Source: Candidatus Gottesmanbacteria bacterium
GTDB taxonomy: Bacteria; Patescibacteriota; Microgenomatia; 2-02-FULL-39-11
NCBI GenBank assembly: GCA_016186795.1
Contig: JACPKY010000002.1
Location: 529,044 to 593,043 of the forward strand
Direction of reading: 5' to 3'
Length of the DNA stretch: 64,000 bases
This document shows, one piece after another, positions 1-64,000 of this stretch. The translations under genes were made by a program, and so were the position numbers. Position 1 is the first letter of the stretch; the number at the start of each line of letters is the position of its first letter. A model generated the notes under the pieces. That model did not search any database. It was not told the origin of the DNA and saw only the letters and a list, made by a program, of their open reading frames with translations.

Positions 1-2
1 GA

Positions 3-1217
3 TTGGAGTACATGTGCCAATTCACTCGCAAGTATGACTACCTCAATTGGAATCTTTTTCATTTCTTCACAAAAAGAAATATAGGAAATTCCTTTTGTTT
101 CACCCCCACAGATAAGATACATTTTCTTATATCGTGGCAGTAAATAGTGTAATCCGGCGAGGGTTGCCCAAGGAGTTGTACTTTTCAGATCATCAAAAAT
201 ATCGATTCCGGAAATAGTTCGTAAATACTCCATCCGGGCAGGAGGTTTAGGAATCGTTGGTAAAATTCCTTGCATCTGTTCGGAAGTTACACCAAATTGT
301 TCAACGACGGATCCAGCTGCTAGAATATTTTCCGGATAATGATCAAATTTATTACTCATTATAGTATCATAGATTTTTTGAACATTTTTTGTATTCTTAT
401 CTTGACTTTTAGAACTAAAATACAGCACTTTTGATTTTAATTCATTACCAAGTTCTCGAAGTTCTGGGAAATCGAAATTTAGAATGGCAATCCCTTCCGA
501 ACCCTGAAGTTTTGGAAGAGAAAACTTAAGATTTTTATATTCTTCCCACGATACCTCATCCAAGTGGTTTGGGTAAATGTTGGTAATGACAATAAATGGC
601 GGAGCCTTTGTAAATCCATCCAAGAGTTGTCGATGCGATATTTCAAGAACAAGAATATCTTCTTTCCCCAGGTGAAATAGCTTATCAACATTCTGCATCA
701 TCCAGGTATCATTTCCGGCAAGGTGCACTGGTTTTTGTGATTTTTTGAGAATTTGATAGATAAGATTTGCAACACTTCCTTTACCAACAGTCCCCGTTAC
801 TGCAATCATCTTTGCTGGAGCAAAATCAAGATACATGCGTGTTAATGAATAAAACGGTACCCCGCCTTTTTTTACCTCCCACAAGGGTGTATTTTGCCGA
901 TAGAGCCTCCATGACTGGGGAACGAAAATCGCATCTGCACTTCTAACATCACAAAGGTAATCAGTATCTAAGCGCAGTTTGACACGCGAAACGTCTTCAA
1001 GAAATTGTTTGAAGTGTCGGTCTCTCTCTCTTGATTCAACTCCCTTATGATACAATTTGTAGCTTTTCTCAAGAGAGTTTCCAGCTAAAAAATCGTGAGC
1101 AACAATTGTATCAATACCGTTTGAAAGTAAAAATCGAAGTAAGGCACTTCCTTCTGCCCCAGTTATACCAATGAGATGAATATTTTTTCCTCTGAGAGTT
1201 TGGAGTACATTATTCAT
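3..1217 (-). CDS. Mur ligase, MurD-like (divergent); runs off the window start
   Basis: Not in the ORF track. Manual translation from ATG at 1217: MNNVLQTLRGKNIHLIGITGAEGS...IAVTGTVGKGSV (P-loop)...VLEISHRQL...ITNIYPNHLDE...PARME...DDLKSTTP...LICGGETKG, the MurD motif order. Confidence 0.75.
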   Translation of the reverse strand, partial: MNNVLQTLRGKNIHLIGITGAEGSALLRFLLSNGIDTIVAHDFLAGNSLEKSYKLYHKGVESRERDRHFKQFLEDVSRVKLRLDTDYLCDVRSADAIFVPQSWRLYRQNTPLWEVKKGGVPFYSLTRMYLDFAPAKMIAVTGTVGKGSVANLIYQILKKSQKPVHLAGNDTWMMQNVDKLFHLGKEDILVLEISHRQLLDGFTKAPPFIVITNIYPNHLDEVSWEEYKNLKFSLPKLQGSEGIAILNFDFPELRELGNELKSKVLYFSSKSQDKNTKNVQKIYDTIMSNKFDHYPENILAAGSVVEQFGVTSEQMQGILPTIPKPPARMEYLRTISGIDIFDDLKSTTPWATLAGLHYLLPRYKKMYLICGGETKGISYISFCEEMKKIPIEVVILASELAHVLQ

Positions 1218-1905
1218 ACTTTTTGATCAATTTAAGACGAAAGACTCCATCGCCTTCAGACTCACGGAAATAATCCTGTCTGTAGTTAGTGTTTTTCGCT
1301 GTTTTTTCAAGCCATTTTTGATCCGCAATAGGTTTACTTCCATCGAGAATTTGGATTGTTCCCGCGTGGACTCCAAAAACTTTTGTAAGAAGCGAAGAAT
1401 GTGCATAGGTAATCTTTGAAGCACTCACCCTCGTTACAATTGCAACATGCTTACCTCCTATAAGTCGAATCATATCTCCAATCCGTATTTCGTCTGTCTT
1501 CGTAATTGGGAATGTAAAAGCGGCACTTGTGAGAGTTCGAGCATTCGTTCTATTCACCCCTCCCTCATACACTCTGGAAAGATCAAATAAAGCAGGTCCC
1601 AACTGGTCACGAATGTATTGTTCAAGCATCCTGTAGACAAAACCCGAGCAGTCGATACCAATCCGATATCGCCTTGCTAACGTCACAATATACTTCTCTG
1701 TCGGACTATTTTGGCTTTGAGAGGAATCTTCCTGAAGTTTTTTCTCAAGTTCCGCTTGTATATCAGAAGCTGTTCCCTTTCCATTTTCAAAACCGCGAAT
1801 AACAACAAACCCTCCCTTCAGTTTATTGGAAAAATACGGACAGGGAATAGTAATCCCACCCACCTTCATACGGGTATAAGAAGCAATTAAGGCATGAAAA
1901 TTCAT
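1210..1905 (-). CDS. NlpC/P60-family cysteine peptidase-like protein
   Basis: GIDCSGFV ... HVAIV ... AHSS (Cys-His-His); start moved to MNFHAL to remove overlap with the upstream gene. Confidence 0.75.
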   Translation of the reverse strand: MNFHALIASYTRMKVGGITIPCPYFSNKLKGGFVVIRGFENGKGTASDIQAELEKKLQEDSSQSQNSPTEKYIVTLARRYRIGIDCSGFVYRMLEQYIRDQLGPALFDLSRVYEGGVNRTNARTLTSAAFTFPITKTDEIRIGDMIRLIGGKHVAIVTRVSASKITYAHSSLLTKVFGVHAGTIQILDGSKPIADQKWLEKTAKNTNYRQDYFRESEGDGVFRLKLIKKYE

Positions 1906-1906
1906 A

Positions 1907-2545
1907 TTACCAAAAAACAACTGAAATACTTGCAAGCATCCCACCCAGGAGTGCTCCTCCCAAAACATCAGAGAGCCAATGTTCGCCTAAATAGATCCGA
2001 CTTATAAAGACAAGAGTGGCAAAAGAAAAAATAATAATATTTATTGTCAGTCTGTGCTTTTTCGATCGTATAAACTTTCGAGTAAGGACAAATGCGATAA
2101 CAGAAAGAAATGCTACTCGTGCCATATGTCCGGACGGGTAAGAAAAATTTGTTTGAACAATAAAACTACTGGGAAGATGAAAGCCTAATGCATACCGATT
2201 AAATAGAGTTGGAGGTGGTGGGTGAAAAATAAAAAGTTTCCCAAAAAGTTCAATCACAACAATAAGAACATAAAGGAAAATGCCAGAAAAAAATTGTCGT
2301 TTCCAAAGAAGAATTCCAATAAAAATAATTCCCACAAGAATCGTCATTACTTCTGCAGATCCAAAAAGGCTAAGATAGGAAAATGGTACATCGACAACTC
2401 TTGGGAAAATGACCTGCAAATACTGCATGCTCGATAAGTCAATTGACCGAAAAGCATCGGTTGCGACAATAAAACTTATAAGAGTATACAATCCGCCAAG
2501 AAGAAGACTTATTCCCAAAAAAACTTTTTTCTCTGATTTTTCCAT
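1907..2545 (-). CDS. PAP2-family membrane phosphatase
   Basis: K..F.HPPP, SYPSGH and SRIYLGEHWLSDV motifs; several TM helices; start at MEKSEKK. Confidence 0.9.
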   Translation of the reverse strand: MEKSEKKVFLGISLLLGGLYTLISFIVATDAFRSIDLSSMQYLQVIFPRVVDVPFSYLSLFGSAEVMTILVGIIFIGILLWKRQFFSGIFLYVLIVVIELFGKLFIFHPPPPTLFNRYALGFHLPSSFIVQTNFSYPSGHMARVAFLSVIAFVLTRKFIRSKKHRLTINIIIFSFATLVFISRIYLGEHWLSDVLGGALLGGMLASISVVFW

Positions 2546-2559
2546 ACATTTACTAGGAT

Positions 2560-3135
2560 CTACATTGACCACCGATACTTATCACCTATAACATCAACCT
2601 TGATAAATTTTCCAGGCTGAAGATAGTGAGACCTCTTATACTCCCACGTAAATGGTATGCCCTTCGTTTTGGCAGCAAGAATTAGTATTGGATCACCGTG
2701 AGAAATAGCAAGAATGCTCTCCTTGGAGTGTCTTTGTATCATCGTATGAAGAAATTTCATCATTCGAGAAGCTATTTCGTCAATGGATTCCTGTCCCTTT
2801 GCTACTAATTGTTGATTATACAATTTTGGCTGAATTTCAAGTCGATATTTGGAAAGTGGCATTCCCTGAAAAATTATCCTCACCTCGTTAAGGAGTCGAC
2901 TTGTTGAAGCTTCAATACCTAATTTACTCCCTATAATTTTTGCCGTCTGTTTTGCTCGAAGCATTGGACTACTATATATGTGGGTTATACCAAAGTTTTT
3001 GAGTTTTGTAGCTGCATTTTCAACATCTTTTATCCCTTTTTCCGAAAGGCCGAAATTCGGTAACCGGCCATAAAGGATATCTTGCGGATTGTAGACTTGC
3101 CCATGCCGCATAAAATAAAGTGTTGTTTGATTCAT
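2560..3135 (-). CDS. Histidine phosphatase family protein
   Basis: RHG, SSPMLRAKQTA, LNE and SHGD motifs. Confidence 0.9.
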   Translation of the reverse strand: MNQTTLYFMRHGQVYNPQDILYGRLPNFGLSEKGIKDVENAATKLKNFGITHIYSSPMLRAKQTAKIIGSKLGIEASTSRLLNEVRIIFQGMPLSKYRLEIQPKLYNQQLVAKGQESIDEIASRMMKFLHTMIQRHSKESILAISHGDPILILAAKTKGIPFTWEYKRSHYLQPGKFIKVDVIGDKYRWSM

Positions 3136-4337
3136 AGAAGAGTCTTATAGATTGACTGAATTTTTGCAGCCTGTTTATCCCAACAAAATGCTTGGCTTGA
3201 TTTTAATGCATTTTCTCCAAACTGAGTTCGCTTCTTACTATCCTGAAGAAGCTCCCACAATTTTTGGGCAAGATCAAGACTATCTCCGTTTTCAAAAAGT
3301 CTTCCATTGACTCCATCTTTTACAAGATATCGTAACCCTCCAACGCGGGAAGCAAGAACACATGCACCCGAGGCCATTGCTTCTAGTGCTACCAACCCGA
3401 ACGATTCATACACAGATGGCATGACCGTCACATCGGAAGCTGAGTAATAGAAAGGAAGGAGCGAATGAGGACGGCTCCCTAAAAATTTTACACAGCACTC
3501 AATTTCTTTTTTGACGATGAGCTGTTTTATTTTTTTCACTTCTGGATGTTGCCAGAAAACCTGACTTGCAATGTCACCCCCAATAAGAAGGACGCGAAAA
3601 TTCTTCTGAAAATGAGGATATTTGCCCGAAAGAATAGATACCGCTTCGATAAGAAGTTGTAAACCTTTTATTGGATCGATCCTTCCCACAAATAGAATAG
3701 TTTTCTTCGCCTTTGGAAGACCAAGTTTTGTACGTGAAAAAGACTTGTTATGAGGATGAAATACATTGTGGTTGACTCCGGGACTGACAATATGAAGTTT
3801 GCCAGGATCAGCATGATAAAATGTTTGCAAGTCATTTTTTTCAAATGGGGTAGAGGTAATGATTCCATTTGCATCTGCCGTGATTAATTTCTCATCGTGC
3901 TTTCTTCCTACCGATGAAATACCACCGTATCGTTCCTTCATAATTCCCAATGTATGAAACGTTTGAACAAATGGTATATCGAGCTTGCGAGATACTTCTA
4001 TGCCAATAAGTCCTGAATAAAAGTAGTGAGCATGAAAAATATCGTAATCAAGTTTCTTCTCGGAAATAAACTGCAACATTCGTTTGGAAAATGTCCATAC
4101 ACCTCTTCTGTGATCATTGGCCGACTCGGAGAGTAAATGAATCACACGGACATTTTTATGAATTGTGAGAATCCGTTCATCTTTCTCCCGATGAGCGCGA
4201 GTGAAAATATCAACTGGGGATCCAAGTTGTGCTAAGTTGTTTGAAAGATTGTATAGGTATACGCTCATGCCTCCTGATGAAAGCACTCCAAACCTGGTCA
4301 AAGGACAGGCCCAATACGAAATCATACCAATTTTCAT
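3132..4337 (-). CDS. GT4 glycosyltransferase, MshA-like
   Basis: CPL..G..SSGGMSVY, HAHYFYSG, QTFHTLG, VGRIDPIKG, ESFGLVALEAMASG; start at MKIGMIS. Confidence 0.85.
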   Translation of the reverse strand: MKIGMISYWACPLTRFGVLSSGGMSVYLYNLSNNLAQLGSPVDIFTRAHREKDERILTIHKNVRVIHLLSESANDHRRGVWTFSKRMLQFISEKKLDYDIFHAHYFYSGLIGIEVSRKLDIPFVQTFHTLGIMKERYGGISSVGRKHDEKLITADANGIITSTPFEKNDLQTFYHADPGKLHIVSPGVNHNVFHPHNKSFSRTKLGLPKAKKTILFVGRIDPIKGLQLLIEAVSILSGKYPHFQKNFRVLLIGGDIASQVFWQHPEVKKIKQLIVKKEIECCVKFLGSRPHSLLPFYYSASDVTVMPSVYESFGLVALEAMASGACVLASRVGGLRYLVKDGVNGRLFENGDSLDLAQKLWELLQDSKKRTQFGENALKSSQAFCWDKQAAKIQSIYKTLL

Positions 4338-4420
4338 ATATGTGGAATTCTCTCCGCTTATTGCAAGGGAGAGATAAACCATATATTATCAAAAACCAGC
4401 AAGAATAGACAATTTACCCT

Positions 4421-5116
4421 ATGTTTCTTAGCATTATCCTCCCTGCTTACAATGAAGCCGAAACCATTCCTACGCTTCTTTCGGCAATTGGGAAAATTCT
4501 CAAAAAAAGAGACTTCGAAATTGTCGTTGTTGACGACCACAGTCCTGATGGAACGTCTGAAGTATTACAACTCCATTCCCCAAATATTCCTCGAGTGCGA
4601 CTTGTCACAAATATACAAAGAATTGGACTGGCAAAATCGATTCTCAAAGGAATCAAATCGTCTAGAGGAGACTATATCCTTGTTATGGATTCCGACTTTA
4701 ACCATCATCCTCGATACATTCCAAAATTTATCTCTCTGGCAAAATCGTATGACCTCATTGTGGGATCGCGCTACATCAAAGGAGGAGGTATGTATGACCG
4801 CCCACGATTTTTTCTAAGTATGCTTTATAATCTTTTCGTTCGCCTCTTTTTAAATCTCCAAACGCATGATAATCTCAGCGGATTTTTCCTCATGGAGAAA
4901 AAAAGTATCATGGATCTCACCCCACAAGAAGTATTCCAAGGATATGGAGATTACTTCATCCGACTCTTAACGTATGCTCATCAGAAACCCCTGCGAATTT
5001 TTGAAATTCCGGTGTACTATGAAAAACGCTTCGCGGGTGAAAGTAAATCTCGCTTTTTACGAATGTTTCTTGATTATTCAAAAACTGTCCTTCAGCTTAA
5101 AAAGTCTCATTCATGA
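4421..5116 (+). CDS. GT2 polyprenol-monophosphate glycosyltransferase (DPM1-like)
   Basis: PAYNE, VVDDHSPDGT, MDSDFNHHP, GSRYIKGG. Confidence 0.9.
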   Translation: MFLSIILPAYNEAETIPTLLSAIGKILKKRDFEIVVVDDHSPDGTSEVLQLHSPNIPRVRLVTNIQRIGLAKSILKGIKSSRGDYILVMDSDFNHHPRYIPKFISLAKSYDLIVGSRYIKGGGMYDRPRFFLSMLYNLFVRLFLNLQTHDNLSGFFLMEKKSIMDLTPQEVFQGYGDYFIRLLTYAHQKPLRIFEIPVYYEKRFAGESKSRFLRMFLDYSKTVLQLKKSHS

Positions 5117-5823
5117 AAATCTTCTGTGTAATTCCAGCACTAAATGAAGAAGGAAATCTTTCAGTCTTAACAACTCAACTTGTTTACGCTTTGGAAAAGG
5201 AGGATGTATCCTACACCATTTTTTTTGTCCTTCAAGGGCATGACGGAAGTAAAACAATCTTAAATAAGCTTAGAAAAAAGAACTCTCATATCGAGTATGT
5301 CTACTACCCAAAAGCGTTAGGAATTGGACGATCCTATAGAACTGGTTTCCAAAATGTCAACAAATCTGCAACTCATATCCTAACCCTCGATGCTGATTTA
5401 AACCACAACCCCGCAGATCTGCACCGTTTCCTGACAAACATGGCAAAAACTCGATCAGATATCGTCATAGGATCACGATTCATAGAAGGGGGTCGCTTTG
5501 ATGATAAACGAGCATGGAAACGCATTATAAGTAAAGGAGTCAATTCACTCATACGAACTCTCATGGGTCTTTCTGTCCACGATGCTACATCAGGATATAG
5601 ACTGATAACGAAAAAAGTGATAGTCGATATTACAGCCAAACTTTGTGAATCTGGGTATCCATTTTATCCGGAATTTATTCTTCGTGCCCAGAAAGCCGGA
5701 TTTACCATTTCGGAAATTCCGATCACATACGCTCCGCGAATGTGGGGGAAAAGTAAAATGGGTAAAGTAAAAACGCTCTACGACTATATCAAATTCTTTC
5801 CCAAAATATTTCTCAATTTTTAA
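5113..5823 (+). CDS. GT2 polyprenol-monophosphate glycosyltransferase (DPM1-like)
   Basis: PALNE, LDADLNHNP, GSRFIEGG, DATSGYR; ATGA-coupled to the previous gene. Confidence 0.88.
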   Translation: MKIFCVIPALNEEGNLSVLTTQLVYALEKEDVSYTIFFVLQGHDGSKTILNKLRKKNSHIEYVYYPKALGIGRSYRTGFQNVNKSATHILTLDADLNHNPADLHRFLTNMAKTRSDIVIGSRFIEGGRFDDKRAWKRIISKGVNSLIRTLMGLSVHDATSGYRLITKKVIVDITAKLCESGYPFYPEFILRAQKAGFTISEIPITYAPRMWGKSKMGKVKTLYDYIKFFPKIFLNF

Positions 5824-7354
5824 TAACCCATACCAGTGGAACATTCTCTCTTGCTACTTCATACACAATAGTGCCCTTTCGCGTTTTCTCCCCGAGATAT
5901 GCAGAAAGACCATACATTGCGAAAAACGATTCTTTATTTAATATAACAGTGTAATCACTCTCCTTGTAATTTTTGCTATTCACATATCTTTGTAAATCAG
6001 GACGAAGATACATTGACGCTGAACTCTGGGCCATAACAATGTGGACTACACTATCAATCGGCGCATGAGTATTGAGCCAAGATACCGCATCTTTTTGAGG
6101 AGTACCCCAGAAATCCACATCAAACTTCCCCCATGCACCATATGTACCACCGATTATCCAATTGTAAAAACTTGTCTCATAGGGATGAAAGCGAAATACA
6201 TTGGTACCAAGTATCACAAAAACCAAAAGCCATACACATATCAAGACACGACGATTCAATCGAAGATACTTCAAAACTTCGGAAATTCCGATTCCGGAAA
6301 GGGCACTTAATGGGTAGATAACTTCCATGAAGTGCCGCACTCCGTCAATTGCACTGGTTTTTGGGAGAAAATACCTGACAAGAGGAATGAAAAACCACAT
6401 AAGTATGAGGCTATAGATGTGATTTTTGCCAAAAAAACGCTTCAAGCTGACTACGAGGCCTACAAAAAATGCTGCAAGAATAGGTATAGGGGTCGTGATT
6501 ACTAAATACACAAATGGGTAATACCAAGGGATATTAACACCAGAGTAGATGATTTCCCTATTAAAAAGAACCGGCATATTCAAAGTATTTCGCGAATAAA
6601 AGGTAGGAAGCTCAAGGAGTTTACCCAAAGGGTCCCGCCAGAATGGCCACCAGAGGATAAGAGCAAAGACCGGTGCAAGGATAAAATAAAGAAGAATACG
6701 CTTGTTTCTAAAGGATAACACCTCATTTTTTTTGGAAATGATAAGCCAAAAGAAGCATACAACTGGAATAAATATGGAATTTATTTTCGTGTTAAATGCA
6801 ACAGCAAACGAAATTGAGGCAATGAAAAGATTTCTAAGCGTATTGATATGTACCAGTTTCCAAAAAAGAAATACTCCCAGAGTAAAAAAGAATGCATTGG
6901 GTACATCCTTCATGTTTGTATGCAGGTAGCCAAAATGCATAGGAAGAAGGGCCAAAAAAAGTGAGCCGAAAAACGCTGCCACAACTCCAATCCATTCATA
7001 AAGCATGAGATATAGGAGACCGACCCCCAAAGATCCAATCAAAATCATCGGGAGGTTATAGGCGATATCAAATGGAAGAATATGTAATTTTTCATAGAAA
7101 AGTACTTGAGAAAGGGAAGGGATAATTTGAGTAAATGGCCCAAATGGATCTTCTACGGTTAATCGTGGATCTGGTGGAGAAAAAGGAACAGGTGCTGGAC
7201 TTCCAATCGATGGAACTGATATCCCAAGATGATACAAACCCGCATAGTGATGATAGTGATAGTCCCAGGATATCCCGTAGTGAGATGAGACAATGAGATG
7301 GAGGAAAAAATACACTACCGTCAAACCTATAGCATATCGCCATTTAGTAGACAT
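5813..7354 (-). CDS. GT-C fold membrane glycosyltransferase (PMT/ArnT-like)
   Basis: Polytopic membrane protein with ISWD after TM1, NMKDVP, DGVRH and DFWG motifs. Confidence 0.7.
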   Translation of the reverse strand: MSTKWRYAIGLTVVYFFLHLIVSSHYGISWDYHYHHYAGLYHLGISVPSIGSPAPVPFSPPDPRLTVEDPFGPFTQIIPSLSQVLFYEKLHILPFDIAYNLPMILIGSLGVGLLYLMLYEWIGVVAAFFGSLFLALLPMHFGYLHTNMKDVPNAFFFTLGVFLFWKLVHINTLRNLFIASISFAVAFNTKINSIFIPVVCFFWLIISKKNEVLSFRNKRILLYFILAPVFALILWWPFWRDPLGKLLELPTFYSRNTLNMPVLFNREIIYSGVNIPWYYPFVYLVITTPIPILAAFFVGLVVSLKRFFGKNHIYSLILMWFFIPLVRYFLPKTSAIDGVRHFMEVIYPLSALSGIGISEVLKYLRLNRRVLICVWLLVFVILGTNVFRFHPYETSFYNWIIGGTYGAWGKFDVDFWGTPQKDAVSWLNTHAPIDSVVHIVMAQSSASMYLRPDLQRYVNSKNYKESDYTVILNKESFFAMYGLSAYLGEKTRKGTIVYEVARENVPLVWVIKN

Positions 7355-9485
7355 ACCGTTTATACCTCCGATAAAAAATATATGTTATTCCAATCGACAC
7401 AACGCTTATGACCCCCCCAACATAATAAATAGTTGGCTCATAGTATATCTCAACCGTATGTTTTCCTTTCTCAACAAAAAATGATCGAAATGCGACATTC
7501 CCCTGATAAAGTTTTCCTTTTTTTCCATCAATTTGCACATTCCATCCGGGATAGAAAGGCTCACTTGATGAAACAAAACTGTCACAAATTGCATCAACTG
7601 CTAAATAAATCCTATTTATTCCATACGATTTGATTTCTAGTGAGTTTTTTTGAGAAGCATTGCAGTTTGGAAGACTTTCATATGCTGATGTATTATCCGT
7701 TCGTAAAAGCAATACTTCTTTTTCCAGATCCACAATTCCGAGACGAAGTGCCGTTTTGAGAGGTTCAGAATTCCCAAAAAATTGGATTTTATCTACAAAA
7801 AAATACCGGGGGAGAAATTTTTTAGCTTCGTACAATCTGAATCGATCTCCTTCTAAACGCTTTATAAAATTTTCAGAGGATTTAATCTGATCATTCATTT
7901 TATCCGCAAGAATATAACGGATATTTAGAAACGGAATATAGGCAGAGTAAGGGTTCATTGGGGGAATTTCAACGTTAAAATTTGGAAGTGACGACGAGGG
8001 AGATTTATTGACAAGATCAATAAATTGATAGTATGAATCTAATAGAATTGGATTATATCCACTTGTTGAATGAATTTTCAAAAATTGCGCCGCTTCAAAA
8101 TCCCAATCTTGCCGAACATGTGAAGTAACAGGATAATCCGGAAGAACACGATAGAGACTTCTATCATCTCGTATCGCTTGTAGGAGATGTTGGTCAAAAC
8201 GCGTATCTGGAACTTCTTCTAACCGAAGAAACTGATTTCCGTAGTGAAAAAGTTCAACTGTCGCAACGAAAATAATAATAATCTTGAGAATTTTCTTCTT
8301 GATCGCAAAAAGACTGATACCAGAAAGAAGAGAAAGAAGCAAAACAACAGGAATAAGATATTGAGAAGGAAAACGGAAAAGGCGAAACGGCGGGAATGTA
8401 GAAAAGAAAAAGGGATGGAGAAAAAAATTTTTCCCGAGCGAAAGTAAGAGAAAAAGAATAATTGCGCCGAGAATGAAAAAAAACCATTCATCAACTCTCT
8501 TTCTCCGAAATACATCTTGTAGAGTCTTTAGAATAAGAGTTAAAAAAAGAATTATAGGGACAATTCCTACATAAAAAGAAAGCTCAAAAAAATTTGGACC
8601 AGGACCGACATAGGAGTATTGTTCCGGAAATGGGTTTCCGTACCAAAACGGCTCGAGAAATAGCCGAAGCATGGGAAGAGTATATGAACCCCAGGTTGCC
8701 AACTCATAGGCAAGTCCCTCTGCGCGAATAGAACTGCCTATAAACTCCAGTGTCGGTACATATTGGATTGCAGAAATTCCAAATGAAAATAGAATAAGTG
8801 TTGCCAGTATGAGTAATTCAGAGTGGAATAATTGGAGCTTCTTCTTTTGAATCGAATAAGAAAGAATCCTAACAAAAAAATAGAAAAGAAGAAGGCAAAC
8901 TGTTGTCAGTACGACGAACTGATACCCGGCAAGTATCTGAAATGTCAGGGCAAATACTGCCAGAACCCAATACTTACTCTGTTTGGTACGAATCGCTTCT
9001 ACTGCCGCTCCGAAGACTAATGGCATCCAAATAACGGTTGAGATAATATCGATATGTCCCGCATATATACGAGCTGCCATAAATCCCGAAAAAGCAAATA
9101 TGATGCCGGAAAGATACGCTGAATAGATATCAGTAAACTTCCGCATGGACCAAAAGGCAAAAAATCCTGCAAGAACAATATGAATGTATAGATACATGGA
9201 AAATGCCAAGGGTAGAGGAAAAAGCAGAAAAATAACTGTGAAGGGGTAAAAAGGAGCGGTAGACGGATGTGCGAGAAAGGGCGTCCCAGAAAATGAATAT
9301 GGATTCCAGAATGGAATTATTCCCTGCTTTACGTTTTCTACAAAATATGATTTCCAGAAGTAAAACTGGTCCTGAATATCTCCTCCGAAGATTAAGTAGT
9401 TGGAAGGAGGAAAGAGTGTTTTGCCAAAAAAAATGACCCCCAGAAGAATAAATATAAAAAGTGGAAGAAACTTTTTCAGGATCAT
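7344..9485 (-). CDS. YfhO-family membrane protein (GT-C-like)
   Basis: PFWNPYSFSGTPF, FRFPSQ, GYNP and C-terminal YPGW.V.IDGK...GKHTVEIYYEP motifs. Confidence 0.85.
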   Translation of the reverse strand: MILKKFLPLFIFILLGVIFFGKTLFPPSNYLIFGGDIQDQFYFWKSYFVENVKQGIIPFWNPYSFSGTPFLAHPSTAPFYPFTVIFLLFPLPLAFSMYLYIHIVLAGFFAFWSMRKFTDIYSAYLSGIIFAFSGFMAARIYAGHIDIISTVIWMPLVFGAAVEAIRTKQSKYWVLAVFALTFQILAGYQFVVLTTVCLLLFYFFVRILSYSIQKKKLQLFHSELLILATLILFSFGISAIQYVPTLEFIGSSIRAEGLAYELATWGSYTLPMLRLFLEPFWYGNPFPEQYSYVGPGPNFFELSFYVGIVPIILFLTLILKTLQDVFRRKRVDEWFFFILGAIILFLLLSLGKNFFLHPFFFSTFPPFRLFRFPSQYLIPVVLLLSLLSGISLFAIKKKILKIIIIFVATVELFHYGNQFLRLEEVPDTRFDQHLLQAIRDDRSLYRVLPDYPVTSHVRQDWDFEAAQFLKIHSTSGYNPILLDSYYQFIDLVNKSPSSSLPNFNVEIPPMNPYSAYIPFLNIRYILADKMNDQIKSSENFIKRLEGDRFRLYEAKKFLPRYFFVDKIQFFGNSEPLKTALRLGIVDLEKEVLLLRTDNTSAYESLPNCNASQKNSLEIKSYGINRIYLAVDAICDSFVSSSEPFYPGWNVQIDGKKGKLYQGNVAFRSFFVEKGKHTVEIYYEPTIYYVGGVISVVSIGITYIFYRRYKRYVY

Positions 9486-10852
9486 CTTTTCGTCAGCTCA
9501 TTGTATAATTTCTCAATTTCCTGCCCCAACGACTTATCTTCTTCAACCATTTTTTGCTCTTCATCTGACAACCACTGGTTTGCTTTCATTGTTGAAACTA
9601 TTTTTTCTGCATTATTTTTCCGCTTTGTTAAAATTTGGAAAAGTTTCTCAACCTTCTCTTTATCAATATTCTCAGCAGTCCGAACCTGTTCCAGCGAAGG
9701 TATTATCGTATTGAGACTATCAATGAGACTTTGCCAGCTGTCGATTTGTTCTTTTGAGTAATTTGGCGGCACATACCCTCCTAAATGGACAACAATCACT
9801 TGTGGGGTACAAGCATCTCGTCCTACGGAAACTTCAGAAATACCAATATCTTGATATTCTTTTGACAAGAGTAAATTTTTTGTCTCGGGAAAAGCCATAA
9901 AATTTTCAACAAGCTCTTCGGCATCATAATGCCCTTGAGTAAAAACCTCTGCGTAAAGGATATTCCTATACCCAGCTTCTTTCACTGCCTGAGACATTTT
10001 TACACCGCTTCTTGTTGCCTCAAAGGAATAGTCATTTGTTGTTATCATGATATTCCCTCGTCTTTTTGCAGAGAGAGAAAGGAGAGGATTAAAAGCTAAA
10101 TTTGGGATATTTTTTTCTTTTCGTTTGCTATTGAGAAGTCTTACAAATTCTTGGCTGTCAAGCGTTTCTGTTTGAGCAAGGAGATAATCGTTTTCGGTAT
10201 TTCGCCAATTCCCTCGATATTCTCCTTGATTTTCCCACGGCAGAACATAGTGAATATCTTCCTCATCAACAAGTCCAATATCAAACCGTGAATCTAGACT
10301 TGCCTTCCGATTATCTCCAAGAATAAAAAACTTTCCAGTTGGAATTGTCAGTTTGATACACGACTGCAAAAACTCCCCGCCATAGGTAGACCTTGGCTTT
10401 GCAGTAAAAGGCTCATCAAGCGTCTTTCCATTTACATACACAAATCCATCACGCAGTTCAATCGTATCACCAGGTAGGGCAACAATACGCTTTACGAATC
10501 CTGTTCTTTCACCGTATTTTTTTTCTGTCAATTCTTCCGTTTTGGCATTTTCAAACTCAACAATATCACCTACTTTCAACGAATAGGCAAAGAGTCTTTT
10601 CCCAAAAAAGGGAATACCTCCAGGGTATCGGCGCATCTTTGGCCATGCAACAATTTCTTTGGCGGCAACGACATCATCTATATTTTCACTTTTGGGAAAC
10701 GTCGGGTACATTGATCCAGTACCTGCAATCTGTATTTCTTCAGATACTAAACCCATGGAGAGAAACAACTGTTGGATATATGGACGGGAGAAATACCAGT
10801 ACCCGGCAAGGAGAACAATGAGGATGACGAGTGAGACCGCCTTCCGTATCAT
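9482..10852 (-). CDS. Signal peptidase I (S26) fused to a CAP/SCP domain and C-terminal helical region
   Basis: GTGSMYPT (Ser), FVKRIVALPGD (Lys), GDNR..S.DSR, then LLNSKR...AGY...DIGIS CAP pattern; start MIRKAV with TATACT just upstream. Confidence 0.8.
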   Translation of the reverse strand: MIRKAVSLVILIVLLAGYWYFSRPYIQQLFLSMGLVSEEIQIAGTGSMYPTFPKSENIDDVVAAKEIVAWPKMRRYPGGIPFFGKRLFAYSLKVGDIVEFENAKTEELTEKKYGERTGFVKRIVALPGDTIELRDGFVYVNGKTLDEPFTAKPRSTYGGEFLQSCIKLTIPTGKFFILGDNRKASLDSRFDIGLVDEEDIHYVLPWENQGEYRGNWRNTENDYLLAQTETLDSQEFVRLLNSKRKEKNIPNLAFNPLLSLSAKRRGNIMITTNDYSFEATRSGVKMSQAVKEAGYRNILYAEVFTQGHYDAEELVENFMAFPETKNLLLSKEYQDIGISEVSVGRDACTPQVIVVHLGGYVPPNYSKEQIDSWQSLIDSLNTIIPSLEQVRTAENIDKEKVEKLFQILTKRKNNAEKIVSTMKANQWLSDEEQKMVEEDKSLGQEIEKLYNELTKR

Positions 10853-10871
10853 GGAACTAGTATAGCGTATT

Positions 10872-12059
10872 TCACCAGGTAAGAATTGCGGGAGAAAATG
10901 TGGTGGTGAGTCGAGAGAGTTCTTTCTTGTACTCAACGACGATTTTTTTCCAATCAAATTCCCGAATGGTTTTTTCCCGAAGTGCAAGGCTAATTTTTTG
11001 CTGCTTCTTTGGGTTCTTCAAAAGCGAGACAAGAGCTCGGTGGATACTTGCAACTTTTGGCTTTACAATAATCCCAGTTTCCCCATCAATAATTAATTCT
11101 TTTGTACCCCCGACATCTGTTGCAATCACCGAACACCCTGATGCTCCGGCTTCTAAAAGTACATTCGGGAACCCTTCAAAATGGTATGAAGGATTTACCA
11201 GTATATCTGTATTTGCCAAAAGTGTAGATATTTCCTCCATATTCAACTCGTGAGTAAAGTAGATACGCTCTTTGGGAAATTGGTGGAGTTTATCATACAC
11301 ATGCCCACCACCTGCAAAGACGAAGTGGAGATGGGGATTTTCCGCAACCATTCCTTTTGCGACATCGTATAGAAGTTGAGGCCCTTTTGTGGGTATCATC
11401 CGTCCCACAAAGGTAATAAGGATATCCTGACTTGTAAGCTTTCCCTTGCCTACTTTTGGAATAGTTCGTCCTTTTTGTCGTTTTGCCGGATTAAAAAAGT
11501 CTGTATCAACTCCCCCATATACCAATACGGGCTCATTAATACCGTAATTTTTGATAAGTTTAAGCGTTGCCTTATTGGTAACAGTAACTGAATCGTATAG
11601 CCTAAGTATAAGAATAGACATAATCCGTTCGATGATTTTGGAGACAACAGTGATTGTTTTTAAGGCATGGATTGGACTGCTACTCGCATGATCGGTAAGA
11701 ATTGTTTTAGCACCAAGCAGTTTTCCAACAAGTGGTGCCCACCATGAATTATCAAAAAACCTGGTATGGGAATTTACAACTTTGTAGTGATTTTTATTGG
11801 CCAACTTCCAAAGTAGACGTATGAGAGAGAAATAGTTCGGAATGGCAAACTGTCCACCGAGAATATCCAAACAGGGAACTCTATAAATCATAAATCCTTT
11901 ATATTCCTCAATACTCGGTGATTTTGTCGTGTTATAACAGATTACATCTACTTGTATCGAAGGATCGCTTTGCATGAGGTGCCTGTGAAGTTCCAGTGCA
12001 TACTGCTGACTTCCACCAACGTGCGGGTAAAAATATGGAGTGATAAGAAGTATCCGCAT
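10872..12059 (-). CDS. GT4 glycosyltransferase
   Basis: YPHVGG, VGRM...KG, EGFPNVLLEA. Confidence 0.9.
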   Translation of the reverse strand: MRILLITPYFYPHVGGSQQYALELHRHLMQSDPSIQVDVICYNTTKSPSIEEYKGFMIYRVPCLDILGGQFAIPNYFSLIRLLWKLANKNHYKVVNSHTRFFDNSWWAPLVGKLLGAKTILTDHASSSPIHALKTITVVSKIIERIMSILILRLYDSVTVTNKATLKLIKNYGINEPVLVYGGVDTDFFNPAKRQKGRTIPKVGKGKLTSQDILITFVGRMIPTKGPQLLYDVAKGMVAENPHLHFVFAGGGHVYDKLHQFPKERIYFTHELNMEEISTLLANTDILVNPSYHFEGFPNVLLEAGASGCSVIATDVGGTKELIIDGETGIIVKPKVASIHRALVSLLKNPKKQQKISLALREKTIREFDWKKIVVEYKKELSRLTTTFSPAILTW

Positions 12060-12063
12060 ATCA

Positions 12064-12849
12064 TCAGTTTCCTTTCACAAGGAAAAGCGCAATAAATCCT
12101 TTCATCGTTCCCAAAGCCTCATACGCATACGACTTGAGAGGAAACTTGGGAAGCATATTATCAACTTTAAGCCTTCTTTCAAGAATAAAGAAAAAATGGG
12201 AAAGTCCCGTTTTTATAACATTTAACTTGCTTATGCCATTGATTCGGACATAGTAGGGAATGTGGTATTCAGAAAACCTGATATCTTTATGATACAACGC
12301 CGCAAGCTTGACTTCCGGAGAGAAGTTCCAATCTCCGCTTTTCAACTTGAGTTTTCCAGCAATATTTTTTCTCATCACCCACATGCCGGTTAAAATATCA
12401 ATGAAATAGTAGCCATACAAAAGTCCAATCCATAAATTCAATATACCAATTCCGAGCCTTCGAAAGAGGGTGATTGACGATTTATTAGTAAGAGGCAACC
12501 TATTACACGATACAAAGTCGATGTTACTTTTCTCCATATATGTCACAATTTCCTCAATTGCTTCAACCGGATAGGTATTATCGCCATCCATAGTCACAAT
12601 ATAGTCGCCTGTTGCGTTCTTTAAACCGGTTTGATGGGCAAACCCATACCCGATACCATTAACGCTCCGCTTTTCTTTGAACACTTTGGCACCACCGTTT
12701 CTCGCAACTTGGGCGGTATTATCAGAAGAGTTATTATCAACCACAAGAACCTCATCAACAAATGATGGAACTTTTGCAAGAAGATGGTAGAGTGCCGCTT
12801 CTTCATTCTTGCATGGAATCACAAGTGTTATGCGTTTCTTAAATAACAT
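12064..12849 (-). CDS. GT2 glycosyltransferase
   Basis: PCKNE, VDNNSSD, MDGDNTYP. Confidence 0.9.
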   Translation of the reverse strand: MLFKKRITLVIPCKNEEAALYHLLAKVPSFVDEVLVVDNNSSDNTAQVARNGGAKVFKEKRSVNGIGYGFAHQTGLKNATGDYIVTMDGDNTYPVEAIEEIVTYMEKSNIDFVSCNRLPLTNKSSITLFRRLGIGILNLWIGLLYGYYFIDILTGMWVMRKNIAGKLKLKSGDWNFSPEVKLAALYHKDIRFSEYHIPYYVRINGISKLNVIKTGLSHFFFILERRLKVDNMLPKFPLKSYAYEALGTMKGFIALFLVKGN

Positions 12850-12878
12850 AGGCGGGTATTATAGCACTAACTATAGGA

Positions 12879-14750
12879 CTAATCAACCTCTGTGCTCTTG
12901 TTTTTTACCTCAAATATGGAAAGCCCTGGATTTTCATAGACGAAGGTAAAATCACTCGGTGTTTGTTTCAATTTCTCTATGCGGCGGTAATCGGCAAGGG
13001 ATAGATCAACCGGTGCCCAGACATTGAAAAAGTAGGCTTGTTTATCCGCAACTGTTGCATTTTGCCAAGCAAAATATCGTCCTCCTACGACAAACAGCCG
13101 CCTATCAGAAGAGTCCAGACGATCGGAAATCTTGGTAAGCCCATCTCGCATTTCGCTTGAATCAGTCGCAATCGTAAGGTCGATTAGAAGTCCTCGTATT
13201 TCTGCATCGGCATATGCCCCTCCTGCACTGTTGATAGTAGAAAGCGCCTCCAAAACATTTTGCGTTGCGGGATCTGAGATAAGAAGAGCAGTACTTCCTC
13301 CATACGTCTTCTTAAGATACTCAGCTGCTTTTACCTCAGAAGGAGAAACCTGCACATACGTGTCTTCATACAAGTTAATGCTTTTGAAATAAGCACTATT
13401 GGTGATAAATATCCCGAGGATGGTAACAAGAAACACCATGTACGCAAGAGAACGAAATAAAGGATTTAGAATTCGGCTAACTATTACGAATAGGCCAAAC
13501 GCAACAATAACATGAACAAAGTATCTTCCTAAAACATAAAACTTCAATACATAGGGAAACTGCGAGATGGTTAAACCAAAAAGGATTAGCGTTACAATTA
13601 TTCCTATACGAGCAAAAACACTTTTTATTTTATAAAGTGCATAAAGGCCAATGGGGAAAAATAAGAGCAAATACCCGTAGGAATTTTGCATAAATTTGAA
13701 TTTATCCGCTAAAGAGAAGGCGTAAAATTGCGCCTCCCCCTTATTAATAAAACCTAAAGGAATGAAATAAGAGGCGATGAGGAAGATAAAAAGAAGGTCA
13801 AAAAGAAACTCAACGATTAAAACGATTCTCATCTTTTCCTCAATTCTTGAGCGGTGATACAGGAAAAGGTATACACCAAGAAGGATTACCACAGCAACGA
13901 AACCTATGATGTAATGCATAAGTAAAAGAAATCCACATGTAAGAATGAGTGCAACCGGAAAATATCTCTCTCTCCTTTTCCAAACTTCAAGAAGGTGACT
14001 TATTAGAAACACAAAAACCAAAGATGTCAACGTTTGTGGAATAAAAAAGAGTGTTGTGTAGACGACATTTGATTCAAAGATAAATGCGCCTATTACTGCC
14101 GATACCGTTGCTACGGTCTCGTTGTCTGTCAGTATCTTTGCCAGAGTAAATGAGGCAAGAATAGTTAAAAATAGATGGAAAAAAGTAATCGATTGCCAGA
14201 AAGAAAGGATGTCGGATGGTACAAGAATCTGGGCGGTTGCGACAAGAGTGTGGAATAGTGAAGAGTATCCGTTAAACGTAAACGCATCAGACATGCGTGA
14301 GGTGAAAAAACTTAAGTGTCCGCGTACAATCTCGTTTGCAAGGATTTGATGCTCGTAAAGATCCCAATTGAGTGGATATGGCGTATGAATCGCCCACACT
14401 CGGGTAATAATAAGTGCCAAAAGAAGAGAGAGGAAGACCGGATAGAAATACTTTGTCGCGTCTTTCATATTTGTTTTCACAAGGTTAAACGCATTAATGG
14501 GAAGAGAAAGGGCCAGAAGTATATACAACGAGTATCGATATACGATGGAAAAAGCGACACTTGGGAAAAATCTCAATACAAAGCTTTCTACAAGGGCAAC
14601 CGCAAAAAGAAAGAGGCTCCCAGTTATAAAATAGAGTACAAATGGAAATGAAATACGTTTTCCCTTCCCCAAAACTGCCCATAACGCTCCCCCAATAAGA
14701 ATCGGGGTAGCATAGAAAAGAACCGCAGAGATAAATGTATTTTCAATCAT
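12879..14750 (-). CDS. Polytopic membrane protein, probably GT-C-like
   Basis: Many TM segments, NWDLYEH loop motif, soluble C-terminal domain, glycosyltransferase context. Confidence 0.55.
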   Translation of the reverse strand: MIENTFISAVLFYATPILIGGALWAVLGKGKRISFPFVLYFITGSLFLFAVALVESFVLRFFPSVAFSIVYRYSLYILLALSLPINAFNLVKTNMKDATKYFYPVFLSLLLALIITRVWAIHTPYPLNWDLYEHQILANEIVRGHLSFFTSRMSDAFTFNGYSSLFHTLVATAQILVPSDILSFWQSITFFHLFLTILASFTLAKILTDNETVATVSAVIGAFIFESNVVYTTLFFIPQTLTSLVFVFLISHLLEVWKRRERYFPVALILTCGFLLLMHYIIGFVAVVILLGVYLFLYHRSRIEEKMRIVLIVEFLFDLLFIFLIASYFIPLGFINKGEAQFYAFSLADKFKFMQNSYGYLLLFFPIGLYALYKIKSVFARIGIIVTLILFGLTISQFPYVLKFYVLGRYFVHVIVAFGLFVIVSRILNPLFRSLAYMVFLVTILGIFITNSAYFKSINLYEDTYVQVSPSEVKAAEYLKKTYGGSTALLISDPATQNVLEALSTINSAGGAYADAEIRGLLIDLTIATDSSEMRDGLTKISDRLDSSDRRLFVVGGRYFAWQNATVADKQAYFFNVWAPVDLSLADYRRIEKLKQTPSDFTFVYENPGLSIFEVKNKSTEVD

Positions 14751-15556
14751 AGAGATTCAACAGATTTTTCCATTCCTTCAAGAACAGTTATATCAAGATG
14801 GGAAACATAATCTTTTGATCCCAACACTGCGTTTTCTTCCACCTCCAATAGGTTTGCATCCCGATTGATCCAAATTTTTTGGTTGGCGGTTGCCGCGATT
14901 TTGATGAATGCGGAAGTTTCGGGGTTCACAATATACACAATAGAGTCATCAATAGGACGGCGCAGTTCATTAATCGTAGGTTGTAACCGTACTTGGTATA
15001 TTTTTGAAAAAAGTTCTAAATCCTCTGGAGTCTGGTATGTATAGAGATTTCCATAGGAGTCGAAAATATAATCACCGCTAAAATACGCGACAGTCATCGC
15101 AGAAGAGGATGCGTTCAACGGTAATGGATCGATAATTGTCCGAGTGATACGAACAGAATTTCCTGATATTGTTGATTGGTAGCCTACAGTTACTTTCCCG
15201 GAAAATGCTATCGATGGATACTGCAAACCGAAGTATTGGAAAATGATACCAAGAATATTCTCCCAATGGGATTTTTGCAGATTCGTTTTTATGGATTTCT
15301 CTTTTAGTTCCTCCTGTGTATAGATACTGGAGCGGACTGCCTGATGGTTAATGATGTAATCATTGTATGGAGAAATCGTATAGAAGTATCGGTCGTTTAT
15401 ACGGAAAAGCGAAAGTCCATTCTCAAATGCTCCGAGGCGAAGACTTCCAACAGGATAGGATTTTTCAATCGGTGCAACAATCACTCCGTAGAGAGAAATT
15501 GCACAAAGAAGGGTAAAAAGAGAAAAGAAAAGAATGCTGACGAAAAAGTTCCTCAT
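14747..15556 (-). CDS. Hypothetical exported or membrane-anchored protein
   Basis: Long ORF with N-terminal hydrophobic helix; ATGA-coupled to the downstream gene. Confidence 0.65.
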   Translation of the reverse strand: MRNFFVSILFFSLFTLLCAISLYGVIVAPIEKSYPVGSLRLGAFENGLSLFRINDRYFYTISPYNDYIINHQAVRSSIYTQEELKEKSIKTNLQKSHWENILGIIFQYFGLQYPSIAFSGKVTVGYQSTISGNSVRITRTIIDPLPLNASSSAMTVAYFSGDYIFDSYGNLYTYQTPEDLELFSKIYQVRLQPTINELRRPIDDSIVYIVNPETSAFIKIAATANQKIWINRDANLLEVEENAVLGSKDYVSHLDITVLEGMEKSVESL

Positions 15557-15628
15557 ACATAATTCCAAGACTTAAGAAATCAATGTCATCTATCAATAAA
15601 GTTCCTCTGCCCACAAATTACTTTGTGA

Positions 15629-15730
15629 TCAGGGGAACAACGAGAACGCACAAATGGCAAAAAGAGTTGGCAAAAGCCAAATAAAAGTCGCAAGCGACTC
15701 TCTTTTTCCAAATCTTTCTTGTTGTTCCAT
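15629..15730 (-). CDS. Putative 33-aa hydrophobic micropeptide MEQQERFGKRESLATFIWLLPTLFAICAFSLFP
   Basis: AAGGAG followed by an A-rich spacer and ATG; single hydrophobic segment; below the ORF-track cutoff. Confidence 0.4.
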   Translation of the reverse strand: MEQQERFGKRESLATFIWLLPTLFAICAFSLFP

Positions 15731-15753
15731 TTTTTTTATTTTCTCCTTGCCTA

Positions 15754-15874
15754 TCGGGCGGGATCTTTTCTGACTCAGTTCAGACTTGTTGGCGGTTGCC
15801 GCTAAGTCTTCACCTCATCAGGTGGATCCCGCCCGAATCGGCGGCCGTTCATGATGGATGCCTCATGAAACGGC
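15754..15874 (-). ncRNA. Candidate structured RNA: multi-branch junction closed by a 12-bp stem, plus an adjacent hairpin
   Basis: TCGGGCGGGATC (15754-65) and GATCCCGCCCGA (15825-36) enclose three hairpins; separate hairpin at 15844-15874. Confidence 0.45.
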
Positions 15875-15876
15875 TT

Positions 15877-17253
15877 TTAGTACTTGGGACGAATGACCTT
15901 GCTGGTCACCTTGTCCTTGGTGATGTCGCCGTAAGGCAGTTCAAGATATCCATCCTTGAGCTCGCACGTCAGCGTGCGGGGACCACCGGCAAGCGGTACA
16001 TCAATACCTTCACTTCCCGTGCCGAATTTGACGCCCTTTGCGATGGTACCATCCTTTTTGGTGACGTCGCACGAAAATCCGCGACCAGTGGGCCAGAACG
16101 CCATCCCGAGTCCGCTTTGATTCGCGGTCCTATAGCCCCCTTCTTCATCCCAGGGCCAGACCGTGATTTTGTATTTACCGGTCCCGGTAATGACAGGCTT
16201 GAGACAAACCGGAACATCGAGGGTGGCATCACCGGAAAGCGGCTCGAAGAGCCAGAGCGCGCTCCAGGCACACGGCTGCGCTTCCTGGGAGCTATGGGTA
16301 ATGAGCCATTTCCCATCGCGATCGTCTTTTTGGAATGTCCCGCCCGCAATGAGCTGGTTGGGGACGCGTTCAAGCGATACATACCCGCCCGTGACATCCA
16401 AGGTAATGAACAGAATCTTTGTCTCGCCGGGTTTGATGTCAACTGGGATGCTTTCGGTGACTTCTTCAGTTCCGAGCATCGCGCCGACACCCGTCAATCC
16501 AAAGTGTACGTCACCACTGCTCACGTTTTTTACCGTGATCACAATGGCCTCCATGCCTGACACGTTCAATCTCGTGCATTCAGCCCATTGAGGGAACGTA
16601 CCTTGTTCGACAATCTTCCCGCTCTCAATCCGCGTCACGAGTGGCTTGTATTTGAGAATCCAGGTGAAGACCGTCGGGTCGTTGCACCGGTCATTATTTG
16701 TCGCATAGACCAGCTCAAAGAACCCGTCGGATAGCTTCTTGAACTCTGTCGCGAAAAACTCTTTGCCCGCCGTGACGTAGCCGTCGCTGTCCGTCTCGCC
16801 CTGTTGTTCGACCCACGGCGCATTGCCACCAGATGCCGGAGCCGGCGTTTCGGTCGGTTTCGGCGGCGCCGTGGTTTCGGTCGGCGGTGGTTCATTGCTG
16901 GGCGTTCCCGTCGGCACGGTCGTTGAAGTCATCGCGATGACCGTGGACGTCACCGCTGGCGGCTCTTTAGTCGCTGTCGCCGCGGGTGGCGGATTCGTTG
17001 CCGTAGCCGCGGGCGGGACCGCTGTTGCCGCTGCAGGCAAGGTTTCCGTCGCCACAACCGCTGGCGGGGTTTCCGTGGCTGCGGGCGGCGGATTCGTTGC
17101 CGTAGCCGCGGGCGCGCTGGTTGCCGCTGCAACGGTTGTCGGAGTCGCGCGGCGAGACGTTGCTGGCGCAAGCGCACATCCAACTGCCACTGACGCAAGC
17201 AAGAAAAGGAGCAATCCTGCGATCGCCCCTGGCAAATTGATTCGAATTTTCAC
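15877..17253 (-). CDS. Putative lipoprotein with Pro/Thr/Ala-rich stalk and Cys-containing C-terminal domain
   Basis: GTG start after AGGAGGAG; hydrophobic signal ending VAVG-C; PAATATNPPPAAT repeats; six Cys in the C-terminal region; GC-rich. Confidence 0.75.
   Translation of the reverse strand: MKIRINLPGAIAGLLLFLLASVAVGCALAPATSRRATPTTVAAATSAPAATATNPPPAATETPPAVVATETLPAAATAVPPAATATNPPPAATATKEPPAVTSTVIAMTSTTVPTGTPSNEPPPTETTAPPKPTETPAPASGGNAPWVEQQGETDSDGYVTAGKEFFATEFKKLSDGFFELVYATNNDRCNDPTVFTWILKYKPLVTRIESGKIVEQGTFPQWAECTRLNVSGMEAIVITVKNVSSGDVHFGLTGVGAMLGTEEVTESIPVDIKPGETKILFITLDVTGGYVSLERVPNQLIAGGTFQKDDRDGKWLITHSSQEAQPCAWSALWLFEPLSGDATLDVPVCLKPVITGTGKYKITVWPWDEEGGYRTANQSGLGMAFWPTGRGFSCDVTKKDGTIAKGVKFGTGSEGIDVPLAGGPRTLTCELKDGYLELPYGDITKDKVTSKVIRPKY
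16980..17135 (-). repeat. Internal ~99-nt (33-codon) duplication in the stalk
   Basis: GGCGGATTCGTTGCCGTAGCCGCGGGCG occurs near 16988 and near 17087. Confidence 0.8.
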
Positions 17254-17267
17254 TTGTTTATCTCCTC

Positions 17268-17870
17268 CTACTTCAAGCCGCTCAACCAAGTATTTAGCTT
17301 GGCATCATCGGCTTCCATCAAACCGCGTACAATCTTTTCCGCTTTCACGCGGTCGCCGCGGAAAATTGTCAGAAGGCTGATATCCGGTTGTGCAAGCTCT
17401 CTGACGAGACCCCACTGATGTGGATCCATTGCCGCGATGACCTTCGCCTTGGCGATTTCCATCCCGGCGAGCGCGAACAATGTCGCGTTCTTTGTCGCAT
17501 CAATCTCCTTGGCAAGTCCAGCGAGGAACGTCAATTTCGCCGGCCCGACTCCTTTGAACGCTTTGGGTAATTCGATGAGTTCATCAAGGGAAACGCCTTG
17601 TTTCTTGATTTTTTCGATAAACTCAACGACCTCCGCCACCAACTGCGGATCAAGACCCGTCGCCGCGCTGGCGCGAATTGCCATTTCCGTTGCAATCAGG
17701 GCAAGGACGAACCCAGCCACTCCCACCAACGCGGTGTAAAAGTAGCCGGTGCCCACGAGGTCATTTTCGACCTCATACGCCGAGATTTGGGTGGCAAAAA
17801 GCCATGACGCGAGTAGCCCAACCACCGCGGACAGCCCAACAGGAAGAACTAAACTTCGTAACACTTTCAT
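17268..17870 (-). CDS. Hypothetical membrane protein (2 TM plus helical domain)
   Basis: GGGAGGA SD before ATG; two hydrophobic helices; GC-rich. Confidence 0.75.
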   Translation of the reverse strand: MKVLRSLVLPVGLSAVVGLLASWLFATQISAYEVENDLVGTGYFYTALVGVAGFVLALIATEMAIRASAATGLDPQLVAEVVEFIEKIKKQGVSLDELIELPKAFKGVGPAKLTFLAGLAKEIDATKNATLFALAGMEIAKAKVIAAMDPHQWGLVRELAQPDISLLTIFRGDRVKAEKIVRGLMEADDAKLNTWLSGLK

Positions 17871-18240
17871 GATTTTTCCTCCCTGAATCTAGCCAACGAT
17901 CTGTTGGCTCTTTTTTGACGAAAAGATTTCACCCCTTTGGTGAATTCGTTCACGTCATAGTTGCTCCTTTCTTTTTCCTCTGAGATTTTTTTGTTTTCCG
18001 ATTTGAAGATGCCGGGAGTTCTGCGGATAACTTTTGTTGTCAGCAAAAATCCCGACACCTTCTTGGGAAAAGGAAGAAGCTGTTTCAAGGAATGTTCTCG
18101 ACTACGCTCGAACAATAAAAAAGCACGTATTGTGTAAATTCAGTTATGGAGAAAATAATATGCCCACCTCCGCGACGAATTTCGCTTCGGCGGACAATGC
18201 GTTCTCGTTTGTTAATGTGCATATCTTGCAACAAAATAGT

Positions 18241-18258
18241 TTCCTCACATGTGAGGAA
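18241..18258. promoter_or_regulatory. Perfect 18-bp palindrome TTCCTCACATGTGAGGAA (candidate operator)
   Basis: Self-complementary; flanked by TTGCAAC (18226-32) and GTTGCAA (18265-71). Confidence 0.4.
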
Positions 18259-18365
18259 CATTCAGTTGCAAAAAGTCCTAAGCCTTATGGGTTTGTACGG
18301 AAATACCTAAGCTCAGGGAAAAAATCTCGAAAAAAGACTTTTTCTCTGGGCTTATTCCATCAAAT

Positions 18366-18438
18366 GGATTCGTCGCTTCGCTCCTCACCATATGTGGCAG
18401 TAAAACTCACTGCGTTCGTTAACTGCCACATAAAATCC
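18366..18438. repeat. REP-like palindromic element
   Basis: CGCTTCGCTCCTC motif, then an 11-bp stem TATGTGGCAGT/ACTGCCACATA with CTCACTGCGTTCG in the loop. Confidence 0.55.
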
Positions 18439-18533
18439 TCTCCCCATTCCTTTATCACAGTACCCTATTTATTATGTACCGGCAGAAGAATGAAAAGAGG
18501 ATAACGACTCTGGCGTCTTCTGCCAGAACTGCA

Positions 18534-19253
18534 TTAACCAATATTAATTCGTTTTCTCAAATATGTTCCGACTCCGAAAAGGGCCGAAAGCCCACCAAGA
18601 GATAGAATCCATTCTCCCGGTCCTGCCTGGGGAACAGTTGGCACAACAAACTCTTTTTCTATACAGAATTGGCTCTCATCGTGATCTTTTTCTCTATCAG
18701 ATGTCGCATCAACGACATTTACAGGACACGCAACTGATTTATCTCCCGGAAGCTGGTCAACTGGTACTACTTTTGTCTTAATTTCGAATGTTTGAGAAGC
18801 ACCTCCAGCTAGATTTTCGAGGGTCAATGTTATCATTCGTGTTTTACTATCATAGGTTCCCGGACCGGAGACAAACTCCACAAATTGAGGCAAGCGGTCC
18901 GAAACTGTCACATTGGAAAGCGCCTGATCCCCTGAATTTTTGACGATTATCCTAAAAAGAACTTCCCAATCCGGACGGTATTTGGGGTCATTGGGACCAA
19001 GATTATCAACATACTCACCGGTTGAGGGGTTACGCACAAGTTTATTAAGGAATACTTCGGGAGGTTTGGGGCATTGTACTCCGCCGCCATAGACCGGGAA
19101 ACACGTTGGAGTTGGGCAAATCACTCCTCCTCCGTAGATAGGAGTACACTTGTCACCTTCTATGCCATCAGCATAGACCAAAGATGTATTTGAAACGGTA
19201 CTTCCCAAAAAGACAGTCAAAAAAAAGACTGCCCCTATCATGATTTTATTCAT
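18534..19253 (-). CDS. Secreted DUF11 (Ig-like) protein with LPXTG-like C-terminal anchor
   Basis: Signal peptide; F.I.VKNSG...NVTVSDRLP DUF11 pattern; VPQAG + TM + RKR tail. Confidence 0.8.
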   Translation of the reverse strand: MNKIMIGAVFFLTVFLGSTVSNTSLVYADGIEGDKCTPIYGGGVICPTPTCFPVYGGGVQCPKPPEVFLNKLVRNPSTGEYVDNLGPNDPKYRPDWEVLFRIIVKNSGDQALSNVTVSDRLPQFVEFVSGPGTYDSKTRMITLTLENLAGGASQTFEIKTKVVPVDQLPGDKSVACPVNVVDATSDREKDHDESQFCIEKEFVVPTVPQAGPGEWILSLGGLSALFGVGTYLRKRINIG

Positions 19254-19283
19254 AAAATATGGTTTGGCAGTAAACTACGGGGA

Positions 19284-19312
19284 ATACTAGCATGGGGAAC
19301 TACTTTTGTCAA
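19284..19312 (-). promoter_or_regulatory. Sigma70-type promoter for the DUF11 gene
   Basis: TTGACA-N17-TAGTAT. Confidence 0.6.
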
Positions 19313-19429
19313 GTACTATAAGATCTATTTATTTCTTTCATTATTGATTACTCAATTCTATAACTCTAGCGGTATAAGCTTAAAAGGAAACGATTCCATA
19401 TCATCGTTTCAATTACTATAGGGAGATTA

Positions 19430-19903
19430 TTACCTCAAAAACTTTGTGCGGTAGATCACAAGTGCTCGCTTTGCAAGGATTTGAACTTCTTTGGGAAGAG
19501 GCAGTTTCCCAAGGTCAGACATTTCCGCCCAGAGGAAATCTTCTTTCATACGAAGCCTTCCAATATTTGAGGCTGTAGCAAAATAGATGCAATCAAGATG
19601 AATATGTGCTGGAGTTTTACCAAATCGAGGTATATTTTCCTCAAGAATTGCCTCTGGAAGACGCAACTCATTTACCACAGGAGTTTGGATGGGGTTTCTC
19701 CTTGGAGCTATCATAATTTCTATTGACAATCCTGTTTCTTCTTTTACTTCACGAAAAAGTGCTTCCTTTGGATTTTCTCCTTTTTCTACATGCCCGCCAA
19801 TACCAATCCATAACCCAAGCTTTTTATGGTGATGCAGAAGTACTTTTGGCTTTCCGGATATCTCCGCAATAATATAGGCTGTCGCGGTAAGATGTTTTAT
19901 CAT
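19430..19903 (-). CDS. NUDIX hydrolase
   Basis: GGHVEKGE...ALFREVKEETGL Nudix box; HIHLD. Confidence 0.9.
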   Translation of the reverse strand: MIKHLTATAYIIAEISGKPKVLLHHHKKLGLWIGIGGHVEKGENPKEALFREVKEETGLSIEIMIAPRRNPIQTPVVNELRLPEAILEENIPRFGKTPAHIHLDCIYFATASNIGRLRMKEDFLWAEMSDLGKLPLPKEVQILAKRALVIYRTKFLR

Positions 19904-20826
19904 ATCTCAGCAAGTTCTGACCCATACGAGAGAAATTCTTCTCCTTTTCGACAATACGTTTTCTCAAGCCCCCAAAGAAATTGGCCATCCCGCTTTGCAA
20001 TGTACCGATGAACACAGTCTCCGGTAAGTGATCGGATCTCTCCAAGAATAGTATTTTTTTTAAATTTCCCTCTCCCCTCAATTGTTGGATACCACAGCCC
20101 ATTTTGTGAGGCAAACTCCTCATGAATCTCTCGATAGACGTTTTTTTTCGAATTATTGATTCTTCCTTTTTTCATTCCTAACGACTTCATAACAGATTCT
20201 ACCCAACGAAGATGCAGATTTACCCACTTATTATCCCTTGCCCCTAAATCTCCTGATTCGGCCATTATGTAGGAAATACCTAGACTTCCAACCTTTACCG
20301 GCTTCCCTCCCCATACACCTGGCCGCTCGTAGGTAATTATCCCCTTGGGAAGAGCATGAAGAATTTTTATATTTCTTTCATTAACCTCTCTATTCTCTGT
20401 TTCGTACATCAAAAGTACGGGAGATAATCGTTCATACACAGATGCTCCATGAAGATCGAGCCAAACAGAGACTCCTGACAATATTTTTTGGTACAACCAG
20501 TAAATAAGACGTTCGCTTGGTGAACCAGTTGGCTTTCCTGGAAAAATATGTTTGGGAAATTTTCCGTCAAGAGGATTATAAGATGTTCCAGTTTCAAACC
20601 CAGGGATATTTACAATGGGGACGACAAGAAGCGTCCCAGAAAAGTTTCCGCCTTTATATTTCTCCCAAACTTTATATGCCGCATCAACGGCCGCATACTC
20701 ATCTCCATCCATTCCTGCTGTTACTAAAAGAGTATGTCCTGATAATTTTCCTCTAATCCTAGCAATAGGAATGGAGATTGTTTTTTCTCCTAAATTTACC
20801 TTCTCCAACTCTAAGGATGCGTTCAT
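19900..20826 (-). CDS. Succinylglutamate desuccinylase/aspartoacylase (M14) family protein
   Basis: AGMDGDE (His replaced by Asp relative to HGDE), FPG...GS.SER, DLHG, AESG; start MNASLE. Confidence 0.8.
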   Translation of the reverse strand: MNASLELEKVNLGEKTISIPIARIRGKLSGHTLLVTAGMDGDEYAAVDAAYKVWEKYKGGNFSGTLLVVPIVNIPGFETGTSYNPLDGKFPKHIFPGKPTGSPSERLIYWLYQKILSGVSVWLDLHGASVYERLSPVLLMYETENREVNERNIKILHALPKGIITYERPGVWGGKPVKVGSLGISYIMAESGDLGARDNKWVNLHLRWVESVMKSLGMKKGRINNSKKNVYREIHEEFASQNGLWYPTIEGRGKFKKNTILGEIRSLTGDCVHRYIAKRDGQFLWGLEKTYCRKGEEFLSYGSELAEI

Positions 20827-20985
20827 AGTTCTTATTCTACCCAGCTGTATTATACGGCATACCCACGTAACTTGAGTTTGCAACTCAAGTTACTCAGTAT
20901 AGACCCATCTAATCCGCTTTTTCACCCGTTCCGGGTTGCAAACCGGAGTAAGATGGGTATATCTATGGTACAATTGGCCTGATTT

Positions 20986-22551
20986 ATGGCCAATATCTCG
21001 CTTTCTCAGTCTTTTCAGGATCTTTTTGCCGACTTTCAGGAGCTCGAATATCTTGCAGTAAGTTATAGGCAAAAATTGCAGCAGTTCGTAAAAGATGTTG
21101 AGAAGACAAAAAAGTATATTTTACCTTCAACACTTCTGTTTGTAACTTCTGAAGCTGAAAAATATCTCTCGCGCCTTGAAAAAATACTTACGCAACTTTC
21201 ACTTCTAAAAACTCAATGCAGAGAGAAATACTCGGAAAGTCACTTGCAGCGTCTTATTGGTGGAAAGCGGAAAATGAAAGATTTGTTGCGATCAATTAGT
21301 GGACTTCTCTCAACCCTTATTACTTCAACCGACTGGCAGTCCCCTTCCATTGACTATTCCGTATTCCCAACATCCGGAAAACAAGCGGGAAAAACTATCG
21401 GTGGAATAAACGATTACAAGCGTGATACACATATCGATGCCCAGGTTTTCGAAAAGCTATACCTTAAGGAATACGTTGATGCTCCCTTCAAATTCCTCGT
21501 TCATGCCTACGCGGTAAATTCCGGTATGGCAGCCTTTTCAACAATTCTTAATTTTCTCCTTATGGAGGGAAAACTAAATAGTGGCGTCCTTATCGGAAAA
21601 AATGTCTATTTCCAAAATAAGGAACTTCTGACCTCCGTTATTAAAAAAAGATTAATCGAGATCGAAGAGTGGAATACGGAGAAAATTATAAAAGTAATAA
21701 GAAAAAAGAAACCTGGTGTTGTTTATTTCGATGCGTTGTCAACTTCAGTGAATACTGCCATGCCAAACATTCCTGCAATAATTCAGGAGATCCTTCGATC
21801 CGCCAGTAGGCGGACTCAAGATGATATTTATTTCCTTATCGATATAAGCTGTTTATCAGCTTCTTTCCAAATTTGGAAAGAGGTTATCGGCAAATCCAGA
21901 AAGTTTCACTGTATCGTCTTTGAAAGCCTCAATAAATTCAGCCAATTTGGGCTAGATCGAGAAATGGGAGGTATAATTTTAGCCTATGGAAAGGACACTG
22001 GAAACCTATTTGAGTACAGAAAGAACTCGGGTACAATAATTACTCATAACTCAGTGTATGCAATACCGACTCCAAACAAGAAAAAGCTTCTGAAACGGAT
22101 TGAAAGACATGAAAGGAATACAAAAATACTCGCCGAAAAATTGCAGATGTACATTGACGAGCATCCGTATTCGGCAATTGAAAAAATTTGGTATCCAGGC
22201 CTTCCCTCCCATCCATCATTTCCTTATACAAAAAACTTGAGATTTAAAGGTACCTTTTTTAGCCTTCAATTCAAGCGGATTCTGCAATCGAAGCGGAAAT
22301 ATCAGCAATTTATCAACCTGGTCCTGACGGAGGCAAAAAATCAAAATGTACCAATTATTGAGGGAACGAGTTTTGGACTCGATACAACGAGAATCTATCT
22401 TGCGGCTGCATATACAATCCATGCTCTTCCCTTTATACGCATTGCAGTGGGTACGGAAACAATAATTGAGATAGAAAAAATCGCAGGCGTCCTCATCGGC
22501 TCAATGAACACATTTACTCATAGACTTCGAACAAAAATACCTTTCCTATAA
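20986..22551 (+). CDS. PLP-dependent enzyme, Cys/Met-metabolism (cystathionine gamma-synthase-like) fold with N-terminal extension
   Basis: NSGMAAF, ESLNKF (PLP Lys), WYPGL.SHP, TSFG, IRIAVG.E. Confidence 0.75.
   Translation: MANISLSQSFQDLFADFQELEYLAVSYRQKLQQFVKDVEKTKKYILPSTLLFVTSEAEKYLSRLEKILTQLSLLKTQCREKYSESHLQRLIGGKRKMKDLLRSISGLLSTLITSTDWQSPSIDYSVFPTSGKQAGKTIGGINDYKRDTHIDAQVFEKLYLKEYVDAPFKFLVHAYAVNSGMAAFSTILNFLLMEGKLNSGVLIGKNVYFQNKELLTSVIKKRLIEIEEWNTEKIIKVIRKKKPGVVYFDALSTSVNTAMPNIPAIIQEILRSASRRTQDDIYFLIDISCLSASFQIWKEVIGKSRKFHCIVFESLNKFSQFGLDREMGGIILAYGKDTGNLFEYRKNSGTIITHNSVYAIPTPNKKKLLKRIERHERNTKILAEKLQMYIDEHPYSAIEKIWYPGLPSHPSFPYTKNLRFKGTFFSLQFKRILQSKRKYQQFINLVLTEAKNQNVPIIEGTSFGLDTTRIYLAAAYTIHALPFIRIAVGTETIIEIEKIAGVLIGSMNTFTHRLRTKIPFL
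21787..21824 (+). repeat. Half palindromic repeat element in frame within the PLP-enzyme gene
   Basis: GAGATCCTTCGATCCGCCAGTAGGCGGACTCAAGATGA resembles the right arm of the intergenic element at 22569-22643. Confidence 0.65.
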
Positions 22552-22568
22552 AGACCTGAGAGATACAG

Positions 22569-22643
22569 GTCATCCTGAGGTGCTGACCGAAGGATCTAGC
22601 AAATAACGGGATTCTTCTCCGCCAGCCGGCGGATCAGAATGAC
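22569..22643. repeat. REP-like palindromic element (GTCATCCTGA...TCAGAATGAC type)
   Basis: Inverted termini; internal GAAGGATCT/GGATTCTTC arms and a TCCGCCAGCCGGCGGA hairpin. Confidence 0.75.
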
Positions 22644-22670
22644 AAGGGGTGATTTTGATATACTGGAAAG

Positions 22671-23855
22671 ATGCAAAAATTCAAATCTTCCTCATTTATT
22701 ATTTTTCTCATTGTATTTATTAATTTTTTAGGATACGGCATTGTATTTCCTACTCTTCCCCTTCTTACAGAATCTTACGGTGGTACTCCCTTTTTGTCCG
22801 GAATATTTATTGCTGCATTTTCCTTCATGCAAGTTTTGGCAATGCCAATACTTGGAAGGCTATCTGATAAGTACGGAAGAAGGCCTCTTCTTTTATTTTC
22901 ACTTTGGGGGACCTTTTTTTCTTTTTTTCTCATGGGTATTACCCATAGTCTTTTGTGGCTTCTTATTGCAAGAATCATTGATGGGGCATCGGGAGGAAAC
23001 CTTTCCATCGCCCAAGCTTATATTGCCGATATTACAGACAGAAAAAATAGATCTTCTGGAATGGGAATTATTGGTGCAGGTATTACGCTTGGATTTATCA
23101 TTGGACCTGTATGGGGAGGAATATTTTCTAAAATCAGCCCGACTGCCCCATATTTTTCGGCAGCGGTAATCACACTTATCAGTATACTTTTGACTCAGTT
23201 TTTGCTGCCGGAGTCAGTTTCAAAAAAAGAAAAAGTATATGAAAAATCTCACTTCAATTTTGCCACCTTGTTTAAACATTTTAGAAATGCTCCTCTTTTT
23301 ATCCTTTTTATTGTTACTCTTCTTCTTTTTTGGGGACAATCTGGAGTCTATACAACACTTAGTCTTTTGGGCAATGATGTTTTCCACTTGACGCTATTAA
23401 AAACTAGCCTCCTTTTTGCTTTCGGAGGAATCCTTTCAGCATTTATCCAAGCATTTCTTATTGGGAAAGTTACCAAATTCATTTCAGAGGAAAAACTCCT
23501 TATTATTAGTGCTATTTCCGGTACAGTTGGTTTTTTCTTTATGGCAATTTCAGAAAATATTGCAATCTTTGTTGTTGGCATGACCATTTTTTCTATTGGG
23601 AATGGATTCCTTGCCCCTATTTCACAAGGATTAGTTTCAGAACTCGCTTCTGAACATGAACAGGGCGGTATTATGGGTATTTTGCAAAGTTTTGGATCTA
23701 TAGGAAGAATTATTGGACCACTTCTTGCTGGTTTTATTTACCAAACGTTAAATCCCTTTGCGCCAAGTGCTATGGGAGCAGTCGTTTTTGCCGGCATTGC
23801 CATCCTGGGAACTCAATTTATGAGGAAAAATACTTCACCGCATTTTGAAAAATGA
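22671..23855 (+). CDS. MFS transporter (TetA/DHA1-like)
   Basis: GRLSDKYGRR motif A; ARIIDGASGG; about 12 TM. Confidence 0.92.
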   Translation: MQKFKSSSFIIFLIVFINFLGYGIVFPTLPLLTESYGGTPFLSGIFIAAFSFMQVLAMPILGRLSDKYGRRPLLLFSLWGTFFSFFLMGITHSLLWLLIARIIDGASGGNLSIAQAYIADITDRKNRSSGMGIIGAGITLGFIIGPVWGGIFSKISPTAPYFSAAVITLISILLTQFLLPESVSKKEKVYEKSHFNFATLFKHFRNAPLFILFIVTLLLFWGQSGVYTTLSLLGNDVFHLTLLKTSLLFAFGGILSAFIQAFLIGKVTKFISEEKLLIISAISGTVGFFFMAISENIAIFVVGMTIFSIGNGFLAPISQGLVSELASEHEQGGIMGILQSFGSIGRIIGPLLAGFIYQTLNPFAPSAMGAVVFAGIAILGTQFMRKNTSPHFEK

Positions 23856-24627
23856 AATAGCCATCCCCAAACTTCGGAAGTTTTACCTTCCTTCGCAGTA
23901 ACTCCTCTTTTTGCCGATGCCATAAAGGGTGCTGAAAAGAATATAGTGCCCGATCAGGATGTGGCATAAGTCCGAATATTTTGCCTGTAGGATCTGTTAC
24001 AGCTGCAATATTTTCAACTGATCCATTCGGATTATCCGAAAGATCAATTGCGGTACAGATCGTCCCACGAAAATACCGAAGGGCAATCCTTTTCTTTTTC
24101 TCTAACTTTTTCAAAACTTCCCTCGATGCGAAGAACTTTCCCTCTCCATGAGCGATAGGAAGAGAAAGTGTTGTAATTCCTCGTAACCAAAGCGAATCAT
24201 TTGTAACTTTGAGGTCTACCCACCGTACTGTATAGCGCGCGTTCTTATTGAGAAGAAGGGCAATTTCTCTTTTGCCAAAACGCCCATCAAGCGCGGGAAG
24301 AAGTCCGAGGTTTGCCAAAATCTGAAATCCGTTGCAGATTCCAAGCACAAGTTTATCCCGACGAACAAATGATAAAATCTCTTCCCAAAGATGATTTCTC
24401 ATCCGACTTGCAAATGCCAGTCCAGATCCCAAATCATCTCCAAAAGAAAATCCCCCTGGAACAACGAGTATTTGATAGGATGATAGTTTCTTTTGCTTTG
24501 AGATAATGTCATTAATATGGACAATTTCTGACACTGCTCCGGCAAGTTCAAATCCGAAGCGCGCTTCTTCTTCGCAATTAAGACCATATCCCGAAAGAAC
24601 AATTACTCGCGGTTTATTCATAGTCAA
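23818..24627 (-). CDS. purQ: Phosphoribosylformylglycinamidine synthase, glutaminase subunit
   Basis: PGGFSFGD, GICNGFQIL, AHGEG, NPNGS, LMPHP. Confidence 0.93.
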   Translation of the reverse strand: MTMNKPRVIVLSGYGLNCEEEARFGFELAGAVSEIVHINDIISKQKKLSSYQILVVPGGFSFGDDLGSGLAFASRMRNHLWEEILSFVRRDKLVLGICNGFQILANLGLLPALDGRFGKREIALLLNKNARYTVRWVDLKVTNDSLWLRGITTLSLPIAHGEGKFFASREVLKKLEKKKRIALRYFRGTICTAIDLSDNPNGSVENIAAVTDPTGKIFGLMPHPDRALYSFQHPLWHRQKEELLRRKVKLPKFGDGYFIFQNAVKYFSS

Positions 24628-27596
24628 TAGTTTGCAAATTTTTTCCTGTAAGAGTTTAGAAGCTGAGATAAAGAAGTAACTACTAAATCTTTTCCCTGAC
24701 GATTTCTTATTCTGACAATATCATCTGAGGTAACTTTTCCAAGAAAACCTATCTCAAATCCTTTAAATTGTTTCTCAAACTGTTTTCTTTTATTTGGATC
24801 AATTGCAACAAGAATTCTTCCTTGGGACTCGGAAAATAACCCAAAATCATCTCGACTCCACTTCCCTGGTAATTTTTCCAGAGAAATATCAGCCCCGTGC
24901 TTCCCAGCCATGGATAGTTTTGATAAAGAAACACCTAATCCTCCACGGGTAACACTTACAGCTGAGGCAATAAGATTATTCTCTATTGCGTGGAAGTACG
25001 CTTTATACAGTCTCCGAAATTCTTTGGCCCGAACCTGTGGTACAGACGAATGAAAGATTGCATTATGATGGTTCTCTTTTAAATAGGTAAAATACTCCGA
25101 TCCTCCCAACTCATCATTTGTGCTACCAAGGATATAGATAAGATCGCCAGGAAATTTTGCATCAAGGGAAACAGTTTTTGAGATATCGGAAACAATTCCC
25201 ACTGATGAGATAAGAAGTGTCGGAGGGATAGAAATCTTGATCTTATTTCCATTGGTATCAAAACCAACAAAATCGTTAAACATACTATCTTTCCCTGAAA
25301 TAAAAGGAGTTTGGAAAGAAACCGCGTAGTCAAAACATGCTCTGGCAGCTTCTTTTAGTTGGTACAGTCGCTCCCTCTCGTTTGACGAACACCAACAGAA
25401 ATTATCTAAAAGAGCAATTGTTTCGGGATCTGCTCCAACGGCAATAACATTTCGTATTGCACTATCAAGACAGCACGCCGCCATCCGGTAACTATCAAGC
25501 TCACTGTATGATGGATAAAGACCATACGAAAGGGTAACTCCCCGGAAAGATGTCAAATCCGGACGGAACACCGTTGCCTCACTATTGACTCTACCAACTC
25601 CCTGGAGAGGCTTGAGAACAGATGTACTTTGCACTTCATGGTCAAATTGGGAAGAGATAAATTCAAAACTTGATGTATTCCACCTCCCAACCATATCGAC
25701 AAATGCTGATGTGTAATCGGTAATTTTTGGTACTGAGCTTTGCAAAGATACACGATTGAATTTCTTTGTTACCAAGTGCTTTCTGGGAAATCCGTCATGC
25801 AGAAATTGTAAATCTATATCCATAACTGTTTTTCCTTTGTACGAAACGTGGCATTTGCGGAAACGAGTAAATTTCCCTATGATTGTTGCCTCCACTCCTC
25901 TACTTTTGCAAAGTTGAGAAAATTTTCTCCATTTGCCTGGAGGGACTGCCAGAGTCATTCTTTCTTGGGATTCAGATATCCAAATTTGCCATGGAGAAAG
26001 ATTTGGATATTTTAAAGGAACTTTCTCAAGCTCAACCAAACATCCGCCTGATTCCTTTGCCATCTCGGCGACAGAACAGGAAAGTCCTCCTGCTCCGTTA
26101 TCGGTAATACTGTTATAGAGATTCAAATCGCGAGCCTCTTTGACAATTGCATCAGAGAACTTTTTTTGGGTAATCGGATCTCCGATTTGAACTGCTGAAA
26201 CCGGACTATTGCTATCAATAGGAACTGATGAAAATGTAGCTCCATGAATCCCATCTATCCCAACTCTTCCTCCAATCATGACAATATAGTCTCCAGATCG
26301 GGCCCTTTTTTCATAAAGCTTTTTCTTTCCAGATTTAAATGGCAGAAACCCGACAGTCCCCACAAACACCAACGGTTTTCCCTGAAAATCCTCATCAAAA
26401 TAGAGAAATCCGGAAGGAGTAGGAATCCCTGAGGTATTTCCTCCTCCATTTACTCCAGATACCACCCCTTCAAGAATTCTTTGCGGAGGAAGCATGGGGT
26501 GTTTCTTTCCCTTATCCCTATAAATTTGCCGTTTCACGGTTGGGGGTGCAAAACAAAACCCGTACGTATTGGCAACTGGTTTTGCACCAAGTCCAAAACC
26601 GATCGCGTCTCGGTTCACACCAACAATTCCAGTGATAGCACCTCCGAATGGATCAAGAGCCGAAGGGCTATTGTGTGTTTCTACCTTATGGGTAAGAAGG
26701 TGGTTCTTATCAAACCGAATTGCTCCCGAGTTATCAGAAAAAACACTCACGCAAAAATCTTTCTTTCCCTTTTTCTTTCGGACAAGTTCGGTCGCATGCT
26801 TTATGTATGTTTTATACAAACCCTCCTTCACCTCATCAATCTCACTTGAAAAAATTATATGCTTACAATGTTCGGACCACGTTTGCGCAAGTGACTCTAT
26901 CTCTATATCTGTCGGATTTCTCCCAAGCTTTTTAAAGTACTTTTTAATTTTTCTCATTGAGGAAAGATCAAGTGCCAGAGGTCCACGCCTTACTTCATCT
27001 TTCTCGGCAATACCGAGTGACCCAATGTTAGTTAGCTCCCCATCTGAAACGTCAAGATTCACAACCGACACAGATGGGACTGTCCTTATTAAGACTTTCG
27101 GTATGCGAAGGAAGAAACTGGATTTATTTAGGATGTCTGTATACGGATAGACATGCAAGCTTTGAATAAGTGGATTACCAAGACTATAGGCAATACTTTC
27201 ACAATCGTTTCTTTTTAAATCTCCTTTGAGGTAGGTTCTTTGGGATGAATAAGTACCTTCTCCATCTTTAAATCGTATTTTTAATTGGTCTTCAATCGTT
27301 TCTTTCAGCGTATGGGCAACGTTATCAGTAACTCCGGCAAGAAAACCTATCTCAATGATCCAGTCAAACTGTGGAAGAGTCGCTTTCCCCGTTGCTTTTT
27401 GAGTGATCGGATTTACCAGAAGCGATACAATCTGGTCGATCGCTTTTCGATCCAAAGACTTCTCTATTGTGTAAATGTCGGATATGGCAAGGGAAGAAAT
27501 TTTTTGGGCAAGACCGAGATTTTCTATGTGTCTTTTTCGTATCTCGGCTCGTGGATCGGCAATATTTGGGACAACTTCAATACTTGTAATCAACAC
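24624..27596 (-). CDS. purL: Phosphoribosylformylglycinamidine synthase PurL with N-terminal PurS-like extension
   Basis: QTWSEHCKH, ETHNSPS, DGIHGATFSS, DNGAGG, SESQERM, SGKDS; likely GTG start after AAGGGGG. Confidence 0.92.
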   Translation of the reverse strand: MLITSIEVVPNIADPRAEIRKRHIENLGLAQKISSLAISDIYTIEKSLDRKAIDQIVSLLVNPITQKATGKATLPQFDWIIEIGFLAGVTDNVAHTLKETIEDQLKIRFKDGEGTYSSQRTYLKGDLKRNDCESIAYSLGNPLIQSLHVYPYTDILNKSSFFLRIPKVLIRTVPSVSVVNLDVSDGELTNIGSLGIAEKDEVRRGPLALDLSSMRKIKKYFKKLGRNPTDIEIESLAQTWSEHCKHIIFSSEIDEVKEGLYKTYIKHATELVRKKKGKKDFCVSVFSDNSGAIRFDKNHLLTHKVETHNSPSALDPFGGAITGIVGVNRDAIGFGLGAKPVANTYGFCFAPPTVKRQIYRDKGKKHPMLPPQRILEGVVSGVNGGGNTSGIPTPSGFLYFDEDFQGKPLVFVGTVGFLPFKSGKKKLYEKRARSGDYIVMIGGRVGIDGIHGATFSSVPIDSNSPVSAVQIGDPITQKKFSDAIVKEARDLNLYNSITDNGAGGLSCSVAEMAKESGGCLVELEKVPLKYPNLSPWQIWISESQERMTLAVPPGKWRKFSQLCKSRGVEATIIGKFTRFRKCHVSYKGKTVMDIDLQFLHDGFPRKHLVTKKFNRVSLQSSVPKITDYTSAFVDMVGRWNTSSFEFISSQFDHEVQSTSVLKPLQGVGRVNSEATVFRPDLTSFRGVTLSYGLYPSYSELDSYRMAACCLDSAIRNVIAVGADPETIALLDNFCWCSSNERERLYQLKEAARACFDYAVSFQTPFISGKDSMFNDFVGFDTNGNKIKISIPPTLLISSVGIVSDISKTVSLDAKFPGDLIYILGSTNDELGGSEYFTYLKENHHNAIFHSSVPQVRAKEFRRLYKAYFHAIENNLIASAVSVTRGGLGVSLSKLSMAGKHGADISLEKLPGKWSRDDFGLFSESQGRILVAIDPNKRKQFEKQFKGFEIGFLGKVTSDDIVRIRNRQGKDLVVTSLSQLLNSYRKKFANY

Positions 27597-27702
27597 GTTC
27601 CCCCTTTTTGGCGCTTTTATCATGAAGGAAAAGACGAAAAAAATCAAGAGAAAGTTTTTGTTCTGTATCAAATGCTTGACAAAGAGTGATAAATCCTTTC
27701 TA

Positions 27703-28329
27703 ATGAAAGTAGTGAAAAAATCTAAGTCACAACAGGGTATTGCCCTTCTTCCAATTCTTATCGTCGCTGGCATTATTCTGGTAGGAATCCTCACCATCCC
27801 TAAGGTACTCCAAAAAACATCAAATACTGCAGAACCTGCCTCTGAACAAGTATCTGTCCCACCAGAAAGTGACACATGGGAAACATATCAAAGTAGCCAG
27901 TACGGGTATTCGGTAAAACATCCAAAAGGATGGATCGTGGATGACAGTCAATTTGCTACTAAACAAGAGATATCAATCTATGAGCCGAGCAAAAATGCAG
28001 GCGTCCAGATCAATGCATACCAGGATAATAGCGTCAATTCCGCTGCCTCAATGAAAGATTCTATGCAGGCTTTCAAAGAGAAAATGAGCTCTGAACCAAA
28101 TTTGAAAGTTGCAAAATTTACCGATAACGTTGAGGGAAACATCGGAGGATTTATCGCAACAGGTGAGCAAATAATCAATGGCGAAACCTATATATTTGAA
28201 AATCGAGGACTGCTTGCAACCAATGGTCGAATTCTTATCTTCCATGGCAACATCAAGGTTGATAAGAAACAAGAGTATACAGATACTATCTCAAAGATTA
28301 TGGAAAGCTTTTCCCTGGACAAAAACTAA
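27703..28329 (+). CDS. Exported PsbP-like-domain protein with prepilin-like N-terminus
   Basis: KKSKSQQG-IALLPILIV; WETY...YGYSVKHPKGW; final IMESF. Confidence 0.7.
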   Translation: MKVVKKSKSQQGIALLPILIVAGIILVGILTIPKVLQKTSNTAEPASEQVSVPPESDTWETYQSSQYGYSVKHPKGWIVDDSQFATKQEISIYEPSKNAGVQINAYQDNSVNSAASMKDSMQAFKEKMSSEPNLKVAKFTDNVEGNIGGFIATGEQIINGETYIFENRGLLATNGRILIFHGNIKVDKKQEYTDTISKIMESFSLDKN

Positions 28330-28332
28330 CCA

Positions 28333-28914
28333 TTAATCTACCACTTCCTCCCAGGTATCGTTGACGATATCATTTCGATAGATTTTCTGTTCGTCAGGAT
28401 TATATCGATACCATCCAAATGTAGTCCTATGGTCTGGAAAGAGTTCAAACACTTGGATAAGATAAAAGCGTTCATCTGCTGTTGGATCCTTGGCAATATC
28501 GACATGGAATGTCGAACGCCCACCTTCTTCTACAGCTTGTTGAAACTCTACAACCTCGGGAAGTTTTGAAACTCTCTCGATACCATTTTCGCTTTGATTT
28601 ATTCCAGAAGTCCCCGCAGTAAAGAGTGTAAAAATGGCAAATGTGGCAAAGAGGGAAACAGCAATACTGAATGCGTTAAGAAGAATTGCAAGATACGAAA
28701 GATACTTGTTTGTTATAAAAGGCTGTGCTGATAGCTTTTTCTTCCCAAGTTTTCCTTGATATCCAATAGGGATAATAACCTTTTTTTCGCGATCTTTTAA
28801 AGTTACAATAGCCAAGATAAGCCCGGGAATCGATAAAAATAAACTCAAAAACCCAGTTATAGCCATTAAAAAAGAAAGTATTCCAAGAATATACGCCCCA
28901 ATCAATTTCTTCAT
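28333..28914 (-). CDS. Hypothetical membrane protein
   Basis: About 3 TM plus a soluble tail; ATGA-coupled. Confidence 0.6.
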   Translation of the reverse strand: MKKLIGAYILGILSFLMAITGFLSLFLSIPGLILAIVTLKDREKKVIIPIGYQGKLGKKKLSAQPFITNKYLSYLAILLNAFSIAVSLFATFAIFTLFTAGTSGINQSENGIERVSKLPEVVEFQQAVEEGGRSTFHVDIAKDPTADERFYLIQVFELFPDHRTTFGWYRYNPDEQKIYRNDIVNDTWEEVVD

Positions 28915-29366
28915 TTTTTCCTCCTTTTCCTTTCCTTCAGTTGCAATTGCTGCCACAAAAGCAATACTACTACATCTCCCATCAGGAGAAGCATTACTGC
29001 AATAATTGGCCCAATGTCAAAACGAGTAAGGATAAATGTCCCAGGACGAAGTTTCGTCATGAGGAGAAAAAGAATAAAGGTATTTGCAATCATTGCACTT
29101 GCTCCAAGCTTGAGACTCTGCGGTGTATTTATGGCAAATAAGATTATCGAAATAATAAGAAGTAGAAAAAATAGTAAAGCAATAAAATTTCCTTCTCTAA
29201 TCAATACAAAAATCTGAATAAATGTCAAAACGAATACAGAGAGATCTATCCCGAATGCAGCAATTCGTAGTTTTTCTAAGTTTCTTTTGGAGAAAGAATA
29301 ATAGAAGGTCTTAAGAGCCCAAAAAGAAATAAGTCCCCAGAGGATCCAAAAAAGGGCAGTTTCCAT
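28911..29366 (-). CDS. Hypothetical membrane protein
   Basis: About 5 TM; basic C-terminus. Confidence 0.65.
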   Translation of the reverse strand: METALFWILWGLISFWALKTFYYSFSKRNLEKLRIAAFGIDLSVFVLTFIQIFVLIREGNFIALLFFLLLIISIILFAINTPQSLKLGASAMIANTFILFLLMTKLRPGTFILTRFDIGPIIAVMLLLMGDVVVLLLWQQLQLKERKRRKK

Positions 29367-29510
29367 TTAGGGGAAGAATTTTTTCCAAAGAAGAAAGATA
29401 AGTATTGCGATGATAATAATTCCTAACCAAAAGGGAAGAAAGGTTAGAATAAGGAGAAAAATCCCGAATACTATAACTGCCAGTACAATTTTCGAAAAAT
29501 CTATCGGCAT
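29367..29510 (-). CDS. Small hydrophobic membrane protein
   Basis: MPIDFSK...; stop abuts the next start codon. Confidence 0.45.
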   Translation of the reverse strand: MPIDFSKIVLAVIVFGIFLLILTFLPFWLGIIIIAILIFLLWKKFFP

Positions 29511-29563
29511 ATAATTCCATCTTAGAACAATTGCCAGATAAATATCAAGTATCAGGAAATCTC

Positions 29564-30739
29564 TTAGGTAAATGCCCCCCAAGCATTAACGATTACAGAC
29601 CAAAAGATAAGGAAGATGCTTATTTTGGATAATTTTTTCATTCCGAAAGAGGTAAGGATCATAAGAAGCGGGATAAAATCAAGCAGGTATCGATACCCAA
29701 ACTGAATCCAACCTTGATGAAACCATAAAAAATCTCCCATAGCAATGGAAAGGACCGCCAGCCAAGAAACTTTCATCAAGAAATCTCTTTTGGCCAAAAG
29801 GGCATAAAAAAATAAAGGACTGGTTATAATGACGCTTAAACCATACGGGGAGCGGGCAACATAGGGAAAATGAGAAGAAAAATCAGGCAGCATGAACAAT
29901 AGAGTGTAAAGATGAAGTGGGATATTGCGGATATCAACAATACCTGAAATAAAACCTGGATTACCAAGTCTGGCAAAAGTGTAGGGAACCGTGGAATTGA
30001 TGTAGCTTAGATAAACAGAATATCGACCGTCATCAAAAAAGTTGCCAAATCTGGAAAAATTGTAGTAGGCATTGAAAAGGAAAAAAGGAAAGGCACCCAA
30101 AACTAAAAGCAGAACTTTTTGAAAAAAATCGTGATAAGAAACACCTCTTTTGAGAAAAAGAAGAAAAAAGGGGAGAGATAAAAAGGTGGTTTGACGGCTA
30201 AATACGGCTAGACTAAAAAATAGTCCTATCAAAAATGGCCTTTTTTTGCCGAAGTTCTCCACCAAAGCAAGAAGAAGGAAAAAGACGGCAACAACATGAG
30301 AAAAAAACCACGTCGTACCAGTAACCGCGGCAGAAAAATGGACTGTCCCAAAGGCAAAAAAAAGTGTCAGGAGAAGTTTTTTTACAAGTGAGCTGACATT
30401 TAGCCGTCCCAGGAGGATAAAAATAAGAACTGCATTGAAAGCACCCAAAATCATGGATACAAATGTTTGGCTGAAATTTGTTTTCCAAAAATAAACAAAC
30501 GGAAGAAGAATAAGTGCGGGAGTTGGTCCAAACTGGAAGTAAACCTTGTTATTAATAAATACGGAATCACCATATTGCCAAGGAAGATCGACGATGTCAA
30601 AGCGACCACGCAGGAAAGAATCTGCCATGAAAACAAAGTGTTGGAATAAATTTGAGGGATGGGGATTTGCCAAAAAGTATACTGCAAGAACAAATAAAAA
30701 AATAATCACTGGCAAAAGTGAGACAAATTTCTTTAACAT
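29564..30739 (-). CDS. Polytopic membrane protein, GT-C-like
   Basis: ADSFLRG, YNFSRFG, QFGYRYLLDF; many TM. Confidence 0.6.
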   Translation of the reverse strand: MLKKFVSLLPVIIFLFVLAVYFLANPHPSNLFQHFVFMADSFLRGRFDIVDLPWQYGDSVFINNKVYFQFGPTPALILLPFVYFWKTNFSQTFVSMILGAFNAVLIFILLGRLNVSSLVKKLLLTLFFAFGTVHFSAAVTGTTWFFSHVVAVFFLLLALVENFGKKRPFLIGLFFSLAVFSRQTTFLSLPFFLLFLKRGVSYHDFFQKVLLLVLGAFPFFLFNAYYNFSRFGNFFDDGRYSVYLSYINSTVPYTFARLGNPGFISGIVDIRNIPLHLYTLLFMLPDFSSHFPYVARSPYGLSVIITSPLFFYALLAKRDFLMKVSWLAVLSIAMGDFLWFHQGWIQFGYRYLLDFIPLLMILTSFGMKKLSKISIFLIFWSVIVNAWGAFT

Positions 30740-30799
30740 ATACTGTCTTAATTAGATTAACATGTTGTGGGAGAATTTAGGAGGATTTATCTTAGTATT

Positions 30800-33490
30800 T
30801 TAACTTGGCAGTTCCGGATAATGACAACGTTTCCACTTAACCGGCTTTCCATTTGCATCCGTTTTTCCACACCAGCATGGATCGTTTCGGCCAAGCTTTT
30901 TTGAGGAGCCTAACGGTTTTTCTTCTTTTTGCCGTTGTTCTTTTACAGATTCTGACATAGCTGTTTGTTCCTTCTGGAGCGCTGCAAGTTGGTCTGGTGC
31001 AAGTTGCACCTGTACTTTAAAGATCCTATGGACGATTTCGTAATCAATTCCCGAAATCAATCGTTCAAACATTGAAAATGCCTCGTTTTTATACTCAACA
31101 AGAGGATTAAGATGTCCATATCCTCGAAGGCCGATTCCCTCCCGAAGATCATCGATGCTATCTAAATGATCCATCCAGAAGTTATCAACAACCGAGAGGG
31201 CCACCCATTTCTCAACCTGTCTCATAACTTCTGTACCTAGCTGTTTTTCACGCTGTGCATACATATCTTGGGTTAGTTTTGTAAAAAAGTCAGATATCTC
31301 AGAAGATGACTTCAGCTGCTGAAGTTGAACAATTAACTGTTTTTGAGAATTTTGATCAAATGGAATTATGGAAACAAACTCTGTAACAAGTTTTTCTCTT
31401 TCTTCATCAGAAGGTGCATCTGCTGCTACTATTCCGGTTATCATCTGTATTTGTTTTTCCAGTTTTTCCAAAAATATCCCTTTTAAATCTTCGCCCAAAA
31501 CTATCTTTTTCCTTAGACCATAGATAATTTCTCGCTGCTTATTTAAAACATCATCATATTCAACCAAATGCTTTCGAGTATCAAAGTGGAATCCTTCTAC
31601 TTTCACCTGTGCTTGTTCAATCGATCTTGTAACCATCGCATGTTCCAACGGTACATCTTCTGGAAGTTTAAAAAATGTCATAAGCTTTGCAACCTGCTCA
31701 CCACCAAAAAGTCTCATAATATCATCATTGAGTGCCACGTAAAATCGTGCTGCTCCAGGATCACCTTGCCTTCCGCTTCTTCCTCGAAGTTGGTTATCAA
31801 TTCGACGGGACTCATGCCTCTCTGTACCAATAACATAAAGGCCACCCAAGGAAACAACTTCGTCGTGATTTTTCTTCCATATCTCATAGGCTTTTTTATA
31901 CTCGGATGCATCCTTAGCCTTTTCCTTCACCGGTGGTGCTCCACCAAGGATGATATCAACACCGCGACCAGCCATATTGGTGGCAACCGTCACCGCTCCT
32001 TTCCCTCCTGCATTTGCTATAATTTGTGCTTCCTTTTCGTGATTTTTTGCGTTTAATAGTTCATGCCGTACGCCCTTCTTGGTTAATAGGTCGGAAAGGA
32101 ATTCATTTTTCTCAATAGAGGTTGTACCTACCAAAATCGGTTGTCCCTTTTCATGTGCCAATGCTATGTCTTCAGTAACTGCGTTAAATTTTGCTTGGAA
32201 CGTCTTATAGACCATATCAGGATAATCCTTCCTGATCATAGGCTTATTGGTAGGAATCACAATAACGTCAAGCTTGTATATCTTATGGAATTCCTCAGCT
32301 TCTGTTGCTGCTGTTCCTGTCATTCCTGCTAACTTCTCATACATGCGGAAGTAGTTTTGCAGTGACACTGTGGCAAGTGTCCTTGATTCTTGCTGAATAG
32401 GTACCCCTTCTTTTGCTTCGATAGCTTGATGCAAACCCTCAGAAAATCTTCTCCCTGTTAGCATGCGACCAGTAAACTCATCAACAATGACAACCTGTCC
32501 ATCTCGTACCACATATTCTTTGTCTTTTCTAAAAAGTGTCATAGCTTTCAACGCTGCTTCGATATGATGAACAGTTGAAAAGTCTTTCTCATAGAGATTC
32601 TCAACATTGAGCGATTTCTCTACTTTCATAATACCGTCTTCCGTCAGATGAGCGGTATGAAGCTTCTCATCGACAACAAATTCTTTCTCCGAAGTCAAAG
32701 TCGATACAATTTTTGCATAATCGTAATATTTATCTGTAGGGGAAGTATCGGGAGCAGAAATGATATGTGGAGTTCTCGCCTCGTCAATAAGAACCGAGTC
32801 TACTTCATCGACAATTGCGTAGTGAAATCCTCTCTGGACCAGCTGGGAAACATCAGATACCATGTTATCTCGAAGGTAGTCGAAACCAAATTCACTATTG
32901 ATACCATAGGTAATATCTGCTTTATAAGCTTCTTTTCGGGAAACTTGACGAAGATGAACTAACCGCCAATCCGAGGTATTCTCATCAGTATGTTCTGCAT
33001 CAAAGAGAAATGATTGATCGTGAATAATAGCAGATGTAGTAAGTCCCAAAAGATGAAAAATAGGCCCCATCCATCCAGCATCACGTCTTGCTAGATAATC
33101 ATTTACTGTTACCAAATGAACACCTTTTCCGGTCAAAGCATTTAAGTACAATGCAGGTATAGCTGAAAGAGTTTTCCCCTCACCTGTTTTTTGCTCTGCA
33201 ACCGCGCCCCGATGAAGAGCGATTGCAGCAACAAGCTGTACGTCGTAATGTCTTTCGCCAATTGTCCGTTTTGCTGCCTCTCGCACCAGTGCATACGCTT
33301 CTGGCAAAATATCATTAAGGGTTTCTCCCTGTTGGAGACGCTCCTTAAATTGAAGAGTTTTCTTTGGGAAATCATTTATGGGAATCTTGGAAACGTCACC
33401 CTCGAGTGAGTTAATTTTCGAAACAACAGGCGCAATTTGGGAAAGTTCCCGCTTATTTACGTCAAATAGCTTTCCGAATATGTTTAGCAT
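30800..33490 (-). CDS. secA: Preprotein translocase ATPase SecA
   Basis: KTGEGKT, DEVDS.LIDEARTP, TNMAGRG, QLRGRSGRQGDPG, C-terminal SEC-C motif. Confidence 0.99.
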   Translation of the reverse strand: MLNIFGKLFDVNKRELSQIAPVVSKINSLEGDVSKIPINDFPKKTLQFKERLQQGETLNDILPEAYALVREAAKRTIGERHYDVQLVAAIALHRGAVAEQKTGEGKTLSAIPALYLNALTGKGVHLVTVNDYLARRDAGWMGPIFHLLGLTTSAIIHDQSFLFDAEHTDENTSDWRLVHLRQVSRKEAYKADITYGINSEFGFDYLRDNMVSDVSQLVQRGFHYAIVDEVDSVLIDEARTPHIISAPDTSPTDKYYDYAKIVSTLTSEKEFVVDEKLHTAHLTEDGIMKVEKSLNVENLYEKDFSTVHHIEAALKAMTLFRKDKEYVVRDGQVVIVDEFTGRMLTGRRFSEGLHQAIEAKEGVPIQQESRTLATVSLQNYFRMYEKLAGMTGTAATEAEEFHKIYKLDVIVIPTNKPMIRKDYPDMVYKTFQAKFNAVTEDIALAHEKGQPILVGTTSIEKNEFLSDLLTKKGVRHELLNAKNHEKEAQIIANAGGKGAVTVATNMAGRGVDIILGGAPPVKEKAKDASEYKKAYEIWKKNHDEVVSLGGLYVIGTERHESRRIDNQLRGRSGRQGDPGAARFYVALNDDIMRLFGGEQVAKLMTFFKLPEDVPLEHAMVTRSIEQAQVKVEGFHFDTRKHLVEYDDVLNKQREIIYGLRKKIVLGEDLKGIFLEKLEKQIQMITGIVAADAPSDEEREKLVTEFVSIIPFDQNSQKQLIVQLQQLKSSSEISDFFTKLTQDMYAQREKQLGTEVMRQVEKWVALSVVDNFWMDHLDSIDDLREGIGLRGYGHLNPLVEYKNEAFSMFERLISGIDYEIVHRIFKVQVQLAPDQLAALQKEQTAMSESVKEQRQKEEKPLGSSKKLGRNDPCWCGKTDANGKPVKWKRCHYPELPS

Positions 33491-33524
33491 GAACCTCTCA
33501 TTTTACCACGATTTAGGAGATGAT

Positions 33525-34151
33525 TCACCCTGACAGGAGGATAAGTCGACTCATAGGGAATTCTTGAAGTATATGGATGGTTCCGAAGATCTCCTTACAC
33601 CTCGATAGAAACGCTTCAAACTCCTTGGGATCTTCAGAAAAGAATTGACTATTATAGAGAACTTTCCCTCTCGATTTCAAACGTTTTTTTATGTGTCGCA
33701 AAAATGTCAATGTTCTGGCTTTTTGAGGATTCCGGCGTCCGATATAAAGATCGACAATAACAAGATTAAATTTCTGTCTTTGTTTTTTTATCCACTCAAT
33801 TGCGTCCGCACAGATAAGATTTCCCTGAATATTAAATTCCGTTCGGGCAATTTCAATCATTTTCGGATCGATATCAACCGCGATGATTTCAATATTTGGA
33901 AACGCCCTCTCCAGAAAATAAACAACAGTCCCTCCTCCAATACCAAGGATCAAACATTTTTGAATTTTGAATTTTGAATTTTGAATTATTGTAATTGCCT
34001 TCTTCCACATATCGTAGGTAAACCCACCGCTATGCGTTACACCACCTGCGCGTAACGTATTTTTTCCTGCAAATTGGAATAAATCAATTGGCCCATGGAC
34101 AAAGGAGTGAAACGTCGATTTTTTGGGTAGAAGACCACCCCGGAGTTTCAT
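33525..34151 (-). CDS. Class I SAM-dependent methyltransferase (spermidine-synthase-like)
   Basis: ILGIGGG, VDID, ADA, IVDLY. Confidence 0.8.
   Translation of the reverse strand: MKLRGGLLPKKSTFHSFVHGPIDLFQFAGKNTLRAGGVTHSGGFTYDMWKKAITIIQNSKFKIQKCLILGIGGGTVVYFLERAFPNIEIIAVDIDPKMIEIARTEFNIQGNLICADAIEWIKKQRQKFNLVIVDLYIGRRNPQKARTLTFLRHIKKRLKSRGKVLYNSQFFSEDPKEFEAFLSRCKEIFGTIHILQEFPMSRLILLSG
33958..33985. repeat. Heptamer tandem repeat (TTTTGAA)x4 within a CDS
   Basis: Read directly; encodes IQNSKFKIQK. Confidence 0.85.
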
Positions 34152-34157
34152 AGAAGA

Positions 34158-36278
34158 TTATAATCCCAATTCACCTGATATACCTTGCATTGATGCAAGG
34201 CAGATTTCGATAAATTTATCTAGGGGTATCCCCAACGTATCTTGGCATTTTTCTATCCTTTTCCTATCAACTCCGGAAGCAAATGAGGTATTTCCCCATT
34301 TTTTCTTAACCGATTCCAAAGTTACCTGTGCCAATTTTTTATCCGGACGAACAAGAGCTGTTGCCGTTATAAGACCTGATAATTCATCGCATGTAAAGAT
34401 TGCCCAGTCGGCCCGTGTTTGTGGTTCTCTCCCTTTTCCAGTCATTTCAAAATTATGAGAAAGAATGATGGTAATGAGCTCTTTACTCACATGGCGTTTT
34501 TCCAATTCCTTGGAAAGAACAATGGTATGCGTTTTCGGATCGTTTTGCGTTTTTTCCCAGTCAGCATCATGCAGAAGTCCAACAAGTCCCCACAACTCCT
34601 CATCTTCGCCAAAGTGTTTTGCTAAAGCTCTCATTTCCGCTTCCACTGCTAACATATGTTTGACAAGATTTGGATTTTTGATCCAGTCTTTGACAAGAGT
34701 GAGAGCTTCTTCTCTTGTTATATTTAAATTTTCCGATTTGGAGGTTTTGGAAGAAAGAGTAGATTTCAGAGATTTTTTTTCTGTGCGAGGCAGGTCTTCC
34801 TTTTCTTTTTTCGAAATATGAAGTGGCCGAAGTGTAGGGAACGCAATAACGTCTTTAATGTTTTTCGCATCGGTTAGTAGCATAACAAGTCTATCAACCC
34901 CAATCCCCAATCCGCATGTTGGTGGAAACCCATGCTCAATTGCCTCAAGATAATCAGAATCAGTCTGGTGTGCTTCCTCAAAACCTGATGCTTCTCGTTT
35001 TTTTTCTTCAATAAAACGCTGTCTCAAATCAACAGGATCATTGAGTTCCGTATAATTATTGCCTAGTTCCGAACCAAAAGCGAAGAATTCAAAACGCTGT
35101 GTAAACCGTGGATCAGGACATTTTTTCGCAAGAGGCGAAACTTCAATCGGAAAATCATAAATAATAGTAGGCTGCACTAACTTTTTTTCAATCGTCTGTT
35201 CAAAAGCAAACGCCATGACCTCACCTATTGTGTGACTCTTGTCTAAGTCTTTCAGTTTCTCGGAAGGAATTTCCATCGAGTGAACCGCTTTTTTTGCTTC
35301 TTCAAGTGTATTCCATTCCAAGGGATTTACGGACGTATATTTTTGAATAGACTCAACAAGTGTATGACGCTGCCAAGGACGTTTGACATCCATCTCTATT
35401 CCTTGATAGGTAAATTTTGTCGTTTGTAAGACTTTTTGGGCAACATATTCGATGAGCTCTTCAGTAATATCCATCCCGTAAAAATAGTCCTCATATGCAA
35501 TCTGAGCTTCAAACATCGTAAACTCAGGATTATGCTCGTGGTCAACGCCTTCGTTTCTGAATACTTTGGTTATCTCGAATACTTTCTCAAATCCGCCCAC
35601 AATGAGGCGTTTGAGATACATCTCATCTGAGATTCGCAAATAAAAATCTGTATCAAGCGCATTGTGATGGGTGACAAAAGGGTGGGCAAATCCTCCGCCG
35701 TAAACAGCTTGAAGAGTGGGAGTCTCAACTTCGATAAACCCTTTTTTTGTCAGAAATTCTCGCATTGATTCAACAACTGCTCCACGTACTTTCAATGTTT
35801 CTCGTACAACAGGATTTAGGAGCATATCCAAATACCTCTTCCTGTATCGCTCCTCAATATCTTTCAGCCCATGCCATTTATCAGGAAGAGGTCTGGTGGT
35901 CTTCGTCAGAGGAGAAAATTCGTTAACCGTAATAGTAATCTCTCCGGCCTGCGTTTTCCCAACGATTCCACTTGCAGAAAGGAAATCACCAATATCAAGA
36001 AGCTCTACAATAGTAAATTTATCCTGAGGAATGATATCGGATTTAAAAAGAAGTTGGATTTTTCCGCTTTCATCAACGAGATCTCCAAAAAGTATTTTCC
36101 CGTGCCCCCGAAGTGCTATGAGTCGTCCGGCAACGGAAACACTCTCCCCATCCATTTCTCTAGCATCGGAAATTGACTGGACTCTCTGCACTTTTGAGGG
36201 ATATGGATTTACACCAAGTTTTTTTAGTCGTTCTAATTTTTTCAGCCGTTCTGCTTTTAGGTCATCAATTGTTGCCAT
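34158..36278 (-). CDS. lysS: Lysine--tRNA ligase (class II) fused to a C-terminal HD-domain hydrolase
   Basis: OB fold, FRNEG...HNPEFT, ELNDP, GLGIGVDRL; Lys/Ser-rich linker; then H...LLHDAD...H...SH...DE HD domain. Confidence 0.97.
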   Translation of the reverse strand: MATIDDLKAERLKKLERLKKLGVNPYPSKVQRVQSISDAREMDGESVSVAGRLIALRGHGKILFGDLVDESGKIQLLFKSDIIPQDKFTIVELLDIGDFLSASGIVGKTQAGEITITVNEFSPLTKTTRPLPDKWHGLKDIEERYRKRYLDMLLNPVVRETLKVRGAVVESMREFLTKKGFIEVETPTLQAVYGGGFAHPFVTHHNALDTDFYLRISDEMYLKRLIVGGFEKVFEITKVFRNEGVDHEHNPEFTMFEAQIAYEDYFYGMDITEELIEYVAQKVLQTTKFTYQGIEMDVKRPWQRHTLVESIQKYTSVNPLEWNTLEEAKKAVHSMEIPSEKLKDLDKSHTIGEVMAFAFEQTIEKKLVQPTIIYDFPIEVSPLAKKCPDPRFTQRFEFFAFGSELGNNYTELNDPVDLRQRFIEEKKREASGFEEAHQTDSDYLEAIEHGFPPTCGLGIGVDRLVMLLTDAKNIKDVIAFPTLRPLHISKKEKEDLPRTEKKSLKSTLSSKTSKSENLNITREEALTLVKDWIKNPNLVKHMLAVEAEMRALAKHFGEDEELWGLVGLLHDADWEKTQNDPKTHTIVLSKELEKRHVSKELITIILSHNFEMTGKGREPQTRADWAIFTCDELSGLITATALVRPDKKLAQVTLESVKKKWGNTSFASGVDRKRIEKCQDTLGIPLDKFIEICLASMQGISGELGL

Positions 36279-36326
36279 AAATTATTTGCTAATTATCATA
36301 TATTAATTAACTTTATTCAATAATCT

Positions 36327-37639
36327 TCAGTTCAAATCTAGTTTATTGAATACAAGGTAATCTACTACTCCTTCCAGATCAGGTATGGGATTATCAAGCC
36401 ATGTATGAGGTGCTCCTATAATCTCCTGTGCGAAACGCCTCACAACATCCGGATGCTCTATCCCCATTCTAGCAAATGCTATTGCCCACCTGTGTTCAAG
36501 ATTCCCATGCTGTAGTGCGTATTCACGGCCAAGCCGTGCTAAGTCTTTCACCAGTTCTGGATACGCATAGTGATCTTTGGTAAATCCCCAAAGATTATCT
36601 AAAAGGGAAGTAAAATGTCCTTTCCCCATTATTCCTGTAAGTCCCCCGGTAGGTAAACGATTATTTCCATTTCCATAACTTCCGTTATCCGTTGAATGGA
36701 CCCCAGATGCATCTTGTCTCATTGCTAATTGAATACGTTGCGGAAGCGATTCAGGGTCCCCATAACGAAATGAACTTCCACTTAAAAGTAGGTATGCCCT
36801 GTCAGGGACATTGATGCCAAACCGACGTGCTTCATCTAATTTCGGTCGAGTTCCGTTCCTTTCACCTGTATATCTGGGATGAACAAGTTCTGTATTTATT
36901 GCAAAACCATATGTATCAGAAAGTTCATGGATTTGCTCAACAATTGGTATCGCTAAATGATTATCATCATGCACATGAAGAAAGCACATAACTTGAGCTC
37001 TTAAAATTTCATCAAGAACATAGTAAATATTGACTCATATTGTTCTGGAGTTCCACCATTTGTTGCAGGCAGTCCTAACCCTGTAATTATGGGGCGGTCA
37101 AAACGGCTATTAATATCTGCGATTCGGCCAATAAAGCGACGTATTTCTTTGGGATCTGTTTCCGTTGCTTGTTCTAGACTTGCTCGTATATCAACTTCCT
37201 GATCGTGCGGGGCTATTGCAACTATTTGTTCTAAAATATCCCCCAATTCATCAGCAGATCGTCGACGACGACCACCGTTTTCTGATGCATTTCCATACAA
37301 ATGAAGTCTTGGCCCAATTCGAAATCCTAACGCTGCATCATCAACCGTCATCATCGTATGCTGAGCAATTTGATGGTCCACATGATTTTCTCTGCCGATT
37401 TCTAATAAACCATGGTTTAAATGCGCAGCAGTTGGTCCTGACCTGGAGTTTTGCAGTTCCATAAGCATCGTTGGGTCTTGTGGAAGATCATACTTGATGA
37501 AAGGAACTGCCCAATCAACTACCATATGACACGTTGGAGGTAAATCAAAATCACGAATGGTATACCCCTCAGGATAATACTGAGGCGTTTGCAGCCCCTC
37601 TCGAATTCCTATTGTTGATCCATTTTCTGATGCATTCAT
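36327..37639 (-). pseudogene. Orphan gene apparently split by a one-base frameshift (ORFs 37001-37639 and 36327-36989)
   Basis: The second frame is open back to 37034 and overlaps the end of the first ORF; one extra T at ~37026 would join them into ~437 aa. Confidence 0.5.
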
Positions 37640-37772
37640 ATTATTTCCACAATCCCAGTAGTACACTTACTTACTCGCAAGGTCTACGTCCTTGCCTCGC
37701 AAGAGCGTGACTACGGGATTGATCGGCTCGTAAACTCATCAAAACTTCGTTTTTCTTCGTTAACGAACCATC

Positions 37773-37799
37773 AAAAAAACCCCTCGTATGGAGGGGTTT
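37773..37799 (-). terminator. Rho-independent terminator of the putative lysS attenuator
   Basis: AAACCCCTC-CATAC-GAGGGG-TTTTTTT on the minus strand. Confidence 0.85.
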
Positions 37800-37819
37800 G
37801 TGTTCTATATTTTTATAAA

Positions 37820-37894
37820 TTATCTACGACAAACACCTCCACCAAAGGAGTTCTTCTTGCTTTCCTTTTCTATAAAAGGTGTGGTGCTATGCAT
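37820..37894 (-). CDS. Putative attenuator leader peptide MHSTTPFIEKESKKNSFGGGVCRR
   Basis: Three AAG (Lys) codons within five codons; the 3' part can pair with the terminator 5' arm. Confidence 0.7.
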   Translation of the reverse strand: MHSTTPFIEKESKKNSFGGGVCRR

Positions 37895-37925
37895 ATTTTT
37901 TATTTATCAGATCTACAAGCTAGAG

Positions 37926-38390
37926 TCAAGTGATTCTTAGAATTTTATAGATTATTTTACCAGCTGGAGCCTCCACTTCTACTTTTTCACCAACTTTTTT
38001 TCCGAGAAGCGCTTTCCCAAGTGGAGATGAGTGAGAGATTTTTTTCTCAGAAGGATTTGCTTCCCATTCACCAACAATCGTAAATTCTTCCTTCTTCCCG
38101 TCAATATGAAGCGTCACTTTGCATCCGACATCGACTTTTGATCTCGAATGTCCTGAGATTACTTGTGCATCATTGATAACTTTCTCAAGCTCGGCAATCC
38201 GGCCATCAATGAATGCCAAATCTTGTTTGGCTGCAGCATATTCGCTATTTTCTGATAAATCTCCCTGTCCACGAGCATATGCAAGCCTCGAGACAACATC
38301 AGGACGCTTCTTATTCAGAAGCTCGTCGTATTCGGTTTTCAGCTCTGCCAACCCTTCGGGGGTAAGCACCACTTTTTGTGTTTGATCCAT
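37926..38390 (-). CDS. greA: Transcription elongation factor GreA
   Basis: GDLSENSEY, IS.SSPLGKALLG. Confidence 0.98.
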   Translation of the reverse strand: MDQTQKVVLTPEGLAELKTEYDELLNKKRPDVVSRLAYARGQGDLSENSEYAAAKQDLAFIDGRIAELEKVINDAQVISGHSRSKVDVGCKVTLHIDGKKEEFTIVGEWEANPSEKKISHSSPLGKALLGKKVGEKVEVEAPAGKIIYKILRIT

Positions 38391-38458
38391 ATTCTATCAA
38401 TAAATCCCCCTCAAACTGAATATTAAAGGAAAATTGAAGTAGGGGGAAGGTACGAGTA

Positions 38459-38510
38459 AATATAGCGGTTTTCACGGCTGTTGTCAATAACCTATAGAGG
38501 GAGGTATAAT
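38459..38510. promoter_or_regulatory. Overlapping divergent sigma70 promoters (greA and tRNA-Glu)
   Basis: Minus strand TTGACA-N17-TATATT; plus strand TTGTCA-N18-TATAAT. Confidence 0.65.
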
Positions 38511-38518
38511 CTCACTAC

Positions 38519-38592
38519 GCCCCCATCGTCTAGCGGCCTAGGACGGCAGGTTCTCAACTTGCAGATCAGGGGTTCGAATCCCCTTGGGGGTA
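38519..38592 (+). tRNA. tRNA-Glu (anticodon CTC), CCA not encoded
   Basis: Acceptor stem GCCCCCA/TGGGGGT, anticodon loop TT-CTC-AA, T-arm GGTTCGAATCC. Confidence 0.95.
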
Positions 38593-38595
38593 CTT

Positions 38596-39315
38596 CTATT
38601 TATTTTTAATAATTTGGAGAAAATTCTCGAAGAATTTGCGAGCCTGACTCTTCATTTTCGAAGCGTATTCTCTCGCTTGATTTTTCAATAGTGTTTCATC
38701 GATATCAAAATCTTTATGGATCCACTTTCGATCCACTTCTATCTGTGTTTCAACCATCTCGGGGGTAAATTCCATATGGAAAAGACACCCGTATGCACTT
38801 CTATAAGAAAATGCCTGATTTTGACAAAGCGGAGACGTAGCAAGATGTGTTGCATCTTTTGGTAGATCAAATGTATCGCCATGCCATTGCAGCACATCAA
38901 TAATATCTGAAAATCCCCTAAAGAGTGGACTTTTCTGCCCCGCAGAAGTTAGATGTACCCGATAATACCCGATCTCTTTGACATGTTTCCCCTTTTGAAT
39001 ATTGGGATGGACTTTTGCACCCAATGCGTGTGCAAGTAGCTGGCTCCCTAAACAAAGACCAAGAATAGGAATCTTTTGTTTTACCGCCTCTTTGACTGCT
39101 GCAATTTCATCATCACGAGAGGGAAAAATATCAGCAGGCTCATAGACTCCCATCGGTCCCCCCATCACAAGAAGTCCATCGAAGAGTGAAATTTTCGGTA
39201 TCGAGTATTTCTCCCAAAAAGATATCGTCGGGAGTTGTACCCCAAATTCTTTTGCAAACTCTGATAGACTTCCAGGGTGTTCGTGAGATACATGTTGGAA
39301 GACAAGAACTTTCAT
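38596..39315 (-). CDS. Type 1 glutamine amidotransferase
   Basis: MGGPM, GLCLGSQL, WHGD, FHME triad. Confidence 0.9.
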   Translation of the reverse strand: MKVLVFQHVSHEHPGSLSEFAKEFGVQLPTISFWEKYSIPKISLFDGLLVMGGPMGVYEPADIFPSRDDEIAAVKEAVKQKIPILGLCLGSQLLAHALGAKVHPNIQKGKHVKEIGYYRVHLTSAGQKSPLFRGFSDIIDVLQWHGDTFDLPKDATHLATSPLCQNQAFSYRSAYGCLFHMEFTPEMVETQIEVDRKWIHKDFDIDETLLKNQAREYASKMKSQARKFFENFLQIIKNK

Positions 39316-39380
39316 TTTTTGATATTCTGAAAGATTTTTCTTTTAGTCTACTACTTTTATAAATCTGCTAAAATAGGAAG

Positions 39381-40286
39381 ATGAGAGACTATTCATTTCG
39401 GTACCACCAAGGTCAACCTCCTCCCAGAAAAAAATCCCGTTTCTTAATCATTGTTTTTATCGTTGCAACAATCATTTTTGGTTCCTTTATGCTGCGAAAA
39501 CCATCGGTTTCAAACGATATTCCGAATTTCGGGAAAAAATCAGTTGCAGACCTGGTAAATACTGAAATACCCAATCTTCTTTCTCAAGAACCAGGGGTAT
39601 ATACGATATATATTTATGATATACAAAATAACATTGGCTACGGCATCGGTGAGAAAACAACAATGACTGCAGCGTCAGTTAATAAAGTTCCCATCTTAGC
39701 TACCCTCTATCACCTTGCAGGAATTGGGGAAATTGATCTTGAAAGAACCGTTGTGACTCAAAAAGAAGATATTCAAGACTATGGGACGGGCTCAATCCGA
39801 TACGAAGAGCCGGGAAAGACGTATTCAGTTAAAACTCTTGCTCGACTTATGATGCAAAAATCAGATAATACTGCAGCATATATTCTTTCTACCCATATTC
39901 TTGGAGTAAAAAAAATTCAGGAACTAACAAACAGTTGGGGACTTATACAAACAAATATTGAAAAAAATTCCTCATCGCCTTCCGACATGGGACTGTTGCT
40001 TCTCAAAATGTATAAAGGAGAGATTACAAATCAAGCCTTAACACTTGAAATGTTGGAGTTTATGACAAATAGTGATTTTGAGGACAGAATTCCTACAGGT
40101 GTACCACATGAAGTTGAAGTCTATCACAAAACGGGTGATGAAGTTGCAAAAATTCATGACGTGGGAATTATTGATAAAAAGGGGCATCCCTACATTCTGG
40201 CAATTTTCACAAGTGAGATGTCAGATAATGAGCGAACAAAAAGAATCATGGCAGAAATCTCACGGAAAGTCTACACGGCGTTTTAG
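39381..40286 (+). CDS. Membrane-anchored serine hydrolase, class A beta-lactamase-like
   Basis: SVNK, SDN and HKTG motifs; N-terminal TM. Confidence 0.85.
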   Translation: MRDYSFRYHQGQPPPRKKSRFLIIVFIVATIIFGSFMLRKPSVSNDIPNFGKKSVADLVNTEIPNLLSQEPGVYTIYIYDIQNNIGYGIGEKTTMTAASVNKVPILATLYHLAGIGEIDLERTVVTQKEDIQDYGTGSIRYEEPGKTYSVKTLARLMMQKSDNTAAYILSTHILGVKKIQELTNSWGLIQTNIEKNSSSPSDMGLLLLKMYKGEITNQALTLEMLEFMTNSDFEDRIPTGVPHEVEVYHKTGDEVAKIHDVGIIDKKGHPYILAIFTSEMSDNERTKRIMAEISRKVYTAF

Positions 40287-42742
40287 GAATGAAGTCGTGC
40301 AGTAAGGGTTTGTGGTACAACTTGAGGTACTTCAATATCTTCTCTGACTGATTTGACCAGTGCTACATGTAATACCTGATCCATGTGTTCAACAAACACG
40401 AACCTCAGATCGTCCAATACGTATGTCGGTATATCCTCCAGATCTTTCTTATTATTTTTCGGTAAGATGATTGTTTTTATTCCTGCTCGATGAGCGGCAA
40501 TGACTTTTTCTTTCACTCCGCCAATTTCAAGTACTCTTCCCCGAAGTGTCACTTCGCCTGTCATGGCAACGTCTTTTTTCACTGCGACTTTCGTAAGAGC
40601 CGAAACGAGAGCTGTCGTTATGGCAATTCCTGCTGATGGACCGTCTTTTGGTACTGCTCCTTCGGGCACGTGAACATGGACATCAAGGGTTTGGTAAAAT
40701 TTGTCTGGAAGCCCAAGGTCGTGGGATTTGGCACGAATATAGGATAGGGCTGCTTTGCAGGATTCTTTCATAACATCTCCGAGCTGACCTGTAAGAGTAA
40801 GATTTCCCTTCCCCTTCATGAGTGCTACTTCGATAAATAGTATATCTCCCCCTGCCTCAGTCCAGGCAAGTCCGGTTGACATACCCACTTCATCTTTTTT
40901 CTCTGCAAGGTATGATGTGTATTTATACGGGCCCAAATATTTATGAAGTTTGGAAACTATGAGCGTTACTTTTCCTTTTTTGCCTTCAACAACTTCCCGA
41001 GCCACCTTTCTACATACGGTTGCAATTTCTCTTTCAAGACTTCGTACACCTGCTTCTCTTGTATATCTTGTAATAATTTCATGAAGCGCTTTATCGCCAA
41101 ACGTTATATTCTCTTTCGAAAGTCCATGCGCAGTGAGCTGTTTTGCTACTAAATGGTCTTTTGCAATATGAAATTTTTCATCCTGCGTATATCCGGCAAA
41201 ATGAATAATTTCCAGTCTGTCTCGAAGAGCAGGTGGAATCGTATCCAAAATATTGCATGTGGTAATGAACATGACATCAGACAGATCAAATGGGACCTCC
41301 AGATAATGATCAGAGAATGCATGATTCTGTTCAGGATCAAGTGCTTCCAAAAGTGCAGCTGAAGGATCCCCACGGAAGTCCGAGCCGACTTTGTCGATCT
41401 CATCAAGCATAAAGACTGGATTTTTCGTTCCCGCCTGTTTTACTCCCTGAATTATTCTTCCTGGCATAGAACCGACATATGTTCTTCTGTGCCCACGAAT
41501 CTCTGCTTCATCCCGAATCCCTCCCAAGGAAACTTTTACAAACTTTCTGCCAAGAGCCTTGGCAATAGATCGGCCAATTGAGGTTTTGCCGACTCCAGGG
41601 GGTCCGACAAAACAGAGAATTGTCGGTGTTGAAACTCTTTTTGCCGGTTCTTTTGCTTTCGTTTCAGCTTTTGCACCTTTATCAGAGAGGATATTCCCAG
41701 TCTCCATTGAATGTCGAAGTTTCATAACAGCCAAGTATTCCATAATCCGCTCCTTGATTTTCTTAAGGGCGTAATGATCTTGATCGAGAACTTTAAGGGC
41801 CTCAGCCAAATCAACATTATTGGCTGAAGATGCACTCCAAGGCAGATCAATCAACCAATCGAGGTAGGTTCGGATATATGATGCCTCCGGATTATATGAA
41901 GACATTTGGGCAAGACGTTTGAGCTCTTTTTTTGCTTTATCTTCAACATCGACCGGCATGCCAACTTTTTTGATTTTCTCTGCCAATTCTTTTATTTCTT
42001 TTGATTCACCCTCTTCCCCTAGTTCTTTCTCAATTGTTTTCAACCGTTCCCTCAAAACTGCTTCTTTGACTGATTTGTCAAATTTCTCCTGGGTTTTACT
42101 GGCAATTTTTCGCTCAATCTCAAGGATTTTGACTTCATGCGTCAAATATTCTGCAATTTTGGTAAGTTTTTGATCAACATTTCGCATTTCCAAAAGTTGT
42201 TGCTTCTCTACTGGTTTAATATCCAAAACTGCAGAGACATGGTTGGCAAACTCCGATGGTGAAAGTCCTGACATGATGTTCATAAATGAAAGAAAATCAA
42301 CTGATTTCCCAAGGTTGACAGCCTTTTTCAGCTCGGTACTGATATGATTTACCAACGCTACAATTTCGTCTGATTGGATAACCTCATCTGGTACTTCGAC
42401 GACATTGGCAAGGAAATACGGGTCAGTCGACTGATAGTGAGTAATTTGAACACGAGAAATTCCTTTTACCAGTGCGTTTATCTCTCCATCGGTTTTGAGA
42501 ATTCTTTCAATTCGGGCAATCGTTCCAATTGCATGTAAATCTGTCGGTTGTGGATCGTGGATATGTGGAGTTTTTTGCATCGCAAGGACAACCATTCTAT
42601 CTGTTGAATTGGATGTCTCAATTGCAGCGAGCGATTTTGGCCTACCAAACGTTAAGACAATTTCTGTATTTGGGAAAACAACACCATCTCTTATGGGAAT
42701 AACGGGAAGAACTTTAGTTTGTGTTAGATTCGCATCAGGCAT
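40283..42742 (-). CDS. lon: ATP-dependent protease La
   Basis: [29 protein letters not shown]. Confidence 0.99.
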
Positions 42743-42746
42743 AGTT

Positions 42747-42780
42747 TTAGCAGTGTAACAAACAGAGTGCTAATTGTCAA
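42747..42780 (-). promoter_or_regulatory. CIRCE (HrcA operator) overlapping the lon promoter
   Basis: TTAGCACTC-N9-CACTGCTAA overlapping TTGACA-N17-TACACT. Confidence 0.8.
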
Positions 42781-42801
42781 GCGTGAATTCCCCTCCTTTG
42801 A

Positions 42802-43659
42802 TTATACGAACTCTTCAAACAGTTTTTCAATCGTCTCTTTTGGTGCATTTGGAAGTGAAATGAGAGGACTCTTTGATAGTTGAGGCGTCTGATCAACGTA
42901 GGTTGGTTTATCTTCCCGAAAGAATATACCAACCGGTATTTTATCTGTCCATTCCAGGGATTTTTGAAACGCGTACCCACGATCATTCGGAACATAGGAA
43001 TCCGGAAGTTGATAAATATGATCTCGATACCACTGATAGGTGTTCACGTGGTTGAACGTTACACACGGTTGGAAAACGTCAATGAAGGCAAACCCGCGAT
43101 GCCTCAATCCTTCGGCAAAAATTTTTGTAAGATTTGGTATGTCCCCTGCAAACCCCCTGGCAACAAATGTAGCACCAGAAGCAATTGCGATTGCCAGTGG
43201 ATTTACCGGATCTTCAATCACCCCAAAGGGGGTTGATTTTGTTTTAAATCCTTTCTGAGCCGTTGGGGCAGTCTGTCCTGTTGTCAATCCATACACCTGA
43301 TTGTCATGGAGAATCATCTTTATGTCGATATTTCTTCTTGCTGCATGAACCAGATGGTTTGTTCCCTCCCCAAACGTATCCCCGTCTCCTGCAACGACAA
43401 TCGTAGGAAGTGTATGATTTGCCAAATGAAACCCTTCAGCAACAGGAATTGGTCTCCCGTGAAGTGTTTCAATGGCATACGACTGAAGAAAATTCACCAT
43501 ATGTCCGTGGCATCCTATCCCATAGACAAGTACAAAATCTGTAGGATTCCACCCTAATAGAACGAGCGTCTGTTTGAGGGAAGCCCATATGCCAAAGTCC
43601 CCACACCCTGGACACCAGTTTGGTTGGCATGGCGTTTTGAAATCGGCAAAATCAGACAT
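42802..43659 (-). CDS. 2-oxoacid:ferredoxin oxidoreductase, beta subunit
   Basis: WCPGCGD, GIGC, GDGD, YGLTTGQ, QPCVTFN. Confidence 0.95.
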   Translation of the reverse strand: MSDFADFKTPCQPNWCPGCGDFGIWASLKQTLVLLGWNPTDFVLVYGIGCHGHMVNFLQSYAIETLHGRPIPVAEGFHLANHTLPTIVVAGDGDTFGEGTNHLVHAARRNIDIKMILHDNQVYGLTTGQTAPTAQKGFKTKSTPFGVIEDPVNPLAIAIASGATFVARGFAGDIPNLTKIFAEGLRHRGFAFIDVFQPCVTFNHVNTYQWYRDHIYQLPDSYVPNDRGYAFQKSLEWTDKIPVGIFFREDKPTYVDQTPQLSKSPLISLPNAPKETIEKLFEEFV

Positions 43660-45379
43660 ACTTTTTCAATCCCTCGATAATATCTTCTGGGTAAAACGGT
43701 CTTCCATCATATTTTAATATCTTATTTTTTATTTCATATCCAGTCTTCATCCGGATAAGATCGGCCATTTGTCCATTATGATTCCCTTCTACATCAATAA
43801 CTCTCTTACAATTTCCCAAAATACGAGAAACTGCAACTGTTGGGAAAGGATTCACGTAGTTTAACTGGACATAATTTACCGATATTTTCCCTTCTTCCTT
43901 GAAATTTTTTATTGCTTCTAGAGCTGCTCCTTTTGTTGACCCCCAGCCGATAACCGTCACATCGGCATCTTTTTCTCCATAGATCACAGGGTCAGGAGCT
44001 ATTTTATCTGCAGCCATCTGTTTCTTCATTCGCTTCTCGATCATCTTTCTCGTATTTTCTGCACTCTCTTCTGAATAACCATATTCATTATGTTCATCGG
44101 AATTTGCTCGGAATACGCCTTTTTTTCTCCCTGGGATTCCACGCGGAGAAATACCATCTTCGGTGAATGTATATCGGGGAAATTCGATTTCTTTTCCTTG
44201 CTCCCTCTCAGTTGCAATTTTCCCCCGATCGATACTCACCTTACTCGCCTCGAAGATTGGAGTCGAATATCTCGTCTCGCAAAGATATTTATCCACAAGA
44301 ACAAATGTCGGTGTCTGGTATGTATCTGCTAGATTAAATGCAACAGATGTCAGATAAAATGCTTCCTGGGCATCCCCTGGGGCAACTACAAGTCGTGGAA
44401 ATTCTCCCTGTGAGGCATTGAGGACAAAGTGAAGATCGGCTTGCCCAGTCCAGGTAGGAAGCCCGGTTGCAGGACCTGGACGCATCCCCATCACAATAAC
44501 AATCGGTTGCTCTATCATCCCTGCTAGTGATGTTCCTTCGACCATTAAGGAAAACCCGCCTCCGGATGTCGCAACCATTGATCTTACTCCTGCAAACGAT
44601 GCACCAATAGCCATATTGATCCCTGCTATTTCGTCTTCCGGCTGTTTATAGACAATCCCCATTTTTTCCTGAATGCTTGCCATAAGATTTAAAATCGCAT
44701 TAATCGGTGTCATGGGGTATGCGGCAAAAAACTTCATACCTGCGGAAATTGCACCAAGTCCTACAGCTTCTGCTCCAGTCACAACCATTTGTTTTTGTGT
44801 TTGTTTCGGAGCTTCTTTCTTACTTGCAAATTCTTTAAAATTAGAAAAAATATAGTCATATCCCTTCCGTGCCGCAGAAACATTAAGTGTAGTGACTTTC
44901 TCGCCCTTTTTAGCAAATTGAGACGTTAAGATATTTGAAAGAATTTCAAAATCGATACCCAAAATTGCCATACTCACACCAAGCGCTACGGTATTTCGCA
45001 TAATCAGATCTCCGCCGACACTTTTAGCAAGGGTAAGAAGAGGAACTGAGAGAAAATTTGCACTTTCTGGAGTTTTCTCAATTTCGTATTGACTCCCATC
45101 GTAGATAACAATCGCGCCACCGCCGAGTTCTTCTCTATGATACTCAATTGTTTGCTTATTGAGAGCAACGAGCACATCAACAGGTTTATATTGTGCAGAA
45201 AGTTCATCGGGAGAAAAGGTAATCGAAACGGTATTGTGACCTCCCCGGATAAGGGATGGATACTCGTTTATTTCAATAATATGAAAGCCGGACCTAGCAA
45301 GAGCTTTGGAAAGGGTCAATCCCGAAACCATGATACCAAAACCAGCCTCGCCTCCGATTTTCCACGTTTTGTAATTCAT
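43652..45379 (-). CDS. 2-oxoacid:ferredoxin oxidoreductase, alpha subunit
   Basis: GGEAGFG, IRGGH, YPMTP, EDEIA, RPGPATGLPT. Confidence 0.95.
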   Translation of the reverse strand: MNYKTWKIGGEAGFGIMVSGLTLSKALARSGFHIIEINEYPSLIRGGHNTVSITFSPDELSAQYKPVDVLVALNKQTIEYHREELGGGAIVIYDGSQYEIEKTPESANFLSVPLLTLAKSVGGDLIMRNTVALGVSMAILGIDFEILSNILTSQFAKKGEKVTTLNVSAARKGYDYIFSNFKEFASKKEAPKQTQKQMVVTGAEAVGLGAISAGMKFFAAYPMTPINAILNLMASIQEKMGIVYKQPEDEIAGINMAIGASFAGVRSMVATSGGGFSLMVEGTSLAGMIEQPIVIVMGMRPGPATGLPTWTGQADLHFVLNASQGEFPRLVVAPGDAQEAFYLTSVAFNLADTYQTPTFVLVDKYLCETRYSTPIFEASKVSIDRGKIATEREQGKEIEFPRYTFTEDGISPRGIPGRKKGVFRANSDEHNEYGYSEESAENTRKMIEKRMKKQMAADKIAPDPVIYGEKDADVTVIGWGSTKGAALEAIKNFKEEGKISVNYVQLNYVNPFPTVAVSRILGNCKRVIDVEGNHNGQMADLIRMKTGYEIKNKILKYDGRPFYPEDIIEGLKKYV

Positions 45380-45475
45380 AGGTAAGACGAATATTTTGTC
45401 GGTCCAGGAAATAAATTCCTTCAAACATTTTTTCCTGCAGGAATTTTCATAGGGTAAAACGAATAATAAAGAGGA

Positions 45476-45739
45476 TTACGGGTATACCTGCTTACCCGTT
45501 TCATCGGTTATGATGATTGCTGCAACCGGACACGATTTCGCCGAATCCATCAAAACGTCAGGATTTTCTTCATCGCAAGTATCAAGAAAAATTGCTTTGG
45601 CTTCGTTATCCAATGCAAATGTCTTTGGCGCAACGGCAACGCACGATGCAGCCCCGATGCACAAATCACGATCGACAACGACTGTCCAGTTCCCAATCTT
45701 TCGTGGCCCAGACGGTGGAGCTGACTTATTTTGATCCAT
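45476..45739 (-). CDS. Ferredoxin (single cluster, probably 3Fe-4S type)
   Basis: CIGAASC...CP. Confidence 0.9.
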   Translation of the reverse strand: MDQNKSAPPSGPRKIGNWTVVVDRDLCIGAASCVAVAPKTFALDNEAKAIFLDTCDEENPDVLMDSAKSCPVAAIIITDETGKQVYP

Positions 45740-45768
45740 ATCCCCTTTTTCTTTTTATAATCTACTTT

Positions 45769-46152
45769 TTAGACCTTGGCAAGTAGCAATGTTTTGTGGA
45801 CGACCTCAAGTGGAAGAGTGGCACATTTAATTCTGGCTGGAGTAAGAACGGTGCCAAGGAGCTTTAAAATATCTTCCGTTTTTAGCGTCAAAACTTCCTC
45901 CTTCGTTTTCCCTTTCACAAAATCTGTCAAAAGAGAAGCAGATGCAATGGATATTGCGCACCCTTCCCCTGAAAAACGGATATCTTCGATCATCTTTTTA
46001 CCCGGCAATTCCTTTATTCTGATTTGAATTTTGATTCTATCGCCGCAACTAGGATTTTCTTCTTCAGAAATTACAGATGGATCAGAAAGGATTCCAAAAT
46101 TTCTGGGATTTTTATAATGGTCCAAAATATTGTCGCGGTAGAGATTATCCAT
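45769..46152 (-). CDS. sufU: SufU/IscU-family protein
   Basis: ILDHY..PRN, NPSCGD, GCAIS, RIKCA. Confidence 0.9.
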   Translation of the reverse strand: MDNLYRDNILDHYKNPRNFGILSDPSVISEEENPSCGDRIKIQIRIKELPGKKMIEDIRFSGEGCAISIASASLLTDFVKGKTKEEVLTLKTEDILKLLGTVLTPARIKCATLPLEVVHKTLLLAKV

Positions 46153-47377
46153 TGAAAAGACGAGTGGCTTTCTCAATGCCACCTGCTAGTAAATCTACCT
46201 CCTCTTTCGTATTGTAGATGTAGAAACTAGACCTTGCTGTTGCAGAAAGCTTTAAATATGTATGAAGCGGCATTGCACAGTGGTTGCCGGAACGAATACA
46301 GATATTATCACTATCCAATACTTGTGCGAGATCATGCGGATGTACACCCAAAACGGTAAATGCGACAACACCACCTTTTCTTTCTGCCCTTTCTGGCCCG
46401 AAGATTTTTACTCCTTTCAGCTGCCCAAGAACTTTTAATGCGTAACGAGTAACTTCTTCCTCGTGCTTCCGCACCGCATCCATCCCAAGCGTTGAGAGGT
46501 AATCAATGGCTGCACCAAGTCCGATAGTCCCGGCAATGTGAGGAGTTCCTGCTTCAAATTTATGAGGCGCATCTTTGAAAATTGTCTTCTCTAAGTAAAC
46601 CTCTTTGATCATCTCTCCCCCTGTCTGGTATGGTGGCATTTCTTGTAACAAGTCATACTTTCCCCAGAGAACGCCAACACCAGTCGGAGCAAGCATTTTA
46701 TGGCCAGAAAAAACAAAGAAATCGCACCCGAATGTTGAAACGTCAACAGACATATGGGGAACTGCTTGTGCTCCGTCAATTAAAATAATCGTTTTGGGAT
46801 TTTTGGACTTGATGCGACGGATTACTTCCTTCATAGGGTTGATTGTTCCCAATACGTTTGATACGTATGTCAAGACAACCAATTTGGTACGGGAAGTAAT
46901 GAGTTTCTCCAGATGATCTATATCTAGTTCATAGTCTGGTGTTATTCCTGCGTATGAAAGCTTTGCACCAGATTTTTGGGATATTTCCTGCCACGGAACA
47001 ATATTTGCATGATGTTCCATCACTGTTGAAACAATCTCGCTCTCGCGATCTAGATGTGCTCTCCCCCATGTTGCTGCGACGAGATTAATTGCCTCGGTAG
47101 CATTTCGCACAAATACTATTTCATTTTCGGACTTCGCACCGATAAACTTCGCAACCTTCACTCGTGCATCTTCGTATTTTTGTGTCGCTTCCTCAGAAAG
47201 TGTATAGATTCCCCGGAAAATGTTGACGCTGAATTTCGTGTAGTACTCCATTATTGCATCGAGAACGAGCTTCGGTTTGAGAGAAGAGGCAGTAGAGTCA
47301 AGATAGACAATCGGTTTGCCATGTATCGTACGAGTAAGTATAGGAAAATCCTTGCGGATGAGATGTGTATCAAACAT
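46145..47377 (-). CDS. sufS: Cysteine desulfurase SufS
   Basis: EHHAN, SGHK, FEAGTP, RSGNHCA. Confidence 0.96.
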   Translation of the reverse strand: MFDTHLIRKDFPILTRTIHGKPIVYLDSTASSLKPKLVLDAIMEYYTKFSVNIFRGIYTLSEEATQKYEDARVKVAKFIGAKSENEIVFVRNATEAINLVAATWGRAHLDRESEIVSTVMEHHANIVPWQEISQKSGAKLSYAGITPDYELDIDHLEKLITSRTKLVVLTYVSNVLGTINPMKEVIRRIKSKNPKTIILIDGAQAVPHMSVDVSTFGCDFFVFSGHKMLAPTGVGVLWGKYDLLQEMPPYQTGGEMIKEVYLEKTIFKDAPHKFEAGTPHIAGTIGLGAAIDYLSTLGMDAVRKHEEEVTRYALKVLGQLKGVKIFGPERAERKGGVVAFTVLGVHPHDLAQVLDSDNICIRSGNHCAMPLHTYLKLSATARSSFYIYNTKEEVDLLAGGIEKATRLFNG

Positions 47378-47403
47378 AGAGTAGAAAGTTATTAAACTAC
47401 CGA

Positions 47404-47715
47404 TTAATCTACTGCCACGAGGATATTTTCTCCATCAACTTTGGTCTTATATACTGTAATTGGTGATGTTGCGGGTGGAGCGAGAACGCCCCCGGTTGAA
47501 ACATCAAACTGTGCACCATGGCAATAACACGTGAGTGTATATCCATCTAAGAATCCTCCTGCAAGGGCACAATGCTCATGGGTACATTCTGCCTGGAAAG
47601 CAAAGTATTCCCCATCGGTATTTGCTACGGTAATTTTTTTCCCACCAAGGGTAAATTCCTTCATTTTCCCGGGTGGAAGATCCTCTGTTGTCGTTACTTT
47701 TTGGAAATCAGCCAT
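47404..47715 (-). CDS. Rieske-type 2Fe-2S ferredoxin
   Basis: CTH...CYCHG. Confidence 0.9.
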   Translation of the reverse strand: MADFQKVTTTEDLPPGKMKEFTLGGKKITVANTDGEYFAFQAECTHEHCALAGGFLDGYTLTCYCHGAQFDVSTGGVLAPPATSPITVYKTKVDGENILVAVD

Positions 47716-47726
47716 AATGCCCTCTA

Positions 47727-48356
47727 TTATACTAATGCATGCAACTGGGAATAAAGCTTGCTCTCGATATCTTTCCTAATATTGTCATTCGGAATTCTGC
47801 GAAGCACGTCCTGATAAAACCCTTTAATTAAGACTCTTGAAGCATCTTTTTGTGTAAGTCCCCGTGTCTCCAAATAATACATCTCATCCTCACGAAGTTT
47901 CCCAATAGTTGCCCCGTGGGTACACCGTACATCATTTGCTTCTATTTCAAGAGTAGGTCTTGTGTCTGCCCAAGAATTCGGAGACATGAGAAGTGTTTGA
48001 TTCTTCTGGTATGCGTTGGATTTTTGAGCATCTTTCTCAATCCGTATAAGGCCTGAATAGTAAACTTTCGCCTCATCGAAAAGAACTGATTTAATAAGAA
48101 GATCACTTACACTCTCGGGTTCAACGTGATCTTGAAACGTGTAGAGCCGTACATGTTGCTTTCCGTACCCCACTATCAATCCTAAAATTTGAACATCTGC
48201 GTTTCTTCCTGATATGAAAATTTTTACATCGCCCTCGGAATTTTTTCCATCGGTCAGCACAATAACAAATGTCTTTTTCTCTCCTTCGTTTACGGAAAAC
48301 TTTTGATCTTTTTCTAAGGAGTTAATTACAATAGTATCGCTATCTCTCTTTTCCAT
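47727..48356 (-). CDS. sufD: SufD (short form)
   Basis: P.LEI..NDVRCTHGAT, YLETRG. Confidence 0.88.
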   Translation of the reverse strand: MEKRDSDTIVINSLEKDQKFSVNEGEKKTFVIVLTDGKNSEGDVKIFISGRNADVQILGLIVGYGKQHVRLYTFQDHVEPESVSDLLIKSVLFDEAKVYYSGLIRIEKDAQKSNAYQKNQTLLMSPNSWADTRPTLEIEANDVRCTHGATIGKLREDEMYYLETRGLTQKDASRVLIKGFYQDVLRRIPNDNIRKDIESKLYSQLHALV

Positions 48357-48359
48357 TTT

Positions 48360-49760
48360 TCATCCCACACTTCCCTCCATCTCTAGTTGTATAAGTCTAT
48401 TTAATTCCACAGCGTACTCAAGCGGCAACTCTTTCACAATAGGTTCAATAAAACCATTCACAATCATTGCCTCTGCATCTGCTTTCGATAATCCCCGACT
48501 CATGAGATAAAAGAGTTGTTCATCTCCGATTTTCGATACAGTTGCTTCATGTTCGATCTGAGTATCATTGGTCCGTATATCCATTGTAGGATACGTGTCT
48601 GATCGGGAAGCGTCATCGATGAGAAGCGCGTCGCACACTACTTTTGTTTTGGCTCCTCTTGCTGACTGCATAACCTGAATAAGTCCCCTGTAAGACGTCC
48701 TTCCTCCGCCACAACTTACCGATTTGGAAGTAATTTTGGATGTCGTGTTTGGGGCGAAATGCACTGCTTTCCCACCTGCATCTTGATGCTGTCCCGGTCC
48801 TGCATAGGCAATGGATAACACCTCTCCTCGAGCACCTTTTCCCATAAGATACACACTGGGATACTTCATCGTCAGCTTGGAGCCAATATTGCCATCAATC
48901 CACTCTCCGACTCCATCTTCTTCTACTCTCATCCTCTTAGTTACCAAATTATAGACATTGGTACTCCAGTTTTGAATCGTCGTATACCGAACACGTGCGT
49001 TTTTTTTGACAAAAATTTCAACAACTGCTGCGTGGAGAGAGTCTGTCGTGTAAATGGGAGCGGTGCATCCTTCGACGTAATGCACAAAAGATCCTTCGTC
49101 AGCAATAATAAGCGTCCGCTCAAACTGTCCCATGTTGGCAGCATTGATACGGAAATATGCTTGAAGTGGAAGCTCTACGTGTACGCCTTTGGGAACGTAG
49201 ATAAATGACCCACCAGACCATGTCGCACTATTAAGCGCTGCAAACTTATTATCATGAGGGGGAATAATTGTTCCGAAATACTCCTTGACCAGATCCGGAT
49301 ATTCGGCGAGTCCTGAATCCATATCAAGAAAAATGACGCCTTTCTTATCCAACGTTGTCTGGATGCTTTTATACACAACTTCACTTTCGTACTGTGCAGA
49401 CACTCCCCCTAAATATTTTTTCTCAGCCTCAGGGATTCCAATTCTGTCATACGTATCTTTGATTTCCTTCGGAAGATCTTCCCAACTCTTTGCTTTTTTC
49501 TGTGTCGGTTTAATATAGTAGTAAATATCGTCAAAATTAATTTTTGTCAGATCGCCTCCCCACATTGGGAGAGGTTTTTTATAGAATATCTCAAGCGCCT
49601 CAAGCCGAAATTTCCTCATCCAATCTGGTTCACCTTTATGGAAGGAGATTTCTTCAACAATTTCTGGTGAAAGTCCTTTTCGAGATTTAAAAACGTAATT
49701 TTCTGGTTTATGGAAACCAAATTTGTATCCCCCAACTGGATCAATGCTTGTTTGTGCCAT
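48360..49760 (-). CDS. sufB: Fe-S assembly protein SufB
   Basis: AQYESE, GQFERT, EGCTAP, HEATVSK. Confidence 0.98.
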
Positions 49761-49762
49761 AC

Positions 49763-50554
49763 TTAGTTTTTTGAATGATTTCCAATAAATTTTTTATACC
49801 CATTCTTCTCAATATCTTTCGCAAGTGTATACCCTCCTGATGCAACAATCGATCCGTTGACAAGAACATGAACAAAATCAGGTTTTACGTATTTCAGAAT
49901 TCTTTGGTAGTGGGTGATGATAAGAACTCCAGTGCCCTGCCTTTTTAGATCCATTATTGTGCGAGCAACAGTTTGTAATGCATCAACATCAAGACCTGTA
50001 TCGATTTCATCGAAGAGGGCAAACTTGGGTTTTAGGGTGAGCGCCTGAAGCATCTCTAGCTTTTTTTTCTCCCCACCTGAGAAATTATCATTCACTGCCC
50101 GGCCTAAAAATTCCTGAGGGATACCAAGATTTTTTGCTTTCTCAACAAGGAGCGTATTGAATTCCCACACAGAGAGAGCGGGATTTGCTACTACTCCATT
50201 TCCTTTGGGTTTCTTCCCGTGGATTGACTGATAGGCGGTCTTAAGAAGATTCCCAACGGAAACTCCAGGAACAGTTATTGGGTTTTGAAAAGCCAGAAAT
50301 ATTCCTTGCCTTGCACGTTCATCCGGCTTCATTGAAAGAATATTTTTCTTATTTATTTGAATTTGGGATTTGGGATTTGGGATTTCATAGGCCGGGTTAC
50401 CCATGATAATCTGGGCAAGCGTTGATTTTCCGCTCCCATTTGGCCCCATCAGTGCGTATACTTTGCCTGTTAAAAGAGAGAGCGAAACATCTTTCAGAAT
50501 CTGCCGGTCGGCTAAATGTGCACTGAGATTGGTTATTGTTAGTTTCATACTCAA
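49763..50554 (-). CDS. sufC: Fe-S assembly ATPase SufC
   Basis: [27 protein letters not shown]. Confidence 0.97.
50361..50385. repeat. Heptamer tandem repeat (ATTTGGG)x3 within sufC
   Basis: Read directly; encodes EIPNPKSQI. Confidence 0.8.
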
Positions 50555-50949
50555 TACTTGGAAAACTGTGCAAGTGTGATATCTCCTAAATAATCCAGAA
50601 ACTTACTGTTTACTTTGTTCCAGAAAGAAAAACACGTACAATTCTTTTTTTCCAATCTGCACGTGCCATGGACACATGAGGGATTAATAATCTTTTCTGA
50701 TGTAGCCTTCAAAATTTGTGCAACGGAAATTGCTTTCGGTTCTCTGGATAATCTATATCCTCCGGCAATTCCCTCCCGACTTTCAATGAGTCTATGATCA
50801 CGAAGGGAGGAGGCAATATGCTTTAAGAAAAGTGGCGAAAGCTTTGTTTTTTTGGCTATGAGAGACACGGAAATGAACTTCTCGCAGTACTGCTCAGCCA
50901 AAACTTTCATAAATACGAGTGCGAAATCGTCGCGACGTGAAATTTTCAT
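50551..50949 (-). CDS. Rrf2-family transcriptional regulator
   Basis: S.EG..GGY.L; Cys cluster C....C......C.C; first gene of the suf operon. Confidence 0.9.
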   Translation of the reverse strand: MKISRRDDFALVFMKVLAEQYCEKFISVSLIAKKTKLSPLFLKHIASSLRDHRLIESREGIAGGYRLSREPKAISVAQILKATSEKIINPSCVHGTCRLEKKNCTCFSFWNKVNSKFLDYLGDITLAQFSKY

Positions 50950-50993
50950 AAACTATCAGTAAAAAAGTACTAGTTTAGTGTAGCAAAAAAATC

Positions 50994-51563
50994 TTAGAAG
51001 GGCAAGGAGAGTGAAACCGCCTGAGAGGTGTTCTCTACATCAAAGGTAACCGGAAATTCTGTAATTCCCTTGTGAGTATTATAAAGGAGTTTTTTCTCAC
51101 GTTTGCCAAATTCATAAAGTTTCCTTGTAATTCGTACGTCGTCAAGGCAATACTTTTCCAATTTTTCCCACTCTCCCTTTGCAAAATACTCAAGTGCAAG
51201 GAGCCCATGCCCGGATTTATGGAGGTTAAGGGTTGTTTTCACCAGATCATCAAGAGCAAGTCTATGCCCCAATGCTTTTTCTACCTCGACAAGAATATCT
51301 AACGTTTTAAACTGGGTAATACTTCCTACGTAGTACGGTTCAAGAACTAAGAGATCGAATTTATCAATATTAAATCCGATAATCAGAGATGCATTCTCAA
51401 GACGATGGAAAAGCTCTGAAAGCTTCTCTTCCCGGTAAATCCTGTACTCATCAGTTGCGTAGTCATAAATGCCGACAACAGACACCTTAAGTTTTTTTGG
51501 GTTATATCCAACTTCATAAAAACTTTTTTGCGTTTCAAGGTCAAGAACAATTGGGAAAGACAT
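50994..51563 (-). CDS. RNase H-like/DEDD 3'-5' exonuclease (YprB-like)
   Basis: DLET, GFN..FD, YC..DV. Confidence 0.85.
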   Translation of the reverse strand: MSFPIVLDLETQKSFYEVGYNPKKLKVSVVGIYDYATDEYRIYREEKLSELFHRLENASLIIGFNIDKFDLLVLEPYYVGSITQFKTLDILVEVEKALGHRLALDDLVKTTLNLHKSGHGLLALEYFAKGEWEKLEKYCLDDVRITRKLYEFGKREKKLLYNTHKGITEFPVTFDVENTSQAVSLSLPF

Positions 51564-51577
51564 GGGTAAAATTAAGC

Positions 51578-52504
51578 TTACAGAGTTTTTGAAATATCCT
51601 CAAGATGTTTTCTCTTCCTATGGGTGTACGCATCGACAGTTGATGTAAGGAAAATTCCTGCAAAAACAAACATACTTCCGGCAAGAAAATTTGCCGTTAC
51701 CCTCTCTCCGATGAGAAGTGTTGCGAAAATTGCCGTCGCAATAGGCTGAATATAGGATGAGAGACTTGTTGTGAGAGGAGATAGGTGTTTCACAGCAAAC
51801 TGAGTACAGATATATGCGAGAAATGTCGCAAAAATTCCCATATAGAGACCAATGAGAACAATTGTCAGAGATATGGTGATTTTTGCATTTCCCGTAAATA
51901 GCTCAACCCCGACAAGGAATGTTGCGATAAAAAGCGTCACAAATATTGACGTGCTTCCGATCTCCATCGGCGTAAAGTGTTTGGAGATTTTTTTGGAAGT
52001 GAGAATGTATGTCAACCACCCTCCCATAGCACCAAGGATTGCAAGATTTCCGACAAGGTTTCCCGAGATAGTTGTCCCTTTCTCAATTGCCGAAAGGTAC
52101 ACAATGTAGGCAACTCCTGCGAATCCGATGGCAACGCCTAAAACTTTTACCAATGGATGCTTTTCCTTCAGTACAAAAAAATTAAACAGAAGTATAAGTA
52201 CAGGCTGCACCGCATAGATCACTTGACTTGCTGATGCACTCGTATACTGAATTCCCCAAATGAAAAGTGCAACGTTTATTGTTGAAAACGATGATACGAA
52301 AAGAAGCTCCCGGAAACGTTTATTTTTCCATGGTTTGTCTTTGAGAAAAAAGGGGAGAAAGCAAACTGCACCGATAAAAAAACGGATAAAAAGAAGTACC
52401 ATCGGAGACACACTAAAAACAGCAAAGCGGGCAATAACTGCAAAGAATCCCCAGAACAAAATTGTGGCAAAAAGGGCAGAGACTGCAAGGAGTTTAATTC
52501 TCAT
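51578..52504 (-). CDS. DMT/EamA-family transporter
   Basis: 10 TM arranged in two EamA repeats. Confidence 0.9.
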   Translation of the reverse strand: MRIKLLAVSALFATILFWGFFAVIARFAVFSVSPMVLLFIRFFIGAVCFLPFFLKDKPWKNKRFRELLFVSSFSTINVALFIWGIQYTSASASQVIYAVQPVLILLFNFFVLKEKHPLVKVLGVAIGFAGVAYIVYLSAIEKGTTISGNLVGNLAILGAMGGWLTYILTSKKISKHFTPMEIGSTSIFVTLFIATFLVGVELFTGNAKITISLTIVLIGLYMGIFATFLAYICTQFAVKHLSPLTTSLSSYIQPIATAIFATLLIGERVTANFLAGSMFVFAGIFLTSTVDAYTHRKRKHLEDISKTL

Positions 52505-53061
52505 ACCTTTTCGGGAAGGACCACTTTCCTAATGGCAAATCTGAGCCATGGAGTGTATATACTCGTTTGATTTATTACTTCACTCACAAGAGATCGAGCT
52601 GGAATTTTTTTGATGTCTTCAATTTCAACGGGATTCGGATGAGGAACATCCATAGTTTTCCCAACGAGGACGTAGCAAAATTCATTTTCGCAATCTCCAT
52701 TGAACTTCGCAAAGTAGTAAAACGAACCAACCTTACGAAAGTTTACCTCTATTCCCAACTCCTCTTTACCACGTCTTTCTGCGGCTCTTTCTGTAGATTC
52801 CCCAGGTAAAACATGACTAATTGTTGATGCATCCCAGAAACCTGCCCAAAGGGACTTCTGCTTCCCTCTTTTTGTCATCCACACGTTTCCTTTCTCGTCA
52901 TACACAAATGCCATAAATGCTAAATGCGTTTTTCCATCAGCCTGATGACACATTTTCCGAGTTGCAAAACCATTCGGTTTTCCATGCTGATCACAGGTTA
53001 TAAGAAGTTGGTCCCTTCGTTCACCTTTTAAATCGTGAAATGGATGAGTGTTTTTTTTCAT
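52501..53061 (-). CDS. IDI type 1-like NUDIX protein
   Basis: H..D...HLAF, R...EELG, ENE, YTPW. Confidence 0.7.
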   Translation of the reverse strand: MKKNTHPFHDLKGERRDQLLITCDQHGKPNGFATRKMCHQADGKTHLAFMAFVYDEKGNVWMTKRGKQKSLWAGFWDASTISHVLPGESTERAAERRGKEELGIEVNFRKVGSFYYFAKFNGDCENEFCYVLVGKTMDVPHPNPVEIEDIKKIPARSLVSEVINQTSIYTPWLRFAIRKVVLPEKV

Positions 53062-53828
53062 AAATTTTGTGAAAGGATAAATTTCTCGAGGACATGGATT
53101 ATTCCACCCTGCTCATAAGGTGGCGCGATATAATCGGCAATTTCTTTTATTTCCGCAACAGCATTCCCCATCGCTATTTTCAATCCACATGCCATCAGAA
53201 GCTGATAGTCATTATAACTATCACCGATCCCTATAATCTCTTTTGTAGAAACTCCTAAGATTTTTGCCACCTCCATAACCCCATGCTGTTTGGTTGCTCG
53301 CCCACTCGTTACATGAATTGACTGGCTCTTCACTCCTATTCCTGAAACGCTTTTTGTCACCGATATTGTTGGAATTTGACTAAGCGACTGATAGAGATCA
53401 TTAGCCTTTGCTGGCGTTACTCCGAGAACCAATATTTTGGTAATCTTCCATGTTCTAATTTTATCGGGACTATCGAGTCGTCTTTCATCCTCTAGGATAA
53501 ATATTCGAAGAGTAGGATCTTTGATAATGATTGACAGTACCTTTTCAACCTCTTCCCGCGATAAGTAAATACTTGACAGATACAGCCTCTTCCCACAATC
53601 ATAGATCCGGGCACCATTATCAAGGATTATTGGCTCGGTAAGAGAAAGACTGTCAACCAAATCTTCCAACCAGTCAAGCGACCGCCCTGTTGCCAAAGAG
53701 AAATAAATACCTCTTTGCCGAACACGAATCACAACATCCACTATTTTGGGTGGAAGTTTTGGTGCGGGATACTCACTTGGTGGAATAAGTGTTCCATCAA
53801 CATCGGAAATAATTGCTTTGTATTTCAT
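53058..53828 (-). CDS. Cof-type HAD hydrolase
   Basis: DVDGT, ATGR, K, GDSYND. Confidence 0.9.
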   Translation of the reverse strand: MKYKAIISDVDGTLIPPSEYPAPKLPPKIVDVVIRVRQRGIYFSLATGRSLDWLEDLVDSLSLTEPIILDNGARIYDCGKRLYLSSIYLSREEVEKVLSIIIKDPTLRIFILEDERRLDSPDKIRTWKITKILVLGVTPAKANDLYQSLSQIPTISVTKSVSGIGVKSQSIHVTSGRATKQHGVMEVAKILGVSTKEIIGIGDSYNDYQLLMACGLKIAMGNAVAEIKEIADYIAPPYEQGGIIHVLEKFILSQNL

Positions 53829-54370
53829 GCCAACTTCTCAATAAGTTTTTCGACAGCTTCCTCAGGGGTTTGGACTCTTGTATACATCTTGTTTAGATAT
53901 AAAGGGGTAAATCCTTCTCTCTCCATCTTTTCCAAAAGATGATAAAATTCTTCATAGTACCCATCAAGGATAATGAGAGGTTTTGTCTCTTCAATCTCAT
54001 ATTTCCGTTTCAAAGCAAGAATCTCCGTTATTTCATACAAAGTCCCGATCCCTCCCGGAAGGGCCAGAAATCCATCTGCAAAACTAGTAAGTCGCAATTG
54101 CCGCTCACGCAACGAATGAAATAGTTCTTTCTCTTTGAGGAAATTAGAATTCACTCTTCCTGCAATTTCCAGGCAAATCCCGATTGTATGTCCTCCTGCC
54201 TCATACGCCCCTCGGCTCACTTCATTCATAAGCCCGGGACCTCCACCTGAGACAACAGTAAATCCATGTTCGGCGAGGAGTTTCCCTGTTCGATACGAAA
54301 GGGAAAAGTAATACTCTTCTCGTTCTTTAATACATTCGTTTCCTGCAAAAATTACGATTTTTTTACCCAT
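53825..54370 (-). CDS. LOG-family protein
   Basis: SGGGPGLM, PGGIGTLYE. Confidence 0.9.
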   Translation of the reverse strand: MGKKIVIFAGNECIKEREEYYFSLSYRTGKLLAEHGFTVVSGGGPGLMNEVSRGAYEAGGHTIGICLEIAGRVNSNFLKEKELFHSLRERQLRLTSFADGFLALPGGIGTLYEITEILALKRKYEIEETKPLIILDGYYEEFYHLLEKMEREGFTPLYLNKMYTRVQTPEEAVEKLIEKLA

Positions 54371-54432
54371 ACGAAACAATCAATTATAGCAAAAGACAGG
54401 GAATAGTAGAAAAGATATAATGTCATCGGACT

Positions 54433-55731
54433 ATGAAACAAAAAAATGCTTTTGAAATTCTCAAACTTGGGTACAATGTTTATTTAACCGGCGAAGCTGG
54501 ATCAGGAAAAACTTACCTTTTGAATAAATATATCTCGTATCTTCGATCCAAACGAGCAGAAGTAGCAGTGACCGCTTCAACAGGAATTGCGGCAACACAT
54601 CTGGGAGGTATGACGATTGATTCTTGGTCTAGTATCAATCTTCCTCTTCAAATTGCTGAGAATAAACCTTATCTTCGGAGACGAATCCAAAAGACAAAAG
54701 TCCTTATTATCGATGAGATCTCTATGGTACATGGGGAACGTCTTGACCGGATTAATACTATCTGCAAAAAAATCCGAGGAAATACTTTACCATTTGGCGG
54801 AATACAAGTTGTCCTCTCAGGTGATTTTTTCCAGCTTCCTCCAGTTTCTGAGAAAAGAGAAAACTTTGACTTCGTCTATAAATCTCAATCATGGAGAGAG
54901 TTAACCCCGCATATTTTGTATCTTGAGAGCCAATACCGTCAGACAGATCCGGAATTTAACAAGGTTTTATCAGATATCCGGAATAACTCTGTTACGAGTG
55001 AGACAATCGAACTTTTACGAAAAACCGTCCATCAGCCAATCCAAGGACCAATTACCCCTGCCAAACTCTACACACATAACGTCGATGCCGATGCAATAAA
55101 CCAAGAAGAGCTGGATAAAATCTCCCAAGAATCTCATCAGTATGAAATGATTTCGTTGGGATCTGAGGGGTTGGTAGCGTCGATGAAACGAGGATGTCTA
55201 GCGCCAGTTCATCTTGTTTTAAAAAAGGAAGCACACGTCATGTTTGTCCGCAACAATAGTGAAGAAGGATATTCAAACGGTACCGTTGGAAAAGTTGTTG
55301 GATTTGATAGAGACGGAAATCCGATTGTTGAAACTTCTGATAAGAAAAAAATTCATGTCAAACCAGCACAATGGACGATTATTGAGGAAGGAAAAATACG
55401 GGCAGAACTTATTCAACTTCCACTTCGCCTTGCTTGGGCAATTACGGTCCATAAAAGCCAGGGAATGACCTTATCAGCTGCAGAAATTGATCTTTCCAAG
55501 TCGTTTGTGCATGGTATGGGATATGTCGCACTTTCCCGCGTCCGGTCACTTAGGGGCATCAAGCTTCTTGGAATTAATAATCTTGCACTGCAAGTTAACC
55601 CAGAAATAACTGAATTTGATAGATCCCTAAAAGAAGAATCAAGAAAAGAAGAAAATAATTTCAAGATGATGGGATTTTTCAAGAAGTTTTTTGCGCGACG
55701 AAAATTTGTGTACTTCCTTACTTCACGGTAA
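54433..55731 (+). CDS. Pif1-family 5'-3' helicase
   Basis: GEAGSGKT, DEISM, GDFFQLPP, AWAITVHKSQG, YVALSR. Confidence 0.93.
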   Translation: MKQKNAFEILKLGYNVYLTGEAGSGKTYLLNKYISYLRSKRAEVAVTASTGIAATHLGGMTIDSWSSINLPLQIAENKPYLRRRIQKTKVLIIDEISMVHGERLDRINTICKKIRGNTLPFGGIQVVLSGDFFQLPPVSEKRENFDFVYKSQSWRELTPHILYLESQYRQTDPEFNKVLSDIRNNSVTSETIELLRKTVHQPIQGPITPAKLYTHNVDADAINQEELDKISQESHQYEMISLGSEGLVASMKRGCLAPVHLVLKKEAHVMFVRNNSEEGYSNGTVGKVVGFDRDGNPIVETSDKKKIHVKPAQWTIIEEGKIRAELIQLPLRLAWAITVHKSQGMTLSAAEIDLSKSFVHGMGYVALSRVRSLRGIKLLGINNLALQVNPEITEFDRSLKEESRKEENNFKMMGFFKKFFARRKFVYFLTSR

Positions 55732-55749
55732 AAATATCCATATCAATTG

Positions 55750-56010
55750 TTATCTACCCTTGAGTGGCATTGTCCCCGTGATTGGATGAGTACCCCAGCG
55801 AGTTCCACGACCATGCATCTCTACCTTTTCGCCTAATGGAACACTACTTGGACTTCCGATCCCTGGGGGACGATAAACTATAGGCATATCACCCTCCCAA
55901 ACAGTAGGTTGTGACTGTGGTTTTTTCATCTTTGCGCGAGATTTTTCTGCACGCTTTTTTTGTTCTTCTACAAGTTTTGCCGCCCAACCTTCTGACAAAC
56001 CTTCTGCCAT
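55750..56010 (-). CDS. Hypothetical protein
   Basis: 86-aa ORF filling the gap between Pif1 and the tRNA; no recognisable motif. Confidence 0.5.
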   Translation of the reverse strand: MAEGLSEGWAAKLVEEQKKRAEKSRAKMKKPQSQPTVWEGDMPIVYRPPGIGSPSSVPLGEKVEMHGRGTRWGTHPITGTMPLKGR

Positions 56011-56098
56011 AAGATAAATTCTAAACCTATTCTAGGTTATAAGCAATAGAAACCATTATTCTAGACTTCGAAAGTAAGCTGAAGTAAAATACTTTCAC

Positions 56099-56169
56099 TG
56101 CGGGATCGTCTAATGGTAGGACACGTCCCTCTGGAGGATGGTATCTTGGTCCGAATCCAAGTCCCGCAG
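56099..56169 (+). tRNA. tRNA-Gln (anticodon CTG), CCA not encoded
   Basis: Acceptor stem TGCGGGA/TCCCGCA, anticodon loop CT-CTG-GA, T-arm CTTGG-TCCGAAT-CCAAG. Confidence 0.93.
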
Positions 56170-56241
56170 CTCGCAGCCTTTCTATGAAAGGCTAAGATAC
56201 CAATTGTGTCATCGAGTCATCGAATCGAGAGAATAACCTTT

Positions 56242-56523
56242 ATGTCTTTTACAGTTTATATCCTCCGTACTTCAGCAAATACTCTTTATATTGGGCAAAC
56301 GAACAATCTTGAAAAACGATTGGCCCAGCACAAAAATAAAAATCCGAAGGCGGCAAAATATACTCGATATTTCAATTCCTTTACGCTTGTATATACTGAA
56401 ACCTACTCGACCCGAAGCTTAGCGATGCAACGAGAGTGGCAATTGAAACAATTATCCCGAGATAAAAAGGAGATATTGATTAGAGATAGTACCATCGCAG
56501 AAAAGAGTTCGAGCTTTTTCTGA
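56242..56523 (+). CDS. Small GIY-YIG nuclease family protein
   Basis: VYILR...LYIGQT..L..R...H...AKYTR...E..LK. Confidence 0.9.
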   Translation: MSFTVYILRTSANTLYIGQTNNLEKRLAQHKNKNPKAAKYTRYFNSFTLVYTETYSTRSLAMQREWQLKQLSRDKKEILIRDSTIAEKSSSFF

Positions 56524-56526
56524 AAT

Positions 56527-57339
56527 TTATACGATGCCATTAAGCTTTTGTTTAAAAATAGCCACGACACCAAACATAGAGAGTGCAAATAAGACAATTG
56601 TGCCACCCGCGGGTAAATTTAAGTAATACGCTGCAAATAACCCGATTATTGTTGACAGAAGTGCAAAACCTATGGAAAAGTAGATCGTTTGCAAAAAACT
56701 TTTGGCAAATTGCATAGATGTCGTTACAGGAATAACCATTAGGGCTCCAATTAAAAGAATGCCGACGACTCGCATAGAAAGAGAAACCGTAATGGCTGTA
56801 AGAATTAACAAAATTGTGTTGACAAAATCGACAGAAATTCCACTTACCCGTGCGCTTTCCTCATCAAATGATGAGTAGAGGAGTTTTTTATGAAAGATTG
56901 AAATGACTATCATTGCCGCTATTCCCAGGATCAATACCAACCATAACTCGCTTTCTCGAACTGTTGTGATACTGCCGAAAAGATAACCAAAAAGATTACT
57001 GTTTATTCCATTGGCAAGACTAATAAGCACAATCGAAAGCGCCAGTCCCCCTGGTAAAAACATTGCTAGTATTGCCTCGCTTGGGATATTTTTGAGTTTC
57101 CGTAAGTGTTCTATGAGAACTGAGGCAAAAACTGTGAGAATAACGGTGGTAACCAATGGCTGAGTTTTCGTAAGTAAACCTATTGCCACACCGGAAAGAG
57201 CGATATGAGAAAGCGTGTCGGCAATCAAAGAGAAGCGCCGAATCACAAGGAAGCTGCCGATAAGCGGTGCAATCACAGCAATCATACTACCTGCAATAAA
57301 TGCCCGAACCATGAAGCTATATTGAAAAATTTCAAGCAT
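56527..57339 (-). CDS. znuB: Metal (Zn/Mn) ABC transporter permease
   Basis: DTLSH, YLFGSI, VG..L. Confidence 0.88.
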   Translation of the reverse strand: MLEIFQYSFMVRAFIAGSMIAVIAPLIGSFLVIRRFSLIADTLSHIALSGVAIGLLTKTQPLVTTVILTVFASVLIEHLRKLKNIPSEAILAMFLPGGLALSIVLISLANGINSNLFGYLFGSITTVRESELWLVLILGIAAMIVISIFHKKLLYSSFDEESARVSGISVDFVNTILLILTAITVSLSMRVVGILLIGALMVIPVTTSMQFAKSFLQTIYFSIGFALLSTIIGLFAAYYLNLPAGGTIVLFALSMFGVVAIFKQKLNGIV

Positions 57340-57364
57340 TGTTTGGTAAGCTCATAAATAGTAA

Positions 57365-58117
57365 CTAGTGTCCATGGACGACAAATTTTAGGCCTTTTCC
57401 GTATAACGATTCGATAAAGTTACTCTTGAGAACTTCTTTTGGTGTTCCATGGCAAACCAGTTTGCAATTTAGGCAGGCGATTGTTTCTACTTCGTTTGCC
57501 ACCACATCAATATCGTGTGAGACTAAAATTAATGTTAATTTCATCTTTTTATTCAAATCACGGAGTAATTGGTAAAATTTCGCTTGTGAATCAACGTCGA
57601 CTCCCACTGTTGGTTCATCGAGTATCAAAAGTTCTGGATTTGATGCTAATGCTCGTGCGATAAAGACACGTTGCTGTTGTCCACCTGAAAGCTGGGTTAA
57701 GAGTTTTTTTTTAAATCTTCCCATGTTTACTGCTTTCAAAGACTCCTCAATTGCTTCTCTATCTTCTGATGACGTAAAATCAAATAGTCGACTCCCGTTG
57801 ATCCTCCCCATGCCGACTGCTTCTTCAACTGTTATTGGAAAACGCATAAATGACGTTATAACTCTTTGGGGAACGTACCCTATTTTTGACCACTGTTTGA
57901 AAGACTTGATATTTTCACCAAACAATGTAACTTTACCAGTTTGAGGCGTTAAAAGGCCGAGAATTATTTTTAGAAGTGTTGTCTTACCACTCCCATTGGG
58001 TCCAATTATTCCAAGAAATTCACCTTTTTTTACTTGGAAATTGATAGAATCTAACGCTAACTCACCATTGTAGCGAAACGAAACGTTATCAATACTGACA
58101 AGTACATCATTTGCCAT
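57365..58117 (-). CDS. znuC: Metal ABC transporter ATPase
   Basis: GPNGSGKT, YVPQ, LSGGQ, DEP, SHD. Confidence 0.88.
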   Translation of the reverse strand: MANDVLVSIDNVSFRYNGELALDSINFQVKKGEFLGIIGPNGSGKTTLLKIILGLLTPQTGKVTLFGENIKSFKQWSKIGYVPQRVITSFMRFPITVEEAVGMGRINGSRLFDFTSSEDREAIEESLKAVNMGRFKKKLLTQLSGGQQQRVFIARALASNPELLILDEPTVGVDVDSQAKFYQLLRDLNKKMKLTLILVSHDIDVVANEVETIACLNCKLVCHGTPKEVLKSNFIESLYGKGLKFVVHGH

Positions 58118-58132
58118 TTGCCTTTTGTTATT

Positions 58133-59029
58133 TTAGCACTGTAGCGCTGTTTTTAGATTTTCGAGATTTTCTCTCTGGGCAGAAAAGTAGTCTTTTCCGG
58201 CTTTTTGGTCTTCGTCAGATAATCCTTCGAGAGGATCAAATACCAGTGTCTCAGCCCCAATTTCGCTTGCTATAGTTTCGGCAAGTCTCGGACTTACCAA
58301 CGTCTCAAAGAAGATGTACTTGACGTTATTGTCCCGTGCAAATTTCGCGACTTCTCCCAGTTCTTGTGGAGAAGGCTCTTGTTCGGGTGAAAGACCGGAT
58401 ATTGCAATTTGTTCAAGTCCGTAGCGGGAGGAAACGTACCCAAAGGCGGCATGAGAAGTGACGATGTTTTTCTGTTTACAGTTAGTAAGTCCATTTCTAA
58501 ATTCCTGATCCAGACTTGCAAGCTTACCATCAAGGGTTTTTATATTTTCTTCATAGAAAGACTTATTTTGTGGATCAACCCTGATAAAGGCTTCACCAAT
58601 TTTTTTCACTTCTAGCTTGGCAAGTACAGGATCTAACCATACATGGGGGTCAGTAATTTTTCCACCATCTTCTCCTGCGGTCACGACTGTTATACCTTTC
58701 CTTTCCAGTTCACCAATAAGTTTTTCGGCCCATGGCTCAAGACCAGCACCATTTATGATCAACATTTTGCTTAATTCAATTTTCACTATATCACCAGTAC
58801 CGGGTTCAAATTCGTGAGGCTCTGCACCGGGAGGGGTAATGTTTGTAACATGTACTTTCTCTTTGCCTATTTCACTAGCAAAAAACCAGAGTGGGTAAAA
58901 TGAAGCGACGACTTGCATTTTTTCCTCTAGTGGTTTTCCTGATTCACCCTTTTTGAAAATCCCAGCACCAAACAGGTAACTTATTACAACTACTGTCAAA
59001 ATACCGAGAAGAAAAAGTTTGATTTTCAT
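58133..59029 (-). CDS. znuA: Metal ABC transporter substrate-binding protein (AdcA/ZnuA-like)
   Basis: EPHEFEP, DPHVW, SHAAF, DPLEG. Confidence 0.88.
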   Translation of the reverse strand: MKIKLFLLGILTVVVISYLFGAGIFKKGESGKPLEEKMQVVASFYPLWFFASEIGKEKVHVTNITPPGAEPHEFEPGTGDIVKIELSKMLIINGAGLEPWAEKLIGELERKGITVVTAGEDGGKITDPHVWLDPVLAKLEVKKIGEAFIRVDPQNKSFYEENIKTLDGKLASLDQEFRNGLTNCKQKNIVTSHAAFGYVSSRYGLEQIAISGLSPEQEPSPQELGEVAKFARDNNVKYIFFETLVSPRLAETIASEIGAETLVFDPLEGLSDEDQKAGKDYFSAQRENLENLKTALQC

Positions 59030-59442
59030 AGCCGTTGACAATTGCCACAAATACCAAAAAATTCAAGTGCATGCTTTTCAACTCGAAATCGGGATTGTTT
59101 CTTTATCTGATTTAAAAGCAATCCCTCCTCTACTTGTACGTCTTCGATATTTTTGCATTTCATACAAACAAGGTGGTGATGGTGACTAGCCCCAATAAGC
59201 TCGTATCTACTCGTTTTATCTTCAAGCTGGATTTTTCGTATGAAGCCTAGTTTTTCAAAAAGTTCCAACGTTCTATATGTGGTAACAATGTCTACTTGTG
59301 AACCATTCTTTTTCAAGAACGCAAACACTTCTTTGGTAGAGAGAGGCTTTGTTGTAGAAAGCACCTTAAGAATTTCGGTTCTCGGAGTCGTTAGCCTATA
59401 TCCAAAATTTTGTAATTGGTTCGTATATTCTTTTACATTCAT
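59026..59442 (-). CDS. Fur-family regulator (likely Zur)
   Basis: T.YR.L, HHHHLVC..C, C..C; first gene of the metal uptake operon. Confidence 0.92.
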   Translation of the reverse strand: MNVKEYTNQLQNFGYRLTTPRTEILKVLSTTKPLSTKEVFAFLKKNGSQVDIVTTYRTLELFEKLGFIRKIQLEDKTSRYELIGASHHHHLVCMKCKNIEDVQVEEGLLLNQIKKQSRFRVEKHALEFFGICGNCQRL

Positions 59443-59444
59443 AA

Positions 59445-59491
59445 CTGCAAGTAAGTTGCGTTATTATTGCAATTAAGTTGCAAATTGTCAA
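59445..59491 (-). promoter_or_regulatory. Tandem Fur-family boxes overlapping the promoter
   Basis: TTGCAATTAAGTTGCAA (59467-83) and CTGCAAGTAAGTTGCGT (59445-61); TTGACA-N17-AATAAT. Confidence 0.7.
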
Positions 59492-59541
59492 GCGTATGAG
59501 GATTGAACCAGTTTTTAGAAGAAGAAATTACTAAACACTAC

Positions 59542-61992
59542 TCAATACCAAACACTATAGTTCCCGCTAGAGGTCTCAAACATGGCGTAACTTACCCCTT
59601 TTATAGTTTCTATAGAGTAATTTACAGCTATTCCGTTTTTTTTGACGCTTGATATATTCTCTCCTCCGAATGTTGAAGGTACCATTGCCATGAGTCCTGT
59701 CGAACCATCTCCCACTACCACATCAAAGGAAAGTTCATTTCCGGTCCAACTTGATATCGTAAGTGATGAGGTATTTCTTCCATCAAGCCATTTTAGAACT
59801 TGTCTTGCCGAAACGACAGATACTCCTCTTGCTTTCGCAGACGCAATAATTGCATCTGATCCTACGGAAGTTACTTTATCTGTATGCATATTGGCTGTAA
59901 AGATTCCATAATACCCTGTTGCGCCTAACGCTCTATCAAGGAGTGTATCAATCGTATATGGATACGTCTGACCTGATTCATCCGTCATCTGTGTCACCGC
60001 TTGGTAGACATCGATAACCGTCCCATCTACATCTGCAAATCTTTGGGGAAAACCTGACCCCGTAAACATGCCAGGTCGATTCGCTATCCAGCTCCCTGGC
60101 CAATAATAATATGTCGTATCGAGACGAATTCCGTACTTTTGCTCGGTTTTTGGCTGCGTTGCCCAATCCGACCAGGTGACACAATGGTTCCGCTCTGAGT
60201 TTGGTAACAGTATACTGGGGAACTTTGATTTAAACTGATTTAATTGGGTATTAAATGTGCTATCTAAAAATGCCGGTGTCCAATTGGCACAATTAGTATC
60301 AACATGAAGACCTACCTCAAAGCCGTCGTTTGTATATGATGCTGCCTGACTATCAGTCATAACAGTTGTTCCCCAAGGATAGAGATATGAACTACTTCTT
60401 ATGCACTCCCAACGATCTACTAAACAGCCAACAGGGCTTACCGATTTATAATAGTCAAACCTTCCTGCTGTTCCACCTCTCCCATGGTCATCCCCTGTCA
60501 TAAGAACTGCGGCTTTTTTACCAAATGGTAAGTACCAAAATTTTGGCAGTGGTTTTCGGTCTTCCATCATTTTATAAATAAGATTTACCAAAAAACGCTG
60601 TTGTTCATCTGCTTGTGGAATGGCAACTTTATTTAGATTAACCCAATCGGGAGAAGGAGAAATTACTGCATTCCCATAGAACAGATCATCGGACCGAATA
60701 ATACCTAATGAATCGCCATCCCTTTCCTGCCCTGCCCAGGAAGGATTTCCTTGCCGCGTATACACCACAGATCGAGCAAGGTCATAGGAAAATGCAACTC
60801 CCTGACCACCACTCGTACCCACAGTTTTGAATGTAACCGCAGGGTTTGGAAGAGCTGACGTGTCCGAACTATAAAGTGTAGCGAACTTTGTTGTCCCAGC
60901 GTTTAACGTATACAAATCAGAACTACCGTGAAACTGAATTGTTTCACCAACAAGTCCTATGCCGGGCTTTTGAGATGTATCAAAAAGAAGATATCCGTCA
61001 GAGACTGTTGTTGGACCTTTGACAATTCCCAAAAGTGTGGAAAGTTGCCCATCGGGTTTCATGGCAATGAGCTTGCCGCCCTGTTGAACCCATGTGGTAA
61101 GAAGAGATACTTGACTGGCATTTAAACTCATTTCTCCTAAAATCGCTATATGATAGGTATTTAATAGTGTCGAATTGAGAGTTGTGATGTCACGACTTTC
61201 AAAGATATTCATTCCTTCAGCACGAAGAATTTCTTCATAATAGTTCGTGAAGCGATTAGTTGCGGATGTAATAATAAGGAGTGGTTTATTACTCATCTGT
61301 ACTGTTGGGGTGGGGGTAGAAATTCGGGTGGGTGTTGGGGTACGTGTGGGAGTGGACGTAGGTGGTTTCGGTGTGGGAGTTTTGGTAGGAGTAACTGTTG
61401 GTTTCTTGGTTGGCGTTGGTGTAGGTGAATTATCTTTAAAAATTATATCTACCCAGTAGTTTGCTGATCGATAAGAGTTCACAGGAAATTTCGGCGTTCC
61501 CGTGTACACATAAAGACCGTTCGGACCATCAACTCCGTTTTTGAGGGCATGGATTGGTCCGTTGTCGACCCCTTGATTTAGAAAGTAATCAAACGTGTAC
61601 GGATAATGACCTTGTATCGCATGATAGGAAACTATGTAGGTCGTATTGGCAGAAATGGTAATTGGAGTAGTAAAATTTGCTTTCTGCCATCCTGATGCTG
61701 TTTCATTCGTAAATGTCACTCTGCCTAACAGTATTCCTGTCTTTGTCCATAAACTCCCTACATGTGTCCCACCATTCCCAGCTCCTTTGTAGAATTTTAT
61801 CCCGGTTACTTTCCCCGAAGTATCCACTCTGAATTTAACTCCTAATTCCACTGCCCTAGTGTCATTGGAAGTTGTATTTGTTGGGAGGGTAGAATTAGTC
61901 CAGATAGAACAGGGACACGAATAGGCGAAAGCGGAAGTCGGTAAAATTGAAAAGAGAAAACCTGCTAATAGCAAAGAAAAAAACTTCTTCAC
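59542..61992 (-). CDS. Secreted DUF4082 protein with PT linker and deacetylase-like C-terminal region
   Basis: Signal peptide, CPCSIW, VELGVKF...NYWVD, (PT)n, TGDDH, LH, RNHC. Confidence 0.85.
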   Translation of the reverse strand: MKKFFSLLLAGFLFSILPTSAFAYSCPCSIWTNSTLPTNTTSNDTRAVELGVKFRVDTSGKVTGIKFYKGAGNGGTHVGSLWTKTGILLGRVTFTNETASGWQKANFTTPITISANTTYIVSYHAIQGHYPYTFDYFLNQGVDNGPIHALKNGVDGPNGLYVYTGTPKFPVNSYRSANYWVDIIFKDNSPTPTPTKKPTVTPTKTPTPKPPTSTPTRTPTPTRISTPTPTVQMSNKPLLIITSATNRFTNYYEEILRAEGMNIFESRDITTLNSTLLNTYHIAILGEMSLNASQVSLLTTWVQQGGKLIAMKPDGQLSTLLGIVKGPTTVSDGYLLFDTSQKPGIGLVGETIQFHGSSDLYTLNAGTTKFATLYSSDTSALPNPAVTFKTVGTSGGQGVAFSYDLARSVVYTRQGNPSWAGQERDGDSLGIIRSDDLFYGNAVISPSPDWVNLNKVAIPQADEQQRFLVNLIYKMMEDRKPLPKFWYLPFGKKAAVLMTGDDHGRGGTAGRFDYYKSVSPVGCLVDRWECIRSSSYLYPWGTTVMTDSQAASYTNDGFEVGLHVDTNCANWTPAFLDSTFNTQLNQFKSKFPSILLPNSERNHCVTWSDWATQPKTEQKYGIRLDTTYYYWPGSWIANRPGMFTGSGFPQRFADVDGTVIDVYQAVTQMTDESGQTYPYTIDTLLDRALGATGYYGIFTANMHTDKVTSVGSDAIIASAKARGVSVVSARQVLKWLDGRNTSSLTISSWTGNELSFDVVVGDGSTGLMAMVPSTFGGENISSVKKNGIAVNYSIETIKGVSYAMFETSSGNYSVWY

Positions 61993-62189
61993 GTTTGTTT
62001 CCGAGCAGGCAAGTCTACAATCCTAACCTTATAACCTTTCCAAGTACCTGTCAATAGATTCTTTTGGTAAAATAGTTTAGCTATTCATAAAATGCTATCA
62101 AAGAGGAGAAACTACGTCAGTCAACAACTGATCAACTAGAGCTTCTTGGGATTGCGATTTAGGAAATTTAGCTCTGCTTCGATAATCGA

Positions 62190-62885
62190 TTATTTCTCAT
62201 CCACCACTTTTTCTGCTAATTTATCATCTTCGATAATGATGCGTACATTTCCAACTGGCATTGCAACTTCTTTGCATGTTTGAGTATCTTCTTGCCATTT
62301 CATGATATTTGACAGCGTCCAATTGGCAATCCCCTTTTCGGTTAAACAGCCAGAAACCACAAACGGTGCTTTATGATTACATCCCTCGATAACACCTTTC
62401 TGTTCTGTAAATATCGTAAAACAATTCCCCTCCCCTGAAATAAATGAGCCAATACCCGATCCTGTCTCACCAGCATTCTCTGTATAGTACTCAACGTCCA
62501 CCTTTCCGTCTCTTTTTTGATTAAAGAATCGGTAGTAAGTTTTATCAATTTCCGTTCCAACTGGAAAAACATTGCCACTGTCGAAATGGACAGTCCAGGG
62601 CGCAATATAATACTTCCCAGTTATATCCGGTGGATTGGAACCTGTATAGATAGGAAAGCCTTTTTCTCCTAGAGTCGTGATATCCTTTTTGTCGAGAAAT
62701 TCATTCACTTGAGAGGGAACTCCCCAAATCTTTTGGGAATACCAGCTGTACCCTATATAGAACGTTGCTACTCCAAAGGCGAGTATTCCCATCATGAGCG
62801 CAAGCCTAAGTGGCGACAAGCGGAAAACACCCTGTTTAGCTCTAAAACTAGAAGGAATTCTCCCGCGTTTCTGGGCAGATGGCAT
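62190..62885 (-). CDS. Hypothetical membrane-anchored protein
   Basis: TM, then GFPIYTG.NPP.I.G.Y...FISG.GN.FT domain with four Cys; start uncertain. Confidence 0.65.
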   Translation of the reverse strand: MPSAQKRGRIPSSFRAKQGVFRLSPLRLALMMGILAFGVATFYIGYSWYSQKIWGVPSQVNEFLDKKDITTLGEKGFPIYTGSNPPDITGKYYIAPWTVHFDSGNVFPVGTEIDKTYYRFFNQKRDGKVDVEYYTENAGETGSGIGSFISGEGNCFTIFTEQKGVIEGCNHKAPFVVSGCLTEKGIANWTLSNIMKWQEDTQTCKEVAMPVGNVRIIIEDDKLAEKVVDEK

Positions 62886-62951
62886 AGACTTATCTTCACT
62901 ATACGCGCAAAATTCAACCGTTGTCAACAATTCAGTTAAAATAGCTCGTGT

Positions 62952-64000
62952 ATGATTCCAGTTCAACCCACATGTTTATGGCGATACCTAAGCATTCAAA
63001 AGCGTGTCAACCGCAGAAAAATCGAAAGCCGCTTCTATCTTTCCTGGGAAGATGGGTTATGGGATATCGTCAGGTCATATCCCATCACAGATGGAAGTAC
63101 AATTCTTGTCCCCTCTTTTTTCTGTCTTGATGTCATCAAGAATATAAAATCCCATGGACTTGTACCAAAATATTATTCTCTTGATGATAATCTGCAACCA
63201 GATGTAAAGATGCTCCAGACCCAGATCAAAAAAGAGAACCCAAAAATTCTTGTCCTTTTCCATGCTGTGGGTATTCAAAACAGATGCGTTACAAAAGCGT
63301 TTATTCGCAGATTACCAGGGAATCTTATCATCGTCGAGGATGCGGCTCATAGAATGATTGATCCAAAAGATCTTAAACTGTATCGGGAAAATTATTTTTG
63401 CATAACAAGTCTTCGGAAAGTCGTTCCATTGCAAGGAAGTTTCGTTTACGCAAGAAAGCATACCCTAGGGAAACTTATTGGACCTGAAAAAACTTTCAGA
63501 TACTCATCCGGAGTACTTCTCCTGTGGCTTTTCATGCAGATTGCATTGATACTACAAAAATATATCCCTCTGAAAAGCATAAGCATTGCCTGTGGAAAAA
63601 TTGCTGAATACTTTATGCAGAAGAGTTACGATCTTATTGGGAATAATATTCTTCCCGGATATTGTCCTTCCATTTTTGCCCGTATATACGGAGCTTTTGA
63701 CTATATGCATATCAGAAATGTTAAAGAGAATCAGATCAGAATTTATAACAAGATGATTGCATCAGAAATGAAACAGGACCGCTCCCATTTCTCGATTCCA
63801 ACATTTTCTCTTCTTGACTTCGGAAATCTTCGGGGATATCCAATTGTGCTTCCTTCCTCAACTGCGTCAAAAATTATCGCCTTTCTCAGATCGAATGGAA
63901 TTCTTGTAAAAGTGGAACTTGAAGGAAGTCCCTGGACAAGGAGTAAAACGATTATTTATCTTTCTTTAGGACTCCATGTGGAAACGAGAGATATTACTAC
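62952..64000 (+). CDS. PLP-dependent aminotransferase-like protein (DegT-like); runs off the window end
   Basis: Not in the ORF track. Manual translation MIPVQPT...ILVPSFFC.DV...FHAVG...IEDAAH...TSLRKVVP.QG. Confidence 0.65.
   Translation, partial: MIPVQPTCLWRYLSIQKRVNRRKIESRFYLSWEDGLWDIVRSYPITDGSTILVPSFFCLDVIKNIKSHGLVPKYYSLDDNLQPDVKMLQTQIKKENPKILVLFHAVGIQNRCVTKAFIRRLPGNLIIVEDAAHRMIDPKDLKLYRENYFCITSLRKVVPLQGSFVYARKHTLGKLIGPEKTFRYSSGVLLLWLFMQIALILQKYIPLKSISIACGKIAEYFMQKSYDLIGNNILPGYCPSIFARIYGAFDYMHIRNVKENQIRIYNKMIASEMKQDRSHFSIPTFSLLDFGNLRGYPIVLPSSTASKIIAFLRSNGILVKVELEGSPWTRSKTIIYLSLGLHVETRDIT

Follow-up and report, generated by a model that had tools for sequence, protein, structure and literature searches.

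A predicted lysine-sensing leader attenuator ahead of a split homocitrate-synthase-like gene and lysS in a Gottesmanbacteria genome

The window analysed here is a stretch of 64,000 nucleotides from a Candidatus Gottesmanbacteria genome. The locus under study lies on its minus strand, between greA and lysS, and its features are given below in the direction of transcription.

37926..38390, minus: greA, the upstream neighbour
37901..37929, minus: predicted promoter, with a -35 TTGACT overlapping the greA stop, a 17-nt spacer and a TG-extended, non-consensus -10
37894-37820, minus: leader uORF of 24 codons, with Lys (AAG) at codons 10, 13 and 14
37850-37837, minus: weak protector (1:2) hairpin of 4 bp, 37850-47 with 37840-37
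37790..37842 (span), minus: antiterminator (2:3), in which 37840-29 pairs 11/12 with 37801-790
37773..37799, minus: intrinsic terminator (3:4) with a U7 tail; no other minus-strand terminator was found from greA to the next gene
37651..37737, minus: long hairpin insert 3' of the terminator (37641-37745 folds at -37 kcal/mol; single copy in this genome)
37639/37666-37001, minus: N-terminal half of a homocitrate-synthase-like (HCS-like; DRE-TIM/HMGL fold) gene, the first gene under the leader
36989-36327, minus: C-terminal half of the HCS-like gene, in a different frame, with the break near 37015
36292..36320, minus: promoter-like site directly before lysS (9/12, chance level)
34158..36278, minus: lysS, class II lysyl-tRNA synthetase with a C-terminal HD domain, the sole lysS found in this genome

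The original prediction described an AAG-rich leader ORF of 24 codons, an 11/12 antiterminator pairing and a strong terminator with seven U, and all three are present. The antiterminator helix folds at -18.3 kcal/mol (z -3.7), its strength being fourth among the 65 terminators-before-genes of this genome, while terminator 37799-37777 folds at -13.9 kcal/mol (z -4.7) and is followed by seven U at 37779-73. The two helices are mutually exclusive by pairing. Folded as a whole, the leader has a z of -5.0, and none of 200 shuffles was as good. The protector hairpin claimed in the same prediction does have its 4 bp, yet taken alone it is at chance level (z -0.5; 47/200 shuffles equally good), and its role in this genome is doubtful. 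When the whole leader is folded, the minimum-energy structure has the Lys-codon stretch paired to the terminator's 3' arm and U tail.

The position of the predicted promoter would place the transcript start at or next to the uORF ATG (i.e., leaderless), and no Shine-Dalgarno sequence was seen for the uORF. A consensus promoter scan, whose rule requires a T at position 6, did not call this promoter. At gathering score, tRNAs were all that Rfam matched, both in the window and in 20 related loci. Two known regulators were rejected as candidates: a T-box leader (RF00230), which gave no gathering-score match in the window and whose core motif is missing from the leader, and a lysine riboswitch (L-box aptamer), for which the window holds no Rfam match at gathering score. 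On the other side of greA, a tRNA-Glu gene (38519-38593, plus) is divergent from it, with back-to-back 11/12 promoter-like sites (38487-38459 on the minus strand). The hairpin insert 3' of the terminator has similar stretches on many other metagenome contigs, seen as a read-depth spike, and long hairpin inserts also directly follow attenuator terminators at three other loci (L008, L037, L087); it is possibly a small mobile or REP-like repeat.

Given that the unsplit 433-aa homologue P0001 matches the first ORF at 60% identity over residues 2-204 and the second at 63% over residues 218-433, both ORFs are halves of one gene. The N-terminal half has a homocitrate synthase as its Atlas structure match (TM 0.65), the second half had no usable Atlas match, and sequence searches of Pfam, NCBIfam and PDB with either half alone returned nothing. 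For the family, the best sequence-profile match is homocitrate synthase (E 1.4e-12), and Foldseek ranks 1-8 are homocitrate synthases (PDB 2zyf, 3a9i, 6ktq). The HMGL/DRE-TIM fold and the His-x-His motif are found on P0001 and on the first half, and the family has invariant Arg-Glu, His-x-His (metal-binding) and Gly-Glu-Arg positions. Nevertheless, identity to 2zyf, 3a9i and 6ktq is just 16-19%, and the score against TIGR02146 is 24.4 bits, far under the curated cut-off of 413.55; hence the label "HCS-like" stands for fold plus context. The scores of other DRE-TIM enzymes come close to that of homocitrate synthase, and the gene is split in this genome.

As for the split, an assembly error was rejected as its cause given gapless contigs across the break from four runs of two studies, two of these runs possibly being the source of the assembly itself. 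A programmed frameshift joining the halves was not supported either: judged by eye, only one slippery-type heptamer lies close to the stop of the first half, and its frame is wrong. HCS-like homologues occur in 6/401 class genomes, this genome counted. The gene stands ahead of a lysW operon in one of them (G013), directly before a class I lysS in two (G009, G010), and in unrelated context in two more (G037, G299).

The leader had been predicted to lie upstream of lysS. This holds for the order of the genes but not for direct adjacency: the start of lysS, at 36278, is about 1.5 kb beyond the terminator, with the two ORFs of the split HCS-like gene in between. No convincing terminator was found between leader and lysS, a terminator-like site inside the second half (36811-36794) being at chance level, and promoter-like sites occur at chance frequency (6 found versus 4.9 +/- 2.1 in shuffles). 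This genome, which is 93% complete, gave no match for lysX, DAP epimerase, class I lysS (class I LysRS query) or a lysA-family gene, and its best matches to homocitrate synthase, homoaconitase and HICDH queries are those of the leu operon. In several relatives the HD protein is encoded by a separate gene next to lysS, whereas it is fused to lysS here. Elsewhere in this genome, a LysW-like zinc ribbon (G000:C1 528709-528882; L215:1468-1641) lacks the usual carrier tail and an accompanying lysX, and lies on the opposite strand between PLP-enzyme-like and MurD-like ORFs.

Because a BLASTN search of 21 family genomes with the leader gave short matches only, homologues were found by gene context. 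The leader stands straight after greA in 5 of the 30 greA loci read, this genome included, while many relatives have a plain terminator there. It is separable from the greA terminator: the two occur together at one locus (L068), and several leaders are not next to greA. Of 401 class genomes, 18 gave a lysX, and these 18 loci comprise five with the leader before lysW, one with a T-box-like leader, eleven with a divergent gene and promoter palindrome (ten of them clear matches) and one that is cut. A further 80 metagenome lysX loci added seven distinct leaders.

A set of 15 homologous leaders was analysed together; its members are kin and not independent draws. In each of the 15, a distance of 15-21 nt separates the start of the last Lys codon from the antiterminator strand; one leader (G016) has an additional Lys within the stem, which is set aside for this count. 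Lys accounts for 44 of 128 codons in the uORF frame versus 20/123 and 23/124 in the other frames, and the Lys codons alternate synonymously (AAG 27, AAA 17). Antiterminator arms pair more strongly with their own partner than with a swapped one (-16.3 versus -13.5 kcal/mol; 0/20000 permutations), with the own partner ranking 1 of 15 for this genome. Partner specificity is weak for the terminator arms (885/20000 permutations) and absent for the protector (19664/20000 permutations as good). The sequence TTGAC is found 35-42 nt before the start codon in 12/15 leaders, two of the remaining three loci being cut at the 5' side, and this spacing predicts leaderless or nearly leaderless uORFs.

The RNAalifold consensus comprises the protector and the terminator, and the C-run/G-run core of the protector is conserved. 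Classical covariation is slight (term -0.21; two-sided change in 1/9 pairs), since the cores are invariant runs of C and G. Of the conservation that the original prediction proposed to look for, Lys codons and antiterminator are kept, but covarying stems are hardly seen. The trp/pheST-type Lys-sensing geometry that it claimed is well supported by the comparative evidence, i.e., spacing, frame enrichment, partner fit and the search that follows.

A covariance model was built from the 15 leaders and searched blind to gene context. It matched 11/21 family genomes (E <= 0.1) and 23/150 class genomes (E <= 0.01). In the phylum-wide search it matched 3/150 genomes at E <= 0.001, one of them outside the class, so the leader was not found widely in the phylum genomes searched. 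With training loci, an opposite-strand self match and six weaker or opposite-strand rows excluded, 25 held-out matches remained at E <= 0.01. At least two Lys codons in the sensing stretch are present in 17 of them, where Lys makes up 59/139 codons in frame versus 23/141 and 17/145; because the model was trained on A-rich Lys leaders, these counts are partly by construction, which the neighbouring genes are not. The others comprise one gene-end false match, which was excluded, and seven without Lys codons, several of which look like Ile/Leu, His or aromatic leaders.

Sixteen of the Lys-cluster matches were extended; in ten of them, lysS follows within 4 kb in the same orientation. Between leader and lysS lie a homocitrate synthase-aconitase-dehydrogenase set or DAP epimerase, and in other cases an orphan and HDAC-family pair (three genomes), a methyltransferase-fold gene with a D-Ala-D-Ala ligase, greA, or small orphans. 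One match (L200, G074:C50) has an aspartokinase-family gene downstream and mixes Thr and Lys codons in its leader, another is followed by the orphan-HDAC pair without lysS, and in four the next gene is uncharacterised, two of these being beside a lysS that is upstream or divergent. The orphan of that pair has 333-369 aa; with its HDAC-family deacetylase it stands behind a Lys leader at four loci (L191, L196, L198, L202), before lysS in three, and the pair may possibly serve acetyl-lysine or polyamine salvage. Cassette and lysS are separated by gaps of 4-7 nt in L194, L199 and L203, which favours their co-transcription. As a target, lysS needs qualification with respect to the original claim: the first gene is the split HCS-like gene here and often a lysW-lysX-lysY operon in relatives, yet lysS is the commonest gene at the end of the cassette.

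The sensing codons also vary with the operon. Arg codons (mostly CGA) are present in the sensing stretch of 11/12 lysW-operon leaders versus 0/20 other Lys leaders, these rows being kin, and two genomes with one leader of each type (G013, G001) follow the pattern in both. The leader of this genome has no Arg codon in the stretch, and the genome has a separate arg operon along with its Lys-only leader. The five genomes with a lysW leader all have argG and gave no argJ match; each has a single argC/lysY-family gene, located in the lysW operon, and four of the five have an ornithine-transcarbamylase-family match on the argG contig. Bifunctional LysW systems are known from archaea. The Arg pattern is a strong lead that the LysW route may also make ornithine, a lead and not proof because the genomes are 75-98% complete and are kin; the Arg codons would predict a Gottesmanbacteria LysW operon that is bifunctional for Lys and Arg. 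In three lysW operons (L203:2387-3052, L204:4289-4972, L205), the last gene has a class II glutamine-amidotransferase fold where the LysK carboxypeptidase is expected, and may be a non-orthologous release enzyme.

We assign a probability of about 85% to the reading that the element is a ribosome-mediated transcription attenuator, which would sense charged tRNA-Lys and gate the HCS-like gene (split here) and probably lysS. Observed at its base are the uORF, the competing helices, the terminator, the gene order and their conservation in relatives. The transcript would start at or next to the ATG, or be supplied by greA read-through. With ample Lys-tRNA, the ribosome would run through strand 2 to the stop, the terminator would form and transcription would end at about 37773. 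With scarce Lys-tRNA, the ribosome would stall at codons 13-14, its footprint ending just 5' of strand 2, so that the antiterminator could form ahead of synthesis of the terminator's 3' arm, and RNA polymerase would read on. Given that no complete lysine pathway was found in this genome, the useful output here would be LysRS made in addition to what a possible basal lysS promoter supplies.

This mechanism was modelled by masking the RNA under the ribosome, with the transcript either cut before the terminator's 3' arm or at full length. For the cut transcript, the antiterminator has a probability of 0.75 in this genome with the ribosome at the last Lys codon and 0.00 with it at the stop, and 0.75-1.0 versus 0-0.54 across all 15 leaders; right around the last Lys codons, the masked fold gives up the antiterminator in favour of the terminator. 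In all 15, the control codons sit one footprint 5' of strand 2 (15-21 nt), and in the masking model the stop is placed to mask strand 2. At full-length equilibrium, however, the probability at the last Lys codon is 0.02-0.40 here and low in several relatives; the switch would hence need a co-transcriptional (kinetic) folding order, which we infer. The predicted coupling of stalling to antitermination, and of reaching the stop to termination, thus agrees with the cut-transcript model but is marginal at full-length equilibrium. With no ribosome on the transcript, the antiterminator prevails in this genome (0.75).

Three other explanations were weighed. The one that survives best, though we hold it unlikely, is that the Lys attenuator is real but vestigial for lysS, with control restricted to the broken HCS-like gene and a separate promoter driving lysS. 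Although the split is seen in contigs of two studies, promoter-like and terminator-like sites exist at 36320-36292 and in the second half (36811-36794), and lysX, DAP epimerase and lysA-family genes were not found in the 93%-complete genome, neither internal site exceeds chance level, the leader retains its typical, intact form, and lysS often follows the cassette closely enough in relatives to favour co-transcription. We lean towards co-regulation, probably partial, of lysS by the leader. That lysS expression tracks Lys-tRNA charging, as originally inferred, is plausible only, because of the 9/12 promoter-like site (chance level) directly before lysS.

It is improbable that the uORF senses the general translation rate or coupling rather than lysine in particular. 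Any slowing or uncoupling would affect read-through, given a weak protector and an antiterminator that prevails when no ribosome is present, yet the codons of the sensing stretch are conserved as Lys with synonymous change, and they track the target, with Arg added before lysW operons and Thr before the aspartokinase-family gene. Least probable of all is that the hairpin is a mere greA terminator, with the uORF and its purine-rich Lys codons as by-products of, e.g., strand pairing with the U tail: it is the sole terminator found after greA in this genome, the minimum-energy fold does show that pairing and many relatives have a plain terminator after greA, but in-frame Lys enrichment, fixed spacing, a predicted promoter of its own, occurrences away from greA, lysS and lysine-pathway targets found blind and a locus with both elements (L068) speak against it.

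In comparison with the classical attenuators (trpL, hisL, thrL, leuL, pheM-pheST), the predicted Lys attenuator shares a uORF with cognate codons, the 2:3 and 3:4 helices (a 1:2 helix being putative) and an intrinsic terminator. Its targets likewise include a tRNA synthetase, it is exchanged for T-boxes in some genomes, and it has multivalent versions. It differs in its effector (Lys), in having only 2-4 control codons, a weak protector and no Shine-Dalgarno sequence seen, and in matching no Rfam family at gathering score. The usual regulators of lysine genes are riboswitches, T-boxes or repressors. The lysine riboswitch and T-box leaders likewise control lysine genes or synthetases by premature termination, and T-box-like leaders stand before the same genes in sister genomes; the window, however, gave no gathering-score match to them, and in place of a T-box core motif the leader has an in-frame Lys uORF.

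A leader-peptide attenuator of the lysine (alpha-aminoadipate) gene cluster of Thermus thermophilus was reportedly described by Tsubouchi and colleagues in 2005, and to our knowledge it is the only Lys leader-peptide attenuator described. By that description, it too is a Lys-codon leader controlling transcription into homocitrate-synthase/LysW-pathway genes, although it belongs to a different phylum, and the CPR leader is predicted to be leaderless with a cassette that usually ends in lysS. Leader-peptide control of lysine genes, which the original prediction contrasted with the better-known riboswitches and T-boxes, has a precedent in this system. A His leader before hisS/hisZ in bacilli and interchange of T-boxes and leaders are covered in PMC2965389, whose main text contains none of the terms "lysS", "lysyl" and "lysine" and whose supplements may list lysS attenuators. 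The passages covered from PMC12360218, PMC3556520 and PMC12612679 contain nothing on Lys leaders. The literature covered, largely outside subscription journals, yielded no report of Lys leader attenuators or of attenuators in CPR.

The mechanism itself is already textbook (trp, his, thr, pheST), and the Lys leader in this CPR lineage is real and likely functional. We incline slightly to the broader view that a portable, leaderless Lys-attenuator module occurs through the CPR class, with codons retuned to pathway topology, and marks a lysine-starvation regulon. If true, the tuning would be Lys alone before lysS cassettes and homocitrate synthase, Lys and Arg before LysW operons also supplying ornithine, and Lys and Thr before aspartokinase. 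The regulon genes, i.e., the divergent HCS-like family, the orphan and HDAC-family deacetylase pair and small orphans, would then belong to lysine synthesis or salvage in host-dependent bacteria, and the leader would be an annotation tool that points uncharacterised genes to lysine supply. Such a class-wide family would show that tight transcription-translation coupling is kept in reduced, host-dependent cells and that leaderless uORFs are used as sensors.

Other controls occur at the same genes. An HCS-like homologue (E 5.6e-15) and a lysW (E 2.8e-7) are each preceded by a T-box-like leader whose specifier position reads AAG, both matches being below the Rfam gathering score. At L045:824-1004, L085, L115 and L119, the lysW operons are preceded by T-box-like leaders in which stem I is very short and the apparent specifier position is AAG. 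A divergent gene of about 215 aa without a Pfam match, with a conserved palindrome over its start (L009:840-1490, L043, L044, L046-L054, L061), takes the attenuator's place before lysW or the HCS-like gene; judged from its placement, gene and palindrome are a candidate Lys/Arg transcription regulator and operator. This genome has homologues of the gene at G000:C1 18685 and 295966.

This genome also has further leaders, whose cognate codons lie in the same zone before the antiterminator strand; gene names were read from translations.

G000:C1 731475, minus: Thr-rich leader before an aspartokinase-like ORF, antiterminator strength rank 1 of 65
G000:C1 168760, minus: Trp/Tyr/Phe leader before a DAHP-synthase-like ORF, rank 3 of 65
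G000:C1 630014, plus: Leu leader before leuA
G000:C1 39888, minus: Ile-rich leader before a 459-aa ORF
G000:C1 797535, minus; 788367, minus; 50158, plus: T-box-core-like motifs with terminators before argG, the his operon and a proB-like ORF, respectively
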